Below, piece after piece: positions 1 through 64,000 of a DNA stretch of 64,000 nucleotides. Each line of letters begins with the position of its first letter. Position 1 is the stretch's first letter. A program made the position numbers and the translations under genes. The notes beneath the pieces are model-generated. The model did no database searches. It saw only the letters and a program-made list of their open reading frames with translations, and was not told where the DNA came from. This DNA is from Terriglobia bacterium (GTDB lineage: Bacteria > Acidobacteriota > Terriglobia > Terriglobales > Acidobacteriaceae). The stretch covers positions 447,565 through 511,564 of the forward strand of contig CAWBGY010000005.1 of NCBI GenBank assembly GCA_963788505.1. Direction: 5' to 3'.

Positions 1-1
1 A

Positions 2-1015
2 TGGTGGGCTTTCTGGTATCCGGGGGCGGAGCCGGGCGGCGGCGGCTATATCGCGCAGCGCATCTTCAGCGCGAAAGACGAAAAGAACGGTCTGCTGTCG
101 GTGCTTTGGTTCAATGTCGCGCACTACGCCTTGCGTCCCTGGCCCTGGATCCTGACCGCCCTGGCGGCGATCGTTCTGTACCCCCACCTGGAGCATCCGG
201 AAACGGGATACATGCTGGTGGTCAGCCAGCATGTGCCGCCCGCCCTGCGCGGCATCGTAATCGCGGGTTTCATGGCGGCGTTCATGTCGACCATCGCCAC
301 CCAGCTCAATTGGGGCGCGTCGTATCTGGTGTCGGATTTCTATCGCCGTTTCATCAATCGCGATGCCGACGACAAACACTACGTGCTGGTTTCGCGCCTG
401 GCCACGGTGCTGCTGGTGATCGCGTCCGCGGGAGTTTCCGTCCTGCTGGTCGATATCCGCTCGGGATGGCAAGTGGTGCTGGAAGTAGGAGCGGGCACCG
501 GCGGGGTCTACCTGCTGCGCTGGTACTGGTGGCGGATCAATGCGTGGAGTGAAATCTCAGCCATGGCGACGGCGCTGGCGGTGACGCTCTGGCTGCGCTG
601 GACGGAACCGTTTTCCGGCACCAATCCGGTGGTGTTTGCCAAGACCGCTCTGACAACTACCGTTGTCACCACTCTGGTGTGGCTCGTGGTCACCTTCGCG
701 ACGAAGGCAGAGCCGGAGGCGATCCTGCTGAAGTTTTACCGTAGCGTTCGTCCACAAATTACTGGATGGAAGCCAGTTGCCCGTCTCGCTCCCGAGGTGC
801 CGGCGACTCGCGACCTGGGCAGCAACCTGCTTTCCTGGGTGCTCGGCTGCCTGATGGTCTACCTGGCCCTGTTCGGGTTGGGACACATACTCATCGGGCC
901 GTTCTGGGAAGGGGTGGGGTTGATGACCGCAGCCGCGATCTGTGCGGGCGCGCTTTATTCCAATATCTCCCGCAGTTGGGGCGCGGAATCCTCGCCGGTT
1001 CAGGAAACCTCTTAG
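2..1015 (+). CDS. Sodium:solute symporter (SSS) family transporter, 5'-truncated by window edge
   Basis: Frame 2 is open from nt 2 (WWAFWYPGAEPGGGGYIAQRIFSAKDEKNGLLSVLWFNVAHYALRPWPW) and runs into the listed 101..1015 ORF. Multi-TM hydrophobic profile with SSS-like motifs. Stop TAG 1013-1015. Confidence 0.8.
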   Translation, partial: WWAFWYPGAEPGGGGYIAQRIFSAKDEKNGLLSVLWFNVAHYALRPWPWILTALAAIVLYPHLEHPETGYMLVVSQHVPPALRGIVIAGFMAAFMSTIATQLNWGASYLVSDFYRRFINRDADDKHYVLVSRLATVLLVIASAGVSVLLVDIRSGWQVVLEVGAGTGGVYLLRWYWWRINAWSEISAMATALAVTLWLRWTEPFSGTNPVVFAKTALTTTVVTTLVWLVVTFATKAEPEAILLKFYRSVRPQITGWKPVARLAPEVPATRDLGSNLLSWVLGCLMVYLALFGLGHILIGPFWEGVGLMTAAAICAGALYSNISRSWGAESSPVQETS

Positions 1016-1103
1016 CGACCTTTGCGGTTCAGGGTTTGTCCGGAAAGCTTGAACCGCAAAGGACGCAAAGGATTCCGCAAAGGACACAAGGGATTTCCGC
1101 AAA
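1013..1103. repeat. CGCAAAG/CTTTGCG hairpin element (family R1), copy 1, left arm short
   Basis: gcgaCCTTTGCGGTTCAgggtttgtccggaaagctTGAACCGCAAAGGacGCAAAGgattcCGCAAAGgac... starts at the stop codon of the SSS gene. It lies between convergent genes. Confidence 0.7.
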
Positions 1104-1119
1104 CTCGCCAAGAGAACAT

Positions 1120-3522
1120 TTACCGGACGTCCAGTGTGTAGTTGGTGCCTTCCCAGCGCTGTTCCTGCGGCCAATAAAACGTGAATACAATCTCACCTCC
1201 TGCCGCAAGCTGCTGGGTTGGCAGGTCCGCGACGAAGGTGCCCAAGGGGTCGCGGGTGTTCGTGTCCTGCACGCTCTGCCATCCATCAAGGCTCCAGTGC
1301 ACCACGGCGGGCGAGGACAGCAACAGGCGCAGCTTCTTTCCTTGCGGTATGGTCCGGCACTTGTTATTGAAGCGCCATTCGCAGTAGGCGGATTGCTTTC
1401 GTTCCACCTGATAGCGCTGGACGGTCTGCGGTGGCTGATCAAATATTTTGCCGTCGCGCAAGGACCGGCGCAGCTTGATGTATTCCGAGTGCGCCCATAC
1501 CAGAGGACACGCCGAACCGGACGGCTTTCCGCGAAACAATTCGAGGGCGGGAATGTCGGCCGCATCCCAGACTTGCTCGGGGATCAGGCGACCACCTTCG
1601 GTGGAGAATTCCATTACCTTGAGCAACGCCTCGGCGGCCTGGGGCCGCCCCGCCGCCAGTTCGTAATGCGCCCTTTCGCCGGCCAGCAAGGGCCACGCCC
1701 GTCCAATTCCGGTTCCATCAAAGGGCGAGCCATCATCGTGCTCGCCGTAGCCGTCGCCGTTGTAGCGGTACCAGCAAGGGCCCTGAGGCAGGTTCACCTT
1801 GAGCAGGGCATCGATCGCTTTCACCGTGTTCAGAATTCGTGGATCATCGGGCGCGCGCAAACCAAACCGCACCAGGGCAAGAGAGTCGGGGCTGATCAGG
1901 TGCTCGGCCCGTGATTCACTCTGCCCCGGCGGCCGGTTTTTGATAGGGACAAATCCCTGCAGCGGCGACGCCGCACAGTCCGAGTCCGGCGGCGCGATCC
2001 GCACATAGTAGCCTTCCACGCCGAGCTGCCGGGCCAGATCGCTATCCTGGGCGTAGGTCCAGCGTTCGATGTTGTCATTCCAGTAATCCGCGGTCTCACG
2101 CAGATGGGTCGCAATGTCCGCTTGCCCTACTGCATCGGCCAGGTCGGCGGCGGCCAGCAGTCCCGATATTTCCACGGCCAGGGTAAACGGCGAATAACCC
2201 GCGTCCTCCTCCCAGCGATCCTGCTGGGTCACCGGACCGTTGCGAAGAATGTATCCGGCAGCCCGACTGACCATCGTCCACCAGCGTTGCAGGTCTCCCA
2301 GAACAAACGGCGAGTGCCGCCGCAGCATGTCAACCAGGAGAATAGGGAATGCGGCTTCGTCCATCTGCATTCCGTCCCAGTAGGGACGCCCATCGAGCCA
2401 CATGTTCTGCGCCCAATTTCCAGGCGCCTCCTGGGTGACTTCGAGATAGCGCAGGACGCGCAACGCGTCGGGTTCGGCTCCCGCCGCCAGGAAACCAAAC
2501 GCAGTTTCCACCAGGTCCCGGGGCCAGACCAGATGGTATCCGCCGAGATCTTCGTCGCCTTTGTTAAATCCCCAGGGAATGGAAAGACTGGCGATTACGC
2601 CTCCCAGAAAATCCTTGGACTCGTGCGAGCGCAGCACCGCCACACTGGGGCGATACAGGTCAAGCTCACGGCGGGGCTCGTCCAGTTTCAAAAGGGTGTC
2701 CTGCCAATTTTTCCAGTGCCAGACGTAGTGCTGGCGCAGTTCGTCGCAGGACTCCAGCAAAGTGGAGCGCGCCTCTTGTCCGGCCTCGGACCAGATGCCG
2801 CCGAAGCCCAGCGCCATGGTGAACTCCCCGTTGCAGGCGGCCAGGTCGATCTCGCCGGTGAGTGCTATATTTCCGTTTTCCGCATGAGTGTAGTCCCAGG
2901 TCAACTGGTAATGCTGCGAAAGGTCCTGCCACCCGTCGGAGAACCCGGCGAACCCCACCGACATTTTCCGCCAGGGAACCGAGCAGGCAAAGGCCAGGGC
3001 GACCCCGTTGCGGTGGGCGAACAGGGTGGGCATGCCTTTGTAGTCTCCGATCCAGCCGGTATTCTCCCGTCCGCAATTCGCCAGATGGGGCGCCAGCAGC
3101 GCGTATAGACGATAGTCGGCAAGCGTGCCTTCGAGCGGTACGAAGCGCACCCTCTGCAGCACCACATTGCGGTAGGGATCGGAAAAGACTTCCTTCTCGA
3201 TCCGGTAGCGGCCTTGCAATTCGGTATTCGTCAGTTTGTAAACCGGAACACCGGGCTGGATGGGATGGCTTTCAAACTTGCAGTGGCGTTTTTCTTCGGA
3301 GAAATAGCCGGAACCGTCGGTGACAATCAGCCCCTGGTCCCGGGTGCAAGCCTGGTCGACTCGCGGGTAGTAAACTTCGTTCAGGATGCCGTGGCTCAGC
3401 GTGAACCATACCCGGCTGTGCAGGTTGAGCGCGGTGCCAATGCCGGTTTTGGCGCTCGAAGTCCAGCGCGGCGAAATTCCCGGCCAGCCCGGAGCGTAGC
3501 GTTCAGCTTCGTTCTCACCCAC
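1120..3522 (-). CDS. Glycoside hydrolase family 15 glucoamylase / glucodextranase-like enzyme
   Basis: Intact 800-aa ORF. N-terminal YAPGWPGISPRWTSSAKTGIGTA...LNEVYYPRVD and catalytic-domain motifs (GGYHLVWPRDL, QDRWEE) typical of bacterial GH15. GTG start with GAGGA upstream. Confidence 0.85.
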   Translation of the reverse strand: MGENEAERYAPGWPGISPRWTSSAKTGIGTALNLHSRVWFTLSHGILNEVYYPRVDQACTRDQGLIVTDGSGYFSEEKRHCKFESHPIQPGVPVYKLTNTELQGRYRIEKEVFSDPYRNVVLQRVRFVPLEGTLADYRLYALLAPHLANCGRENTGWIGDYKGMPTLFAHRNGVALAFACSVPWRKMSVGFAGFSDGWQDLSQHYQLTWDYTHAENGNIALTGEIDLAACNGEFTMALGFGGIWSEAGQEARSTLLESCDELRQHYVWHWKNWQDTLLKLDEPRRELDLYRPSVAVLRSHESKDFLGGVIASLSIPWGFNKGDEDLGGYHLVWPRDLVETAFGFLAAGAEPDALRVLRYLEVTQEAPGNWAQNMWLDGRPYWDGMQMDEAAFPILLVDMLRRHSPFVLGDLQRWWTMVSRAAGYILRNGPVTQQDRWEEDAGYSPFTLAVEISGLLAAADLADAVGQADIATHLRETADYWNDNIERWTYAQDSDLARQLGVEGYYVRIAPPDSDCAASPLQGFVPIKNRPPGQSESRAEHLISPDSLALVRFGLRAPDDPRILNTVKAIDALLKVNLPQGPCWYRYNGDGYGEHDDGSPFDGTGIGRAWPLLAGERAHYELAAGRPQAAEALLKVMEFSTEGGRLIPEQVWDAADIPALELFRGKPSGSACPLVWAHSEYIKLRRSLRDGKIFDQPPQTVQRYQVERKQSAYCEWRFNNKCRTIPQGKKLRLLLSSPAVVHWSLDGWQSVQDTNTRDPLGTFVADLPTQQLAAGGEIVFTFYWPQEQRWEGTNYTLDVR

Positions 3523-3585
3523 TCGTCCGTCCTCGCAATCGCATCTCCGTGGAGAATTCTACCAAGTCCGAGGGGTGTGGGACGG

Positions 3586-3930
3586 ATGAGGGTCATGGAC
3601 AAAGACGTGTCGGGGAAGGACCGGGCAGAGATACAGGAAACCATGCTAGGCCCCAAAGGTGCCGATACCGGCCGATTTCCTGAGATACGCTTCCGCTCAA
3701 CTACGCTGGAAGGCAGCGGCGAGGTCCGCTGGACGGTAAGTGAAGATCTGACGCCACACCGGCAGACACATCCGGTGACCTTGGAGATCCAGGTTCAGAA
3801 TGGACACCAAGAAGGCGCGGCACAGCTGAAACAAAGGGACTTCGGAACCGAACCTGTCAGCCTTGGGGGTGGTGCCGTGAAGATGAAAAATGAGCTGCGC
3901 GTGGAGTTTGACATCGTGGCCAAACCGTAG
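3586..3930 (+). CDS. YceI-like domain protein, short form (N-terminal third of the fold missing)
   Basis: ATG at 3586. The 114 aa contain FPEIRFRST...LTPHRQTHPVTLEI...LKQRDFGTEPVSLGGGAVKMKNELRVEFDIV, matching the C-terminal two thirds of YceI lipid/polyisoprenoid-binding proteins. Only 63 nt separate it from the divergent glucoamylase start. Confidence 0.55.
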   Translation: MRVMDKDVSGKDRAEIQETMLGPKGADTGRFPEIRFRSTTLEGSGEVRWTVSEDLTPHRQTHPVTLEIQVQNGHQEGAAQLKQRDFGTEPVSLGGGAVKMKNELRVEFDIVAKP

Positions 3931-4107
3931 CCCTTGCTCGCCCATCCGCCGCGGATGCACCGGCCGCGACAACTTGGCCTCAGGTAACCCCGGCGCGGAA
4001 TCCTGCGTCCAACCCCATAGGGGTAAATCCGAGGAAATTGGTGTTCCGGCCGGGCGTATAATTGGGCCTAGTTCTGCGGGGCGGAACCGAAGATTAGGGA
4101 GTCCATT

Positions 4108-5226
4108 ATGAAGTTACGGCTCTTAGCGATTACGGCGGTTTTGTTGACGCTCGCCTATGCGGCGCCGAGAGGTTTGGCCGAAGACCAGAGCAGTGCCGCT
4201 CCGAAGGACCAAAGTGCCTCCGATGGCGCCGCCAAGAGCACTGTGCCCGAAAAGATAGAGGCTGCCGACCCTGAGAAGGTCAAACATGACGGGGGCAAGG
4301 ATGACGTCGATGCCGTGGGCAATCGGAATGTGGGTTGCAAAACCGGCATGGGCAACTGGTATGGCGTCGAGAAACAGATCGCCATGGGCAAGCAATATGC
4401 TCAGCAGGTGGAATCGAGCGTCAAGCTGATTCAGGACCCGGTGGTCACGGAATATGTGAACCGGGTAGGGCAGAATCTGGTGCGCAACTCCGATGCCCAG
4501 GTCCCGTTTACGATCAAGGTCATCGACTCTGACGACATCAACGCGTTCGCGTTGCCCGGCGGTTTTTTCTATGTGAATTCCGGATTGATCCTGGCGGCGG
4601 ATGAAGAAGCGGAGCTGGCCGGGGTAATGGCGCACGAAATCGCGCACGTCGCAGCCTGCCATGCGGCCCGCGAAAATACTCGCGGCAATCTGATGCAAAT
4701 GGCTTCGATCCCGCTGATTTTCGTGGGTGGAGCGATCGGCTACGCCGGCTACGAGGCAGCGGGGCTGGCGCTTCCCCTGACCTTCCTGCACTTCTCGCGA
4801 GGCTTCGAAGCCGAGGCGGACTACCTGGGACTGCAGTATATGTACAAGTCAGGGTACGATCCGCAGGCCTTCATCAGTTTCTTTGAAAAGGTGCAAGCGC
4901 AGGAGAAGAAGAAGCCGGGGAGCCTGGCCAAGGCATTTTCGACCCATCCCCAGACGCCCGACCGGATTGCCAAGTCCCAGGAAGAGATCGCGACCATCCT
5001 GCCGGCGCGCGCCCAGTATGTGGTTTCGACCTCCGAGTTTGACGACGTGAAAGCCCGGCTGGCGGCAATCGAGAATCGTCACAAGATCCTGGACAAGAAG
5101 GAAGACAGGAACCGGCCGAGCCTGCGGCGAACCTCGACGACCGACAGGAACGGCAGTGACGACAAGGGCGGCAGCGACGATGGCCGGCCCACGCTGAAGC
5201 GGCGGGACGACAGCAGCAGCAACTGA
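4108..5226 (+). CDS. Secreted M48-family zinc metalloprotease (BepA/Ste24-like)
   Basis: Signal peptide MKLRLLAITAVLLTLAYA. HExxH motif MAHEIAHVAA and downstream EAEADYLG. Low-complexity basic/acidic C-terminal tail. GGGAG RBS upstream. Confidence 0.85.
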   Translation: MKLRLLAITAVLLTLAYAAPRGLAEDQSSAAPKDQSASDGAAKSTVPEKIEAADPEKVKHDGGKDDVDAVGNRNVGCKTGMGNWYGVEKQIAMGKQYAQQVESSVKLIQDPVVTEYVNRVGQNLVRNSDAQVPFTIKVIDSDDINAFALPGGFFYVNSGLILAADEEAELAGVMAHEIAHVAACHAARENTRGNLMQMASIPLIFVGGAIGYAGYEAAGLALPLTFLHFSRGFEAEADYLGLQYMYKSGYDPQAFISFFEKVQAQEKKKPGSLAKAFSTHPQTPDRIAKSQEEIATILPARAQYVVSTSEFDDVKARLAAIENRHKILDKKEDRNRPSLRRTSTTDRNGSDDKGGSDDGRPTLKRRDDSSSN

Positions 5227-5250
5227 GCTTGGAGGAACCCGGTTTTCCGT

Positions 5251-5276
5251 CCGGCGGCTCCGGCCGCCGGTTTTTA
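5251..5276 (+). terminator. Rho-independent terminator after the M48 protease gene
   Basis: CCGGCGGC-tccg-GCCGCCGG followed by TTTTT. Confidence 0.6.
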
Positions 5277-5298
5277 TTTGGCCCACGCTTCCGCAAGC

Positions 5299-5328
5299 AA
5301 ACAAAAAAGCCGCGAGGAACTCGCGGCT
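5299..5328 (-). terminator. Rho-independent terminator after the small Cys/His protein gene
   Basis: On the minus strand: GCCGCGAgttccTCGCGGC followed by TTTTTTGTTTG. Confidence 0.6.
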
Positions 5329-5351
5329 TCATCACGGAATCATGCGCGGCT

Positions 5352-5588
5352 TTACGCGGCTGCTTTCGGGGCCAGCGAGGCCACGTAGCTGCGCTGCTCG
5401 GCCACCGAGGTGATGACTTTCATCTCCTGCCAGTCATAGGGAAATTCCTTGCCGCAATCCAGACATGCCACATAGGTGCCCGTCAGCTTTGCCGCCGGAA
5501 TGCGCCGCGAGACGGGGCGAACCGAGATAGGAAAACTATAATGAGAATGTTTGCAACCGAAGAAAGAATCGAACAATTCCGCGATCAT
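5352..5588 (-). CDS. Small conserved-looking Cys/His protein (zinc-ribbon-like), function unknown
   Basis: 78-aa ORF with GCKHSH...CLDCGKEF. Has its own terminator. Lies downstream of the sigma/anti-sigma pair on the same strand. Confidence 0.5.
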   Translation of the reverse strand: MIAELFDSFFGCKHSHYSFPISVRPVSRRIPAAKLTGTYVACLDCGKEFPYDWQEMKVITSVAEQRSYVASLAPKAAA

Positions 5589-5640
5589 ACTCTCCCTCCC
5601 ACCGACCCTGCTTTGGGCCGGTCAACCGATTCACGAATAC

Positions 5641-5669
5641 TTAGATTCAATCTGCTTCAAAAAGGTTTC
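5641..5669 (-). promoter_or_regulatory. Candidate ECF (sigmaE-type) promoter for the small Cys/His protein gene
   Basis: Minus strand reads GAAACC-N18-TCTAA about 45 nt upstream of ATG 5588. It resembles the GGAACTT-N16-TCTGA class with a spacer about 1 nt longer. Confidence 0.25.
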
Positions 5670-5820
5670 GACCGGGATGCCAGGCAGGCCGGTACGCGGG
5701 ATGGGAGAAGCTGGAAGTGCCTCGCGGATCAGGGAGTTACGTCTTGATCGCGATCCAGCCGACCGGGGTCAACCCGCCACCATAGAAACAAGTTGGGAAT
5801 CAATTGAATGGCCGGCCCGC

Positions 5821-6078
5821 TCAGGCTTCCTGCGGGCCAGTTTTCTTGTGGGCCTCACACTTGGCCACAATGGCGGAGCGAAGACGGTTGCGGAGATCGT
5901 CGGGGAGTTCGTAGAGCTGGGAGTCGCGGTAAATCTCGATGGTCTTCTTGGTGGTATCGCAGACCACGTAGCAGTTGTGGCACCAAGCCAGATGATCTTC
6001 CAGTTCGGCCTTGGTGCGGTCGTCGAGGACCCCGTCCAGGTAGTTTGTCAATTCCTGCAAAAATTCAGCGCACTTCAC
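5821..6078 (-). CDS. Zinc-binding anti-sigma factor (ZAS family)
   Basis: 85 aa with HLAWCHNC (HxxxCxxC) motif. ATGA overlap with the upstream sigma factor gene. Confidence 0.75.
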   Translation of the reverse strand: MKCAEFLQELTNYLDGVLDDRTKAELEDHLAWCHNCYVVCDTTKKTIEIYRDSQLYELPDDLRNRLRSAIVAKCEAHKKTGPQEA

Positions 6079-6704
6079 TGTTTGCCATCTCCGCTCTCAC
6101 GTTTCTGGAAGTAACGGCTGAGCCGTTCCCGCAACTGCAACCGCGCCCGCAGGAGCCGCGATTTGACCGCCGGAATGCTGAGCTCCAACGCGTCAGCTGT
6201 TTCCTCGGTCGAAAGCCCTTCCACATCTCGCAGCACAAAAACTGTGCGAAAACTGGGAGGAAGTCCCTGAATGGTCTTGCTCAGGATTTCCTTCAGTTCC
6301 GCCTGGTTGTACTGCTGTTCCGGGTTCGGACTCCAGTCCGCGACTTCGCGCGGAACCGAATCCTCCTCGGTCTTTACATCTTCGTCCAGCGATACCATGC
6401 GCTCGGGCCGACGGCGCCGCAACTTCATCAGCGCTTCGTTGACCGCGATGCGCACCAGCCAGGTATAAAACTTCGACTGGCCCTGGAACTGATTCAGATT
6501 GGTGTAGGCCTTGAGGAACGCATCCTGCACCACATCTTCCGCGTCTTCGCGGTTTTGCGTGATGTGCTGGGCGATGCGAAATACATTCCGGTCGTAACGC
6601 CGGACCAATTCCTCAAACGAGCTTACATCGCCGCCCTTGGCGGCCTGAACCAGCGCCAGCTCATCGCTGACCGGCTCACTTACATTTGGTTGGATGGCTG
6701 TCAT
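6075..6704 (-). CDS. ECF-type RNA polymerase sigma-70 family factor
   Basis: 209 aa. Region 2 (FEELVRRYDRNVFRIAQHITQNREDAEDVVQDAFLKAY) and region 4 (VFVLRDVEGLSTEETADALELSIPAVKSRLLRAR) signatures. Confidence 0.9.
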   Translation of the reverse strand: MTAIQPNVSEPVSDELALVQAAKGGDVSSFEELVRRYDRNVFRIAQHITQNREDAEDVVQDAFLKAYTNLNQFQGQSKFYTWLVRIAVNEALMKLRRRRPERMVSLDEDVKTEEDSVPREVADWSPNPEQQYNQAELKEILSKTIQGLPPSFRTVFVLRDVEGLSTEETADALELSIPAVKSRLLRARLQLRERLSRYFQKRESGDGKQ

Positions 6705-6917
6705 CTATCCTTCCGATGCAACAATTTTCACGCCCTGCGAGCGGCGACAAAAATGTTATTTTACTTGGTAACCTGACCTTCGGCTTATTTGTTTTGACGT
6801 ATCTATCACGGGGCGGTTTGCGATAAATTCCAAGGAGCGGCCATTCCGCATTAGAACACGTCCTTAGGTGACCGGAAAACACCGGTCAAGTGACCCTATA
6901 ATCAAGGTTTAACCGAG

Positions 6918-8124
6918 ATGAAGGGCAAGAAAGCCGGATCCAGCGGGCGAACTGCTGACCTGACCATGGCGGAGAGAACCGGAGTCGAACAAATCGTCGA
7001 GAAAGTGGTGTCCCAGGTTCTGGACAACCACGTCCCGCAGTTGCGGGAGGAGTTGGTGCGCCGGGTGCTGGAGGAACTTCCGCCCGCGACGGATGCGGCG
7101 CCCGCGGAAGTGTCGGGAACAGGTGGATCGGCGAATCTGCTGAAAGCGATTGCGACCATCCAGTCGGGCACGACGCAGCGCGAGATTTTGCGCGCTCTGC
7201 TGGACAACACGGTGCGCTACAGCGGGCGCGGAGCGCTCTTCGTGGTCAAAGCGGGCGCGGCCACGGGTTGGCAGGGACGCGGCTTTACCAAGGACGGCGA
7301 CGACACGATTAAGGATTTTGCCCTCAACGTGACGACGGGTGTGCCGGAGCAGGCCCTGCGGTCGCGGATGCCATTCCAGGGCGCTACGGCTGATATCGAT
7401 CCGGAGTTTATTGCGCGATTCGGCGCTCCGGCCGATGATCAGGTGCTAGTGCTCCCCCTGTTGCTGAAGGAAAAGGTGGCGGCGCTGGTGTATGCCGACG
7501 CAGGCGTGGATGGAGGCGGAAAGATGGACGCCGCCGCGGTGGAGTTGCTGGTGCTTGCGACCAGCGCGTGGCTGGAAGTAGCGTCGCTGCGCAAGCAGGC
7601 GCAGAAAGAAGAATCCGCCGAGGCGGCGGGTCGAGAAAACGGACAGCGCACCGCCGGCGCATGCCGCGTCCGCCCATTCGGATCCTTTTGCGGCGCATGC
7701 GCCCAAGCACATTGAAACCGTTCCCGAGCCGGTTCCGGCCCCGCCGGCTGAAGTGGAGCAGCCAGTCGCAGTGGCCCAGGCCGAGCCGGTGGTTACATCG
7801 GCGGCGGCGGCACCCGCTCCCGCGACCGATGCCTTTGCCAACCTCTCGCCCGAGGACGCTGACGTTCATCGCAAGGCGCACCGCTTTGCCCGCCTGCTGG
7901 TGGATGAGATCAAGCTGTACAACCAGGTGAAAGTCACCGAGGGACGCAAGAGCAAGGATTTGTACGACCGGCTCAAGGAAGACATCGAGAAGAGCCGGGC
8001 AACTTACCAGAAACGATACGGCAACACGGCGGCCGGCGGAGCCGATTACTTCAGCCAGGAGCTGGTTCGCAGCCTGGCCGAAGACGACACTTCCATCATG
8101 GGCGCCAATTTTCGGCGAAATTAA
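6918..8124 (+). CDS. Hypothetical protein with GAF-like middle region and conserved basic/helical C-terminus; frame broken once
   Basis: ORF 6918..7715 (frame 0) and ORF 7753..8124 (frame 1; open from 7582) join naturally (..QKEESAEAAG / VEKTDSAPPAHAAS..PVPAPPAEVEQP..) if one base is removed near 7624-7640. Confidence 0.6.
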
Positions 8125-8129
8125 TCAGA

Positions 8130-10656
8130 GTGGTTCTTCATCGTTGGCTATCGGTCTTGATTGGAATTTCTTTGATCGCGGCCGTCTTGTGCGCCGATCC
8201 GCCTCTCTTCGCTTTGCCTGCCGCGGCACAATCCTCGGCCCCGAAAACCCAGCATCCGCGGAAAAGGAAGCGCAAGGCCGCGGTTCGGCACCGCAGCCAT
8301 CCATCGCCCCGCTCGCGCCGCATGCACGCGGCCTTCGTCGCCTCCACGAGTCTGAAGCCAATGGCGCGGCAACTGCTGCAGGACCGCACGCCCGCCGCTT
8401 ACGCGGGAGTAGAGGCCTACGCGCGGCGTCACACCCAGGAAGATGCGGGCGCGCTGGCCTGGCTGGTGCTGGGATATGCGCACGTTCTCGATAAGGACTA
8501 CGCCAAAGCCGTCGATCCACTCAATCGCGCCAAACCCCTGGCTGGAGATCTGGGCGATTACGTCAGCTTTTATCTGGGCACTGCCTATCTCCAAAGCGGG
8601 AGGACGGCGGAAGCTGTCAGCACTTTGAGCGCATTCGAGAAGCAATATCCGGACTCGTTGCTGCTGCGCGATGCGCGGGTTTTGTATGGCAACGCGCTGC
8701 TGGCAGACAACCGGTCGAAGGAGGCGATTGCCGTACTGGAGCAGGATCGGCAGCCACCGCAAGCCGATCTGGAGTTGGCCCTGGGACAAGCCTACGCCGC
8801 CAGCGGGCAGCCGGTTAAGGCGGCTGAGATCCTGCGCAACTTGTACATCACCATGCCGTTGAGTCCGGAGGCCGGCCAGGCTGATATCGAACTGAAAAAG
8901 TTGGCGTCGACCACCCAGTTGCCTCCCCTGGGGTTGGAGGGACACAGAACGCGCGCCGATCTCCTGGCCAAGGGCAGGCGATTCAGCGACGCCGCGGACG
9001 AGTATCGGGACCTGCTCAGCGTGGTAAGTCCGAACGATCGTCCAGAACTCCAACTGGCGCTGGCCGTGGCGTTGCGCCGCTCCGGCCAGGACAAGGAAGC
9101 CAAGAAGGTCCTGGAAACACTGGACAGCTCGAACCCTGAAATCAACACGCAGCGACTTTACAACCTGGGTGAGGTAGCTCGCGACGACGGCGACGAGCCC
9201 GGCTTCTTGCAATACCTGGCAGAACTGCGTCAGGCCGCTCCCACCAGCTTTTGGCTGCAACAGGCGTTGCTGTCGGCGGGCAACTACTACCTGCTCAAAC
9301 CCGACTACGACAAGGCGATCGATGCTTATCGCGAGCTGCAGTCAGCGTTTTCCAAATGCCGGCCGGGCCTCTTACGCGCATTGGAAAGTGGCCTGGCTGA
9401 GCCTGCGCCAGGGCAGGACGGCCGAAGCCAAGACTGGATTCGAGCAGCAGATCGGCCTGTACCCCACGTCGGCAGAGGTCCCCGCGGCCCTCTACTGGCG
9501 GGCACGCCTGGCCGAGGAAGACAAAGATCCCGGCATGGCGCGCGCGTACTATCAGAAGCTTTCAGAGCGCTTCCGCAATTTCTACTATGGCGAACTGGCG
9601 CGGCGCCGTCTGCGAGAAATCAAGGCGGACGGCGATCCCCCTCACTACGCTCTGCTGGATCGGGTTCCCGCCATGAGTGACGGGACCAGTGTGACGATCA
9701 CTGATCCGCCAACCGACAACTTGCGTTATCAGAAGGCCCAGGTGCTGGAGAACGGCGCTCTGGTGGACTTTGCGGTGCGCGAATTGCAAGCCGCCGGTAC
9801 CGAAGATAAGGGCAACTGGGTGGCGGCCGAGACCGCAAAACTCTACGAGGACGCGGGACGCTATGACGGAGCCATCCGGGTATTCAAACGCGCCGTGCCC
9901 AACTATTTTGCCGTGGATTTGCCCACCCTGCCGCGCCCCTACTGGGAGGCCCTGTTTCCCAAGCCATACTGGCCCGACCTGAAGAAGTTCTCCTCGCAGA
10001 ATGCCCTCGATCCCTATCTGGTGGCGTCCCTGATACGGCAGGAGTCGGAGTTCAATCCCGAGTGCTGTATCGCGGGCCAATGCACTGGGGCTGATGCAAC
10101 TGCTGCCCAAGGTGGGCAGCGCGGTCGCGAAGCAGGAGAAGCTCAGGCATTTTTCCTCCGGCGCAATTGTTTACTCCTGAAGTGAACCTGCAGCTGGGCA
10201 CCCGCTATTTCCGCGAGATGGTGGACAAGTTTGGCACCTTCGAATACGCGCTGGCGGCCTACAACGCCGGTACGAACCGTGTGGACTGACTGGCTGGGAC
10301 AGGGGAAATATCGCGATCCGCAGGAATTTGTGGAGTCCATCCCGTTTACCGAGACCCGGGAATATGTGCAGGCCATTCTACGGAATGCCAACGTGTACCG
10401 GCAGTTGTACGGGACGCCCGATAGGTCGCCGCGCGCGAATCCACCTGTGTCGTTTTACTGTACTAGTGGCACAGGAGATGCAGTGAAGCAAGGTCCCTCT
10501 CATTGGATTGCAATGCCGGAGCGCTTGCGGCTGTTACGTCTTTTTACAATCTTTTCTTGTTCCTCACAGCAGGCGAGGACTAAGATGTCGGTCTGCGCGA
10601 GTAGATTAACTTTCTACTCCAGCCAAAGTCCAAATACGAAGGAGACAGTCTCATGA
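8130..10656 (+). CDS. Soluble lytic murein transglycosylase (Slt70-like, TPR/superhelical N-domain + GH23 domain); frame broken four times, 3' end uncertain
   Basis: Signal peptide, then long helical repeat region, then LIRQESEFNPE|AVSRANALGLMQLLPKVGSAV...|AQLFTPEVNLQLGTRYFREMVDKFGTFEYALAAYNAGTNRVD|DWLGQGKYRD. The catalytic ES motif and GLMQL/AYNAG motifs are present. Single extra bases near 9348-9351, 10062-10064, 10158-10162 and 10287. Confidence 0.75.
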
Positions 10657-11141
10657 CAGCTTCTGTAAAACCGGTTCCTGATGGCTTCCACACCGCAACC
10701 CCGTCCCTGGTTGTTCGCGACGCCGCGAAGGCCATCGATTTCTACAAGAAGGTATTCGGCGCTGAGGAGCGCATGCAAATGCCGGGTCCGGGCGGAAAAA
10801 TCATCCACGCCGAAATAAAAATCGGCGATTCGATCATCTTTTTGTCCGATGAAATCCCCGGCATGGGCGGCAAGTCGCCGCAATCGGTGGGCGCGTATAC
10901 CGGCGGCATCTATCTCTACGTACCCAATGTGGACGAGGTCTTTGACCGGGCGGTCGCAGCCGGAGGCAAGGCCCAACGGGGGTGTGAATGACATGTTCTG
11001 GGGCGACCGCGTGGGTCACTTTGTGGATCCCTTCGGCCATGCCTGGACCGTGAGCACGCACGTGGCCGACCTGACCGAGCAGGAAATGGAAAAGGGAGCC
11101 GCAGGACTTCTACGCCCGATGGCGCGAGAAGAAGTCGGCGT
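10653..11141 (+). CDS. VOC/glyoxalase-family protein (PhnB-like); frame broken twice
   Basis: MTASVKPVPDGFHTATPSLVVRDAAKAIDFYKKVFGAEE...|VNDMFWGDRVGHFVDPFGHAWTVSTH...EKGAA|DFYARWREKKSA*. Extra bases near 10986-10992 and 11100-11105. The corrected stop TAG 11139-11141 falls just before repeat R1 copy 2. Confidence 0.7.
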
Positions 11142-11156
11142 AGCTTACGGGAAACA

Positions 11157-11251
11157 CTTAAACCGCAAAGGACGCAAAGAACTGCCGCAAAGGCCGCAAA
11201 GAATTTTCTTAGCGACCTTTGCGGTATTTCTTTGCGCTCTTTGCGGTTAAG
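11157..11251. repeat. CGCAAAG/CTTTGCG hairpin element (family R1), copy 2, tight hairpin form
   Basis: ttaaaCCGCAAAGGaCGCAAAGaactgCCGCAAAGgcCGCAAAGaa-ttttct-tagcgaCCTTTGCGGtatttCTTTGCGctCTTTGCGGttaag. Lies between convergent VOC and lspA genes. Confidence 0.75.
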
Positions 11252-11255
11252 CTTT

Positions 11256-11762
11256 TCAGGCCGACTTTTCCGGGCGCACGGCGATTTTCCGAAGAGAATT
11301 TCGATCACCAGCAAGACCGGCGCCGACCACAATCGCGCTATCGGCCACGTTGAAGGCCGGCCACTGATATTGGCCGACATAGAACAGCAGGAAATCAACG
11401 ACCCGGCCGCTGAGCAGCCGGTCCCAGAGATTGCCCACCGCACCGCCAAGAATCAGCGCCAACCCGATTCCCGTGCTGTTCATGGCGTGACTGTTTCGCC
11501 ACAGCAGAACGGAGACGATGGCCAGCGCCACAATCGAGAACAGGACCAGCGCCGCGATCTTCCATTCAGAAGGCGAGTCGGCGAAGATGCCGAAGGCGGC
11601 GCCGCGATTCTCCACATGCGTAAGGCGGAAGAATCCCGGAATCATCTGAATGGTGTCGTGCAGCGAAATGTCCTTCGCGACCGCCCACTTGGCCGCCCGG
11701 TCGAGGACTACCACCAGCGCGGCAATCAGGAAGTGGAAGGTACGTGTGGTTTGAGTGGTCAT
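11256..11762 (-). CDS. lspA: Lipoprotein signal peptidase (signal peptidase II)
   Basis: DRAAKWAV...FRLTHVENRGAAFG...LGGAVGNLWDRL..GRVVDFL...WPAFNVADSAIVVGAG. Classic ileS-lspA synteny. The last TM helix reads better in another frame (GLLVIEILFGKS), so one or two extra bases near 11290-11325 are likely. Confidence 0.85.
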   Translation of the reverse strand: MTTQTTRTFHFLIAALVVVLDRAAKWAVAKDISLHDTIQMIPGFFRLTHVENRGAAFGIFADSPSEWKIAALVLFSIVALAIVSVLLWRNSHAMNSTGIGLALILGGAVGNLWDRLLSGRVVDFLLFYVGQYQWPAFNVADSAIVVGAGLAGDRNSLRKIAVRPEKSA

Positions 11763-11829
11763 TCGTGGTGGTGAAAACCCTGAACCGCGAAGAACGCAAC
11801 GCACGTCTTTCCGGCGGCCGGGAGGGCGT

Positions 11830-14697
11830 TTACCCGCCGATCTCCTTTAACACGGCGCTGCAGCGCTCGCACACCGTGGGATAGACGGCGTCCTCGCCCA
11901 CGTGGGTCGAGTAATTCCAGCAGCGTTCGCACTTCTTGCCCGCGGCCTTGCTCACCTGGACGCTGACTCCGCTGGTGCCGTTTCCTGACTTGCCCGGCTG
12001 CAGAGTGACCGCCGACACGATAAACAGATAGCGGAGCCGGTCCTGGTAGCGCGCCAGGACGGAGAACACGGGCTCGGCGGCCGTCACCGTGACCTGTGCC
12101 TCCAGATTGGCGCCGCCGATCAGCTTGCTCTGCCGGGCCTCTTCCAGGGCCTTCAGTACTTCGGTGCGGACACGCCAGCAGTGTGGTCCAATCCTCGCGC
12201 TGTTTGGGATCATCCGCGGGAATGGCACCGCCCAGGATGTCAGATGCGCTGGGGAAGTTGGCCAGATGCACACTGGCGGGACGGTCAGGCAGCGCGGGCA
12301 GGTACTGCCACACTTCGTCGCAGGTGAAGCTGGTGATGGGCGCAAGCAGACGGACCAGGGCCTCGCCGATGTGCCAGATGGCCGTCTGCGCCGCCCGGCG
12401 GGCGCGCGAGTTCGGCGCGTAGGTGTAAAGCCGGTCCTTCAATACGTCGAAGTAGAAGGCGCTCAACTCCACGACGCAGAAGTCATTGATCCGATGATAG
12501 ATCTTGTGAAACGCGAACTCGTCGTACCAACGGGTCACATCCGCCGCCATGGCCACGGTCTGGCGCAGCATGTACTGATCGAGAATGTCCATCTCATCGA
12601 ACGGAACCGCGTGCTGCTGCGGATCAAAATCGTAGAGATTGCTCAGGACATAACGAAACAGACTGTTGCGAATCTTGCGGTAGCTTTCGGCCACGCGCTG
12701 CATCACTGGCTCGGAGCCAACCACGTCCTCGCGAAAATCGACCGAGGCGACCCAGAGACGAACGATCTCGCCGCCCAGGCGGCTGGCGATGTCGACGGGA
12801 TCGACGTCGTTGCCGCGAGACTTCGACATGGCCTGCCCCTTCTCGTCGAGCGTCCAGCCCGGGGTGACGACTCCGTGGTAGGGCGGACTGCCGCGCGTGC
12901 CCATGGCGCAGAGCAGGGAAGACTGAAACCATCCGCGGTACTGGTCGCCGCCTTCGAGATAAAGATCAGAAGGCCAGGGATATCCGGGTTCATCGTCGAG
13001 CAGGGCCAGATAGCTGGTGCCGGACTCCAGCCAGACATCGAAAATGTCGGTTTCCCGCTCAAAGCTTGTTCCACTGCAGTGCGGGCACTGTGGTGCCGGC
13101 GGGGAGCATCGTGTCGGCCTCGGGCGTGTACCACGCGTCGGCGCCGGAACGTGCGAAAAGCTCGGCCACCTTGGCATTGATGGCGGGGTCGTTCAGCGGC
13201 TTGCCGCAGCTTTTGCACAGGAAAACGGCGATGGGCACGCCCCAGACGCGCTGCCGCGAGATGCACCAGTCGGGCCGGGTCGCGATCATGTTGTGCATGC
13301 GCTCCTTGCCCCAGGCTGGGTCCCACTTCACCTTCTCGACGTCTTCGAGGGTACCGGCTGCGCAGGGTGCCGCCGCCCGGCATGGCCGCTTCCATCGAGA
13401 TGAACCACTGTTCGGTGGCGCGAAAGATGATGGGATTATGGCAGCGCCAGCAATGCGGATAGGAATGCACGAGCTTTTCCGTGTGCAGCAGCGCACCGCG
13501 TTTCTTGAGCAGCTCGATGATGGGCGCATTGGCATCCCAAACCTTCAACCCGTCGTACTCGGGAAGGCCGTTGCGCAGGATGCCTTTTTCATCCACGTTG
13601 CTGGTGGCGTCGAGTCCGTACTTCACGCCGGTGGCGAAGTCTTCCGCGCCGTGCGAGGGCGCGGTGTGAACCACGCCGGTGCCGGTGTCCATGGTGACGT
13701 AGTCGGCCAGCACGCCGAGGATTTTGCGATCGAGAAAGGGATGCTGAAAGTTGAGGCGCTCCATCTTGCTCCCGGAGAAGCGTGCCAGTTCCTTCGCGTC
13801 TTGAAGGTTGCATTTCTCGGCCACATCGGCAGCCAGCCTGGCCGCCACGATGTAAGACCTCGCCCGCGGATTCAAGCGCAACGTACTCTTCGTGGGGATG
13901 GAACGCCACCGCCATCGACGCCGGCAGTGTCCAGGGAGTGGTGGTCCAGATGATGGTCGAGACTTTCTTGCCGGTAAGAGCCGGATCAATCTTGGCCGGA
14001 TCGTCAAGCAGCGCGTACTTTACCCAGACGGTTTGGCGTGGTGTCATTCTCGTATTCAACTTCGGCCTCGGCCAGCGCCGTCTCGTCGTGCATGCACCAA
14101 TACACGGCGCGCAGACCCTTGTAGACGAAATTGTTCTCGTAAAAGCTGTAAAACGTCTTCAGCACCACGGACTCGTACTGCGGGGTCATGGTGTAATAGG
14201 GCCGGTCAAAACGCCCGAAGACGCCAATGCGCTTGAACTGCTCGCGCTGCAGATCGAGAAACTTCTGGGCAAACTTGCGGCACTCCCGGCGCACATCAAG
14301 CGGTCGCATCTGCAGCTTCTTGCCGCCCAGCATCTGGTCGACCTTGATCTCGATGGGCAGGCCGTGGCAGTCCCATCCCGGGACATAGGGAGCGTCAAAT
14401 CCGGCCATAGTCTTGGATTTGACCACGAAATCCTTCAGACACTTGTTGAGCGCCGTACCCAGATGGATGGGTCCGCTGGTGTAGGGCGGGCCATCGTGGA
14501 GGACATAGAGCTTTGCCCCGCGCCGCGCCTCGCGAATACGCTCGTAGATTCCCATCTGCTCCCACCGGGCCAGGGCCTTGGGCTCGTTCTGGGGCAGGTT
14601 GGCCTTCATGGGGAAAGTCGGTCTTAGGCAGATTGATGGTGGATTTCAGCTCCAGCGGCACGCGGTTGTTTTCTCCCAAATGGTTGATTTTTTTCAT
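11830..14697 (-). CDS. ileS: Isoleucine--tRNA ligase, reading frame broken six times in the sequence as given
   Basis: Six collinear ORF pieces: [29 protein letters not shown] | [36 protein letters not shown] | [20 protein letters not shown] | [32 protein letters not shown] | [40 protein letters not shown] | [31 protein letters not shown] | [23 protein letters not shown]-like and KMSKS motifs are present. Junctions near 14610-14613, 14032-14034, 13855, 13350-13356, 13088-13092 and 12171-12174. Confidence 0.9.
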
Positions 14698-15001
14698 TAT
14701 AGGGAGCGGGAGAACGAACGTCCATTGACCGCCGGGAACGCCCGGGTTGAGGCGCCAACGGGAGTTCGGAAAGCACTGTCAGAAAGACCGCGGAAACGTG
14801 TACAATTTTCCAAAGGGTGACGTTTGCCTTAACCCAGCATCTAAGAATTTGGGGAGAGTTCGGGGCAGCGTGGACGTCGGCTTTAACGAGGTCGCCAGAG
14901 GATTCGGCGCTTTGGAAGCAACTTGGCAGCTCATGTGCTCATCAAGTTTAAGATAGGCTGATGGATTCGCCCCGCGAACGGCAGTCGAATTCGGGTTAAC
15001 T

Positions 15002-16002
15002 ATGCCAACACTCGAAAGTCAAGCCCCGCGGCGAAGCAGAACCCGAACTCAATTTGCTGCTCTCCAAGAGCGTGTTGGAAGAGCCGCTGTGGAAGTCCCT
15101 TTTCCGGAACCTCGACGATTTCTTCTTTCCCAAGAAACTGCCTCCGCTGGTGCTGACTTCGAAGCCTGTCCCGGTCAAGGACATTTGGGGCTTCTACGAT
15201 TACAAGAAAAACGGCGTTCTGGGTTCTACCGTCGTGCATGTCCTGGCAGTGGCGGCCATCATCGGCATCACCCTGCTGGGCCGAAGGGTAGTGCAGCAGA
15301 TTGTGAAGCCGCACGACACCATCACGCTGGTTTCTCCCGACGATATTCCTCCCTTGCAGCCATCGAAGACGGCCGCGGGAGGCGGCGGCGGTGGCGGCGA
15401 TCGCGACAAGTTCCAGGCGCCCAAGGGCAAATTGCCCAAGCAGTCGATGGAGCAGATCACACCCCCCATGATGGTGGTGAGGAACGACAATCCCAAGCTG
15501 ACGGCTGAACCGACTGTCGTGATTCCGCCCCAGGTGAAGTTGGCTCTGAATAACCTGCCCAACCTGGGTGACCCAATGTCGCACCTGCCCTCCGGGCCCG
15601 CCATCGAACGGAACCGGTTCGGGCGGTGGCATTGGTTCAGGCTCGGGCGGCGGCGTGGGCGTGGGCACGGGTCCCGGCGTGGGCGAAGGCCGCGGCGGCG
15701 GAGTGGGTGGCGGAGTGTTTCGGGTAGGCGGCGGCGTCAGCGCCCCCCGAGTGATCTATCAGCCTGATCCGGAATACTCGGAAGAAGCGCGCAAAGCGAA
15801 GTACCAGGGCACCTGCGTCCTTTGGCTGGTGGTGGGGCCGGATGGCAGGCCGCGAGATATTCGCGTGGCCCGCAGCCTGGGACTGGGACTGGACGAGAAG
15901 GCCATCGAAGCGGTGAAGACCTGGAAGTTCGAGCCGGCGATGAAAGACGGAAAGCCGGTAGCGGTACAGATCAACGTGGAAGTCAGCTTCCGCCTGTACT
16001 GA
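15002..16002 (+). CDS. TonB-family energy transducer (Gly/Pro-rich linker + TonB C-terminal domain); frame broken once or twice
   Basis: N-terminal TM (GSTVVHVLAVAAIIGITLLG), Gly-rich linker, C-terminal PRVIYQPDPEYSEEARKAKYQGTCVLWLVVGPDGRPRDIRVARSLGLGLDEKAIEAVKTWKFEPA. Frame 0 to frame 1 switch near 15590-15600. The only ATG (15002) is in frame 2 and joins frame 0 with one base removed near 15015-15050; alternative TTG start at 15054. Confidence 0.75.
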
Positions 16003-16020
16003 TTTTAATTTTGGTTGGGA

Positions 16021-16051
16021 AAGCGGCCGCAAATTCGCGGCCGCTTTTTTT
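16021..16051 (+). terminator. Rho-independent terminator after the TonB-like gene
   Basis: GCGGCCGC-aaattc-GCGGCCGC followed by TTTTTTT. Confidence 0.65.
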
Positions 16052-16083
16052 GCGCAAATAGAAAAGCGCTCCAGAACGACCAT

Positions 16084-16284
16084 GTGTCACCCTGAGCGAG
16101 TTGAGATCGTCCGCTGGCGGACGATCCCGGCGAGTCGAAGGGCCTCTAGAGCCGCCATCACTGTTCGGTTCGCGAGCTTTTCTCTGAGCGAAGTTCCTTG
16201 GCACGACACCGATCTGGCTACAGGGGTCCTTCGACTGCGTAGCTGCTTCGCTACGCGAAGCAGCTACTCCGCTCAGGATGACAC
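16084..16284. repeat. TGTCATCCTGAGCG-terminated ~200-bp palindromic element (family R2), copy A
   Basis: Termini gtgtcaCCCTGAGCG / CGCTCAGGATGACAC. Subterminal hairpins (gatcgtccgc-tgg-gcggacgatc; gtagctgcttcg-cta-cgcgaagcagctac). Inner GTCGAAGG / CCTTCGAC boxes. Lies between convergent tonB-like and murI genes. Confidence 0.8.
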
Positions 16285-16303
16285 CTCTTCTCAGAGGGTG
16301 ACA

Positions 16304-17131
16304 CTACTCTTTCAGTTCTACGTGCTGGACGTCTTCGATTGGACTTCCCAAAAAGTGCGCACCCATCCGACGGAACTTATCCACTGAATCGGTCACGAAG
16401 AATTTCAGGCGAGGCGTTCCGCGGCGTTCCTCTCCGGAAGGCGCCTTTGGCAGTCCTTGACGGAGTAGCTGGCTGACCACGCGAGCCGTGGAGTCGGCAG
16501 AATCGACGATGGTGACGTGGCTGGGGACCGACCGGTGCAGCAGCGGCTTCAGCAGGGGATAGTGAGTGCAACCCAGCACCAGGACGTCGGCGGACTCGAA
16601 GTCGCCGGCGAACGCCTGGTCGAGATAGATGCGGGCTATCTGTTCGGCGACCGGGTGTTCCGCCCATCCTTCTTCGACCAACGGCACAAATAGTGGGCAA
16701 GCCTTCTCCGTGGCGTCGATTCCGCGGGCCTGCAAAGCCTTCGCATAGGCGTGGCTGCTCACCGTGGCCTCGGTGCCAATTACCACCACTTTGCGGGCCT
16801 GGCTGGCGGCCGCGGCACGGGCGGCGCCCGGTTCTACGACTCCTACCACGGGAACGCTGGAAGCCTGCGTGATCTGGTCGAGAGCCAAGGCCGTGGCCGT
16901 GTTACAGGCGATCACCAGCATCTGGGCGCCGTGTTGTTCGAGATACTGCACCGCGCCTATGGCGTACCGGGCGACGGTCTCGACCGACTTCGAGCCGTAG
17001 GGCAGGCGCGCGGTGTCGCCGAAGTAGATGTAATCAGCGTCCGGCGCGAGCGCGACCAGTTCCTTGAGAACGGTCAGTCCGCCAAAGCCGGAATCAAATA
17101 CGCCGATGCAGGGTCGCCGAGCGGTGGCCAT
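16304..17131 (-). CDS. murI: Glutamate racemase
   Basis: IGVFDSGFGGLTVLKEL, LVIACNTATA and VLGCTHYPLL motifs (both catalytic Cys contexts). 275 aa, intact. Confidence 0.9.
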   Translation of the reverse strand: MATARRPCIGVFDSGFGGLTVLKELVALAPDADYIYFGDTARLPYGSKSVETVARYAIGAVQYLEQHGAQMLVIACNTATALALDQITQASSVPVVGVVEPGAARAAAASQARKVVVIGTEATVSSHAYAKALQARGIDATEKACPLFVPLVEEGWAEHPVAEQIARIYLDQAFAGDFESADVLVLGCTHYPLLKPLLHRSVPSHVTIVDSADSTARVVSQLLRQGLPKAPSGEERRGTPRLKFFVTDSVDKFRRMGAHFLGSPIEDVQHVELKE

Positions 17132-17235
17132 GAATGTATGCGAAGGAACATCATAATGGGCGCGTTGAGTTTTTGCGTAGACAATCCGTCACAGCATTTA
17201 GGATGAGCGGATATCTCAGAGAATGGGAGGAAACG

Positions 17236-17967
17236 ATGACCCGTTCCACGATTGTGCTACTGCTTACCGTGATCGCGGCGTTTACATCGTCCTGCATGCC
17301 GCCAAAGGAAGCTGCGATCACGCAGGGCGATCTCGTCCGCAACACGCAGGAGATGTTCGACGGCGTCGCTGCCGGTGACCAGGCGCCCTGGCAGAAATAC
17401 TTCGCCGACGACAGCATGTACTTCGATGAGAAGGGAAGAGCCATGGACAAGGCTGCCCTGGTGAAAGACGTGACTCCGCTTCCACCGGGCTATTCGGGCA
17501 GCATCAAGATCGTGAATCCCAAAAGCAATATCCAGGGCGACACGGCGATCCTCTCCTACGACTTGAACGAAACCGAGACGATTTTCGGTCAGGACCTCAC
17601 CGCCCGCTACCACGGGACGGACACCTGGATGTATCGCAACGGAAAATGGCAGATCGTGGCCGGTCAAATGTTTCGCTACTACGAAGACCCTGCTCCGGGC
17701 AAGGCGGACCTGAAGAAATATGGCGAGTACGTGGGAACTTACGAACTGGCGCCGGGAGTGACACAGGCGGTCTCCGTCCGCGACGGCGCCTTGTACGCAC
17801 AGCGCGGGAGCAGACCGGAAGCCGAGCTGGTGCCGGAATCAACCGACATATTTTTTCGCAAAGGTGTGGAAGGCCGGTGCTTGTTCCGGCGAGCCGACAG
17901 CGGCAAGGTCGAAGCCATGATCGATCGTCGGAACAATGAGGATGTAGTTTGGAAGAAAATTAAGTAG
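17236..17967 (+). CDS. Lipoprotein with DUF4440/SnoaL-like (NTF2 fold) domain plus a C-terminal DUF3471-like domain
   Basis: GGGAGG RBS then ATG 17236. Lipobox LTVIAAFTSSC. WQKYFADDSMYFDEKG...TDTWMYRNGKWQIVAGQ pattern of NTF2-like proteins. Confidence 0.65.
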   Translation: MTRSTIVLLLTVIAAFTSSCMPPKEAAITQGDLVRNTQEMFDGVAAGDQAPWQKYFADDSMYFDEKGRAMDKAALVKDVTPLPPGYSGSIKIVNPKSNIQGDTAILSYDLNETETIFGQDLTARYHGTDTWMYRNGKWQIVAGQMFRYYEDPAPGKADLKKYGEYVGTYELAPGVTQAVSVRDGALYAQRGSRPEAELVPESTDIFFRKGVEGRCLFRRADSGKVEAMIDRRNNEDVVWKKIK

Positions 17968-17997
17968 TTGTACGGATCCGTCAGGCGGCAACCGTTA

Positions 17998-19224
17998 TTA
18001 CTTGAAGCGCGAGGCTTGGACGCGTTCTTGTCCTTGCGCTGCCAGGTTGCGTTCACAGCAGGGCCCGGGGGGAATGGGTGCGCCGTGCGGGCAGGTGCGG
18101 GGATGGCCGAGGAAGCTGCAGATCTTGTCGGTCGCTTCGGGCGAGAGAATATGCTCGAACTTGCAGGCCTGCTGTTCGATCTCTGATTCGCTGTCCAGGG
18201 CCAGGCTGTCGGTGAAGAGGCGTTCGGCCAGGCGATGGCGGCGGATGATGTCGGCGGCGCGCAAACGGCCGCGGGGAGTGAATTCCACGATCATGCTGCC
18301 GTCGCCGGTGGAGACGCCCGCAGGCTTGAGCGCATCGTGGCAGGGGTTCACGAAGGGCTTGTGATTGTGCGTTTCCGGCGGATGGGGCTTCGTAGTGAGC
18401 AGGCCCAGGGCCGTCATCTTCTCGACCGCGATGCTGACCGGCAACGCGCCGTGAACTTCCATACGCTCGATTTCAGCAATTTCTCCGTGCTCCTCGACCG
18501 CCCATAGTTCTTCGAGGACTTCGTCGAACTGCTCTTCGTCGGCCATGGCGAAAACTTCCTGATCGGCAATCTTGCCGTGGTGCAGTTCGATGCGGCGGTC
18601 CGCCAGTCGGGCGACGACGGGATCGTGTGTCACCATGACGATGGTGCGTCCCTGGCGGTGCAGTTCGCGCAGCAGGCGCAGGACAATCTCTTCGTTGACC
18701 GCGTCCAGATTGCCGGTGGGCTCGTCGGCCAGAACGATCTTGGGATCGTTGATCAGGGCGCGCGCGATGCAGACCCGCTGCTGCTCCCCGCCGGAAAGGT
18801 GGGCAGGCAGATGCCCGGCGCGGTCCTTCAATCCCACATGGGCCAGGGCCGCCAGCGCTTCCTGCTCATCGGTCATGCTGTGAAAGTACTGGGCCAGCAT
18901 GACGTTTTCGAGCGCGGTGAGGTACGGGATCAGGTGGAATTGCTGGAAGATGAGACCGACCTTTTCGGCGCGAGCGCGGTTCAAGTCCTGGGCGGAAATC
19001 CGGGCGACGTCTTCGCCGTCGAGCCAGATTTCGCCTGACGTGGGGCGATCCAGGCATCCGATCAGGTTGACCAGGGAGGACTTGCCGGAACCGGACGGGC
19101 CCATGATGGCGAGCCACTCGCCAGGTGCAACCTCGAGAGACACGTCATCCAGCGCACGGATAACGCCGCCATTGGTCTCGGCCCGGGCTGGGTAAAGGCG
19201 GCTGACATGTTTGAGCTTGATCAT
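17998..19224 (-). CDS. ABC transporter ATP-binding protein (LolD/MacB type) fused to a C-terminal DtxR/IdeR-like metal-sensor module
   Basis: Walker [10 protein letters not shown], signature LSGGEQQRV, Walker [14 protein letters not shown]-loop VTHD (aa 1-225). Then [12 protein letters not shown]...[60 protein letters not shown] (aa ~228-386). ATG 19224 lies 1 nt after the upstream permease stop. Confidence 0.85.
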
Positions 19225-19225
19225 G

Positions 19226-20377
19226 TCATTCTCCCCTGAGGATGGTAGCAGGTTGAACCCGCCCGAGCAGAGATATCGGCAGGACGGCGGCGATGAGAGC
19301 GATGACGATCCCGCCCAGCAGAACAACCGGCAACACGCTCAGGCGCGGAGTGACCGGGGCGTGAAAATTGACCCGGCCAATCCAGATCGCCACTCCCACT
19401 CCGACGGCAAAGCCTATGGCCGCGCCGATCCCGCCCAGAATGGCGGCTTCGGCGGCGAAGAAGCCTTGCAACATCCTCCCGGATGCGCCCAGGGCCTTCA
19501 TGAGGGCAAAGTCGCGGCGGCGATCGGAGACCCAGCCGGTCAACGTAGAGAGCACACACATTGCGGCGGTGAGAATGATGAGAATGGATGCTACGAGAAG
19601 CGTAGAGCGCATCCTGCCCAATACATTGGCCTCGCCCTCGGTAACCTGGCGTACGGCGTGGACGTCAGCCACGGGAAGGACCTGCCCGAGGCGTTGGATG
19701 ACGGTGCTCACCTCTTCGGTCGAGCCTGAAGCCGAGATCTCAACCGTCGAATACGGGACGTGGGTCCACTCGGTAAAGTCGGCGAGCGATATGTAGATAC
19801 GACTGTCTTCGGCTGCGCCGGTCTGCAGGGTGCCGGCCGGATTGAGCCGAATGGTGCGCCCCTGAAAACTGAGGTCGAAGGGCGTTCCCGGTGAACCGGC
19901 CACGCTAACGGCGCGCGTGCCCACCAGGGCATCGCGGGAAGCTTTTGGCCAACCTGTCACGGACCACCAGCTGCCGTCCAACTTTTGGACTTGTTCGATA
20001 TCCGTCCCGGCAACGACGACCGAATGACCATTAGCGGTGCGGGCGACGGCGTAGGCGAAAGGGACGGCGATGCCCCCGCTGCCCAAGACTGACCGGACCG
20101 TCGCCAGGGTATGGTCCGGCAGGCTCTGGCCGTCGCGGGCAACTACCACGATGTTGGCGCCGTACTTGCGAAACTCCCGGCGCAGCTTGGCCTGAACGTC
20201 GACGTAGAGATTGAGCATGGCGGTGGCCACGGCGGCAGCCACCAGCATGGCTAGCAGCGCAGAGGCGGCCCGCCCCCGCCGCAGAACAGCCGCACGCACC
20301 AGCATGCGCAGGAACATCGAAGTATGGGGCGCGGCCGTCCGGCGGCGGGCGACGTGGCCCGCGTCTGGCGGGATCAT
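19226..20377 (-). CDS. ABC transporter permease, MacB/FtsX type (4 TM, large periplasmic domain)
   Basis: N-terminal TM, ~220-aa extracytoplasmic region, C-terminal FtsX-like 3-TM bundle (DRRRDFALMKALGASGRML). ATGA overlap with the upstream permease gene. Confidence 0.8.
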   Translation of the reverse strand: MIPPDAGHVARRRTAAPHTSMFLRMLVRAAVLRRGRAASALLAMLVAAAVATAMLNLYVDVQAKLRREFRKYGANIVVVARDGQSLPDHTLATVRSVLGSGGIAVPFAYAVARTANGHSVVVAGTDIEQVQKLDGSWWSVTGWPKASRDALVGTRAVSVAGSPGTPFDLSFQGRTIRLNPAGTLQTGAAEDSRIYISLADFTEWTHVPYSTVEISASGSTEEVSTVIQRLGQVLPVADVHAVRQVTEGEANVLGRMRSTLLVASILIILTAAMCVLSTLTGWVSDRRRDFALMKALGASGRMLQGFFAAEAAILGGIGAAIGFAVGVGVAIWIGRVNFHAPVTPRLSVLPVVLLGGIVIALIAAVLPISLLGRVQPATILRGE

Positions 20378-21627
20378 GCATCACCTCGCAGCGCGTACAC
20401 CGGATCAAACTTCACCGCCCGCCGGATGGCTGCAGCACTCCCGGCAAAAGTTACGAGCACGGCAATGGTCAGAATGATGGGCAAGAGCACCGGCTGGATG
20501 GTGATCTGCGAATCGAAAATAGATTGTCCGATCTGACGCGCCAGGAGCGCGCCCCCAACGAAGCCCACGCCTCCGGCCAGCAAGGCCAGCAGCGTAGCTT
20601 CGGCAAAAAACAAGACCGCCACCGCCAGGTTACCCGCGCCTAAAGCTTTCATTAAGCCCACCTCGCTGCGTCGATCCACCACCGCGGTCGCCATCGAAGC
20701 GGAAACCGCCAGAGCGGAGGCCAGCAAGGCGGCCAGGGTAATCAGTAGCATCAGCCCCTGGATGCGGGAAAGTACAGTGCCTTCATTCTGCGCCACCTGG
20801 CGAATCTGTTCCGCGTGGGAGTGGGGAATCGCCTCCTGCAACTGGAATGCGATGGACTGCGCGTAAGGAGAGCAGTACCAGCGGTCGTACATCTCAGGCG
20901 ACATGCTTTTGGGATCGCGGCGGGCGAAAGCATCTTCGGGCTTGGTCACGGCGCTGACGTAGATGCGACGCACCGCGCCGGGCTTGCCGAGAATCTGCTG
21001 GGCCAGGGAAAGAGGCGCGACGATCTGATCATCCTCCGGCCCGCCGGTGGAAAGAATGCCCGCAATCCGGCGTGGGTGACCGTCGATTTCAATTTCCTGG
21101 CCAGGCGTCCGCTCAAGTCTTGCTGCGACGTGATCACCCAGCAGGACGTCCTCCGAGTTATCGTCCGGCCATGCCCCCTGTACTTTCCACCAGGGATGGG
21201 TGGTGCGAACGCCGGTGACGAAATCCTGTTTTCCAAATACAACGTTCCGGGCAAAGTATGTTCCCAGCAGCGTGAGGTTTCCCGCACTGGTCGTAACATT
21301 GACCGGCAGCATGGGGGCGAAACCCACGATGTTGTTGCGCCAGAACATACCTCTGATTCTGGGCAGATCAGCTTCGTTCAGGTATGCCCCGTCACTGGGT
21401 GGCTTCAGGTTCACGCCCCCAATCTCGAGATCCAGCGTGTCTTCCTGGGGTGTGACGATGAGGTTGGCGCCGTAAGTACGCAACTCGCGGCTGATCTTGT
21501 CGCCGATATCAGTGGCAACCGCGATCATGGCCGTGGCTACGCCCACGCCCAGCATGATGGCAACTCCGGCCAGCAGTTTGCGGCGCTTCTGCCGCCGGAA
21601 GGACTCATAAAGTAGGCGTAGGAACAT
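20374..21627 (-). CDS. ABC transporter permease, MacB/FtsX type (4 TM, large periplasmic domain)
   Basis: MFLRLLYESFRRQKRRKLLAGVAIMLGV..., periplasmic domain, FtsX-like C-terminus (DRRSEVGLMKALGAGN). 3-nt gap to the upstream FTR1 gene. Confidence 0.8.
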   Translation of the reverse strand: MFLRLLYESFRRQKRRKLLAGVAIMLGVGVATAMIAVATDIGDKISRELRTYGANLIVTPQEDTLDLEIGGVNLKPPSDGAYLNEADLPRIRGMFWRNNIVGFAPMLPVNVTTSAGNLTLLGTYFARNVVFGKQDFVTGVRTTHPWWKVQGAWPDDNSEDVLLGDHVAARLERTPGQEIEIDGHPRRIAGILSTGGPEDDQIVAPLSLAQQILGKPGAVRRIYVSAVTKPEDAFARRDPKSMSPEMYDRWYCSPYAQSIAFQLQEAIPHSHAEQIRQVAQNEGTVLSRIQGLMLLITLAALLASALAVSASMATAVVDRRSEVGLMKALGAGNLAVAVLFFAEATLLALLAGGVGFVGGALLARQIGQSIFDSQITIQPVLLPIILTIAVLVTFAGSAAAIRRAVKFDPVYALRGDA

Positions 21628-21630
21628 GGG

Positions 21631-22878
21631 TCAGGGTTTGAAAATATGAGCACCGGCCGCGACGTCGGCCTCGCGGATGATGACCGCATCCGCGGTCTGT
21701 TCGGCGCGCAGGGGAATCGGGTTGCAGCCGCCGGTCATGCCGACGGACTGCGCATTGATCGGCGCCGCGCAGTTCTTGCAGATGACCCCGTTCGGTCCTT
21801 TGTAGAAACCAACGGGGCCGCAAATCTGGCAAGCATCGAACACAGTGGCAATTTTGCCGTCCGGCTTCTTGTACAGCCAGAAACGGACCTCCGTACCATT
21901 TTCCCTGGCTGAAAAGCGATGAAGGTCGCCGTCCGCCACCTGCGTGATCGGAATGCTCACCTGTCCGTCATGAAAAGTCACTGCAGTCGCGGGCGACAGG
22001 GAACTCACGCTCTTGGCGTAGATGAATTCTGCCGTGACCATGAGGATGAACAAGAACGAACTGGCATAGACGGAAACCATCCACAGGCGTTCGCGACGGG
22101 CGCTCCACTGCGCCTTGCGCCGCTCGGCGGGAGAGTCGGGAAGGACAACTGGCTGGCGGCGTTTGACCTCGAGCAGCACCATCAAGGCCGCCAATGCGAC
22201 GATGGTCACAAAAAAGAACAGGTCATTGCGCACGATGGGACCGACCAGAGCCATCTCCCTGCGTGAGGAGGGAAGGACTCCGTTTTCAGAAAGCTCATGG
22301 AGTCCGGAGATAATTAACTGGGCCGCCACAAAAAACAGAATGGCGGTGGTGACCCGAAAGAACTTCTGCAGATTGACGCGGACGCTGCCCTTAACGAACA
22401 TCACTCCAAACACAATGGCCACGATCACGCCGGACAGTGTGCCCAGAAAGCTGAGCAGTTCGGTAGAGTTCAGCGACACCGCTCCCAGGATAAGGACGGT
22501 TTCCACGCCCTCGCGCAGGACCATGAGAAAGACAAACAGAAACAAGCCGAACCGGGCATTGTGGCCGGCCAGCAGGCCGACTTTGCCTTCGATCTGTCCC
22601 TTGAGGGCGCGGCCCGTCTTCATCATGAAAACGATCATGGTGATGACGAAGAAGGCGGCGACCAGCATGATCCAGCCTTCGAAAATGTCCTGATTCCACT
22701 GGGTGCGCGACAGCAGAATCGCGATCCCGATGCTGCCCAGAAATGCGGCGATCAGAGCGGTGAAAACAGACTTGCGCAACTCGGGCCGGCCGATCTTCGT
22801 GAGATAGGCCAGGGTAATGCCGACGATAAGCGCGGCTTCGACCCCTTCGCGCAAGGTAACGATGAATGCCTGCAGCAT
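21631..22878 (-). CDS. FTR1/EfeU-type iron permease fused to a C-terminal Cys-rich DUF2318/FtrD-like domain
   Basis: Two REGVE motifs (TLREGVEAAL, VLREGVETVL) in a 7-TM region. Then an extra TM and FDACQICGPVGFYKGPNGVICKNCAAPINAQSVGMTGGCNPIPL. ATG 22878 (MLQAFIVTLREG) is preferred over GTG 22896. Confidence 0.8.
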   Translation of the reverse strand: MLQAFIVTLREGVEAALIVGITLAYLTKIGRPELRKSVFTALIAAFLGSIGIAILLSRTQWNQDIFEGWIMLVAAFFVITMIVFMMKTGRALKGQIEGKVGLLAGHNARFGLFLFVFLMVLREGVETVLILGAVSLNSTELLSFLGTLSGVIVAIVFGVMFVKGSVRVNLQKFFRVTTAILFFVAAQLIISGLHELSENGVLPSSRREMALVGPIVRNDLFFFVTIVALAALMVLLEVKRRQPVVLPDSPAERRKAQWSARRERLWMVSVYASSFLFILMVTAEFIYAKSVSSLSPATAVTFHDGQVSIPITQVADGDLHRFSARENGTEVRFWLYKKPDGKIATVFDACQICGPVGFYKGPNGVICKNCAAPINAQSVGMTGGCNPIPLRAEQTADAVIIREADVAAGAHIFKP

Positions 22879-22897
22879 CTTGTGGAAAAGCCTCACT

Positions 22898-22916
22898 ATT
22901 GCAACTCAGTTGCAAT
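22898..22916. promoter_or_regulatory. Perfect 19-bp palindrome (8-3-8) in the leader of the iron-permease operon; candidate operator or 5'-UTR hairpin
   Basis: ATTGCAAC-TCA-GTTGCAAT, 20 nt upstream of ATG 22878, directly upstream of the GAGG RBS and downstream of the candidate promoter. Confidence 0.4.
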
Positions 22917-22941
22917 TACGACCGCGATTGCCACTGCGCTA

Positions 22942-22971
22942 AGAATAGTCTCCCCCTGGTGCAAGCGTCAA
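22942..22971 (-). promoter_or_regulatory. Candidate sigma70-type promoter of the iron-permease operon
   Basis: Minus strand: TTGACG-18 nt-TATTCT. Confidence 0.3.
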
Positions 22972-23004
22972 CGCAGCTCTATCCCGTCGGGCCAATTCGG
23001 CAGG

Positions 23005-23126
23005 CCTTCGCGACCTTTGCGGTGCCCTTTGCGTCCTTTGCGGTTAAGAATTTTGCGTGATTTGCAGCAGGATCAAACCCTCTAACCGCAAAGGGCGCAA
23101 AGGGGACCGCAAAGGTCGCAAAGAAG
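23005..23126. repeat. CGCAAAG/CTTTGCG hairpin element (family R1), copy 3
   Basis: gcgaCCTTTGCGGtgcCCTTTGCGtcCTTTGCGGTTAAG - 34-nt loop - TAACCGCAAAGggCGCAAAGgggaCCGCAAAGgtCGCAAAGaagg. Confidence 0.8.
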
Positions 23127-23169
23127 GCGGTAGGAATAAATTCGGATATCGCCGGTTTCCAGGCTGGCG

Positions 23170-23856
23170 CTACAGATGCTTGAGGAATTGCTTTGCTTCT
23201 TCCAGCCGCGGGAACAGCCGCTCTTCGGCCTGGAACTCGGCGGAGTGCACGCACCTGCGGCTGCCTCGCAATCTTACCGGATGCTTGAGGTGGAGCATCT
23301 CGTGATACACGATGTACTCGACGGCGCAACGGGGAACGCGGGGCTGGTCGAAGATGCGGCTCACGACGATGGCGTTGTGGGCGGGATCGTAGTGGCCGAG
23401 GCTGTTGCGGGCACGTTCGCGACTCCAGGTCATCTGCGGGCGAGCCAGCAGGCCGTGGAAAAACCGCGTATTGAGATCTTCAAACACTGCTTCCAGGTCG
23501 TAGGTGCGGCCCTGGGCGGAGTCGAGATGCTTGCGGCCCCGCATTTGGCGCACCAGGTGGGCCTTCCGGCTGATGTGATGGCTGGAAACGTACCGGCGAT
23601 AGCGGGCCGCGGCCTCGCGGTCCACCGGCCGGCGGTACATCTTGGCCAGGAGAATGTGGGCGATGGCCTGCAAAACCGCCGCGGGCGCGCCTTCCAGCAG
23701 GTCCGAGAGTCGTACCAGCAGCCGGCCTTCGCGCATCCGGATGGTGTTCTTGATGCTGGTGAAAGCGAAGAATTCCACCTTCAGATCGGGCAAGGAGGCG
23801 TCAGGGCGAAGGTCGCGATACGCTTGCTCAAAGATTTGTAGAACGCTGTTGCTCAC
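23170..23856 (-). CDS. SprT-like / DUF45-like zinc metalloprotease-domain protein
   Basis: 228 aa. HExxH in IVYHEMLHLKH followed by RRCVHSAEFQAEERLFP, typical of SprT/WLM-type minimal metalloproteases. Confidence 0.6.
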   Translation of the reverse strand: MSNSVLQIFEQAYRDLRPDASLPDLKVEFFAFTSIKNTIRMREGRLLVRLSDLLEGAPAAVLQAIAHILLAKMYRRPVDREAAARYRRYVSSHHISRKAHLVRQMRGRKHLDSAQGRTYDLEAVFEDLNTRFFHGLLARPQMTWSRERARNSLGHYDPAHNAIVVSRIFDQPRVPRCAVEYIVYHEMLHLKHPVRLRGSRRCVHSAEFQAEERLFPRLEEAKQFLKHL

Positions 23857-24039
23857 GTTCGGCTAGATTAGCACGACAAAACTTCCTGCACTGCGAAGGG
23901 CACGCAGGACGCAAGAACTTCGGAATTCAGGTCGCGGATCAGTTTGTAAAAGCGTTGACCACAAAGGGCACGAAGGTACACGAAGGAACCCTGGAGACCG
24001 CGGCCTTGGCGATAGCTCAAACTGATCCACGGCCAACAT

Positions 24040-24576
24040 TCAAGGCTTCGCTGACTTTTTATGCTTGGCGGCTTCTTCCTGTTCGCTCAGGAGCTGGCGG
24101 TGGTCCTGCACACTGCTGTCTAAAGTATCGAGCGCGTTGGAAAGCAGGAATTCATATTGCAGGACCTCCTCTTTTTTGGCGGTGGTGTCGTCTCGCAGGG
24201 CCCGCAGCTTGGCCTGAAACTCAGTGTCGCCATCAATGACCGCTTTCAGCACCTTGCGCAAGTCCGATTTGCGATCGACGTAGGTGTCGATGTTGTCGTT
24301 CAATTCGTCGTAAACATCGAGGAAGTCCTGCAGGCGATCATGGGTCACCAGACCACGGTCGGTTGTCTTGGGATCGGAGCGCGCCTGCTCCAGTGCCACC
24401 AGCCGTGCCCGGGCGAACGTGACATAGAGTTTGAGCCGGAGGTCGGGCTCCATGGCGGTGTCGCGCAGCTGGTCGATCTCGGGAGCCGTGAGTGGATCGC
24501 GTTTTTGCTGGGCCAGGGCCGGTGAAAGCAGCAGAAAGAAGGCGCAGCACGCGAGGCCGGCGCGAATGGCAATCAC
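24040..24576 (-). CDS. Secreted all-helical hypothetical protein
   Basis: Signal peptide ..FFLLLSPALAQ, charged helical body. GTGA overlap with the upstream gene. Confidence 0.55.
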   Translation of the reverse strand: MIAIRAGLACCAFFLLLSPALAQQKRDPLTAPEIDQLRDTAMEPDLRLKLYVTFARARLVALEQARSDPKTTDRGLVTHDRLQDFLDVYDELNDNIDTYVDRKSDLRKVLKAVIDGDTEFQAKLRALRDDTTAKKEEVLQYEFLLSNALDTLDSSVQDHRQLLSEQEEAAKHKKSAKP

Positions 24577-25016
24577 TTGTTCCTCTTTTTTCCGAACATG
24601 GCGGAGAGCAGGTCGGTCCGCATCTTCTCAAGGTCATCAACCGCCTGTTGGATCGGGGCCTGGTCATCAAAGGCAACGGCACGTTTGATGTCTCGAAATT
24701 TTTCCGCTATCTTGCGCAAGCTGATCTCGGTGTTCTTCAGCTTCTTTCCGGTAGCGATGGCTGCATCCGTAGCCTTCCTGGAAAACGTCACCACGCCGTG
24801 CAGGGCGGCACTGCCTGCTTGTGCGTTGCCGGCATCGTAAAGCTTGTCAGCGGCCTCCGCCTTTCGGCGGGCGATTTCGATGTAGAGGGCCGGTTGATCG
24901 TTCGGACGGGCGGATTCGGCTCGAGCAATGAGTTGATCGAGGCTCTCGCTTTTACTTGCGAACGCGGCCAGAGAAGCCACCACGAGGAGCGCGAGAATCG
25001 ATATCCGGGTCCGCAT
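24573..25016 (-). CDS. Secreted all-helical hypothetical protein
   Basis: MRTRISILALLVVASLAAFA signal peptide (ATG 25016; alternative TTG 25040). Directly downstream of the TPR protein gene. Confidence 0.55.
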   Translation of the reverse strand: MRTRISILALLVVASLAAFASKSESLDQLIARAESARPNDQPALYIEIARRKAEAADKLYDAGNAQAGSAALHGVVTFSRKATDAAIATGKKLKNTEISLRKIAEKFRDIKRAVAFDDQAPIQQAVDDLEKMRTDLLSAMFGKKRNK

Positions 25017-25023
25017 CTTCAGG

Positions 25024-26364
25024 TCATTTTCTGGGTTCAATCGTGATCAGGCGATGGCGAGCCTGCCATTCCTGGTCGGGAAAGTTCCCCGTCGCTGTCT
25101 CCAGAAAGCGGTGATAATTCTCCGCTGCCGGCTTGTACTCCCGCAAGTGATCGTAGGCGGTGGCCCGCAGGAAATAGCCGATCGGGAGCTCAGGCAGAAG
25201 TTTGGCGCGTGCATCCAGCGCCTTGATCACCAGTTCGTAGTTCTTGTTTTCGTTGGCGGCGGCGGCCAGATCGCCGTAAGCGGTGCCCATCGTGGGCTTG
25301 AGCTGGAGCGCAGCCAGCAGTTCCTGCTGGGCCTGGGGAAATTTGCGCTGCTGGAGAAGGGCACGGCCCAGGCCGTAGTGCAATTCGGGGTCGTTTGGCT
25401 TGGAAGTCAGCAGGGCGCGGTATTGCGCTTCGGCCAGATCGTATTTCTTGGCGGTGGTGTATAAGTCCGCCAGGTCCATTTGTACGGAAGCGTCGCCGGG
25501 AGCCATCTTTAGCGCCACCTGCAATTCAGCGATGGCCGGCTCGTTCTGGCCGTCAGCCGCCAGCATGCGACCAAGCTGCAGGTGCGCGCCCGCGTCTCCG
25601 GGATGGAGTGCGACCAGCTTGCGCAGGATTTCCTCGGCCTCGGTGTAGCGATGGCCGCGCATGTAGATATTGGCCATGCCGGTGAGGGCATCGGCGGACG
25701 AAGGATCCAGGGCGAATGCCTGCTTGTACTCCTGCTCGGCGTCCGCAAAGAGGTTTTGATTCTCCAGCAGCGGGCCGGCCGAAAGGTGAGGCTCCGGATC
25801 CCTGGGGTCCAACTGGGCAGCCTGCTTGTAGGCCTCGATGGCACCATCAGGGTTGCTGGTCTCGATCACATGGCCTAGGGACAGCCAGGCGCGGGCCTGA
25901 CCTTCGGCAACGTGCGCAGTGGGCTTCAGTTTTGTTGCTGCTCGTAGAAACTGTTCGGCGCCCGGTTGGTGCGCTTTCACCAGCATGAGGCCAAGATTCA
26001 GATTGGATTCGAACACGCCCGGTTTGGCCGCGACTGACTTGCGGTAGGCGGCAATTGAGTCTTCGGTCTTACCGGTTGCGTTGTAGAGGAATCCCAGGTC
26101 GAACCAGGCAGCGAAGTTATCAGGATCCTGGGCAACGACTTTTTTCAGCAAAGGCTCCGCCGTCACGTAGTCCTGCTTTTCAATCGCGCTCTCGGCCCGG
26201 ATGAGTTCGGGCGGCGAGGAGGGATCGGCGACCGCCACTTTGTGATGTCGGATGGTCTCGCCGGTTTGGGCTAAACCGGAGCCGGCGAATGCAAATATTG
26301 TGAGCAGTACGATCACACGTAGACCCAGACGTCCTCGTCTGGGCGGGCGAGCACAGCTCGCCAA
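25024..26364 (-). CDS. Secreted tetratricopeptide-repeat (TPR) protein
   Basis: Many TPR units (AEPLLKKVVAQDPDNFAAWFDLGFLY...). The ORF is open to 26490, but that extension overlaps uvrA and repeat R3. A start near TTG 26364 gives a normal signal peptide (..RRGRLGLRVIVLLTIFAFAGSGLAQ). Confidence 0.75.
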   Translation of the reverse strand: MASCARPPRRGRLGLRVIVLLTIFAFAGSGLAQTGETIRHHKVAVADPSSPPELIRAESAIEKQDYVTAEPLLKKVVAQDPDNFAAWFDLGFLYNATGKTEDSIAAYRKSVAAKPGVFESNLNLGLMLVKAHQPGAEQFLRAATKLKPTAHVAEGQARAWLSLGHVIETSNPDGAIEAYKQAAQLDPRDPEPHLSAGPLLENQNLFADAEQEYKQAFALDPSSADALTGMANIYMRGHRYTEAEEILRKLVALHPGDAGAHLQLGRMLAADGQNEPAIAELQVALKMAPGDASVQMDLADLYTTAKKYDLAEAQYRALLTSKPNDPELHYGLGRALLQQRKFPQAQQELLAALQLKPTMGTAYGDLAAAANENKNYELVIKALDARAKLLPELPIGYFLRATAYDHLREYKPAAENYHRFLETATGNFPDQEWQARHRLITIEPRK

Positions 26365-26401
26365 CAGGTTCGCGTCTGATTCCGCACGACGCCCCGCGAT
26401 G

Positions 26402-26447
26402 GCCGAGCTGCGCTCGGCTGGGCGGGTGGGGGCACCCGCCCCTACGT
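26402..26447 (-). repeat. GC-rich double-hairpin element (family R3), copy a
   Basis: Minus strand: CACGTAGGGGCGGGTG-ccccc-ACCCGCCC-AGCCGAGC-gc-AGCTCGGC. Confidence 0.6.
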
Positions 26448-26455
26448 GGGCGTTG

Positions 26456-29400
26456 CTAGTTCCGGCCGTTTGTCGGTTGTCCGTTTCCATTCAGGACTCG
26501 CGCCAGAAACTTTCCCGTGTACGAATTCGGCAGCTTGGCGATGGCCTCCGGCGACCCGGCGCCGACCACGTAGCCGCCCCGTTCGCCACCTTCCGGACCC
26601 AGGTCAATGACCCAGTCCGCGGTCTTGATTACCTCCAGATTATGCTCGATCACCAGGATCGAGCCCCCTGCTTCGATTAGACGCCGGAAGGCAGAGAGTA
26701 GTTTGCTGACATCGTCGAAATGCAGCCCGGTTGTGGGCTCGTCAAAAATATAGAGCATGCGATTACGGCGACGGGCGCGGTCCGCGGAACTTGAGGGGCG
26801 GCCGATGTCCCGCGATGCCGGCTGCAGGTGGGCCGCCAGCTTCATGCGCTGCGCCTCGCCCCCGGAAAGCGTGGTCGCCGATTGGCCCAAACGCAGATAG
26901 CCGAGTCCGACTTCTTCCAGCACGCGCAACTTCTCCACCACCTTGGGCACGCCGGAGAAGAAATGCAAAGCCTCTCGTACGGTAAGATTCAGGACTTCGT
27001 GAATGTTCTTGCCGCGATATCGTACTTCCAGAACCTGCGGCTTGTAGCGGGCGCCCTTGCATTCTTCACAGACCAGTTCGACGTCGGCGAGAAATTGCAT
27101 TTCCACCGTGACCGTACCGTCGCCCTGGCAGGTTTCGCAGCGGCCTCCGGGAATGTTGAAGGAAAAATGCCCGGCGCTGAAGCCTCGCTTCTTGGCCTCG
27201 GGCAGCGAGGCAAAGAGGTCCCGGATTCCATCGAAGGCCTTGATGTAGGTCACCGGATTCGAACGCGGAGTTCGGCCGATCGGGGACTGGTCCACCAATA
27301 TCACGTCGTCGATGAGATCGTCGCCTTCCAGTTCTCTCCAGTCGGGAGACGGCAGGGGCGCCCCGTTGGTTTGCCTTTTGGCGGCTGACAGTGCCTGAAA
27401 CAGAACATCATGCAGGAGTGTCGATTTACCAGATCCCGAAACGCCGGTGATAGCTACCAGCATTCCCAGGGGAACCGCGAAGTCGATATTTTTCAAATTG
27501 TGCGCCCGCGCCCCGAGGATTTTGATCTGCCGCGAGCCCGGTTTGCGGCGCGTGGGAGGAAGCTGGATCCGGAGCTCGCCGGAGAGGTAGCGTCCGGTCA
27601 GGGAAGCGGGAGCCTTCAGTATCTCGTCGTAACTTCCTACCGCGATCACCTGGCCGCCGCTTTCTCCCGCGCCCGGGCCAAGGTCGAGAATACGATCGGA
27701 GGCGCGCATGACATCGGGGTCGTGCTCGACGACGAGGATGGTGTTTCCCAAGTCGCGCAGGTCGTGCAGAATTTTGATCAGGCGGTGGGTGTCGCGGCTG
27801 TGCAATCCGATGGAGGGTTCGTCCAGCACGTATAACGTCCCTACCAGGCGCGACCCCAGGGAAGTGGCCAGCTGAATGCGCTGGGCTTCGCCACCGGAAA
27901 GGGTCGAAGCCAACCGATCCAGGGTCAGGTATTCCAGGCCCACATCAATCAGGAACTGCAAGCGTTCGTGGATCTCCTCCAGCAACTTGTCGGCAATGGC
28001 GGACTCCTGATCGGTCAGCTTGACCCCGGAGAAGAACCTTGAGGCCTCTTCGACGGTCATGCTGGTGATCTGACAGATGTTCTTGCCATCGATCCTGACC
28101 TGCTGGGCCTCGATTCGCAGCCGCGCGCCGCCGCAGGCTGAGCAGGTCGAATAGCCGCGGTAACGGCTGAGGAAGACGCGCACGTGCAGCTTGTATTTCT
28201 TGCGTTCGAGATAATTAAAAAAACCGCGTATGCCGGGGAACTTGCCCTCGCCTTCGACCACCTTCCGGCGCTGCTCCGGGTCAAGCTCGGCCCACGGAAG
28301 GTCAAGCGGGATACCAGCCTGCTTGGCGAAGCGTTTGAGCTCAGCAAAGAGCGTCCGATGCTTGGGCTTCGTCCATGGATCGATGGCGCCTTCGTTCAGA
28401 GACTTCGATTTGTCGGGAATCACCAGGTCGAGATCGAAGTCGATCGTGTTGCCAAATCCCTGGCAACGGGGGCAGGCACCGTACGGATTATTGAAGGAGA
28501 ACAGGTGGGGCTCCGGCTCCTGATAGCGCAGGTTGCATTGCTTGCACTCGAAACGCTGGGAAAAACGAAGCCGCTGTAGGGGCTGGTCGTCGCGCGGGGC
28601 GGTCTCGAAGATGACCTCGCCGGCCTCGCGATAGCTGATCTCGATGGCATCCACGATGCGGGCGCGGGCCTCTGGAGACACCACCAGGCGGTCAACCAGC
28701 AGGAAGACGGGCTGGCCGAAGTTAACGTCGAGCAGCGACTCAGGGGTGGAGAATTCGAAGATCTGGCCGTTCTGGTACAGGCGGTTGAAACCGCGCTGGC
28801 GCAGTTCGAACAGGCGGGTCCGCAATTGATCGGAGAGCGTGAGATCCGGACTAACCTTGCGGCGCGCGCGAGACGCCACCGGGACAGCCGGCGGGTTTTT
28901 CCTGAGCAAAGTCGAAGGAACGCCGGTGCTGCGGTCGGGCATTCGTCTCTTCGCGCGCGGTTCTTTCTCGACGCCGGTGGTTGCGGTCACTCCGCTCTGC
29001 AGCGGGAATAAGGCATTCAGGCGGGTGCCTTCGCCCAGGGCCAGGATCGCGTCCGTTACTTCGTCGACCGTGTCCTTTTTGACTTCCTGACCGCACTGCG
29101 TGCAGAAAGTGCGTCCCACCCGGGCGAAGAGCAGCCTCAGATAGTCGTAGATTTCGGTGGCGGTGCCCACCGTCGATCGCGGATTGCGGGTGGTGTTTTT
29201 CTGGCGGATGGCAACCGCAGGCGCGATTCCGTCGATGGAGTCGGCATCCGGCTTCTCGATACGCTCCAGGAACTGGCGGGCGTAGGCGGAGAGCGACTCG
29301 ACATAGCGTCGCTGGCCTTCGGCATAAATGGTGTCGAAAGCCAGCGACGACTTGCCGGAGCCGGACACGCCGGTGACCACCGTCAATGAATTGTGCGGGA

Positions 29401-29467
29401 TTTCGAAGTCCACGTTCTTGAGGTTGTGAACCCGGGCACCGCGAACCACTATCGTTTCCGTGGACAT
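26456..29467 (-). CDS. uvrA: Excinuclease ABC subunit A
   Basis: Intact 1003-aa [55 protein letters not shown]. Zinc-finger Cys clusters and two ABC modules ([18 protein letters not shown]). Confidence 0.95.
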
Positions 29468-29594
29468 CAGTTAAGGAGGACCCGTCGCCGCCGCTTTTGG
29501 TCCTTGCTGAGGGTGCTCAGAAGGCGTCAGGAACGACTGGCGAATCCTTCTATTATAAGGCAGTCGTGAGGGAGTGTGGGGGAACCCAAAACGT

Positions 29595-29788
29595 TGTCAT
29601 CCTGAGGAAGCGGGGTCTTTCGCGTTGCGAAAGACCCCCGACGAAGGACCTCTGCATTGCGGAATCATTTCCGGGGCAAGGTTCCATAGCGACTGTGTAC
29701 GCAGCAAGGAAGCGGGCGGGGAATACACAGGTCCTTCGCTTGCTATCGTCCCGCTTCGCGGGACGATAGACTGCGCTCAGGATGACAG
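29595..29788. repeat. TGTCATCCTGAGCG-terminated element (family R2), copy B
   Basis: tTGTCATCCTGAGg ... gCGCTCAGGATGACAg. Hairpins ggggtctttcgc-gtt-gcgaaagacccc and ctatcgtcccgc-ttc-gcgggacgatag. Inner CGAAGGACC / GGTCCTTCG boxes. Confidence 0.8.
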
Positions 29789-29834
29789 CGGTTAAGGAGC
29801 TGGGCGGGAGGGGCGAGCTAGCCGTGTTTCGGGA

Positions 29835-30065
29835 TTACTGGTTTTCTTCATCCCGCTTACCGCTGTAGTGAACTGCCATGCCGGCCCCCAGGACCATGAA
29901 GGCGATTGGGGGGACCAGCAATACCAGGACTCCATTGCTGAGCGCCCTCTGGCCTTCTTTCGTGGCACCTTTCGCGCTGCTGTAGCACATGGCGCAGCCC
30001 TGGCTGAAGGCGGGCGCAGCCCAGAGCAACAGGAACACCGCGAGCGTGCAGAGACGCAGTTTCAT
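29835..30065 (-). CDS. Small secreted/membrane-anchored CxxC protein, last gene of the cytochrome oxidase operon
   Basis: ATG 30065 in ATGA overlap with the subunit IV stop. MKLRLCTLAVFLLLWAAPAFSQ signal, then GCAMCY, then C-terminal TM LVLLVPPIAFMVLGAGMAV. Confidence 0.55.
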   Translation of the reverse strand: MKLRLCTLAVFLLLWAAPAFSQGCAMCYSSAKGATKEGQRALSNGVLVLLVPPIAFMVLGAGMAVHYSGKRDEENQ

Positions 30066-30406
30066 TTCGTTCCCACTCCCAGGTACAGAATCCGAAAGGC
30101 ATCCGGCAAAAAGACCAGCATCATGGCCAGGCAAAATACCAGTGAACTCATGGTAATCCACTTCATGGCCGAGATCTCAAACTTCAGGTGCATAAAGTAG
30201 CCGATGATGAGTCCAGCCTTTATGAGCGACAGTCCCATCAGGATCGACAGCATCCGGATAGGCTCCATGTTCTGATAGGCGAGATAGACCTCGATGCCGG
30301 TCATTACCAGCAAAGCCGCCCAGACCCACAAAAATTGCGCTTTGGGATGATGCCGGTGCTTTTCGGCCACCCGCTGTTCCAAGGCTAACTGGGTTGCGTC
30401 CATCAT
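30062..30406 (-). CDS. Cytochrome c oxidase subunit IV (bacterial caa3/aa3 small subunit family)
   Basis: 114 aa, 3 TM. LIKAGLIIGYFMHLKFE motif characteristic of prokaryotic subunit IV proteins. Confidence 0.7.
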   Translation of the reverse strand: MMDATQLALEQRVAEKHRHHPKAQFLWVWAALLVMTGIEVYLAYQNMEPIRMLSILMGLSLIKAGLIIGYFMHLKFEISAMKWITMSSLVFCLAMMLVFLPDAFRILYLGVGTK

Positions 30407-30449
30407 TTGAAGTAGAGCTCCTCAAAAGTTTTGGGCCAAGAGTTTTGCG

Positions 30450-31244
30450 TTAAACAATCCTTGTCGACATCAGGTAAACCAGCGGAAAAATAAACATCCA
30501 GACCAGGTCAACAAAGTGCCAGTAGAGCCCGGCGACTTCGACGTCCGAGGCGTCGTATACCTTGGGCTTCAACCAGAGAATGATCGAAATGACGACCGCC
30601 GCCACCAGCAGCACGTGGGCGCCGTAGTGGAACGGGCTATAGGCGGGCGTGCCCAGCCATGCCAGCAGCCACAATCCCAGCAGAATAGGGATAAACCATT
30701 TTCGCAGCGCAATGACTCCCAGGTAGACCACGCCCAGGGTAACGTGCAACATGTGCATTCCGGTCAAACCGAAGAACGTGGCGGCAAATTGCGGCACAGT
30801 TTTAGTGACGTTCACAAACTCGGGATTCCCGGGTGCACCTGGTGGCACGGGAAAGACCGGTAAGCTCAAACCTTCGGCGATCAAGTTGGTCCACTCGCGG
30901 CCGTGAAGCACGACGAATCCCAGGCCGCACGCCATGGTGGCAAACAACCAGAGACGCTGAGCCTTGGCGTTCCCCTGAACCGCGGAGCGCACCGCAAATA
31001 CCATGGTCAGCGAACTGGTGAGCAGGAACGCGGTCATCATCGTCGCATTCCGGATGCTTTCAGAATGAAAAGGTGTGGGCCAGTTCGGTGTGGAAATGCG
31101 GCCGTAGGTATAGGCGTACAACAGGGCTCCGAATGTCAGCGAGTCGGAGAGCAGGAACAGCCACATCCCGATCTTCTTGGAATAGGTGCCGAACAGGGAA
31201 GGTTCGTAAACGCCTGGCCCCTGCTGCACTGCAACATCAGACAT
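30450..31244 (-). CDS. Cytochrome c oxidase subunit III family protein
   Basis: 264 aa. GLTGMHMLHVTLGV and YWHFVDLVWMFIFPLVYL motifs. Confidence 0.85.
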   Translation of the reverse strand: MSDVAVQQGPGVYEPSLFGTYSKKIGMWLFLLSDSLTFGALLYAYTYGRISTPNWPTPFHSESIRNATMMTAFLLTSSLTMVFAVRSAVQGNAKAQRLWLFATMACGLGFVVLHGREWTNLIAEGLSLPVFPVPPGAPGNPEFVNVTKTVPQFAATFFGLTGMHMLHVTLGVVYLGVIALRKWFIPILLGLWLLAWLGTPAYSPFHYGAHVLLVAAVVISIILWLKPKVYDASDVEVAGLYWHFVDLVWMFIFPLVYLMSTRIV

Positions 31245-31310
31245 GGGTTGATCTCCCGGTACTAGTTATGGCAAACCAGTTGGAGCATTGCTTCCGCACA
31301 TTCCCAACAC

Positions 31311-31499
31311 TGTCGTCCCGACCGAAGCGCGGCGAAGCCAAGCGCAGTGGAGGGACCTGTTTTTTCAGCCATCTCAACCGCGCTAGCTTTCCGCGTATAG
31401 CCGATACACCCAAATCCTGAATGCTGACGACCGCGCCACCGCAAGCAACCGCAGGTCCCTCCACTACGCCGGCTGCGCTGCGCTTCGGTCGGGATGACA
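31311..31499. repeat. Family R2-related palindromic element, copy C (variant termini), inside the oxidase operon
   Basis: TGTCGTCCCGACCGAAGCGcggcgaagccaagcgcaGTGGAGGGACCTG ... CAGGTCCCTCCACtacgccggctgcgctgCGCTTCGGTCGGGATGACA. About 50-nt terminal inverted repeats. Confidence 0.8.
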
Positions 31500-31524
31500 A
31501 ATTCATTGCTGACCGCTGAACTTG

Positions 31525-32286
31525 CTAACGCACAAATTCCAACAAGGCAAAGATGTAAAGCCAGACCGCCGCCATGAAGTGCCAGTACCAGGCGGTGACG
31601 TCGACCACGATGCGCCGATCTTCCACCGGCTTATGGAGCAGCGCCGTTGCCCCGGCGTAAAGCAGCACCAGCAAACCGCCGGCAAGGTGAATGGCGTGCG
31701 CGGCAGTGAGCAAGTAAACCATGGAACTGCTCGGACTGGTGGCAAGGTAAAACCCGCGATTGCCCAGCTCACGCCAAGCCATCCATTGTCCTGTCAGGAA
31801 GGCCAAACCCAGGGCAATGGTAGCGGCGAGCCAGGGAAGGTTCCGTTCCCGCCCGATAGAAACTCCGGGAATGGACTGTACCGGGGCCAACGCTGCCTGG
31901 CGGGTAATCTGGCGTCGGGCCAGCTCCACCGTGACGCTGCTGAGCAGCAGCAGAAAAGTATTGACCAGGAGTAACGTCGTGGGCAGGTTGACCTTCAGCC
32001 AGTCGCTGACATAGGCGCCCGTGCGGTCATCCAGCGAGGGCAGTCCCCGGCGGATGATGTAAACGCTGGTGAACGAAACGAACAGCATGGTGCTGGCCAC
32101 CAGGCCGACGATCAGCCCCAGGCGGGTTCGGCGCAAGCGCCCGCCATAGTCGGAGAAGTCATTTCCACCGCGATCACCGCCACCGCCGCCGGGCAGAGGA
32201 GGACTCGCGCCACCTCTTCCGCGGTCTGTCTTGGGATCCTTGACCACCGGATCCGTGATCGTGACTGTTGAACTGAAGGTTGCCAT
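31525..32286 (-). CDS. Cytochrome c oxidase subunit III family protein (second copy)
   Basis: 253 aa. LTAAHAIHLAGGLLVL and TAWYWHFMAAVWLYIFALL motifs. Gly-rich N-terminal tail. Confidence 0.8.
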   Translation of the reverse strand: MATFSSTVTITDPVVKDPKTDRGRGGASPPLPGGGGGDRGGNDFSDYGGRLRRTRLGLIVGLVASTMLFVSFTSVYIIRRGLPSLDDRTGAYVSDWLKVNLPTTLLLVNTFLLLLSSVTVELARRQITRQAALAPVQSIPGVSIGRERNLPWLAATIALGLAFLTGQWMAWRELGNRGFYLATSPSSSMVYLLTAAHAIHLAGGLLVLLYAGATALLHKPVEDRRIVVDVTAWYWHFMAAVWLYIFALLEFVR

Positions 32287-32328
32287 ATCTGGAACGTGCG
32301 GCGCGGGCGCCCTCGCCCGCGAGCTTTT

Positions 32329-34098
32329 CTAATGTGACGCCACCGTCGCCGGATCGTTCTGCATTACATAATCCTTCGGCGCCCCGGGGACACTGTACTC
32401 ATAAGGTCCGTGATAGACGACTGGAGTGTGCCCGCCAAAGTTGTCGTGCGGAGGCGGCGTGGTGGTCGTCCATTCCAGCGTGGTCGCTTCCCACGGATTG
32501 TCGCTCGCTTTCGGCCCCTTGAACATGCTCCAGAACAGATTGATCACAAAAATAAACTGGGCGGAGATGGTGATGATCGCCGCATAAGTGATGAACCGGT
32601 TCAGTGGAATCAAATGCTGCAGGTAAGCCAGTTCGGTAAACTGCGAATAGCGCCGGGGCTGTCCCGCCATGCCCAGATAATGCATGGGCATGAAGATGGC
32701 ATAGGTTCCTGCCAGCGTAATGAAGAAGTGCACCCGTCCCCAGGTTTCGTTCATCATGCGGCCGAACATCTTGGGGAACCAGTAGTAGGTTGCGGCAAAC
32801 ATGCCGAAAATCGCAGCCACACCCATGATCAGGTGGAAGTGGCCAACCACAAAGGCGGTGTCATGCAGAGGAATATCGAGCACCGGCTGCGCCAGGAACG
32901 GACCGCTGAGTCCGCCGGAAACGAACAGGGAAACGAATCCGATGGCGTAAAGCATGGGAGTCTGAAAACGCACGCGTCCACCATGAATGGTGCCCAGCCA
33001 GTTAAAGGTCTTGATCGCCGAGGGTACGCCGATGGCCATGGTCATGATGGAAAAGGCAAAGGCCGAATAAGGGCTCATGCCGCTCATGAACATGTGATGG
33101 CCCCAGACCATGAAGCCGAGAAAGCCGATACTCATGATGGCGTACACCATCGCCTTGTAGCCAAAGATCGGCTTGCGCGAGAACGTGGACAACAGCTGTG
33201 AAGCCACGCCCATGCCGGGCAGGATGGCGATGTACACCTCGGGATGTCCAAAGAACCAGAACAGGTGTTGCCAGAGCAGCGGCGAGCCGCCCTTGTGTCC
33301 CATGATCTGGCCGTTCACCACCACCAGCGGAACATAGAAGCTGGTACCCAAATTCCGGTCCAGCAGCAGCAGGATGCCAGCCGAAAGCAGCACGCCAAAC
33401 GCCAGCAGCCCCAGAATCGCAGTGACGAACCAGGCCCAAACGGTCAGGGGCATGCGCATCATGGTCATGCCCTTGGCGCGCAGGTCAAGCGTGGTGGTGA
33501 TGAAATTCAGCGCGCCCATCAGCGAGGCGACGCAAAAGATGGCGATACTGGTAATCCACAAATCCGCGCCCAGTTGCTCACCCGGCCCGGCGCTGGGCAG
33601 CGCGCTCAGTGGGGCATAGCCCGTCCAGCCGTGAAGGGGGGCGCCGCCGGTAACAAAGAAGGCAGCGAGAATTACTACGAACGCGATGAACGTGGTCCAG
33701 AATGAAAGCATGTTCAGGACCGGAAACGCCATGTCCGGCGCGCCAATCTGGATGGGCAGAAAGTAATTTCCGAATCCGCCCTGGGGTGCCGTGGTCAGCA
33801 CGAAAAACACCATGATGGTGCCGTGCATGGTCAGCAGCGAGAGGTAGGTTTCCGGCTTGATTTCGCCCAGCAACGGCAGATTGGCCGTCGGCCAAATCAT
33901 GTGGATGCGCATCAGCAGCGAAAGGAACATACCGACAAACACCGCCGTCAGCGCCAGAAAGTAGTACTGCAGCCCGATGACCTTGTGGTCCAGGCTGAAG
34001 ACGTACTTACGGATGAAGCTGGTCGGGGCCGCGTGGGCGTGAACCGCGTGTCCGTGCGAATCGTTTCCGTGAGGATCGTGAGCGTCCTGGGCTACCAT
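32329..34098 (-). CDS. ctaD: Cytochrome c oxidase subunit I (heme-copper oxidase)
   Basis: Intact 589 aa. GGFGNYFLP, WFFGHPEVYI, HHMF, FVVGHFHL motifs. Confidence 0.95.
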   Translation of the reverse strand: MVAQDAHDPHGNDSHGHAVHAHAAPTSFIRKYVFSLDHKVIGLQYYFLALTAVFVGMFLSLLMRIHMIWPTANLPLLGEIKPETYLSLLTMHGTIMVFFVLTTAPQGGFGNYFLPIQIGAPDMAFPVLNMLSFWTTFIAFVVILAAFFVTGGAPLHGWTGYAPLSALPSAGPGEQLGADLWITSIAIFCVASLMGALNFITTTLDLRAKGMTMMRMPLTVWAWFVTAILGLLAFGVLLSAGILLLLDRNLGTSFYVPLVVVNGQIMGHKGGSPLLWQHLFWFFGHPEVYIAILPGMGVASQLLSTFSRKPIFGYKAMVYAIMSIGFLGFMVWGHHMFMSGMSPYSAFAFSIMTMAIGVPSAIKTFNWLGTIHGGRVRFQTPMLYAIGFVSLFVSGGLSGPFLAQPVLDIPLHDTAFVVGHFHLIMGVAAIFGMFAATYYWFPKMFGRMMNETWGRVHFFITLAGTYAIFMPMHYLGMAGQPRRYSQFTELAYLQHLIPLNRFITYAAIITISAQFIFVINLFWSMFKGPKASDNPWEATTLEWTTTTPPPHDNFGGHTPVVYHGPYEYSVPGAPKDYVMQNDPATVASH

Positions 34099-34902
34099 TT
34101 ATTGTTTCTCCGCCTCCCGCGCCGCCAGCCACTTGTCGAAATCCTCCTGGCTGACAACTTTCAGCATGCCGTGCATTTTGTAATGGCCGAGCCCACAAAG
34201 CTCGGCGCAGGCGATTTCAAAGTTCCCGATTTCGGTGGGGGTGAAGTGCATGCGGATCTCGAGGCCGGGAACCGCGTCCTGCTTGAACCGCATGTTGGGA
34301 ACAAAGAAGCTGTGGATGACGTCCACCGCGCGCAACCGGAGGTCCACCTGGCGATCCACCGGCAAGTACATGGTGCCGGTCACCACGTCGTCTTTCGAGG
34401 CGGGATCGGATGGGTCCAGGCCGACCGCAGCTTCGTTGCCGGCGGAGGGATCCATCAACTTGGGGTTGGTGGCGCCAAACTTCCCGTCCGCTCCAGGGTA
34501 GCGGAAGTACCACGCAAACTGCATGCCGGTAACTTCCACCGGAACTGCACCCGGCCCCGCCGGCGCGAAACGCTCGCGGGCCCAAACATTACTTCCCATG
34601 AGGTTCAGTCCGATGAAAAGGACGGCTGTGAGCACGGTCCATATCACTTCGAGCTTGGCGTTGCCGTGGGAATACTCGACTTTCTTGGCGTCCTTCCGTT
34701 CGCGGTACTGCCACACGAACAGGCCCAGCGCTCCTTGCGCCGCCACAAAGACAATGCCCATCAATACGAGGGTCAGCTTGAACTGACCGTCGATGAAAGC
34801 GGCTGCGGTGGACGCCCCATGAGGCCACCAGGTGTTCGCCACGAAGAAGTAGGTACTAAAGAAGGTGATCAGCCAGATAATCGCGAGCAGAGCGAGGCCC
34901 AT
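34099..34902 (-). CDS. ctaC: Cytochrome c oxidase subunit II (CuA subunit, no fused cytochrome c domain)
   Basis: Two N-terminal TMs. CuA site VIHSFFVP...CAELCGLGHYKM. Its stop is adjacent to the subunit I start. Confidence 0.9.
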   Translation of the reverse strand: MGLALLAIIWLITFFSTYFFVANTWWPHGASTAAAFIDGQFKLTLVLMGIVFVAAQGALGLFVWQYRERKDAKKVEYSHGNAKLEVIWTVLTAVLFIGLNLMGSNVWARERFAPAGPGAVPVEVTGMQFAWYFRYPGADGKFGATNPKLMDPSAGNEAAVGLDPSDPASKDDVVTGTMYLPVDRQVDLRLRAVDVIHSFFVPNMRFKQDAVPGLEIRMHFTPTEIGNFEIACAELCGLGHYKMHGMLKVVSQEDFDKWLAAREAEKQ

Positions 34903-35098
34903 CTACCAGACCTCCTAAAGGTCGTGGAATTCGGACTAATGATTCTGGTGGATCAAAAATACATCTGCGGATCGCCGGAAGTCTATCACAGCTATACGTG
35001 CGGGGCGCAAGCCTCAGTGTCACCCGCTAACCACGGAGGACACGGAGGCCGCGGAGGGCCACCAGCGCGCCGGTGCGCCGGTATAAACTCTCTAGCCT

Positions 35099-35569
35099 AT
35101 GTCCAGGAAATCTCACGGTCGGGGCCACGATGTCGGGAAAACTCGATTGCCGAAGAACGAATGTTTTGCCTGCGGGCCGGACAACGCCGCCGGCATGCAA
35201 CTGAAATTTACCTTCGACAGGCAGCGCCGCATGTTCGTCTGCCGCTTACGGCTGGATCGGCGCTATACCGGACCTCCGGGACATTGCCACGGCGGCATCA
35301 TCGCCACCATTCTCGATGAGGCCATGGGCAAAGTGAACAAGCTGCGAGACGTCATCGCCCTGACTTCACAAATGAAGGTGGACTACCTGCGGCCCGTGCC
35401 GCTGAACAAACCCTTGCGCGTGGAGTCGCGCGAGGTAAGCGTGCGCGGGCGGAGGCACGTGAATATGGCAGAGATCCTCAACCAGAAGGGGGAAGTGCTG
35501 GCCCGCGGCCGGGGGCTGTTCATCGCCATCGATCCCGAACGCATGTTCGCGAAGTTCGTGAAAAAGTAA
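35099..35569 (+). CDS. PaaI/hotdog-fold thioesterase family protein
   Basis: NECFACGPDNAAGMQLKF...GHCHGGIIATILDEAMG motif pattern of PaaI-type thioesterases. Confidence 0.75.
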   Translation: MSRKSHGRGHDVGKTRLPKNECFACGPDNAAGMQLKFTFDRQRRMFVCRLRLDRRYTGPPGHCHGGIIATILDEAMGKVNKLRDVIALTSQMKVDYLRPVPLNKPLRVESREVSVRGRRHVNMAEILNQKGEVLARGRGLFIAIDPERMFAKFVKK

Positions 35570-35577
35570 ATCCGCAA

Positions 35578-35625
35578 ACTGTGGGCGCGGGCGTCCCGCC
35601 CGTGCGGCGGAGCAAAGCTCCGCAA
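35578..35625 (+). repeat. GC-rich double-hairpin element (family R3), copy b
   Basis: ACTGTGGGCGCGGGCG-tcc-CGCCCGTGC-GGCGGAGC-aa-AGCTCCGC-AAG, between convergent genes. Confidence 0.6.
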
Positions 35626-35667
35626 GATTTCGCGGAGCGCATCACTGATCCCCAAGCCATGTTCAAT

Positions 35668-37134
35668 CTAGGAGCTGTCGCGCCTGCAAGTCTCCAGCGC
35701 CCGCGCCAGCTGCTCAACTCCGCGACGCAATTCTCGCGCATCCACAGCGGCAAAACCGAGCAGCAGCCCCTGCCGGGTGAAGCGGCGGGAGGAGTAGCGG
35801 CTGAGCGGTATTACCTCCACCTTGCGCCGGGCCGCCTCTTCGGCAGCGACCTCGGCGGTGATGCCTGGCGCCAGCCAGCCCACGGTCTGCAGGCCGGCTT
35901 CGATGTCAGGGATTTCCAGCAGCCCTCCCAGCCGGGAGCGCGACGATTCCAGAAAAACCGACAGCCGTTCGGCGTACAGTTCGCGCATGCGTCGAATGTG
36001 CCGTGCGAAGTGCCCTTCCGTAATGAAGTCACAAAGTACGGCCTGGTCCAGCAGCGGAGCGTGGCGCATCCCCACCGATTGCGCCGCGGCAAACCGGTCA
36101 ACCATGTTGGGTGGCACCACCAGATAGGCAAGGCGCAGCGCGGGAAACAGGACTTCGTTAAACGTGCCGGCATAAATGACCACGCCCGCACGATCCAGCC
36201 CCTGAAGAGCCGGGATGGGCCGCCCCTGGTAGCGATATTCGCTGTCGTAATCGTCTTCGAAAAGCAGGGCGTGCGAACGTCGTGCCCACTCCAGCAAAGC
36301 CAGACGCCGGCGCAGGCTCATGGTGACGCCTAGCGGAAACTGATGCGCCGGAGTCACGTAGACCAACTTGGCATGTCCCGCGCGTCGTCGTCCTGATTCC
36401 AGGTCCAGGCCTTCGTCATCCACCCGAACTGGAAAAACTCGCGCGCCAACCGCGCGAAAAACAATGCCCGCACCCGGATAACCCGGCTCCTCGACCCATA
36501 CCGGGTCTCCCGGATCGATCAGCAGATGGGCAGCGCGTTCCAGCGCCTCCTGCACTCCGGAAATGATCAGCACCTGATCGGTGGAGCATTTCACTCCGCG
36601 CGAGGCGTTCAGGTAGGCGGCAACTGCCTGGCGCAGCGGACGGTATCCCAGCGCCTCTCCGCCGGACAACAATTGCGCCGACGCGCGACGCAAGCGGCGG
36701 GCGGCCACCTGGGCCCAGAGCGTGGTGGGAAAAACATCGAGCGCGGCCTGGTTGGCGCGGAAGGCCCGGGTCATACGCGGTCCGTCACCCCGGACCGACT
36801 GCAGACGACGGGCATAAGACGACCAACCGACACGCCGTGGACCAGCGGCCTTTCCCGCGCTGGTGCGGGCCACCTGCAGCAGATCGTCCGGCAGTACCTG
36901 GCTGACATAGGTCCCAGCTCCGACTCTGCCTTCCACGTAGCCCTCGGACTTCAGTTGCTCAAACGCGGTGACCACGGTCGCGCGCGCCAGTTTGTATTCG
37001 CGGGCCAAATCCCGGGTGGCCGGCAATCGGGCGCCGGGAGCAATCCGGCCTTCGAGGATGGCCGACCGCAGTTCGTCATAGAACCAGCGATACAAAGGCG
37101 TCCCCGCAAGCGGCGCGGAAAGACTCAAGGGCAT
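35668..37134 (-). CDS. pdxR: MocR-family (GntR wHTH + class I aminotransferase-like) regulator, PdxR-like by context
   Basis: N-terminal wHTH (LPATRDLAREYKLARATVVTAFEQLKSEGYV) and PLP-fold domain. Divergent from pdxS. ATG 37134 preferred (GTG 37155 possible). Confidence 0.8.
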   Translation of the reverse strand: MPLSLSAPLAGTPLYRWFYDELRSAILEGRIAPGARLPATRDLAREYKLARATVVTAFEQLKSEGYVEGRVGAGTYVSQVLPDDLLQVARTSAGKAAGPRRVGWSSYARRLQSVRGDGPRMTRAFRANQAALDVFPTTLWAQVAARRLRRASAQLLSGGEALGYRPLRQAVAAYLNASRGVKCSTDQVLIISGVQEALERAAHLLIDPGDPVWVEEPGYPGAGIVFRAVGARVFPVRVDDEGLDLESGRRRAGHAKLVYVTPAHQFPLGVTMSLRRRLALLEWARRSHALLFEDDYDSEYRYQGRPIPALQGLDRAGVVIYAGTFNEVLFPALRLAYLVVPPNMVDRFAAAQSVGMRHAPLLDQAVLCDFITEGHFARHIRRMRELYAERLSVFLESSRSRLGGLLEIPDIEAGLQTVGWLAPGITAEVAAEEAARRKVEVIPLSRYSSRRFTRQGLLLGFAAVDARELRRGVEQLARALETCRRDSS

Positions 37135-37156
37135 GGATGTGGCTTGTTTGGGCACA

Positions 37157-37263
37157 GTTGGTCGTTGGTCTTTGGTCGTTGGCCTTGGGCCCCTGGGTCG
37201 CCGGCCGGTGGCGGTGGGCCTTTGACTTTAGCCAACGACCAACGACCAAGGACCAACGACCAC
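37157..37263. repeat. Inverted arrays of a TGGTCGT-type heptamer forming a long hairpin in the pdxR-pdxS intergenic region
   Basis: gTTGGTCGTTGGTCTTTGGTCGTTGGCc - 46 nt - gCCAACGACCAACGACCAAGGACCAACGACCAc. The right arm has one extra heptamer. Confidence 0.75.
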
Positions 37264-37336
37264 CATTGGTATGCACAGAATAGCGTAAATGGACCTTATG
37301 ACAAGTCCAATCTGGAGGTAGTCTAAACTGAGAATT

Positions 37337-37384
37337 ACGTAGGGGCGGGTGTCCTCACCCGCCCGGCCGGGCAAAGCCCGGCAG
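37337..37384 (+). repeat. GC-rich double-hairpin element (family R3), copy c
   Basis: ACGTAGGGGCGGGTG-tcctc-ACCCGCCC-GGCCGGGC-aa-AGCCCGGC-AGG. Followed at 37430-37465 by a solo R2-like terminus (gtCCTGAGCGAAGTCGAAGGAg). Confidence 0.6.
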
Positions 37385-37496
37385 GTTTCTGGGCTGAACG
37401 ATTGACGCGGCGAGCTGCGCTCGCCCACCCGGGTCCTGAGCGAAGTCGAAGGAGGGCGTCCGGGCCCACGCGGGTCGAGGTAAAGAGGAGAAACTC

Positions 37497-38418
37497 ATGT
37501 CGCAGAATAATGGAAGTTCCACCAGCTTGCGCCTGAAAACCGGTCTGGCGGAAATGCTGAAGGGCGGCGTCATCATGGACGTCACCAACGCTGAACAAGC
37601 GGTGATCGCCGAACGTGCCGGCGCAGTTTCGGTAATGGCGCTGGAGAGGGTTCCGTCTCAGATTCGCGCCGAAGGCGGCGTGGCGCGCATGGCCTCGCCC
37701 AAAAAGATTCGCGAGATCATGGCCGCGGTTTCCATTCCAGTGATGGCCAAGTGCCGCATCGGGCACTTTGCGGAAGCGCAAATACTGCAGGAACTGGGCG
37801 TGGACTACATCGACGAATCCGAAGTCCTGACCCCGGCCGACGAAGCCCATCACGTGGACAAGCATGCCTTCACCGTCCCGTTCGTGTGCGGCGCGCGCAA
37901 TCTGGGCGAAGCGCTGCGCCGCATCGCCGAGGGCGCGGCCATGATCCGCACCAAGGGAGAGGCCGGCACCGGCGACGTCGTCCACGCCGTCAAGCACATG
38001 CGGCAGATTGTGCAGGAGATGAGGATTCTTACCGTCCTCGGCGAAGAAGAACTCTACGCCAAAGCGAAGGAGCATCAGGCGCCGTATGAACTGGTGCGCA
38101 TGGTGGCCAAGGCAGGGAAGCTGCCGGTGCCGAACTTCTCCGCGGGCGGAATTGCGACTCCGGCCGACGCAGCACTGGTGATGCAGCTGGGCGCGGAATC
38201 CGTGTTCGTCGGCTCCGGCATCTTCATGCAGGATTCGACCACCTTTGCCGATCCCGGAAGAAGCCGAGAAGCGGGCCAAGGCGATCGTGCTGGCCGCCAC
38301 GCACTTCAACGATCCTAAAGTATTACTTGAAGTCAGCGAAAACCTGACCGGGGCGATGAAGGGTCTGGCCGTGTCGGGTCTGGACGAAGCCCACATGCTG
38401 CAAACCCGGGGCTGGTGA
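37497..38418 (+). CDS. pdxS: Pyridoxal 5'-phosphate synthase, lyase subunit; frame broken once
   Basis: [49 protein letters not shown]...[15 protein letters not shown]. After GSGIF...FADP one extra base (38253-38257) shifts to ..[41 protein letters not shown] (stop 38416-38418). Confidence 0.9.
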
Positions 38419-38532
38419 TCAGTGGGCGGCGCGGACGCTCCGGTCCGCGCTATTCCCATGTCAGCCGATCCATCAACCCTCGGTTCTCGCTTTGCCGCAC
38501 CCGCGAGTGCGGCGCTTGATCCATTCCGCCGT

Positions 38533-38970
38533 TCAATCGAACCCGTTTGCTTCCGCAATCTCATGGATGGAGCTCTGCGCCGCGCGCAACGGCACCGATA
38601 CATGCACCACATTGTCAGGTTCGTTCACGTCCACCACGAGTGAGCCGCCGACCTTTGTTATGCGCACATGATCGGCCTCGTCGATTACCTCGACCAGGAC
38701 TCCGTCGGGACAGGCCTCGAGAGCGGGAACCGCGGAGTCAATGACAGGCAGGTACGGACGCAGCTGTTTTGATGCCTTAGCCAGATGGCGATCGGGTACA
38801 AATTCCAACGCGGCCGGTACCAGGGCGGCGGGAACGATCAGATTGACCCTGGTGCCCCCCGCCCGGTTCTCATGCACCTTGACGTGAATGAATCCCTCGC
38901 TGGAAAGCGCGGCAGCGCCGATCAGCGCGGTGCCCATCACGCCCACTCCAAGCTTGGCAAGAAAGATCAT
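38533..38970 (-). CDS. Membrane-anchored hypothetical protein, paralogue of 39027..39596
   Basis: N-terminal TM MIFLAKLGVGVMGTALIGAAAL, then FIHVKVHE..TRVNLIVPAALV...PDGVLVEVIDEADHVRITKVGGSLVVDV. Same pattern as the neighbouring ORF. Confidence 0.55.
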   Translation of the reverse strand: MIFLAKLGVGVMGTALIGAAALSSEGFIHVKVHENRAGGTRVNLIVPAALVPAALEFVPDRHLAKASKQLRPYLPVIDSAVPALEACPDGVLVEVIDEADHVRITKVGGSLVVDVNEPDNVVHVSVPLRAAQSSIHEIAEANGFD

Positions 38971-39026
38971 GGGAGTTTCCTCGTGTTTGTTTTCGTTTCT
39001 TTGTTCCCGTTTTTTGGACCGTTGGC

Positions 39027-39596
39027 TTATTCGCCCGAGCTACGCGAGTCCACCCAAACGCGGACGTTCTCGTCCTGGCCCGTCACCTTCACCAGGTTCA
39101 TATCTCCGACATTTTCAAGAGCCTTGACCGCGGCTTCGATGTTCAGTTGGTCCTCGCTGGTCTCGGAAATCAGGGCCTGCGCGACATCCCAGGGAATCGT
39201 CACCTCGACGTTCTGCTTGTTTTCCTTATCTACCGCGTGCACCACCATGAGTCCGTGCTCTTTGGCGACGCGAACATCGTTGCCCGCATCCTGCACACTC
39301 ACAAACTCGCCTTCCGGGGCAGCCTTCAGAGCGGCGAGAATGGCTCGTACGTTCACGTTGTTGGCGTCGAGGTGGCCAATGCAGACCTTTCCATCCCGCA
39401 GCTGGCCATGATTGATCGCCGGGATTACCTGCGCAGCCAAACTCAGAGGGAGGTTGACGCGAACCAGTTCGTGGGTTCCGGGGCTGCTGACCCTGACGTG
39501 GATGTAACGCGTGGTGGTCGCCGCAAACGCGAAAGTCGCCAGAAGCAGGGCGGAGAATACCACCAGGGCCGTGAAACCTTTTCCAGTAGTTTTCAT
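39027..39596 (-). CDS. Secreted hypothetical protein, paralogue of 38533..38970
   Basis: Signal peptide ..LLLATFAFA, then YIHVRVSS..LVRVNLPLSLA...PEGEFVSVQDAGNDVRVAKEHGLMVVHAV. Confidence 0.6.
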   Translation of the reverse strand: MKTTGKGFTALVVFSALLLATFAFAATTTRYIHVRVSSPGTHELVRVNLPLSLAAQVIPAINHGQLRDGKVCIGHLDANNVNVRAILAALKAAPEGEFVSVQDAGNDVRVAKEHGLMVVHAVDKENKQNVEVTIPWDVAQALISETSEDQLNIEAAVKALENVGDMNLVKVTGQDENVRVWVDSRSSGE

Positions 39597-39830
39597 GTTG
39601 TCCTCTCAGGACGGATGGCGTTGGGCATCCCGGTTGGGGGATGGCCGTAAGGTGTCCTGGCAGAGATACGGAAGAGGTGCAAGGAAAGTTCCGGGCGGAT
39701 CGAGTCTTGGCGGAAGGCGACTCTGAGCAGAATGTTTCGGGGCTGAACGCGTCCAGACAAAGGAAGTCCGCGCCGATTAGCTGTAAAATCACAGCAGACA
39801 ATTGTGGCCGTCCCCACGCACTAACCATCA

Positions 39831-40418
39831 ATGAGCAAGTCCCGAAAATCGGCGAAAATCGGCGTCCTCGCCCTCCAGGGGGACTTCGACGCCCACCGTC
39901 GCCGCCTCGAAGAGCTGGGCGCCGAAGTCGTTCTGGTCAAAAAGCCCGAGCAGTTGGATGACATCGACGGGCTGGTCATTCCGGGCGGGGAGTCAGGCAC
40001 ATTTCTCAAGCTGCTGGGCGACGCCGGCTTCGAGAAACTGAAGCAGTTTGCGCGCACCAAACCCACCTTTGGAACTTGTGCCGGAGCCATTCTGCTGGCC
40101 GGTGAGGTTGAGAACCCAAGTCAGGCGGGTCTGGGCGCTATCGATATCGGTATTCGCAGGAATGCCTACGGGCGCCAGCTGGACAGCTCGATCCGCCAGG
40201 GAAAGCTCGGCGAGTCACCGATTGAGATGGTGTTTATCCGCGCGCCCAGGATCGAGCGCATCGGCCCCGGAGTCGAAGTGATCGCGACCGAGGGCGACGA
40301 TCCTGTGGCCGTCCGCCAGGGAAAAGCGATGGCGGCGACCTTCCATCCTGAGCTTTCCGAAGATACGCGAGTCCATCAAGCGTTTCTGGATCTGGTCAAC
40401 AACGGACACCAAAAGTAG
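39831..40418 (+). CDS. pdxT: Pyridoxal 5'-phosphate synthase, glutaminase subunit
   Basis: IGVLALQGDFDAH...GLVIPGGESGT...GTCAGAILLA...FHPELSEDTRVHQAFL (Cys-His-Glu triad context). Confidence 0.9.
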   Translation: MSKSRKSAKIGVLALQGDFDAHRRRLEELGAEVVLVKKPEQLDDIDGLVIPGGESGTFLKLLGDAGFEKLKQFARTKPTFGTCAGAILLAGEVENPSQAGLGAIDIGIRRNAYGRQLDSSIRQGKLGESPIEMVFIRAPRIERIGPGVEVIATEGDDPVAVRQGKAMAATFHPELSEDTRVHQAFLDLVNNGHQK

Positions 40419-40462
40419 TTCTCGTTTGCACAGCCGGCGCAGAACCTCAATCGAACGTATGG

Positions 40463-40873
40463 TCACTTGCGGGGCAGGAACTCGATCTTGACATCCTTAA
40501 TCGCGGGTTTCAGATCAAAATCAGCCGTTACTAGAATGCGATCAGAAGATTCGGCCGCCAGTTCCACTCCGAAAGCATCTACGTAAGGAATCTTTCTGTT
40601 GAGCTTGATGAGCGAAGCCCGGACGGCGCGTTCCGGGTTTACCGGTACGATCTCAAATCCGAAGGCTTCGAGACGCGCCAGAACCCGGTCCATGGTCGAC
40701 CTGCCATGAAACTTGCAGGTCACTCCCGCGATCTCGCCCCAGTGAACCGCCGATAGGATCGCCGAGCAGGTTCCGGCAAGGTGTGACTCTATGATTTCGG
40801 CCACCCGACCCGAGCCGGCCTCATCGTCCAGATAGCGCAGCATCGCGCTGGCATCGAGGACGTAGGCTACCAT
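40463..40873 (-). CDS. vapC: PIN-domain toxin, VapC family
   Basis: 136 aa. N-terminal YVLDASAMLRYL (first acidic residue), later acidic positions. Overlaps the upstream antitoxin gene by 7 nt. Confidence 0.8.
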   Translation of the reverse strand: MVAYVLDASAMLRYLDDEAGSGRVAEIIESHLAGTCSAILSAVHWGEIAGVTCKFHGRSTMDRVLARLEAFGFEIVPVNPERAVRASLIKLNRKIPYVDAFGVELAAESSDRILVTADFDLKPAIKDVKIEFLPRK

Positions 40874-41100
40874 TTGTCCTTCTGGCGTTCCTTTTTCAAT
40901 GCTGCCGAGAGCGAAGGTCCACCTTTCAACATGCCCCGGGTTCTCTCGACCAGCGCTTTGGAAACCGGCTCGAGAACGATTCGGGAGTCTTCCACGGCGA
41001 CCGAGATTCGAGTTCCGGGTTCAATCCGAAGGGAAGCTCGAATCTCTGCAGGAATGACAAACTGCCCTTTGCTGCTTACAGTGGTGATCCGACGTAACAT
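40867..41100 (-). CDS. vapB: AbrB/SpoVT-fold antitoxin (VapB-like)
   Basis: 77 aa. VSSKGQFVIPAEIRASLRIEPGTRISV swapped-hairpin motif. Confidence 0.75.
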   Translation of the reverse strand: MLRRITTVSSKGQFVIPAEIRASLRIEPGTRISVAVEDSRIVLEPVSKALVERTRGMLKGGPSLSAALKKERQKDKW

Positions 41101-41150
41101 AGCTTACATTGTACCATAAAGTAAGACGTAATCGGGAACGCAAATTTCTG

Positions 41151-41179
41151 TTGACAACTTTTATCTGTAACGCTATGGT
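41151..41179 (+). promoter_or_regulatory. Sigma70-type promoter of the ArsR-family gene, with an inverted repeat over the -10 and a near-leaderless geometry
   Basis: TTGACA-17 nt-TATGGT. The -10 ends 8 nt before ATG 41188. GTAAC-gctatg-GTTAC inverted repeat spans the -10 and is a candidate ArsR operator. Confidence 0.4.
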
Positions 41180-41187
41180 TACGCATT

Positions 41188-41586
41188 ATGCGGAACCGTT
41201 CGGTTACATATTCACCTGAGGCCGCTTTTCACGCCCTGGCCGACCCCACGCGGCGGGCCGTGCTCGACCTGCTGCGGCAGGGCATCCAGCCGGCGGGGCA
41301 GATTGCGCGGGCGTTTCCGGTGTCGCGGCCTGCGATTTCGAAACACCTGCGCTTGCTGCGCCGCGCCCACCTGGTGCAGGAGAAACGCGAAGGACGGCAT
41401 CGCCTGTACCAGCTCAACCCCGAACCCCTGAAGGCGGTGGACTCCTGGCTGGAGCAGTACCGCGTCTTCTGGCAGGCCAACCTCAACAGCCTGAAGGCGT
41501 TTGTCGAAGCCGAGCACGCCCGGGAAACCGCGGGACTGGGCCGCGGCAGCAAAGATAGAGCTAAACATTCAAGATCGAATGAGTAA
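41188..41586 (+). CDS. ArsR/SmtB-family transcriptional regulator
   Basis: HALADPTRRAVLDLLRQGIQPAGQIARAFPVSRPAISKHLRLLRRAHLV wHTH signature. Confidence 0.85.
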   Translation: MRNRSVTYSPEAAFHALADPTRRAVLDLLRQGIQPAGQIARAFPVSRPAISKHLRLLRRAHLVQEKREGRHRLYQLNPEPLKAVDSWLEQYRVFWQANLNSLKAFVEAEHARETAGLGRGSKDRAKHSRSNE

Positions 41587-41646
41587 TAGGACACTGCAAC
41601 ACCAATTCCGGTCCTCGCGACCGATCTAACTTAGGAGGAGTTGACT

Positions 41647-42135
41647 ATGAAGCTAGTCCGTATCGCAATCACGCTGCTGTTTGTGCTGGTCACGTCGGCC
41701 GCCTTTGCCGAATCTCCGGCGCAGAAGTCCTTTGAAGAACTCAAGGCGCTGAATGGGACCTGGGAAGGAAGAACGCCGAAGGGTGAAGCGGTTGAGGTGT
41801 CCTATAGGGTGACCTCGAACGGGTCTGCGCTGATGAGCGAAATCAAGGGCAAGGAAGACATGATCACCATGTTCAATCTCGACGGCGATCGCCTGCTGAT
41901 GACGCACTACTGCGCTGCGGGCAACCAGCCCCGCATGGTGGCCAGCGCGTCGCCCGACGGCAAGACGTTCACGTTCGCCTTTCTCGATGCCACCAACCTT
42001 GCGACTCCCGATGCCCCTCATATGAATCATCTGGTCATCTCCATGCCGGATGCCAATCACCACAGCGAAGAGTGGGTCTACAACGACCACGGCAAAGAGA
42101 TGAAGGAAGTCTTTGAATTGCAGCGCAAACAGTAA
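41647..42135 (+). CDS. Secreted hypothetical protein (DUF1579-like beta-rich protein)
   Basis: AGGAGG RBS then ATG 41647. Signal peptide ..LFVLVTSAAFA. LNGTWEG...LLMTHYCAAGNQPRM pattern. Confidence 0.6.
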   Translation: MKLVRIAITLLFVLVTSAAFAESPAQKSFEELKALNGTWEGRTPKGEAVEVSYRVTSNGSALMSEIKGKEDMITMFNLDGDRLLMTHYCAAGNQPRMVASASPDGKTFTFAFLDATNLATPDAPHMNHLVISMPDANHHSEEWVYNDHGKEMKEVFELQRKQ

Positions 42136-42217
42136 CAGCTATCGCGGGGACGGGCGGGGACGCCCGTCCTCCATTCCCTCAGAAAATATCGCGAATGAGA
42201 AAGAGGAGAAAGCAGCC

Positions 42218-42749
42218 ATGGCGACCAGTGCAGTGACTCCCGATAACGACACGGTTGTAGCGGAAGTATTCATCGCGGCGCCACCGGAGCGCGTCTTCGA
42301 GGCCATCACGGATCCGCACCAGATGCCTTTATGGTGGGGCCAAAAAGGTCTCTACCGGGTTACGGAGTGGAAAGCCGATCTGCGTCCCGGCGGCAAGTGG
42401 CAAAGCGACGGCGTTGGGAGCCGACGGCACAACCTTCCGGGTGGAGGGCGAGTATCTGGAAATTGACCGGCCTCGCCTGCTGGTGCACACCTGGATTTCA
42501 AGCTATTCGCCGCTGAAAACGGTAGTGCGCTGGGAGCTGGAACCCCGCGAAGTTCATGGCTTGCAGCACAAGGGACCACAAAAGGTCGGCACGGGAACGT
42601 TCGTGAAAATCCGGCACGAAGGATTTGCCGGCAATCTGGCGCAAGCCAAGGGCCACAGCGACGGCTGGGTACGGGTGCTCGGCTGGATGCAGGCCTTTGT
42701 CGAACAGGGCAAGACCATCGACACGCGCAACGAAGCAGGGGTTGTGTAG
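42218..42749 (+). CDS. SRPBCC/Aha1-domain protein; frame broken once
   Basis: VFIAAPPERVFEAITDPHQMPLWWG...RPGGKWQSDGVG|ADGTTFRVEGEYLEIDRPRLLVHTW. One extra base near 42418-42420. The ArsR + Aha1-like pairing is a common operon. Confidence 0.75.
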
Positions 42750-42766
42750 CCTCGCTGGCCGTACGT

Positions 42767-42956
42767 TGTCATCCTGAGCGAAGCTGTCCCTGCGCCAGCG
42801 CAGGGACAGCTGAGTCGAAGGACCCCTATAGCGCCATCAAACCTTTCGGTCTGGGTGCGGCCTATTTTTGCCCACGGCAGCACAGAAGAGGGTAGGGGTG
42901 CTTCGACTCCGTCTGCGCGGTCGCAAGCGACCGCACAGACTCCGCTCAGCATGACA
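42767..42956. repeat. TGTCATCCTGAGCG-terminated element (family R2), copy D
   Basis: TGTCATCCTGAGCGAAG ... CCGCTCAGCATGACA. Hairpins ctgtccctgcgc-cag-cgcagggacag and gtctgcgcggtcgc-aa-gcgaccgcacagac. Inner GTCGAAGGACC / CTTCGAC boxes. Confidence 0.8.
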
Positions 42957-42967
42957 AAGAAACCCGT

Positions 42968-46832
<3,865 letters not shown>

Positions 46833-47224
46833 CTTCTACTCCTTAGGGCTCGCCGATTAAGATCGCCGAGTTTGTGTGGTCGCGGGCGACTCGCCCGCGA
46901 AGAATCGACCGGTTATCGGTGGTGCATGCAAGCATCATCAGCCGGGTTGATTAATTGGATTCCTCCAATACGTCGCTCTGGTGAGCGCCTCCCAGGCTGG
47001 AGTCGGCGAGGCACAAATTAGAGCTACTGTAACGGTCAAATCATCCCGGGGTCAAGTACGAAAACACTATATCTGGTATGGCCTTACGGCTGACCGCGCC
47101 AGATTGAACACATAATGCAGCACCTTCCGGCAAATTGGGTAGGGGAGCGAGAGGAGGGGAAGAACCGCGAGAGCAAAACCAGCCTAGCGCAATTGCAGGG
47201 CTAAGGCAATGTCGCAGAATCGAT

Positions 47225-47386
47225 CGTAGTGTCCTGATTCGGCGTTCTTGGCCCTTCTTCGCGCTCTTTGCGGATCTTTTTTGCGAACTTTGCGGTTAAG
47301 AGTCTTGCATGACTCGTGCGAGATCCAACCCTTTACCGCAAAGGGCGCAAAGAAGGGCCGCAGAGTTCGCAAAGTTAAGATCGCGC
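47225..47386 (-). repeat. Family R1 long element, copy 4 (inverted relative to copy 5)
   Basis: The reverse complement aligns with 51600..51761 at about 144 of 162 positions (manual alignment), including flanks outside the CTTTGCG arms (GCGCGATCT.., ..CGCCGAATCAGGACACTACG). Confidence 0.85.
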
Positions 47387-47553
47387 ACTCGGGTGATCTG
47401 CCAAGTCAGGACAACCACCGAATCGATTGCAATTTTTGAAACCGACGGCGGAAGCCCTTGACCTTCTTCCGCGACAAGCTCAGAATCGCTCGACAATCCC
47501 AAGCGCCAGTTTCCAGCACCGTACCGAGGTGCCGGTTCAAGGCAGGTAAACAC

Positions 47554-48021
47554 ATGACAGTCAAGCAGGGGGACCTATCGCTCCTGGAACATCCCGCCTC
47601 GAAGGAGCTTCTACAATCGAAAATTCCAGCTCGGCTGGCCTACGTCTGGACCGACGGGACGCCCAGAGTCGTGCCCATCTGGTTTCACTGGAACGGAAAA
47701 GAGTTCGTGATGGCGACGCCACCCAAAGCTCCGAAACTAAAGGCTCTGGCCAAGAATCCGAAAGTGTCGCTCACCATCGACAGCAATGATTTTCCCCACA
47801 AGGTGCTGCTGGTGCGGGGCACGGCGCGACTGGAGCCAGTGGACGGGATTGTTCCGGAGTATGCCACGGCCGCCCAGCGCTATTTCTCGCCCGAGGTGGC
47901 GGAGGCCTGGATGAACCAGCTTCGCACTCGCGTTTCGTCCATGGTACGAATCGTGATTGTGCCCGAGTGGGTCGGTCTCCTGGACTTCGAGACTCGCTTT
48001 CCCAGCGCGTTATCGTCATGA
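47554..48021 (+). CDS. Pyridoxamine 5'-phosphate oxidase-fold (PPOX/F420-class) family protein
   Basis: ARLAYVWTDGTPRVVPIWFHWNGKEFVMAT...KALAKNPKVSLTID pattern of the split-barrel flavin/deazaflavin-binding family. ATG 47554. Confidence 0.7.
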   Translation: MTVKQGDLSLLEHPASKELLQSKIPARLAYVWTDGTPRVVPIWFHWNGKEFVMATPPKAPKLKALAKNPKVSLTIDSNDFPHKVLLVRGTARLEPVDGIVPEYATAAQRYFSPEVAEAWMNQLRTRVSSMVRIVIVPEWVGLLDFETRFPSALSS

Positions 48022-48040
48022 ACAACCTGGCCGTCCTCTC

Positions 48041-49415
48041 CTACTGGCCAAGCTTTTCGAAGAACAGGCAGATCGATTCGATTCCGCGATAGAAGTTCGG
48101 GATGTGGAATTTCTCGTTCGGCGCGTGCAGGTTGTCGTCGGGAAGGCCGAAGCCCATCATCACCGACGGAATTTTCAATACGTCCTGAAAATCGGTAACG
48201 ATGGGAATTGAGCCACCGGATCGAATGAAGACCGTCTCTTTCTTGAATACATCGTGCAGAGCTTCGGTGGCGGCCTTGATGTATTTGTTGTCCGTGCCTA
48301 CCACGCACGCCGGGCCTTTGCTCCAAACCTTGATGCTGGTCTGAATGCCTTTAGGCGTGAGCTTCTTTACGTAATTCTTGTACCGCTTGAGAATGTCGTC
48401 CGGATTCTGATTCGGTACCAGGCGCATGGAAACCTTGGCTGAGGCTTTGGCCGGAATCACCGTCTTCGCGCCGGGAGCGACGAATCCTCCGGGCATGCCG
48501 TGCACTTCGAGCGTGGGCCGCGCCCAGGTGCGATAGAGCACCGAATAGCCCGGCTCTCCCGTCAGCACCGTCGAACCTACTTCCGTTTTGCGATAGTGCT
48601 CCTCATTAAATGGCAGGCGCTTCCACGCTTTCAGTTCATCTTTGCTGGGAGCTTTTACGTTCTTGTAGAAGCCCGGGATCAGGACTTTGCCCTTTGGCGT
48701 CCTTCAGTTTGCTGATGATTTCGATCAGGCCAAAAAACGGATTGGGGGCGGCGCCGCCGTACATTCCGGAGTGCAGGTCGGTCTTTGCTCCCACGGCTTC
48801 GATTTCGGTGTAGACCAGGCCGCGCAGCCCCACGCATAGCGTCGGCAGGTCGGCGGCAAATAGTTCGGTGTCGCAGACCAGCGCGAAATCGGCTTTCAGC
48901 TTGGCCTTTTCCTTGCGCACATAAGCGGCGATCGACTCGCCGCCGACTTCCTCTTCGCCTTCGATGATGAACTTCACATTGAGCGGCAGCTTGCCGTTGT
49001 GGCCCTTCATCAGGGCCTCGATGGCCTTGATTTCCATCCATAGCTGGCCTTTGTCGTCGACTGCGCCGCGGGCGTAGATATTGTTGTTGCGCTCGGTGGG
49101 CTCAAAGGGCGGAGAAATCCATTCGTTGAGCGGATCGGGAGGCTGCACGTCGTAGTGGGCGTAACACAGCGCGGTCGGCTTGCCGGGAGCATTGAGCCAG
49201 TCGGCGTAGATCAGGGGATGGCCCTTGGTGGGAATGATCTCAACGTGCTCGAGCCCGATGCGGCGGAGTTCAGCGGCCACAAATTCAGCCGCCTTCTGGA
49301 CGTCGGACTTGTGCTCCGGAAGAGTGCTGATGCTGGGAATGCGCAGCAGGTCTTTGAGTTCGTTGAGGAAACGCTGCTGATTGCCGCGGGCGTAGTCAAC
49401 TGCGGGAGAGGCCAT
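48041..49415 (-). CDS. M20-family metallopeptidase (dipeptidase/deacylase type); frame broken once
   Basis: LKDLLRIPSIS..., AHYDVQP, RGAVDDKG, IIEGEEEVGG metal-ligand motifs. ..KLKDAKG|KVLIPGFYKNVKAP.. junction needs one base removed near 48691. C-terminal part is ORF 48041..48568. Confidence 0.8.
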
Positions 49416-49499
49416 GGGTGGTGCCTTTCTGAGGGAGAAAACACCTCAGTATAACCGACGATGGGGATGGGGATCGAAGCGTCGGCGGCGCGGTCGCTT

Positions 49500-49580
49500 C
49501 CGCCCTTTCAGGGCTCGGTCATTTTCGTGCTCCTACCCAGGGCTTACGCCCTGGGCTGCATTCTCTTCCGCCGCTTCGCG
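49500..49580. repeat. Single copy of a hairpin-containing intergenic motif (CCCAGGGC-ttac-GCCCTGGG)
   Basis: Hairpin at 49536-49555 embedded in ..ctttcagggctcggtc..gggctgcattctcttccgccgcttcgcggc. I recall similar strings as dispersed repeats in other genomes. Only one copy here. Confidence 0.3.
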
Positions 49581-49641
49581 GCGATTTTCGGCGACCAGAA
49601 CGCGTGTAGGGCAGGATCGCTCGGACAGCCGGAAAGCTGGG

Positions 49642-50452
49642 CTACTTTTGGGCGACGAGGACGGTGTACGTTAAATCTCCAGAACGGTAAGCATCGAGAA
49701 TGATGTCGATGCCTTCCACGAATTCTCGCGCCGCTCGGGGCAATAATCTGACCGCCAGGCTGGCGGCGTGGGCGCGTTCCTGACAGATCTCCCAGGTGCG
49801 TACGATTTTTGCGGTAAGGTCCTCGCGATGGCGCACCCGCATTCCGGCGGACTCGATGGCGGACTGGTATTGGTCAGGCGTCCACAATTCCGGACACAGA
49901 AACGCCCGGGCCACTTCGCGCACGCGAGGCCGATCCATAGCGCCGGTCCACGCTGCCAGCAGCAGCTGTCCGCCCGGCCGTAGGGTGCGTGCGACGTTGG
50001 TGAAGTAGCGCGCCTTGTCGGCGAAGTGTTCGGAAGATTCCATGGTCCACACCAGGTCGAACGTCGAAGCAGGGAAGTGGAAGGAGTCGGCGTTGGCGAC
50101 TTCAAAGTTCACCAGACGTTCCACTCCCGCCTGGACCGAATGCTCCCGCGCCAGTCTTGCCTGCTTGGGACTGAGGGTGAGTCCCGTTCCCGTAGCACGA
50201 GCGCGACCGCGCCAGGTGGATCAAAGTGCCGCCGTGGCCACAGCCCACGTCCAGCACACGGGCCGGAATGGATAGGCCGAGGAGACTGATGCAATAGTCG
50301 AGCATCCCCACCTGCGCGCCCGCCGGCGCGTCGTCTTTGTCGAGAAATAGTCCGTGATGAATATGGTCGCCCCAGAAAGTGCGATAGATGAAGGCGAGAG
50401 AGTCGTAGTGGTCTCTGATGTGATCGGCCGTGATGGGGATGGCGGTGCTCAT
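49642..50452 (-). CDS. Class I SAM-dependent methyltransferase; frame broken once
   Basis: [22 protein letters not shown]...[11 protein letters not shown] (motif I), then |[46 protein letters not shown]. One base too many near 50200-50210. Confidence 0.75.
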
Positions 50453-51519
50453 GAGTCCTGAAAGCGTTCCGGCGAAAAGGGCGAGATATCACATCCCGGG
50501 TCTTCCCCCGTGACCAGCCGCGCCATTACGTGCGCGGTGACCGGCGTGAGCAGAATCCCATCGCGGAAGTGACCGGTCGCTACGAAATAGCCCTCGGTCC
50601 GGGTAGCGCCGAGAATGGGTAGATTATCAGGCGACCCTGGGCGCAACCCTGCCCACGCCTCCAGTATGCGAGCCTGGGCGAGAGCGGGCACCAGACGGAT
50701 GGCGGCCTGGCGCATGCGCTGGATGGTCTCCGCGTCGGTGCGCTTATCGAACCCCGCTTCTTCAACGGTCGCGCCCACCAGGACCCGGCCATCGCTGCGC
50801 GGAACCAGGTAAATTTCAGGAGCGCGAATGACGTGGCGCAGCAGATCGCGCGACCCTCCCACCAGCGACAGCATCTGTCCCTTGACCGGCCGAGTGGGAA
50901 ACCGATGGGGCGGCAGTTGCCCTGCCCACGCCCCCGCGCAATTGACCACCACAGGAGCCGAGTAAGTGGTCTTGTCAGTGCCGACGCCGATCACACGTCC
51001 ATCGGCCAAGCGCACCTCGTTGACCGCCGTTCCTGAGGCCAGGTCCACACCGCGATGGCGGGCGGCCTTCACTGCCGCCGTCGTAAGGGCGCGGGGATCC
51101 ACACTGCGTTCCTTCAGATAGAAACCCGGCAGATTTACCTGGCCGAGCGCGGGCTCGAGTTCGGCCAGCGGCAAGGGCAGCGGACAGTCCGCGATCAACC
51201 CAGGCCGCTCCCGCAAGTGCTCGGGTGTGGCGAAAAAGATGGTGCCCTGATCGCGCAGGTCAGCCTTCATGCCCGATTCGTCCTGCAATTCATGAACGAA
51301 CTCGGGATACATACGCGCACTGGCGCTGGCCAGGGGTTGAAGCGCAGGCGGAATCTCCAGCGGATAATCGGCCAGCATGCCGGCGGCGGCATGTGACGCT
51401 TCGCGTCCGGGCTCTCCGCGTTCCACCACCAGCACGGTGGCGCCACGCTTGCGCAGCCCGATCGAGAGCGAGAGCCCGATGATCCCACCGCCGACGATGA
51501 TCACGTCCCACCGCTTCAT
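50449..51519 (-). CDS. thiO: FAD-dependent glycine/D-amino-acid oxidase family protein (ThiO-like)
   Basis: [22 protein letters not shown] dinucleotide-binding motif, 356 aa. [11 protein letters not shown] and C-terminal FSPERF resemble ThiO. ATGA overlap with the downstream methyltransferase. Confidence 0.6.
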
Positions 51520-51599
51520 GCTTCGATTGTAAAGCAGCCTGAGAGGCTCGCCTCCTGCTCCAGACGGGTAGTGTTCTAATTCGTCAGATCAGCTCGAAT

Positions 51600-51761
51600 G
51601 CGCGATCTGAACTTTGCGAACTTTGCGGATCTTCTTTGCGTCCTTTGCGGTTAAGGGTTTGATCTCGCCCGAGTCATGCAAGACTTTTAACCGCAAAGGA
51701 CGCAAAGAAGATCCGCAAAGACCGCAAAGAAGGGCAACGAGCGCCGAATCAGGACACTACG
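51600..51761 (+). repeat. Family R1 long element, copy 5
   Basis: GCGCGATCTgaaCTTTGCGaaCTTTGCGGatcttCTTTGCGtcCTTTGCGGTTAAG - 32-nt loop - TTAACCGCAAAGgaCGCAAAGaagatcCGCAAAGacCGCAAAGaagggc...GAATCAGGACACTACG. Confidence 0.85.
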
Positions 51762-51901
51762 TTCAAACGAGGCGTGGATCATGGGTGGTCGGGCGTTCTG
51801 ATCGAATGCCGGGAAACACTAAAGTTACTTTCAGCCGAACCCTTCTGGGTACGCCGGGTCTCCGCATGGCCAACTTATAATCCCGGCAGACTGCAACCGC
51901 C

Positions 51902-54118
51902 ATGCGGGATTCTGCAAGCGTACTGAAGAAATCCACCGTCGGACGGCTCCCCCAGTCCGCGGCTTCGCTTTGGGTTTACAACCCCTGGCTTGATCTCATC
52001 GTGGGATGCGGCGCCTGGTCCGCTCCTCTGCTTCTGCTTGCCTACGTGGCGTCACGTTCGAGCGCCATGGGCTGGTCAATCGCGTTCTACGGATTAGCCC
52101 TGTTCTTCAACTATCCCCATTACATGGCGACGGTTTATCGCGCCTATCACACGGCGGAAGATTTTCATAAATACCGCATTTTTACTGTCCACATCACTGC
52201 CCTGATTGTATTGACGCTGATTTTGTCGCACTTCTGGTTTCGCGCCCTGCCCTGGATTTTCACGCTCTACCTCATCTGGAGTCCCTGGCATTACAGCGGA
52301 CAGAATTATGGCCTGTTCATGATGTTCGCCCGGCGAGGAGGCGCCACGCCCTCGCCCGCACGGCGACGAGCTTTGTATTCGGCCTTTCTGATTTCTTACC
52401 TGATCTTACTTCTGAGTTTTTGGACCGGCCCCTCGAACGATCCTCTGTTCGTCTCGCCGGCAATTCCGGCACACCTGAGTTCCGTTGCGGCGCTGCTGCT
52501 GGGCGTGGCGTTCATCGCCTGTTCGGTGTACGGCTGGTCTGGACTGGCGCAACAGGTAGGTTGGCGACGTCTGTTGCCGGCCGTGACGCTGTTTTCCACG
52601 CAATTCTTGTGGTTTCTGCTGCCCACAGTGTTGTCCGTGGCCGAGCGACTGCGATTGCCGCAGAGCCGCTACAGCAGTGGGGTGTTCGCGGTGATGCATT
52701 CGGCGCAGTATCTCTGGATCACCAGCTACTACGCGCGCCGCGAAGCCAGCGGGAAAAGCGCTGCCGGCTGGCGCCCCTTCGCCTACTTCGCCGTGCTGGT
52801 AGCTGGCGGCATTGCGCTTTTCGTCCCCGGACCGTGGCTGGCCAGCCGGCTCTTTCATTACGACTTCAGTGCCAGCTTCCTGCTGTTCACCGCGCTGATT
52901 AATATTCATCACTTCATTCTTGATGGGGCCATCTGGAAACTTCGGGACAAGCGGGTCGCCGGGGTGTTGCTGAATTCGCCGGAGCAGTTGGCCCCCGCCG
53001 CAGTAGACACAGGGAACCGGCTGGGAAGCGGACTTCGCTGGGTGGTCGGGAGCTCGCGTCCTGCCCGCACCCTGCGCATTGCCGCCGCCATGGTCCTGCT
53101 GGCCTGGGGAAGCGTTGACCAGGTGCGCTATTACCTGGCGCTGCACCAGGAGAGCTTGCCGGATCTGCAGCGTGCGGCGGCGCTGGATGCTTACGACAGC
53201 TCGCTGCAAACCCATCTCGGCTGGCAGGAACTGAAAGAGGGGAACACAGGACAGGCGACCGTTGCTTGGAACGAGGCGCTCCGCGCAAATCCCACCAGCA
53301 CCGCTCCTCGAGATGCGCTGCTTCGCTATCTCACGCAGCAGAAACGCTTCGACGAGGCCTATGCCTTGACGCGCCGGTCGCTGCAATACACGCCGAAAGA
53401 TGTGAATTTGCTGGTGAACCATGGCATCCTGGCCAATCAACTGGGACATGGCGAGGAGGCCATCGAGAGCTGGAAGCAGGCGATAGCCCTGGATGGTTCA
53501 CAGGTCGCCGCCTACCTCTATGCGGCCGGCGAACTGGATCGGGAAGGGAAGCCCGCGGCCGCAATCCCCTATTACATGATGTTTCTGAACAAAGTGGCGC
53601 AGGCCGGGGCAAAGAGCCGTCCCCCGGCCCACAACCTGGTCGCGATTGTGCTGCGGCTGGCGCAGTGCCAGGTGCAGGCAAAGAGTCCCGGCCAGGCTGA
53701 GAAGACCTACGAGCTGGCACGGAAAATTGCCGCCGAGTCGGGCGAAACGAAAATGGAAGCCGCAGCCAGCGTCTCCGCCGCGGAACTCGAAGCCGGGTTG
53801 GGGAAAACCAGGCAGGCGCTTGAACTTTATCAGCACGCCCTCAAGCTCGACGGTCAACTGGATGACCCACAAGCCACGGCCAGCGATCTCTACAGCTACG
53901 GACTGTTTCTGCGCGATTCCGGCATTTCTCCGGAATTGGCGTACGCCTGTCTGCTGAAGTCGGAGTCCCTGATACAGAAGTCAGAGCACTCCCCGGAATT
54001 GAGCTCCATCGTGCTGGCTCGAGAAGACCTGGGAAAGAAGCTCTCCAAGCAATCGGCCAAGCGGCTCCGCGACGTGGACGCCGCCCTCGACGAAGCTCTT
54101 GCCCTGAAACTTCCCTGA
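51902..54118 (+). CDS. Polytopic membrane protein with conserved His/Tyr motifs fused to a C-terminal TPR domain, function unknown
   Basis: Intact 738 aa. About 10 predicted TM segments (aa 1-~370) containing FFNYPHYMATVYRAYH, SPWHYSGQNYG, HSAQYLWITSYY, NIHHFILDGAIWKLR. TPR-like repeats from ~aa 430. Confidence 0.7.
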   Translation: MRDSASVLKKSTVGRLPQSAASLWVYNPWLDLIVGCGAWSAPLLLLAYVASRSSAMGWSIAFYGLALFFNYPHYMATVYRAYHTAEDFHKYRIFTVHITALIVLTLILSHFWFRALPWIFTLYLIWSPWHYSGQNYGLFMMFARRGGATPSPARRRALYSAFLISYLILLLSFWTGPSNDPLFVSPAIPAHLSSVAALLLGVAFIACSVYGWSGLAQQVGWRRLLPAVTLFSTQFLWFLLPTVLSVAERLRLPQSRYSSGVFAVMHSAQYLWITSYYARREASGKSAAGWRPFAYFAVLVAGGIALFVPGPWLASRLFHYDFSASFLLFTALINIHHFILDGAIWKLRDKRVAGVLLNSPEQLAPAAVDTGNRLGSGLRWVVGSSRPARTLRIAAAMVLLAWGSVDQVRYYLALHQESLPDLQRAAALDAYDSSLQTHLGWQELKEGNTGQATVAWNEALRANPTSTAPRDALLRYLTQQKRFDEAYALTRRSLQYTPKDVNLLVNHGILANQLGHGEEAIESWKQAIALDGSQVAAYLYAAGELDREGKPAAAIPYYMMFLNKVAQAGAKSRPPAHNLVAIVLRLAQCQVQAKSPGQAEKTYELARKIAAESGETKMEAAASVSAAELEAGLGKTRQALELYQHALKLDGQLDDPQATASDLYSYGLFLRDSGISPELAYACLLKSESLIQKSEHSPELSSIVLAREDLGKKLSKQSAKRLRDVDAALDEALALKLP

Positions 54119-54137
54119 TGCGAACCACCAGAAAGAA

Positions 54138-54626
54138 CTAGAGTTTGCTGAGGTAATCCACGATTTCAGGAGTGCCCCAATCGATGGGCCCAACAAATTT
54201 CCGGCGCAAAACACCCTGGCGGTCGATGATGTAGGTTTCGGGAAACATGAATGTCCCGTAGAGGTTGTTGCTCTTCTGGTCGGGATCGCGAACCGTGAGC
54301 AGGTTCACCTTGTTGACCTTCAGAAAGTTCTGATAGGCGCTCTGATCGGCATCTACGCTGATCGCCAGCACTTCAACCCCTTTGCTCTTCATGTTCTGCT
54401 GCATCTGGATCAGGGACGGCAGCTCATCGAGGCAAGGCGGACACCAGGTAGCCCAGAAATTCAGAACGATCACCTTGCCCCGGAATTCGTCCAGGCTGAC
54501 CTTGCGCTCGCTGTCCTGCACGGTGAAGTCGGGGGCGGTCGTACCGATGTGAGGGGGCCGAGTTCCGCTGTAACAGCCCGATAACAGAAGGGTCACTATG
54601 CTGATGCAAACCGAAGCACGTCGCAC
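54138..54626 (-). CDS. TlpA-like thiol:disulfide oxidoreductase lipoprotein (thioredoxin fold)
   Basis: Lipobox VTLLLSGC. VIVLNFWATWCPPCLDELP (WCxxC). GTG 54626 start; the longer 54138..55001 ORF is antisense to the GT2 gene. Confidence 0.75.
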   Translation of the reverse strand: MRRASVCISIVTLLLSGCYSGTRPPHIGTTAPDFTVQDSERKVSLDEFRGKVIVLNFWATWCPPCLDELPSLIQMQQNMKSKGVEVLAISVDADQSAYQNFLKVNKVNLLTVRDPDQKSNNLYGTFMFPETYIIDRQGVLRRKFVGPIDWGTPEIVDYLSKL

Positions 54627-54651
54627 AAAGCTATAATACCCGATTCGGCCT

Positions 54652-55732
54652 ATGGTGGCGCCAGAGACAGGAGCGAGCGGACCCGTTGTGTCGGTAATCG
54701 TGCCGGCGCGCAACGAAGAAGCTTGCCTCGGCGCCTGCCTGGAATCGCTGGCGGCGCAGACCGGCATCGGCTTTGAAATCATCGTGGTGGATGATGCTTC
54801 GACCGACCAAACTCGCGAAATTGCCCAGTCTTTTTCACCCGTCCGGGTGGTCGATGCCGGCCCACCGCCCGCCGGTTGGACGGGCAAGAACAACGCCCTG
54901 GCCGCCGGCGTAAGAATTGCTCGCGGCGAATGGTTTCTGTTCACCGACGCCGACACCGTGCATTTGCCGGGTTCTCTCTCGGGCGGGCTGGCCGAGGCCA
55001 AGCGGGAGGGTGCGAGTTTGCTTTCATATTCTCCCCAGCAGGAAGTCCACGGCTTCTGGGAAAAAGCGGTGATGCCGGTGATTTTTGCTGAACTGGCTGC
55101 GACCTATCGGCCTTCGCTGGTCAGTGACCCGAGGTCGCCGGCCGCGGCGGCCAATGGCCAGTACATCCTGGTCGCGCGCGAGGCTTACGACGCGATCGGT
55201 GGACATGCGGCCGCGAGCGGCAGTCTGCTGGAAGATGTGGCCCTGGCAAAGGCGGTGAAAGGGTCGGGCCGCAAGATTTTTTTTCGATTCGGCGGCAACG
55301 CCGTGCGGGCTCGTATGTACCGCAGCTTCGCGCAACTCCGCGAAGGCTGGAGCAAGAATCTGGCCTTGCTCTTCCCCTCGCCGGTGCAACTTGCCTTGCT
55401 CAGGCTGACGGAATTTGTGCTGATTGTAGGCGGCGCCGCGGCGGCGGTTACCGCCCTGCTGCGCGGACATGTGAGGCCGGCCGTAGCGGCGGCGATTTTG
55501 GCGGTGACGATTTACGGTTTTCTTCTCAATCGAATTCGCAAGGCGCATTTTTCCCGCGAGGCTACCGCCTTGTCGCTCGCAGGCCTCCCGCTCTTTGCGT
55601 ATCTTTTGCTTCGATCCAAACTCTTATTCAGGCAAGGGCGCGTGCGCTGGAAGGGCAGAACTTACGGCGGCAAGGCTCGACCAGGCAGAGGTGGACGTCC
55701 GGGTCAGCCCACCCGCGCGCAGCTCGGCATAA
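54652..55732 (+). CDS. Family 2 glycosyltransferase, membrane-associated (HpnB/CrtQ-like PxGWxGK clade); 3' end inferred
   Basis: VSVIVPARNEE...IIVVDDASTDQT...PAGWTGKNNAL...FTDADTV...NGQYILVAREAYDAIGGH...LLEDVALAK, then C-terminal TMs. As sequenced it reads through into the next gene. TAA 55730-55732, followed by AGGGCACAGGA-ATG, lies one frame over. Confidence 0.7.
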
Positions 55733-55743
55733 AGGGCACAGGA

Positions 55744-56154
55744 ATGGTCTATCTCACTCGCAAAGCGGAGTTCGCCGCATCGCACTATTACCATAATCCG
55801 GATTTCAGCGCGGAAGAGAACCAGCGGATTTTCGGCAAATGTAACAACCCCAACGGCCACGGCCACAACTACACGCTTGAGGTGACGGTCAAAGGCGAAG
55901 TGGATCCGCGCTCCGGTTTCGTGGTCGATCTCAAGCAGTTGAAGGAAGTTCTGCACCGCGAGGTGCTGGACGCCATGGACCATCGCTTCCTGAACAAGGA
56001 GGTCCCGGAATTTTCGTCCCGGATACCGACTACCGAGAACCTGGCCATCGCCATCTGGCAGCGCCTGGTATCGAAGCTGAACAAGGCCCAGTTGCATCGC
56101 GTGCGAGTGTATGAAACGCCCGATCTGTTTGTCGATTTCTACGGTGAAGCATGA
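55744..56154 (+). CDS. 6-pyruvoyl-tetrahydropterin synthase family protein (animal/PTPS-II-like C-x5-HGH type)
   Basis: FSAEENQRIFGKCNNPNGHGHNYTLEVTVKGEVDPRSGFVVDL...IPTTENLAIAIW...VRVYETPDLFVDFYGE. Very close in motif layout to eukaryotic PTPS. Confidence 0.85.
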   Translation: MVYLTRKAEFAASHYYHNPDFSAEENQRIFGKCNNPNGHGHNYTLEVTVKGEVDPRSGFVVDLKQLKEVLHREVLDAMDHRFLNKEVPEFSSRIPTTENLAIAIWQRLVSKLNKAQLHRVRVYETPDLFVDFYGEA

Positions 56155-56567
56155 AGGCGCACTTGACCCGCCGCTACATGTTTTCGGCTTCGCATCGCCT
56201 GCACAGCGATGTCATGTCGGAGGCCGAGAACGCCGCTACCTACGGCAAATGCAACAACCCGTACGGCCACGGTCACAACTATGCGCTCGAGGTTACGGTC
56301 AGCGGACCGGTGGATGAAAGCACGGGCATGGTCTGCAACCTGACTGATCTGGATGGCTTTGTGCAACGCGAAATTCTGCAACGCTTCGATCTGGAAAATC
56401 TGAATACCCGGGCGGAATTTGTCCAAACGGTTCCGACCACCGAAAACCTGTGCACCGCCATCTACGATATTTTGCAGCGAGGCTTCACCCATGCTCATCT
56501 GGATAAGGTGCGCATAGAAGAGACCATGATGAATTCCTTTGAGTATGCCGGGGAAGCGATTGCGTAA
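56151..56567 (+). CDS. 6-pyruvoyl-tetrahydropterin synthase family protein, second paralogue
   Basis: ATGA overlap with the first copy. FSASHRLHSDVMSEAENAATYGKCNNPYGHGHNYALEVTVSGPVDESTGMVCNL...VPTTENLCTAIY. Confidence 0.85.
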   Translation: MKAHLTRRYMFSASHRLHSDVMSEAENAATYGKCNNPYGHGHNYALEVTVSGPVDESTGMVCNLTDLDGFVQREILQRFDLENLNTRAEFVQTVPTTENLCTAIYDILQRGFTHAHLDKVRIEETMMNSFEYAGEAIA

Positions 56568-56587
56568 TTGGGCAATTGGAGTAAACC

Positions 56588-57188
56588 ATGAATCCGACCT
56601 ACTGACGTACCTTCGCTGACCAGCGCCACTTTCGAAGACCTGGTGCGCGAAATGATTGTGCGCATTGGCGAGGACCCGGACCGGGAAGGTCTGGTCCGCA
56701 CGCCGGATCGGGTGCGCCGCTCCTGGGAGTTTCTCTCCCGCGGCTACAAGGAAGACCCGGACGCGATGCTGCGCAAGGCCTTGTTCACCGTCACCTATGA
56801 CGAAATGGTGATTGTCAAAGACATCGAGATGTTCAGCCTGTGCGAACATCACATGTTGCCGTTCTTCGGCAAGGTGCACGTGGCCTACATCCCCAAGGGC
56901 AAAGTGATCGGCCTGAGCAAGATTCCACGTCTGATCGAGATATTTTCCCGTCGTCTGCAGATTCAGGAACGCCTGACCACCCAGATCGCCGAAACCATCC
57001 AGAAAGCGATTGAGCCGCAGGGTGTGGGAGTCGTGATTGAGGCGCGCCATCTCTGCATGATGATGCGGGGAGTCGAAAAACAACACTCGGCCGCGGTGAC
57101 TTCGTCCATGCTGGGCTGCTTCCGCAGTGAACAGGAAACGCGCACGGAATTCTTGTCGCTCATTCGCAACCGGACGAACGGAGTCTGA
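56588..57188 (+). CDS. folE: GTP cyclohydrolase I (FolE type IA); probable frame break close to the start
   Basis: [16 protein letters not shown]...[22 protein letters not shown]...QIQERLT...[16 protein letters not shown] + ATG 56588 is in frame 2 and joins the frame 0 body if one base near 56598-56603 is removed. Conservative start GTG 56643. Confidence 0.85.
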
Positions 57189-57219
57189 GCGGAAATCTGA
57201 CGTCTCGAGGTCCGGCAAC

Positions 57220-57920
57220 TCACCAGGTCCCGTAGCGGTAACGTCGCGGACGCTCGGGTAACAGCTTGATCAGGATGATGCCCGCGACGAAGCCTCCCAC
57301 ATGCGCCCAGAACGCGACGCCGCCGCTGGTGTCGCTGTAGTTGGCGATTGAGGTTGCAGCCCCGCTCACAAATTGCAAGGCAAACCAGTAACCCAGCGTG
57401 ACCCAGGCCGGCAAATAGAAGAGAAACAAGATCGGGAACCAGATCAACACTTTGGCGCGGGGATACAACAGGAAGTATGCGCCCAGAACGCCCGGCGATC
57501 GCCCCGCTCGCGCCGACCGTAGGCACGCGGGAGTGAGGATTGAGGAGGACTTGCGCAAAGGCGGCCACCAGTCCGCTCGGCCAGATAGAACAGCAAATAT
57601 TTGAAGTGCCCCAGATAGTCTTCAATGTTGTCGCCAAAGATCCATAAGAACCACATGTTGCCGATCACGTGCATCCAGGAGCCATGCAGGAACATGGAGG
57701 TCAGGGTAGGAAGAAAGGCCGCGGTAAAGCCCAACCGCCCGGATCCAGCCAGGAATCCCGTGATGTTGGCGGGAACCATTCCCAGCTGATAGAGCAGAGC
57801 CTTGAAGCTTTCCGGAGTAAGGGTCGCCTCAAAAAGGAAGATCACCAGGTTGAGACCGATCAGGAAGTAGGTCACGTAGGGTGTGCCGAATCGGGGCTGA
57901 TCGTCGCGAATCGGAATCAT
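57220..57920 (-). CDS. Rhomboid-family intramembrane serine protease; frame broken twice
   Basis: Pieces MIPIRDDQPRF..FLHGSWMHVIGNMWFLWIFGDNIED..YLLFYLA | SGLVAAFAQVLLNPHSRVPTVGASGAIAG | VLGAYFLLYP...FWAHVGGFVAG (GxSG Ser and His contexts). Extra bases near 57577-57582 and 57487-57492. Confidence 0.8.
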
Positions 57921-57942
57921 GGGGGATCAAAGAATCTGGTAG

Positions 57943-58055
57943 TTTGGTGATTGAGTAACTGGGCAATTCAAGAACGGCCAAGGATACGCCCCTGAGCAAC
58001 CGGGGTTCGACTCCGCCTTAGAAGTTTTCAATTTCCCAATTACTAAATTACCAAA
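57943..58055. repeat. Imperfect 29-nt inverted repeat flanking a 55-nt spacer between divergent rhomboid and truB genes
   Basis: TTTGGTGATTGAGTAACTGGGCAATTCAA (57943-57971) versus the reverse complement of 58027-58055 (TTTGGTAATTTAGTAATTGGGAAATTGAA). 24 of 29 positions match. Confidence 0.5.
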
Positions 58056-58070
58056 TTATTCAATCTCCAC

Positions 58071-58973
58071 ATGAACGGCGTCCTGATCATCGACAAACCG
58101 ACCGGCCTGACCTCGCATGACGTGGTCAACCGGGTGCGCCGCATTCTGCAGCAGCCTTCGGTGGGTCATCTGGGGACGCTCGATCCGCTGGCCACCGGGG
58201 TGCTGCCGCTGGTCACCGGAAATCTCACCCGGTTGGCCCAGTTTTACGGCGCGTCAGAGAAGACCTACGAGGGCGTCATCCGCTTCGGCTTTGCTACCGA
58301 CACCTATGATTCCGACGGCGAGCCCGCTGGCCCGGCGCAAACAGTTAATGTATCACTTGAAGAAATACGCGAACTCGCGCGCGGATTTGTGGGTCTGATC
58401 GAGCAGATGCCGCCCCCATTCTCGGCCAAGAAAATCAAGGGGGTGCCGGCTTACAAATTGGCCCGCAAGCACCAGGACGTTGCCCTAAAACCGGTGCAGG
58501 TGGAGATCAAGGAATTCGAGATCCTGGCGGCAGATGGCAATCAGGCCAGCTTTCGCGCCCGGGTGGCGTCGGGGACCTACATGCGGGCCGTCGCCCACGA
58601 CATGGGCCGGCAGGTGGGCTGTGGAGCGCACCTGCAGTCGCTGCGCCGTACCCGGTTGGGCGAGTTCGATTTGAGCGAGGCCCATACCCTGGAGGAACTG
58701 CAAGCAGCCGGCCAGGCCGGCGCCAGCGAGGAAATGTTCGTCCACCCCCGCCGCCTGCTGCCCGAGTTTCCGTGTGTGATGGCCACGGAAGAAAGCGCGG
58801 CGCTGATTCGCCACGGGCGCGCGGTAAATTTGCCCGAGCTTTCCCAAGCCCGGCAAGTGAAGGTGTTCGTCGGGCAAAGGGAACTGATCGCTATCGCAAC
58901 TCGGATCGCCGGGACTCTGTTCCATCCCCGGATCGTGCTGGCCGCTGAACCGAAAGAAACAGTGTCATCCTGA
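58071..58973 (+). CDS. truB: tRNA pseudouridine(55) synthase
   Basis: GVLIIDKPTGLTSHDVVNRVRR...VGHLGTLDPLATGVLPL (catalytic Asp). 300 aa. The stop codon lies inside the terminus of repeat R2 copy E. Confidence 0.9.
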   Translation: MNGVLIIDKPTGLTSHDVVNRVRRILQQPSVGHLGTLDPLATGVLPLVTGNLTRLAQFYGASEKTYEGVIRFGFATDTYDSDGEPAGPAQTVNVSLEEIRELARGFVGLIEQMPPPFSAKKIKGVPAYKLARKHQDVALKPVQVEIKEFEILAADGNQASFRARVASGTYMRAVAHDMGRQVGCGAHLQSLRRTRLGEFDLSEAHTLEELQAAGQAGASEEMFVHPRRLLPEFPCVMATEESAALIRHGRAVNLPELSQARQVKVFVGQRELIAIATRIAGTLFHPRIVLAAEPKETVSS

Positions 58974-59164
58974 GCGAAGTAACTGCTTCGCTTCGCGAAG
59001 CAGGTACGCAGTCGAAGGACCCCTGGCAGCGCGCGGCCCCGCGGTGCGGCACTTTCGATCACAGCTGGAAACCCCAGATCCCCGGCCTCGTGCTGCAATG
59101 CAGGGATCCTTCGACTCCGCGGGATCATTCGCAAGCGAATGGTCCCGCTGCGCTCAGGATGACA
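58963..59164. repeat. TGTCATCCTGAGCG-terminated element (family R2), copy E
   Basis: TGTCATCCTGAGCGAAG ... GCGCTCAGGATGACA. Hairpins aactgcttcgc-ttc-gcgaagcagg and gggatcattcgc-aa-gcgaatggtccc. Inner GTCGAAGGACC / GGATCCTTCGAC boxes. Confidence 0.8.
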
Positions 59165-59169
59165 GGACG

Positions 59170-59220
59170 GTTTGGGTGCGAGCTGTTTGGGTGCGAGCCG
59201 TTTGGGTGCGGGCGGTCTGG
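59170..59220. repeat. 15-bp tandem repeat, about 3.3 units
   Basis: GTTTGGGTGCGAGCT GTTTGGGTGCGAGCC GTTTGGGTGCGGGCG GTCTGG, immediately after repeat R2 copy E. Confidence 0.7.
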
Positions 59221-59221
59221 C

Positions 59222-60166
59222 TTACTCCGTGATCGGCGAGCAGCACGGCTTCTGCACCGGCTTCGGCTCCATCAGCTCCACCCGGGTGAAGTTGGGATCG
59301 TAGAGGTTGTACTGCCACTTGCCGTCCCGGCCGATCTTGGGTTTCTCCTTGCTTTCATATCCGCGCTGGACCGCGAGCTTATATCCGGCCTGGATGCTGG
59401 GGACGCCCAGCGACAAATGGTGCATGACTCCCAGTTGGTGCGGGTCGGGATTCTTCACGTTGAGCATGTACTCCAGCCAGTCGGTTCCGTCGGGGACGCG
59501 CATGGCCACCCAATCTATGTCCGTATCTTTCATGCCGCCTTGCCACTGCAATTTGAATCCTAGAATGTCCCGGTAGAAACGGTCCGCCGCCGCCCGGTCT
59601 TTCACCACCACTCCCACATGGATGATGCGCGTCGAAATGCGGGTGTCGGGAAGAAACTTGCCGAAGTTCCGGCTGTGCAAGGATCCGGGACGATATTCCA
59701 CGAACTCGACGTCGTGGCCGTCGGGATCGCTGACATTGAAGCCGCGGTTGCCGTCCCGCATGGGTTCGAGCTTCTCCGGCACTTTTACGCCGCGGCTGGC
59801 CAGGTAGGCGCGCAGCTGCTCGGCATCGGTGGTCTCGAAGGAGATATGGGAGAGGCGGTCCATCTTGGGATCGGTAAGCTCGGGAAACATTTCGATGTAT
59901 TGGTGGTCGTTGACCTTGAAATATGTCAGCAGCAGGCCGGAGCCTTCGTCCGGCGTCTTGTCCAGGCTGAAAGGCTCCTGAAAGCCAAGAATTCCGGTGT
60001 AGAACTTGCGGGCCGCCGCCAGGTCGTCGGTCCTCAATGCGATATGCGCAACTCCGACGATCGCCGGGCGGGCAACGGGAGCAGCCGCCTCCTGGGCCAG
60101 AGAGGCCCCGGTCAGAAGGGCAGCGACGCAAATGCAGCGAGTCAGGGCCGAGGTTGGATTCTTCAT
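59222..60166 (-). CDS. Secreted two-domain VOC (glyoxalase/bleomycin-resistance/extradiol dioxygenase) family protein
   Basis: Signal peptide ..AALLTGASLAQ. Two VOC modules (VAHIALRTDDLAAARKFYTGILGF...; IIHVGVVVKDRAAADRFYRDILGF...). Confidence 0.7.
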   Translation of the reverse strand: MKNPTSALTRCICVAALLTGASLAQEAAAPVARPAIVGVAHIALRTDDLAAARKFYTGILGFQEPFSLDKTPDEGSGLLLTYFKVNDHQYIEMFPELTDPKMDRLSHISFETTDAEQLRAYLASRGVKVPEKLEPMRDGNRGFNVSDPDGHDVEFVEYRPGSLHSRNFGKFLPDTRISTRIIHVGVVVKDRAAADRFYRDILGFKLQWQGGMKDTDIDWVAMRVPDGTDWLEYMLNVKNPDPHQLGVMHHLSLGVPSIQAGYKLAVQRGYESKEKPKIGRDGKWQYNLYDPNFTRVELMEPKPVQKPCCSPITE

Positions 60167-60318
60167 GGATGGAGATATTGGGGCGGGAGCAGCGAGATGT
60201 CAAGGCCGAGGATTCCGGTGATTGAATGTCCGATAACAGATATTATGTAAAGCTACATGGACGCACCACCGCACAAGGCCGATCTTCCTGCTATGATTGC
60301 TCCGCCGAGTAACCTTAT

Positions 60319-60406
60319 CCCTCCCCTGACAGGCCAATTACCAAGGCGCCTCCCCTAAACGGGCCACTTTCCAAGTACTCCTCCCCTAACGGGCCATTTA
60401 CCGGGC
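60319..60406. repeat. Three tandem ~30-bp direct repeats in an intergenic region
   Basis: CTCCCCTGACAGGCCAATTACCAAGG / CTCCCCTAAACGGGCCACTTTCCAAGT / CTCCCCTAACGGGCCATTTACCGGGC. Cores start at 60321, 60350 and 60381 (spacing 29 and 31 nt). Confidence 0.7.
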
Positions 60407-60546
60407 CAGCATTCCAAATTGTTTGATTGCGGTTCGCAAACGACCAGCATGACTGGATCGGGTGCTTCAGCGCCTTTCGTCGGCGAACCAATCGGAAAAC
60501 GTGTGTCTTTGCTGTTCGTTGACGTCGACGTCGAACTGGTGCGCCC

Positions 60547-60723
60547 ATGAGTAAGAACCCGGAACGAAAACTGTTAATCGGCTACATCTACGGACTCTAT
60601 GCCTTCGATCGGGGCGGCGAGTGCAAGCGCTGTCACGAAAGGGATCGGAAGCTCAACAAGGCTGGCCACTGTGAACCTTGCCAGGACGAACTGGACGGGA
60701 AGGCGGGAGTCAAGCGCCAATAG
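60547..60723 (+). CDS. Candidate 58-aa zinc-ribbon mini-protein (below the ORF-track cut-off)
   Basis: ATG 60547 to TAG 60721-60723: MSKNPERKLLIGYIYGLYAFDRGGECKRCHERDRKLNKAGHCEPCQDELDGKAGVKRQ. CxxC-x13-CxxC. Third-position G/C bias looks coding-like. No clear RBS. Confidence 0.35.
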   Translation: MSKNPERKLLIGYIYGLYAFDRGGECKRCHERDRKLNKAGHCEPCQDELDGKAGVKRQ

Positions 60724-60802
60724 GTCCCGTCTCATAAACGGGAATCGAGGACCGCTCAAGTCTTGCGGCGGCGCCGCCGATAATTTCAGTGGAGGTCAAC
60801 TG

Positions 60803-61174
60803 ATGTCCGAAGCCACGGCTATCGACCGCTCACCAGATTTCACCGCCCTTCGCCGCTGGCCGCGATACAAGGTCAACGTCCCCATTCGCGTGATCGTCTC
60901 GCGGGCCATGAAGGCCTCCATTTTTGACGGCCGGGGAACTTCCCTGAGCGAAGGCGGAATGGCGTTGTTTGCCGGAGCGGAGTTGAGGCCGGGCGACCAG
61001 GTGGCCGTCGAATTTACTCCCCCCTTTTCTTCCCCTCCGATCCGGGTGGACGCAAAAATCTGCAATCGGACCGGCTATCACTACGGGGTCGAGTTTCTGG
61101 TGGCCGACAATGCCCAGCAGCAAAGCGTGGCCGAACTGCGCATGCATCTGACGAGTTTCGCCACCGTCAGCTGA
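60803..61174 (+). CDS. PilZ-domain protein
   Basis: GGAGG RBS then ATG 60803. RRWPRYKV (RxxxR) and GTSLSEGGMAL (xxSxxG; the D/N position is not conserved). 123 aa single-domain protein. Confidence 0.7.
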   Translation: MSEATAIDRSPDFTALRRWPRYKVNVPIRVIVSRAMKASIFDGRGTSLSEGGMALFAGAELRPGDQVAVEFTPPFSSPPIRVDAKICNRTGYHYGVEFLVADNAQQQSVAELRMHLTSFATVS

Positions 61175-61196
61175 ACCAACCGGTCAGGGAGTAAGG

Positions 61197-61505
61197 CTAT
61201 GGCGCCAGCAGCGTCTGCAGGTCGGCGCGGAAGCAACGCAGGGCTTCCAGTCTCTCCGGGGTGGCGTCCACAATCTCATGCTTGGCCTGGAAGACTTGAT
61301 GTCCTTCTTTCTCGGTCAGGACTCCGATGGCTTCTCCCATCCGCCAGCCGGGTGTACCCAGCATTTGCAGCCCATCGACCGAGGGCACGAGGAGCGCAAC
61401 GCAATCGTTGCGCACGACGCCAACACACTTGGGAAAACGGTGAAACGTGTGGAGATCAAACCCGGCGAGATAAATACGCTGCAGTTGGTGGGCAGAATCA
61501 GGCAT
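61197..61505 (-). CDS. Hypothetical protein
   Basis: 102-aa ORF with coding-like composition. No motif recognised. Confidence 0.45.
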   Translation of the reverse strand: MPDSAHQLQRIYLAGFDLHTFHRFPKCVGVVRNDCVALLVPSVDGLQMLGTPGWRMGEAIGVLTEKEGHQVFQAKHEIVDATPERLEALRCFRADLQTLLAP

Positions 61506-61566
61506 GAAACGCTTCTGGCTCCCGGCTGCGGGACCAAGAGCCGCTGGCTAGCAGCCAAGAGCTGCT

Positions 61567-62052
61567 TTACATCTTGTATCTGCCCAGGTCTTCGTCGTTC
61601 AGTCCTTCCAGCCATTTGCGCAGTTCTTCGCTGGTGACGCGGTCAGAAACGTTGGCGGCCTGTTTGGAGTTTTTCAGGACATCGTCTTCGACGAATATCG
61701 GGCAATCCACGCGCAGGGCGAGGGCCAGGGCATCGGACGGCCGGGAATCGATGCTGATCACGTTTCCCTGCCGCTCCATCCAAATCACGGCGTAAAAGGT
61801 GTCTTCCTTCAGCTCCGTGACCACCACTTTGTGCACCTGGGTGTCCAGCCCGACCAGAACATTCTTGATCAAATCGTGGGTCATGGGACGCGGAGTGCTG
61901 ACTTTCTCGATCTCGAGTGCGATGGCGTTCGCCTCGTAAATCCCCACCCAAATGGGAAGGACTGCATCGCCGCTGGTGTCTTTCAGGATCACGATGGGCA
62001 TGTTGGTGACGGGATCCATCATGAGCCCGCGAATTTTCATTTCGACTTCCAT
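61567..62052 (-). CDS. Bifunctional nuclease (DUF151/BFN) family protein
   Basis: MPIVILKDTSGDAVLPIWVGIYEANAIALEIE...RPMTHDL...DTFYAVIWMERQGNVISIDSRPSDALALALR signature, with an acidic UVR-like tail. Confidence 0.8.
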   Translation of the reverse strand: MEVEMKIRGLMMDPVTNMPIVILKDTSGDAVLPIWVGIYEANAIALEIEKVSTPRPMTHDLIKNVLVGLDTQVHKVVVTELKEDTFYAVIWMERQGNVISIDSRPSDALALALRVDCPIFVEDDVLKNSKQAANVSDRVTSEELRKWLEGLNDEDLGRYKM

Positions 62053-62175
62053 CCTGGCCCCCGGGGCGACTGCGGACTGCAGATTTAGATTTGTAGATGA
62101 CAGATTTTGAGCTTCATTCGAATCTGAAATCTTCCACCTGAGACCTGCGATCTGAAATCATCCCTCCTTTGCTCC

Positions 62176-63504
62176 TTATATCACCATTTCGCCCAACAGG
62201 CTGTTGGGAAAGCATCCGGTGGTAACCACGGGAATATAACTGCCCGTTTCCGGAAGCACGCCCTGCGGGGTGGTGAAATTCAAGGTCTTGTTTTGCGAAG
62301 TGCGCCCAATCCATTGTCCCCGGGCTTCGTTCTTGCCTTCAACCATAACCTCAAGCACCTGCCCCAGGTGGCGCTGATAGCGACGCCTTTGAATCTCCCG
62401 CTGCTTCTCCTGCAAGATGGTCAGCCGACGAGCTTTCTCCGCGTCCGGAATCGCATCTTCCAGGAGCAGGGACGGCGTATTCGGACGAGGCGAATACTTG
62501 AAACAGAAAATGCTGTCGTACTCCACTTCATCCAACAGGGACAAAGTCTGCTCAAAATCGGCCTGGGTTTCGCCCGGAAAGCCGACGATCATATCCGAAG
62601 TAATACTAATTTCCCGCTTGGCTGCCTTTATCCAGGCAATGCGCTCCAGGTACTGCTCCCGGGTGTAGAGCCGCTGCATGGCATCGAGCACCCGGTCGGA
62701 GCCGCTCTGCACGGGCAGATGCACGTGGTCGCAGAGGCTGGAAACCGAATCGATGGCCTGGACAATGTCACGGCCAAAATCCCGGGGATGCGAGGTCGTG
62801 AACCGCACTCTCCTGATGCCGGGAAGCTCGCCCACTGCAGCCAGAAGTTCGGCGAAGGTCTTCTTTCCGGAAGGATCCTGGTACGAGTTCACGTTCTGGC
62901 CGAGAAGCTGGACTTCGGTATAGCCCAGATCAGCCATCCGCCGGGCTTCCGCCAGCACGGAATCCGAGGTGCGGCTGCGCTCCTTACCGCGGGTGAAGGG
63001 CACCACGCAGTATGCGCAGAATTTGTCACAGCCCTCGATGATGGTGAGATAGCCCCGGTGCGGGTTGGTGCGGGCAGTAAATTCGGTCTCAAAGCATTCG
63101 TCGGTCTCGCGGTCGTCCAGACCCGTGATCCGCTGCTTCCCTGCCTCGAGTTGCACCAGCATCTGCGGCAGATTGCGATACGAGGCGGAACCGCAAACCA
63201 GGGACACGTGGGGAGCGCGCTCGAAAATTTTCTCGCCTTCCTGTTGCGCAACGCAGCCCAGCACGCCAAAGCGCTTGCCTTGTTTCTGCAGCTTTTTGTA
63301 GTCGGCCAGGCGGTGAAAGACCTTCTGCTCGGCTTTATCCCGAATGGAACAAGTGTTGTAGAGGATCAGCCCGGCCTCTTCCACGGTGGGAACCTGCCGG
63401 TATCCCTGGGCCAGGAGCGTGCCGACGACCTTCTCCGAATCGTGGACGTTCATCTGGCAGCCAAAGACTTCCAGGTAAAACGTCTTTTCAGGGTCCACCA
63501 CCAT
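62176..63504 (-). CDS. miaB: tRNA-2-methylthio-N6-dimethylallyladenosine synthase (radical SAM methylthiotransferase)
   Basis: FYLEVFGCQMNVHDSE (UPF0004 domain), IIEGCDKFCAYCVVPFTRG (CxxxCxxC), C-terminal TRAM domain. ATG 63504 preferred over TTG 63534. Confidence 0.9.
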   Translation of the reverse strand: MVVDPEKTFYLEVFGCQMNVHDSEKVVGTLLAQGYRQVPTVEEAGLILYNTCSIRDKAEQKVFHRLADYKKLQKQGKRFGVLGCVAQQEGEKIFERAPHVSLVCGSASYRNLPQMLVQLEAGKQRITGLDDRETDECFETEFTARTNPHRGYLTIIEGCDKFCAYCVVPFTRGKERSRTSDSVLAEARRMADLGYTEVQLLGQNVNSYQDPSGKKTFAELLAAVGELPGIRRVRFTTSHPRDFGRDIVQAIDSVSSLCDHVHLPVQSGSDRVLDAMQRLYTREQYLERIAWIKAAKREISITSDMIVGFPGETQADFEQTLSLLDEVEYDSIFCFKYSPRPNTPSLLLEDAIPDAEKARRLTILQEKQREIQRRRYQRHLGQVLEVMVEGKNEARGQWIGRTSQNKTLNFTTPQGVLPETGSYIPVVTTGCFPNSLLGEMVI

Positions 63505-63709
63505 CGCAACTTCAGTATAGCGCAGTCGTGTCAACGGTCGCCGCGACTCCGCTTCCCTGCTCCCAGCCTTGCACAGGCATCCTCAGTTTTTCCACAATCC
63601 GTATGTCCTGAAAGCCTTGACTGGCGGGCAATCTCATCGCCCCGTGGCCATGTCAACCAAATTGCACTGGCCGATGCCAGTGGGGCGTGAAAGACCGGGA
63701 GACAAGCCG

Positions 63710-63737
63710 TTGACAAAAATTTCTTTAGGACTAGAAT
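63710..63737 (+). promoter_or_regulatory. Candidate sigma70-type promoter for purC
   Basis: TTGACA-16 nt-TAGAAT, about 33 nt upstream of ATG 63770. Confidence 0.45.
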
Positions 63738-63769
63738 ACGCGACGATTTCTGCCTGTAGAATTTCACTC

Positions 63770-64000
63770 ATGACCCCTGAACTTCTCGACTCCGTTTTGT
63801 TGCAGACCGACTTCCCCGAACTGAGACTGCACGCCAGCGGCAAGGTGCGTGACGTCTACAACCTGGATGAGAACCGTTTGCTGTTCGTTGCCACCGACCG
63901 TATCTCCGCGTTTGATTACGTGCTCGCCACCGGCATCCCTCACAAGGGCCGGGTGCTCACGCAACTTTCACTTTTCTGGTTTGATTTTCTTCGCGACCTG
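63770..64000 (+). CDS. purC: Phosphoribosylaminoimidazole-succinocarboxamide synthase, 3'-truncated by window edge
   Basis: Own translation from ATG 63770: [83 protein letters not shown] synthetase N-terminal motifs. Not in the ORF track because it runs off the window. Confidence 0.85.

Follow-up and report, generated by a model that had tools for sequence, protein, structure and literature searches.

A Terriglobia operon related to the Fet iron-uptake system, with a permease joined to a Cys-rich domain and an ATPase joined to a predicted DtxR-like module

The Fet/P19 system helps Campylobacter jejuni to grow when iron is limiting and is upregulated during human infection, and homologous Fet clusters occur in uropathogenic Escherichia coli and Yersinia. 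In the described clusters (FetMP-FetABCDEF; cj1658-cj1665 of C. jejuni, with relatives on E. coli plasmids and in Yersinia), an FTR1 permease with two REXXE motifs is combined with a DUF2318 protein bearing the pattern CxxC-x13-CxxC-x14-C behind a membrane helix, and with two FtsX/MacB permeases and one MacB/LolD ATPase in the order FetA-FetB-FetC-FetD; the classical system contains no DtxR part and is regulated by Fur. P19 adjoins the permease in 33 of the 33 classical clusters surveyed (PMC6083913), fetA, fetB, fetC and fetD are each required for growth of C. jejuni at low iron, and it is explicitly left open there what FetA and the FetBCD ABC machine do in Fet/P19 iron uptake (PMC10783030). 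The Ftr1-type systems EfeUOB and FtrABCD rely on a partner in the periplasm that is redox-active or binds metal.

The window analysed here is a 64-kb stretch of DNA from a soil-dwelling Terriglobia bacterium (Acidobacteriota), in which four tightly packed minus-strand genes span positions 17998-22878. g1 (21631-22878, 415 aa counted from ATG, with GTG as an alternative start 18 nt upstream) and g2 (20374-21627, 417 aa) are separated by a gap of 3 nt, g2 and g3 (19226-20377, 383 aa) overlap by 4 nt (ATGA), and g3 and g4 (17998-19224, 408 aa) are separated by 1 nt; the start of g3 is uncertain, because conservation among the orthologues sets in only at Met21. Pfam scans, by which the remaining ORFs of the window were annotated as well, returned FTR1 (2.8e-37) and the FtrD-like family PF10080 (8.9e-30) for g1, MacB_PCD (6.4e-15) and FtsX (1.2e-14) for g2, FtsX (2.9e-16) for g3, and ABC_tran (1.1e-36) and Fe_dep_repr_C (PF02742, 1.1e-25) for g4. 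The preliminary description of this DNA, in which four same-strand genes with gaps or overlaps of 1-4 nt had been read as an FTR1/EfeU-type permease with two REGVE motifs fused to a DUF2318/FtrD-like domain, two MacB/FtsX-type permeases with large periplasmic domains and a LolD/MacB-type ATPase fused to a DtxR-like module, was thus borne out by these profiles, with MacB_PCD significant for g2 only (22.6 bits for g3, under the 27-bit cut-off). The parts list of C. jejuni fetMP-fetABCDEF, which it had named as a match, was correct (PMC6083913, PMC10783030), and homology was backed by comparison with the annotated fetMP-fetABCDEF cluster on an E. coli plasmid (L004), from which the reference Fet proteins were taken. 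Its statement that two pairs of functions are covalently joined needs refining, in that the DtxR-like module on the ATPase is an addition and does not make a second pair of Fet functions.

The FTR1 part of g1 (residues 1-238, nt 22165-22878, minus strand) comprises seven helices, and its two REGVE motifs lie at residues 10 and 122 in a motif scan. In the hydropathy profile the seven helices are followed by a strongly basic linker and an eighth helix, which places the Cys-rich FtrD-like/DUF2318 domain in the periplasm (helix 8 and domain, residues 265-415, nt 21634-22086, minus strand). The cysteines at 350, 353, 367, 370 and 385 are arranged as CxxC-x13-CxxC-x14-C, the same pattern as in the published motif of C. 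jejuni FetA (PMC6083913). In BLASTP comparison, residues 1-200 were 29% identical to plasmid FetM (E 5e-19) and residues 239-414 were 32% identical to residues 228-401 of plasmid FetA (E 2e-24), and an HMM built from 66 g1 orthologues matched FetM at 3.3e-26. The REGVE motifs and all five cysteines were invariant in these 66 orthologues, including one lineage of only about 50% identity. Judged from sequence, g1 joins a FetM permease core to the final transmembrane helix of FetA and its Cys-rich domain. The large periplasmic domain of about 360 aa at the N-terminus of FetM is missing from g1, and so are the seven-helix bundle and the YHS domain of FetA. The idea that the FetA bundle is a degenerate FTR1, so that g1 would be an 'active FetA', found no support at the sensitivity reached by the g1 HMM against FetA (E 0.08-0.17) and by hhalign (probability 0.2%). 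No match in the plasmid database covered both halves of g1; the fused form was therefore not found there.

In g2 (FetB-like), a single helix is followed by about 250 aa of periplasmic domain and then by three more helices. The protein aligned with E. coli FetB along its whole length at 39% identity (270 bits, compared with 114 bits for FetC) and has periplasmic signatures in common with FetB. g3 (FetC-like, FtsX-type, with a periplasmic domain of about 200 aa) was 31% identical to E. coli FetC (147 bits, against 104 bits for FetB). The ATPase domain of g4 (residues 1-222, 18559-19224, minus strand) was 60% identical to E. coli FetD (261 bits), with MacB ATPase domain (216 bits) and LolD (203 bits) as the best NCBIfam matches, and its Walker A, signature, Walker B and H-loop motifs were all intact in the alignment. 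g2, g3 and g4 therefore look orthologous to FetB, FetC and FetD, respectively, on these identities, and the Fet gene order is kept. By Pfam, hydropathy and NCBIfam, the three proteins have the features of a type VII (MacB/FtsX) machine, namely four-helix FtsX permeases, whose first and second helices are separated by a large periplasmic domain, together with a MacB/LolD-type ATPase; PDB matches included MacB-type permeases.

The classical periplasmic partners were missing from the surroundings. As the preliminary description had noted, the operon contains no P19/FetP, cupredoxin or thioredoxin gene; the whole 64-kb window showed no P19, thioredoxin, FMN-binding protein, EfeO/EfeB or Fur gene, and no cupredoxin domain in Pfam apart from COX2. 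tblastn with E. coli FetP gave no match in the window or in 83 loci, PF10634 gave none in the scanned ORFs of the window, of its duplicate L002 or of locus L085, and neither P19 nor an FMN-binding gene was found within 10 kb of the operon in 80 related species loci. In a second lineage, P19 was likewise absent near the operon. In this respect the operon differs from the Fet clusters and also from EfeUOB and FtrABCD: g1 has a short EfeU-like FTR1 core (EfeU was its best NCBIfam model, at 150.6 bits and thus below the cut-off of 255 bits), but no EfeO, EfeB, P19, cupredoxin or polyferredoxin gene lies near, and the fused Cys domain is the sole periplasmic partner present. The operon may nevertheless not be minimal. 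It could be an ordinary Fet system whose genes are scattered, with P19/FetP, a thioredoxin or FMN-binding protein, or EfeO/EfeB supplied in trans from another part of the genome; a reductant partner and Fur may likewise be encoded there. The search covered 64 kb of this genome and 10 kb on each side in the relatives, weak TlpA/thioredoxin-like matches were present outside the operon in 2 of the 80 loci, and L085 has a thioredoxin-fold gene 9 kb away on the opposite strand. Such scattering is considered unlikely, though worth keeping in view, against the lack of P19 within 10 kb in all 80 loci, in the second lineage and in the window, its position beside the permease in every classical cluster surveyed (33/33, PMC6083913), and the missing N-terminal periplasmic domain of FetM in the g1 permease.

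The ATPase of g4, unlike classical FetD, is followed after a linker of only about 5 residues by a DtxR/IdeR-like two-domain module (residues 223-408, 17998-18558, minus strand), made up of an acidic winged helix and a metal-binding/dimerisation domain. The module matched IdeR/DtxR sequences in the PDB at 2e-15, and its AlphaFold2 model (pLDDT 82) was superimposed by Foldseek on two-domain, DNA-bound IdeR with a target-normalised TM-score of 0.74-0.80; the model of full-length g4 was of moderate quality only (pLDDT 69). As in DtxR, IdeR and MntR, the Fe_dep_repr_C domain is present, and the ligand positions H79, E83, C102, E105 and H106 are kept, with E in place of H98 and either E or H in place of M10. 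Unlike those proteins, the module sits on the C-terminus of an ABC ATPase and lacks an SH3/FeoA domain; its wing is broken by a conserved His/Cys-rich insert of about 25 aa (nt 18307-18387, minus strand), besides which four extra invariant cysteines and further invariant histidines are found in ICxFLGHPxTCPHGxPIPPGxCC. The winged helix carries a net charge of -11 compared with -3 in DtxR, the DNA-contact positions Q43 and R50 are occupied by I and A, and the Pfam HTH model PF01325 gave no match in g4. In 75 of 80 loci the module shared one reading frame with the ABC ATPase domain and was not free-standing; apparent stand-alone copies of 180-212 aa were artefacts of the frameshifted long-read contigs L001 and L003. 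In its position directly after the ATPase, as a domain capable of dimerisation and placed to sense a cytoplasmic ligand tied to the transported substrate, it resembles the C-terminal regulatory domains (trans-inhibition) of MalK, MetN, ModC and FbpC. It differs from them in that its fold is DtxR-like and not TOBE or ACT, that its partner is a MacB-type mechanotransducer and not a classical importer, and that its regulation would be a matter of analogy.

Upstream of g1, a perfect 19-bp palindrome (ATTGCAACTGAGTTGCAAT, 22898..22916, without strand), located 19 nt (end to start) from the ATG, was found as a candidate Fur-type operator; it occurred once in the window, compared with 0.01 expected. 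A sigma-70-like promoter candidate (TTGACG-18-TATTCT, 22942..22971, minus strand), a pattern match from a consensus scan only, lies upstream of both the palindrome and g1. In 55 sequences, namely the window, its duplicate and 53 related GTDB loci, g1 is preceded by the 7-5-7 palindrome ATTG[C/A]AA-N5-TT[G/T]CAAT, of which no further copy was found elsewhere in 1.7 Mb of operon loci. Its common AT-rich variant agreed with the E. coli Fur box at 14/19 positions, while the variant of the window itself agreed poorly (8/14); agreement with the DtxR box was 7-8/19. The operon, having a Fur-like box upstream as Fet clusters do, would probably be regulated by Fur, as far as this resemblance goes. The DtxR module could instead be a true DNA-binding repressor tethered to the transporter, which, when loaded with Fe2+, would bind this palindrome and shut its own operon. 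For such a repressor speak the IdeR-like predicted fold with its winged helix, the perfect palindrome close to g1 and nowhere else in the loci examined, and the recognition-helix segment, which ends in (I/L)A(V/I)EKM and is nearly invariant in 76 orthologues; it is therefore under functional constraint, and DNA binding could still be that function. However, the operator arms vary (TTGCAA or TTGAAA) while the helix stays the same, so that no covariation is seen, and an Acidoferrum-like lineage pairs a very different helix with a similar operator. Together with the far closer likeness of the operator to the Fur box than to the DtxR box, the strongly acidic winged helix, in which Q43 and R50 have no equivalent, the interrupted wing and the unmatched PF01325, this makes a tethered repressor quite improbable.

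The lead-uptake protein PbrT is a relative of FTR1, and Mn sensors occur in the DtxR family. That another metal (Mn, Cu, Zn or Pb) is handled, or that metal is exported or detoxified instead of iron being imported, with the sensor-bound metal activating the ATPase, would agree with these relatives, with the extra invariant Cys/His of the module and its insert, and with two features typical of copper handling, periplasmic domains rich in Cys and the YHS domain of classical FetA, but it is very unlikely, since paired REGxE motifs are the hallmark of iron permeases, a Cys is typically found at the C102 position in the Fe-sensing DtxR and IdeR but not in Mn sensors, a Fur-like box lies upstream, and the nearest characterised relatives (FetM, FetA, FetB, FetC and FetD) support growth at low iron (PMC10783030).

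The reading preferred here, to which an even chance is given, is that the operon provides Terriglobia with a Fet-type iron importer that is complete in itself and probably controlled by Fur, with cytosolic Fe2+ acting as the allosteric switch of the ATPase. Iron would be the substrate and would be carried across the inner membrane by the FTR1 channel of g1, which has two REGVE motifs. The covalently attached FtrD-like domain would serve the periplasmic mouth of this channel as a site of metal or electron hand-off, in place of FetA and possibly of P19; this role is speculative, since no FTR1 or FtrD-like protein has a structure. g2 and g3 would form a FetB/FetC-like heterodimer of the MacB type driven by two copies of g4, and, as in other type VII ABC machines, cytoplasmic ATP hydrolysis would be turned into movement of the periplasmic domains, by which no substrate would be carried through the membrane. 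We infer that the ABC machine interacts with the FtrD-like domain, so that these movements would act on that domain or on its iron source. The DtxR-derived module would be a cytosolic Fe2+ sensor that dimerises under the ATPase domains and, by analogy with the C-terminal trans-inhibition of MetN, ModC and MalK, would control the ATPase allosterically; the Fe2+-loaded module would turn it off at iron sufficiency, the choice of inhibition over activation being a guess.

On a broader and more tentative reading, which is possible but held with less than even confidence, g4 would be the first DtxR-family sensor recruited as an allosteric domain of an ABC protein, and the g1 fusion would be evidence that the Cys domain of FetA docks on FTR1 and can replace P19. 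The welding of the Cys domain to the channel argues that both parts interact physically, and the lack of a P19 gene near the operon suggests that P19 may be dispensable there. A sensor fused to the ATPase points to feedback control of ATP hydrolysis by FetD and to this hydrolysis as the gate of iron entry. If the broader reading is true, iron uptake would gain a direct post-translational shut-off by cytosolic Fe2+, and the permease, the Cys domain and FetBCD would be the minimal functional core of Fet-type systems. The fused variant narrows the Fet system to a testable core and gives testable clues to the poorly understood system of Campylobacter and E. coli.

Concerning distribution, the preliminary description had considered that an identical fused architecture might already be common and functionally characterised. 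The literature searches found neither a paper on the fused variant nor a functional study of it. The architecture is not rare and was present in hundreds of Terriglobia species genomes and in thousands of metagenome proteins. Of 80 GTDB species loci, 72 had the four genes in this order, and the second lineage had them too, within a different genomic neighbourhood; as read from these loci, the operon and its two fusions have been kept in at least two lineages of Terriglobia. Terriglobia are a dominant group of soil bacteria, and, being widespread among them, the operon may rank among their chief means of acquiring iron. In soil metagenomes it was abundant, under generic annotation only.

The four genes g1 to g4 of the minus-strand operon at 17998-22878, which belongs to a metagenome-assembled genome (Terriglobales, Acidobacteriota), were located at 21631-22878 (g1, 415 aa as counted from the ATG chosen in the preliminary description), 20374-21627 (g2, 417 aa), 19226-20377 (g3, 383 aa) and 17998-19224 (g4, 408 aa), respectively. 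The gap is 3 nt between g1 and g2 and 1 nt between g3 and g4, and g2 and g3 share an ATGA overlap, in agreement with the close packing on one strand that had been noticed at the outset. The start of g3 is uncertain because the conservation among its orthologues sets in at Met21. All the domains initially assigned to the four proteins were supported by Pfam searches: FTR1 (2.8e-37) and FtrD-like/DUF2318 (8.9e-30) in g1, MacB_PCD (6.4e-15) and FtsX (1.2e-14) in g2, FtsX (2.9e-16) together with a sub-threshold MacB_PCD match in g3, and ABC_tran (1.1e-36) and Fe_dep_repr_C (1.1e-25) in g4. The nearest NCBIfam models were EfeU for the core of g1 and MacB, LolD and FtsE for the ATPase domain of g4. 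The operon is real as first described, and its first interpretation is essentially correct.

The products of fetMP-fetABCDEF in Campylobacter jejuni are FetM (FTR1 permease), FetP (P19), FetA, the permeases FetB and FetC, the ATPase FetD and two thioredoxins, which is the same parts list as that given in the preliminary description; FetA is an eight-helix protein with DUF2318 and YHS domains, and the role of FetA and FetBCD in this classical system is unresolved (PMC6083913, PMC10783030). The annotated Fet cluster of E. coli plasmid p2D-3 was used as the reference for direct protein comparison. Residues 1-200 of g1 aligned with the permease core of FetM (29% identity, E 5e-19), and an HMM built from 66 g1 orthologues matched FetM at 3e-26 with all seven helices covered, while residues 239-414 of g1 aligned with the last helix and the Cys domain (the FtrD-like/DUF2318 part) of FetA (32% identity, E 2e-24); g1 is therefore a real chimera of the FetM core and the C-terminal part of FetA. 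The large periplasmic N-domain of FetM and the helix bundle and YHS domain of FetA have no counterpart in g1, and no similarity between the N-terminal helix bundle of FetA and FTR1 was detectable. The best partners of g2, g3 and the ATPase domain of g4 were FetB (39% identity, full length), FetC (31% identity) and FetD (60% identity), respectively. According to the hydropathy of g1, the first seven helices are separated from the eighth by a linker rich in Arg and Lys, and the Cys domain comes last, an order that implies a periplasmic position of this domain. Both REGVE motifs and all five cysteines (CxxC-x13-CxxC-x14-C) of g1 were invariant in the 66 orthologues.

In a tblastn search of the 64-kb window and 83 related loci, E. 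coli FetP as the query gave no match to P19, and the query for an FMN-binding protein gave none either; a TlpA thioredoxin query matched in two loci only, both outside the operon. In the other genes of the window, Pfam scans detected no EfeO, EfeB, thioredoxin or Fur and, except for COX2, no cupredoxin.

More than 7,800 relatives of g1 were found in the database, the best 120 of which were at least 88% identical, had the architecture of g1 and were named just 'high-affinity iron transporter' or 'Fe-S-containing protein'. By a scan with an alignment of the DtxR-like module (the C-terminal part of g4), at least 400 relatives were confirmed in GTDB species genomes, and the best 80 of these carried Acidobacteriota labels (Terriglobales, Acidobacteriaceae, Ca. 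Sulfotelmatobacter), with the exception of one bin labelled Verrucomicrobiia. The four genes were present in order within a span of no more than 5.6 kb at 72 of these 80 loci, and the ATPase and DtxR parts were in a single reading frame at 75. Apparent stand-alone DtxR fragments were frameshift artefacts. Clustering at 50% left just a few clusters of the fused module, among them a Ca. Acidoferrum-labelled one (about 48% identical) with the same four-gene operon and both fusions in an unrelated neighbourhood, at which P19 was not found either. Since both fusions occur in two lineages with unrelated neighbourhoods, they appear to be old and to have been inherited together within Terriglobia. The spacer between g1 and g2 differs in the two lineages: just 3 nt long in the window lineage, it contains in the Acidoferrum-like lineage an AT-rich element in two tandem copies, each about 75 nt long (7195-7440 of locus L085 of that lineage). 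Chromosome OY970199.1 is a further Terriglobia sequence with the operon. The fused permease was not found on any PLSDB plasmid, and a literature search found no paper on the fused operon. The fused Fet-type operon is common in nature and unstudied, and represents a useful natural experiment on Fet system function.

In a PDB sequence search, the dimerisation and metal-binding domain of the module matched IdeR and DtxR at 2e-15; alignment of the winged helix was weak, though in register. The AlphaFold2 model of g4 residues 219-408 (pLDDT 82, pTM 0.79) gave target-normalised TM-scores of 0.74-0.80 over about 157 columns against two-domain IdeR/DtxR structures, and as modelled the module keeps the whole two-domain fold; the SH3/FeoA domain is missing. 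About 5 residues, modelled with low confidence, link the module to the ATPase domain. Among the metal ligands, the positions H79, E83, C102, E105 and H106 are kept, H98 is changed to E, and the M10 position is E or H. Four extra cysteines near the C-terminus (ICxFLGHPxTCPHGxPIPPGxCC) are invariant in the subfamily, and a His/Cys-rich insert in the wing (18307-18387, g4 residues about 280-306) is conserved in the window's clade, whereas in the Acidoferrum-like clade it is the linker from the ATPase domain to the module that is rich in His and Cys. The wing insert and the extra cysteines may provide a further site for a metal or an Fe-S cluster. In the representative search, the 434-aa protein P0367 combined Fe_dep_repr_C, FeoA and FMN_bind, and in Gram-positive Fet clusters the seventh gene encodes an FMN-binding protein (PMC6083913); P0367 is thus a hint that DtxR-type sensors may be linked to Fet systems more widely, but could alternatively be a chimeric gene call.

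A perfect 19-bp palindrome lies at 22898-22916, between a promoter-like site and the start of g1. In all, 55 sequences, namely the window, L002 (another assembly of the window's locus) and 53 related loci, have a related 7-5-7 palindrome upstream of g1, and no other copy was found in 1.7 Mb of loci. Binding of this palindrome by the module itself is argued against by several observations. Compared with the E. coli Fur consensus and with the 7-1-7 Fur box, the common AT-rich variant, ATTGAAATTCATTTTCAAT, agreed at 14 of 19 and 11 of 14 positions, respectively, but with the DtxR box at just 7-8 of 19. Loci with TTGCAA operator arms and loci with TTGAAA arms share one invariant 'recognition helix' in the module; in the Acidoferrum-like lineage this helix is quite different, yet the operator, TTGCAAATGATTCACAA, is similar. 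The net charge of the winged helix is -11 (-14 to -9 in orthologues) versus -3 in DtxR, and the DNA-contacting positions Q43 and R50 are Ile and Ala, respectively, in a register set by eye. Operator likeness, helix invariance, charge and lost contacts together favour a putative Fur-type transcriptional control of the operon and an allosteric role of the module without DNA binding.

In a mechanism compatible with such an allosteric module, iron would enter through the FTR1 channel of g1, and the tethered periplasmic Cys domain would serve the channel as the site of metal or electron hand-off. Mechanotransmission is the working principle of type VII ABC systems; likewise, in a MacB-type heterodimer that resembles FetBC and is joined by two g4 copies, ATP would drive a movement of the periplasmic domains that acts against the Cys domain or its iron source. 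The DtxR-derived domains would form dimers below the ATPase domains; in the Fe2+-loaded state they would keep the ATPase inactive, by analogy with trans-inhibition, as is known for MetNI and ModBC. Anatomy, homology and conservation of the parts are what the analysis established, and their couplings in this scheme are inferred.

At 2 kb downstream of the operon, beyond a DUF4440 gene and murI, the opposite strand carries a gene for a TonB_C-domain protein (15054-16002, plus strand), and this synteny is kept in L002. Upstream, between an SprT-like gene and the g1 promoter, lies one copy (23006-23123) of a dispersed REP- or MITE-like element of GCAAAGG repeats, with 41-nt arms that are 93% complementary and a predicted RNA fold of -84 kcal/mol (z-score -9.5); further copies are at about 1011-1070, 11162-11247, 47279-47352 and 51612-51729, and the window contained 16 motif matches versus 0 expected by chance. 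The genes ileS (11759-14609), smc (42968-46832) and that of an M20 peptidase (48041-49415) are each split into two or three ORFs, probably by assembly frameshifts rather than as pseudogenes, because ileS is a single gene (953 aa) in L002, from ENA. A match to the Acido-Lenti-1 small RNA was obtained at 49536-49583 on the plus strand (Rfam 43.7 bits, gathering threshold 37).

Follow-up and report, generated by a model that had tools for sequence, protein, structure and literature searches.

The last gene of an FTR1-linked operon in the 64-kb stretch of soil acidobacterial DNA analysed here (the window) encodes an ABC ATPase that carries a metalloregulator module as its C-terminal tail. The protein consists of a nucleotide-binding domain (NBD) of the MacB/LolD/FtsE type (aa 1-220) and, behind it, a DtxR/IdeR module of two domains (aa ~228-390). 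From conserved sequence features, and by analogy with regulated importers, we infer that the tail, formerly a DNA-binding switch, now senses cytoplasmic Fe(II) and feedback-inhibits the ATPase (the FetD equivalent) of an FTR1-linked MacB/FtsX machine. This is the best-supported mechanism among those considered, and a probability of about 0.55 was assigned to it.

An ABC ATPase fused to a DtxR-like module

The fused gene spans 17998..19224 on the minus strand (408 aa and a stop codon), and its ATG at 19224 lies 1 base past the stop of the upstream permease gene. The region 18067-18543 corresponds to aa 228-386 of the protein, and its translation equals the text quoted in the first-pass annotation.

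The NBD (18565..19224, minus strand) was assigned from Pfam, NCBIfam and PDB matches and belongs to the MacB/LolD/FtsE/MJ0796 type with all catalytic motifs intact. ABC_tran was matched at aa 25-170 (Pfam, 9.3e-37, far over the gathering score), and Walker A (GPSGSGKS), the Q-loop (Q94), the LSGGEQQR signature, Walker B with its Glu (E168) and the H-loop (H200) were read from the sequence. The best PDB matches were MJ0796, MacB and LolD, with E values of 1e-58 to 1e-50. The best NCBIfam matches, MacB, LolD and FtsE, all fell below the equivalog cut-offs; therefore the ATPase is no orthologue of any of them. These matches place the ABC system in the MacB/FtsX type (type VII) and not among the classical importers.

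In the tail, Fe_dep_repr_C (PF02742) was matched at aa 316-385 (9.1e-26; 90 bits against a cut-off of 27, far over the gathering score), while the winged helix-turn-helix (wHTH) model PF01325 was unmatched at E<0.01 in the N-terminal half. With the single sequence in phmmer, only the dimerisation domain aligned, to IdeR/DtxR in the PDB at 1e-15. A tail profile of 24 sequences aligned with IdeR/DtxR residues 11-135 in the PDB, covering both the wHTH and the dimerisation domain (E=1e-24), and its wHTH part aligned with IdeR residues 11-64. The full-length AlphaFold2 model was poor (pLDDT 67.8, pTM 0.47; NBD helical subdomain <50) and a tail-only model was used instead (pLDDT 87, pTM 0.78). In this model the helices follow the DtxR order and the wing has two strands, and the top 40 Foldseek matches in the PDB were all IdeR/DtxR (TM 0.78 on two-domain chains, rmsd 2.7 A). 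Structure prediction of the tail, suggested as a check in the first-pass annotation, thus recovered the DtxR/IdeR fold. Pfam, the profile and the tail-only model agree on the architecture proposed there, a complete NBD and, after it, a DtxR unit whose wHTH is degenerate and whose wing contains an insertion.

Profile alignment, AlphaFold2 and Foldseek define a short linker plus degenerate winged-helix domain at aa 221-325 (18250..18564, minus strand), equivalent to DtxR domain 1. The tail begins at about aa 221, directly behind the NBD, and the short linker is predicted to be continuous with helix 1. Helices at 222-245 and 263-272 and strands at 276-280 and 311-315 were modelled. Helix 2 is about 4 residues shorter than in DtxR, the residue at the position of DtxR Gln43 is Ile, and aa 227-280 hold 3 Lys/Arg as against 7 in DtxR 1-56. 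As judged from the sequence and the model, the wHTH fold is present and its DNA-contact features are eroded. The metal-binding and dimerisation domain follows at aa 326-390 (18055..18249, minus strand; PF02742, the PDB matches to IdeR/DtxR and residue invariance). The protein ends with a variable C-terminal helix at aa 391-408 (18001..18054, minus strand), delimited by AlphaFold2 (predicted helix 388-406) and by orthologue identity. A third, SH3-like/FeoA domain is missing, as no FeoA match was found with Pfam and the protein ends 18 residues past the CC motif. This domain is present in DtxR, IdeR and SloR and absent in MntR.

Conservation of the metal ligands and the wing insertion

The tail has the two-domain fold (wHTH plus metal-binding/dimerisation domain) in common with DtxR/IdeR and MtsR/SloR/ScaR (PDB 1DDN, 1U8R, 7B1V, 5CVI, 3HRS). 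In phmmer and profile alignments to the PDB, H330, E334, C354, E357 and H358 were equivalent to DtxR H79, E83, C102, E105 and H106, and E350 replaced H98, as the first-pass annotation had read by eye. The DtxR numbering is that of a DtxR query whose tblastn match, to 18070-18288, is in agreement with the PDB alignments. The primary ligands of DtxR (C102/E105/H106) and the ancillary H79/E83 are thus retained, while M10 is replaced by Glu or His and, in the Terriglobales clade, H98 by Glu. The M10- and H98-equivalent positions co-vary by clade, being Glu/Glu in Terriglobales and mostly His/His elsewhere, and are always occupied by potential ligands.

A second set of ligands was recognised by profile alignment. 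H330/E334/C378/H380 occupy the positions of His76/Glu80/Cys123/His125, which form the Mn-sensing site in MtsR/SloR (PMC9253540); a CPHG motif supplies the equivalents of Cys123 and His125. Loss of the ligands among orthologues, which the first-pass annotation had named as evidence against its proposal, was not seen: H330, E334, C354, E357, H358, C369, H374, C378, H380, C389 and C390 do not vary across 79 sequences and are kept in 63-66/66 of a wider set. Four outlying fusions (P0132, P0136, P0148, P0242) retain only part of the primary-site ligands and keep E334/C378/H380. C369, H374, C389 and C390 are four further invariant residues, and the CC pair is missing from DtxR/IdeR.

The ~30-aa wing insertion noted earlier is real. 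It occupies aa 283-312 (18289..18378, minus strand; family alignment), falls between strands 276-280 and 311-315 and is His/Cys-rich. It is confined to the Terriglobales clade, with no counterpart (a gap) in 46/66 family members. H281, H286, C295 and H296 are kept in 76/76 insertion-bearing sequences and H288 in 75/76; in both the full-length and the tail-only AlphaFold2 models the insertion has low pLDDT. DtxR/IdeR differ from the tail in being free soluble proteins and not placed behind an ABC ATPase, in having SH3 ligands, and in lacking the 30-aa insertion, the shortened helix 2 and the 4 extra invariant Cys/His (C369, H374, C389, C390).

Distribution of the fusion

The fusion is no assembly artefact, since it is a single intact ORF in ~75 other Terriglobales genomes at the species level. 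A scan of one genome per species gave 440 confirmed fusion matches, to which thousands of metagenome proteins are added. With the full-length query against representatives, two-NBD proteins dominated after the first dozen matches and 7 distant fusions were recovered. Distant subfamilies of 339-401 aa occur in Acidoferrum, Acidoferrales, Polarisedimenticolia and unplaced contigs, and the linker of the 401-aa subfamily reads HGPSHPLNCPLxxTxDCC. Mean pairwise identity among orthologues is 77-89% in the tail (77% in the wHTH) and 84% in the NBD, and ~20% over the last 18 residues. Being this abundant in soil Acidobacteriota, the fusion is ecologically relevant beyond a one-genome curiosity.

The first homologues (180-330 aa, some on long contigs) had suggested stand-alone DtxR-like genes and split ATPases; reading of the DNA traced these to truncation by contig ends or to frameshifts in error-prone long-read assemblies (L001, L002). 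The exact ATPase-DtxR protein is present in public collections within a generically named 571-member 90% cluster, and database entries give it no name more specific than 'putative ABC transport system ATP-binding protein' or 'ATP-binding cassette domain-containing protein'. The first-pass annotation did not recall the architecture as described. Searches of the open-access literature likewise returned no published account, an absence that is no proof of novelty.

Operon context

The operon lies on the minus strand, with the gene order FTR1 + FtrD-like/DUF2318 fusion, FtsX permease 1, FtsX permease 2 and ATPase-DtxR last. The first gene (21631..22878, 415 aa) encodes an iron permease of the FTR1/EfeU type with a Cys-rich FtrD-like (DUF2318) domain fused to it (Pfam FTR1 2.8e-37, FtrD-like 8.9e-30; NCBIfam EfeU 5.7e-44); its start, the ATG at 22878, was picked by comparison with homologues. 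Two REGVE motifs and a CxxC-x13-CxxC-x14-C motif were read from its translation. Permease 1 (20374..21627, 417 aa), with a MacB periplasmic core and FtsX (Pfam MacB_PCD 6.4e-15, FtsX 1.2e-14), begins 3 nt beyond the FTR1 stop. Permease 2 (19226..20377, 383 aa), of the FtsX type (Pfam FtsX 2.9e-16, weak MacB_PCD), overlaps permease 1 by 4 nt, and the two adjacent permease genes are translationally coupled. All fusions examined reside in one operon type, FTR1+FtrD-like / FtsX / (FtsX) / ATPase-DtxR. The genes flanking the operon are SprT-like and DUF4440/DUF3471 (Pfam). Upstream, a consensus scan predicted a promoter-like site, TTGACG-18 nt-TATTCT (22942..22971, minus strand), and a -10-like TATYCT is kept at the equivalent place in related loci.

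In gene content the operon is a compact relative of the Campylobacter jejuni fetMP-fetABCDEF cluster (cj1658-1665), with which it has in common FTR1, DUF2318, two FtsX-type permeases and one ATPase in an iron-regulated operon. The Cys motif of DUF2318 in Fet clusters (PMC6083913) is identical to the motif found here. FTR1 and DUF2318 are separate proteins in C. jejuni and fused into one protein here. The C. jejuni cluster also has P19 and thioredoxin genes, whereas P19 (FetP) and thioredoxin (FetE/F) genes were found neither beside the present operon nor in L001 or L002. FetD, compared by description only, has no C-terminal extension in published descriptions, in contrast to the DtxR tail of the ATPase here. 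With MacB, LolCDE and FtsEX the system has in common the NBD type and permeases with FtsX and a MacB periplasmic core, but its partner is an iron permease. We know of no metal-sensor domain on the ATPase of any of these three systems.

A proposed cytoplasmic feedback sensor on the ATPase

Trans-inhibition by C-terminal regulatory domains on ABC NBDs is established for MetN, ModC and MalK. The C2 domain of MetN, the TOBE-type domains of ModC and MalK, and FbpC resemble the tail in being ligand-binding, dimerising domains directly behind the NBD of a transporter of the sensed nutrient, for which feedback by the cytoplasmic substrate is expected; for the tail such feedback is a prediction. The regulatory domains of those proteins are of the ACT or TOBE fold, whereas the tail has that of a DtxR metalloregulator. 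The trans-inhibited systems are type I/II importers that pass substrate via their ABC permeases; the host here is MacB/FtsX (type VII), and the metal would cross via the separate FTR1 permease. In a system of the MacB/FtsX type, the target of any trans-inhibition by the substrate would thus be a mechanotransducer coupled to the FTR1 permease.

In the proposed mechanism, the tails of the two ATPase copies of a transporter would pair below the NBDs in the way that DtxR dimerises. Rising cytoplasmic Fe(II), possibly Mn(II), would then fill two sites in the tail. Site 1, of the DtxR primary type, would comprise D234/E235 of helix 1 with C354, E357 and H358; site 2, of the MtsR/SloR type, would comprise H330, E334, C378 and H380, perhaps completed by C389/C390. 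The metal may lock domain 1 against domain 2, as it does in DtxR. Helix 1 of domain 1 appears to run on from the last NBD strand, so that the change could be relayed to the NBDs, where it would hinder ATP-driven closure and shut off iron uptake, as in the trans-inhibition of MetNI or ModBC. That the tail binds metal, which metal this is, that the tails dimerise and that the ATPase is inhibited are thus all predictions of this mechanism. The homologous FetBCD is needed for growth of C. jejuni under iron limitation (PMC10783030). Inhibition, as opposed to activation, by the tail is a guess, because the role of the FtsX-type ABC part in FTR1/Fet clusters is itself unknown (PMC6083913, PMC10783030). 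The fusion offers a handle on that role in FTR1/FetMP clusters, the activity of the FtsX-type ABC part being evidently worth coupling to cytoplasmic metal status.

Control of bacterial iron uptake is thought to be almost wholly transcriptional (Fur, DtxR/IdeR), with small RNAs in addition. If the feedback-sensor reading holds, a DtxR-type sensor in a transporter ATPase would act on iron entry as a rapid post-translational brake, and would be the first known case of a metalloregulator fold used as the allosteric domain of a transporter in place of a DNA-binding switch.

Other possible functions of the tail

The tail could instead be an iron acceptor or chaperone, a Cys/His-rich module that captures Fe(II) leaving FTR1 and hands it on, with the ATPase cycle possibly driving release. 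The many invariant ligands, the clade-specific His/Cys-rich extras (the wing insertion in Terriglobales, the HGPSHPLNCPLxxTxDCC linker in the 401-aa subfamily) and the strict association with FTR1 are consistent with this role. However, the operon encodes no metal-receiving partner, a rigid connection to the NBD and a hinge between two domains better suit a switch, and DtxR modules are, to our knowledge, known only as allosteric sensors; an acceptor role is therefore rather improbable.

To the same degree improbable is a structural clamp, in which the dimerisation domain only joins the two ATPase subunits and the metal (e.g. Zn) is structural and constitutive, with no regulation. PF02742 is a dimerisation domain, C369/H374/C389/C390 resemble a possible structural Zn site, and dimerising C-terminal extensions are known on ABC NBDs. 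Such a clamp leaves unexplained a complete wHTH and both sets of regulatory ligands at NBD-like conservation, as well as the exclusive association with an iron permease.

At 77% conservation, the wHTH domain could have a DNA or protein partner. Beyond feedback inhibition, the tail might couple the state of the transporter to transcription, an addition that we consider doubtful and less probable than either of the two roles above. It could do so by sequestering a free DtxR-family regulator (as a heterodimer via the dimerisation domain common to both, much as in MalK-MalT signalling), by metal-loaded DNA binding, or via an internally initiated 182-aa DtxR-like protein. The possible internal start, Met227, does not vary within the Terriglobales clade; at most loci it follows AGGAAG, and several gene callers choose it as the start. 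By any of these routes the protein would be a bifunctional 'trigger transporter' for iron.

The five invariant Cys (C354, C369, C378, C389, C390), including the CC pair missing from DtxR/IdeR, might also ligate an iron-sulfur cluster or be linked by reversible disulfides; the tail would then report Fe-S or redox status and not free Fe(II). The FtrD-like domain of the partner is Cys-rich too, and Fet systems have been proposed to include redox steps (PMC6083913, PMC10783030). The tail has no known Fe-S motif, and C354 and C378 each match a documented mononuclear-site position, in DtxR and MtsR/SloR respectively, which makes a sensor of this kind very unlikely.

The probable operator palindrome and its regulator

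A perfect 9-1-9 palindrome, ATTGCAACT-N-AGTTGCAAT (22898..22916, no strand assigned; arms 100% complementary), lies downstream of the promoter-like site, ahead of the start codon of FTR1, and is the sole match in the window. Its position is kept in 69 loci, with two sequence types, type A (TTGAAATTGAAATTCATTTTCAA) and type B (GTTGCAAC-N3-GTTGCAAT). The layout is 7-1-7, resembling Fur-family boxes.

The first-pass annotation had suggested that the ATPase could double as the repressor of its own operon through this palindrome, with the metal-loaded DtxR tail, tethered to the membrane, binding the DNA. The wHTH fold is retained and conserved, and the perfect 19-bp palindrome has a length typical of DtxR operators and the expected place in the gap from promoter to start codon. 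No Fur or second DtxR gene was found in the 64-kb window by tblastn. When the window and 1.2 Mb of related loci were scanned with position weights, no further operator copies were found, which would allow a dedicated regulator; the scan is uninformative on a global versus a dedicated regulator because these loci all sample one neighbourhood.

The putative recognition helix (helix 3) of the tail is identical at type A and type B loci, with no covariation with the operator, and subfamilies with quite different helices carry type-B-like operators. A related operon (L085) opens with a fur gene that has a similar palindrome upstream of it, and another (L086) opens with a complete stand-alone, three-domain DtxR gene. 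Because the recognition helix is the same across differing operators, and because related operons open with their own Fur or DtxR, a repressor role for the tail is unlikely. Repression by the tethered ATPase is the least probable of all the readings, given also the Fur-like layout of the operator, the short helix 2 (by ~4 residues), the 30-aa wing insertion, Ile for Gln43, 3 basic residues as against 7, the unmatched PF01325 model, and the fusion of the tail to a membrane-complex ATPase, unlike a free dimeric repressor. The palindrome probably serves a separate regulator as its operator, and a Fur-family protein is the likeliest candidate.

Results

Four close-packed minus-strand genes in the window constitute one operon. 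The first encodes a fusion of an FTR1/EfeU-type iron permease with an FtrD-like (DUF2318) Cys-rich domain (22878-21631; Pfam, 2.8e-37 and 8.9e-30). It is followed by two FtsX-type ABC permeases, one with a clear MacB periplasmic core domain (21627-20374) and a second (20377-19226), and by the 408-aa ATPase (19224-17998). The genes overlap or are separated by stop-to-start gaps of 1-3 nt, and their translation is therefore probably coupled. The first gene has on its 5′ side a promoter-like site at 22971-22942 (minus strand; TTGACG-18-TATTCT) and a perfect 9-1-9 palindrome (22898-22916). While FetM and FetA of C. jejuni are separate proteins, FTR1 and the DUF2318/FtrD-like domain are a single polypeptide in the window and at all related loci. 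No P19 or thioredoxin genes adjoin the FTR1 gene (21631-22878). Between the SprT-like gene and the operon promoter is a large inverted repeat (23006-23123; 41-nt arms, 93% complementary, 36-nt loop) made of repeated CCTTTGCG units and resembling either a REP- or MITE-like element or a strong terminator.

The ATPase combines the hallmarks of a type VII ABC ATPase with those of the DtxR metal-binding domain. As the first-pass annotation had proposed, a complete nucleotide-binding domain (NBD) precedes the tail: ABC_tran was matched at aa 25-170 (Pfam, 9.3e-37), all catalytic motifs are present, and the nearest relatives belong to the type VII mechanotransmission group (MacB, LolD, FtsE and MJ0796). 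Fe_dep_repr_C was matched at aa 316-385 (9.1e-26). The segment annotated as DtxR-like (18067-18543) translates to aa 228-386, in agreement with the text quoted for it. The Pfam wHTH model did not match the tail, and a single-sequence PDB search matched IdeR/DtxR over the dimerisation domain only (1e-15). A profile of 24 tails covered both domains (IdeR/DtxR residues 11-135, 1e-24). The AlphaFold2 model of the tail alone is confident (pLDDT 87, pTM 0.78), with helix 1 (222-245), a vestigial helix 2, helix 3 (263-272), helices 4-6 and a wing of two strands (276-280 and 311-315); the full-length model was poor. All of the top 40 PDB matches to the tail model are IdeR or DtxR (TM 0.78 on two-domain chains, rmsd 2.7 Å), bearing out the fold assignment. 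The reported wing insertion is also real; it comprises 30 aa (283-312) and is specific to the Terriglobales clade.

The first homologue search returned matches of just 180-330 aa, raising doubt about the fusion. At the DNA level these short matches proved to be contig-end truncations or frameshifts in noisy long-read assemblies, and they were discarded as evidence against it. In a set with one genome for each GTDB species, a relative is encoded by 440 stretches; 80 of these loci were fetched, all from Terriglobales/Acidobacteriota MAGs, and in almost every one Walker A and the tail lie in one ORF of ~408-416 aa. The same operon occurs at every locus examined. A profile search recovered full-length fusions in three size classes, ~408 aa (Terriglobales), ~401 aa (Candidatus Acidoferrum) and ~360 aa (Acidoferrales, Polarisedimenticolia), along with further, more distant ones of 339-356 aa. 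Public collections already contain the exact window protein under a generic name. In the ~401-aa class (e.g. P0124, P0270; 7001-8206 in the related locus L084) a Cys/His-rich linker between NBD and tail, FDTALHGPSHPLNCPLVNTGDCC, takes the place of the wing insertion, so two clades have gained distinct extra His/Cys segments, each at its own position. A small GBBH-like_N (DUF971) gene lies directly 3′ of the fusion gene in the 361-aa and 401-aa subfamilies (8095-8490 in the related locus L083, 8222-8614 in L084) and is missing there in the window.

The window and the related locus L001 are probably both from long-read assemblies with indel errors. Their DNA is 98% identical, with 62 gap openings over 16.6 kb. 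The isoleucyl-tRNA synthetase gene (11833-14697, minus strand) is intact in L001 (953 aa) and is broken in the window by at least five frame changes relative to it; for the FtsX and ATPase genes the reverse holds, with frameshifts in L001 and intact frames in the window. Short or split ORFs elsewhere in the window should therefore be read with caution.

The conserved ligand residues of the tail mark predicted metal sites, assigned by alignment. D234, H330, E334, C354, E357, H358, C369, H374, C378, H380, C389 and C390 are invariant in 79 aligned sequences, the ligands named in the annotation among them, and are kept in 63-66 of 66 sequences of a broader set. The ligand equivalences listed earlier hold in alignments to IdeR/DtxR. 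The DtxR primary site (M10, C102, E105, H106) corresponds to D234/E235, C354, E357 and H358. At the M10 and H98 positions Terriglobales have Glu/Glu, and the other subfamilies mostly have His/His. H330, E334, C378 and H380 correspond, through profile-alignment end coordinates, to His76/Glu80/Cys123/His125, the Mn-sensing site of MtsR and SloR (PMC9253540). Within the family the tail is conserved like the NBD (mean pairwise identity 77-89% versus 84%), and the last 18 residues are not (20%). Some primary-site ligands are missing from four outlying fusions, in which E334, C378 and H380 are kept.

The tail probably does not bind DNA. Its helix 2 is ~4 residues shorter than that of DtxR, an insertion interrupts the wing, Ile occupies the Gln43 position, and the domain core has 3 basic residues versus 7 in DtxR. 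The upstream palindrome is conserved in position and occurs in two sequence types, TTGAAATTGAAATTCATTTTCAA at 39 loci and GTTGCAAC-N3-GTTGCAAT at 30, the window included. Its 7-1-7 layout is that of Fur-family boxes. The putative recognition helix is identical for both types, and type-B-like operators (the second type) also occur in subfamilies with unrelated recognition helices. At the related locus L085 a fur gene (2566-3039) comes first in the operon and has a similar palindrome 5′ of it. At L086 it starts with a complete stand-alone three-domain DtxR (2607-3293; wHTH, PF02742, FeoA) with a CPHG motif, and the operator is different. This DtxR and the window tail share 47% identity across the dimerisation domain, which makes genes of its kind candidate ancestors of the tail. 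Control of transcription thus passes from one regulator to another between lineages while the tail persists, which argues for a different function of the tail.

Discussion

Feedback inhibition by cytoplasmic substrate is a feature of ABC NBDs that bear a ligand-binding, dimerising domain at the C terminus (MetNI, ModBC, MalK). In DtxR, metal bound in the primary site anchors helix 1 of domain 1 on domain 2 and changes how the domains are oriented. For the ATPase and its tail, all statements on function are what we infer. The linker is short and, in the AlphaFold2 predictions, tail helix 1 is continuous with the last NBD strand; metal would make the tail dimer rigid, and through this continuity the change would be passed on to the NBDs. 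Fe(II) loading would then inhibit NBD closure and so halt the ABC machine in its support of iron uptake through FTR1. The wHTH fold would serve as a lever arm, explaining its retention without DNA-binding features. The homologous FetBCD of C. jejuni is required for growth under iron limitation (PMC6083913, PMC10783030).

Alternatively, the tail may accept or chaperone iron, act as a structural clamp only, or sense Fe-S or redox status. Least favoured is a tethered repressor: the suggestion that the ATPase represses its operon through the 22898-22916 palindrome is made unlikely by the shared recognition helix and by the fur and DtxR genes that lead the operon elsewhere.

The proposed metal-responsive mode would resemble that of trans-inhibited ABC importers, with regulatory fold and transporter type both different. 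The tail differs from the DtxR family in having neither an SH3/FeoA domain nor a free-repressor lifestyle; functionally, therefore, the protein does not count as a DtxR-family regulator. No description of an ABC ATPase with a DtxR tail was found in the literature searched.

Met227, at the tail start (18544-18567, minus strand, covers codons 220-227), is invariant in the Terriglobales clade. Gene callers often begin a 182-aa protein there, and AGGAAG lies 8 nt 5′ of it in most loci, not all; a free DtxR-like protein made by internal initiation is conceivable.
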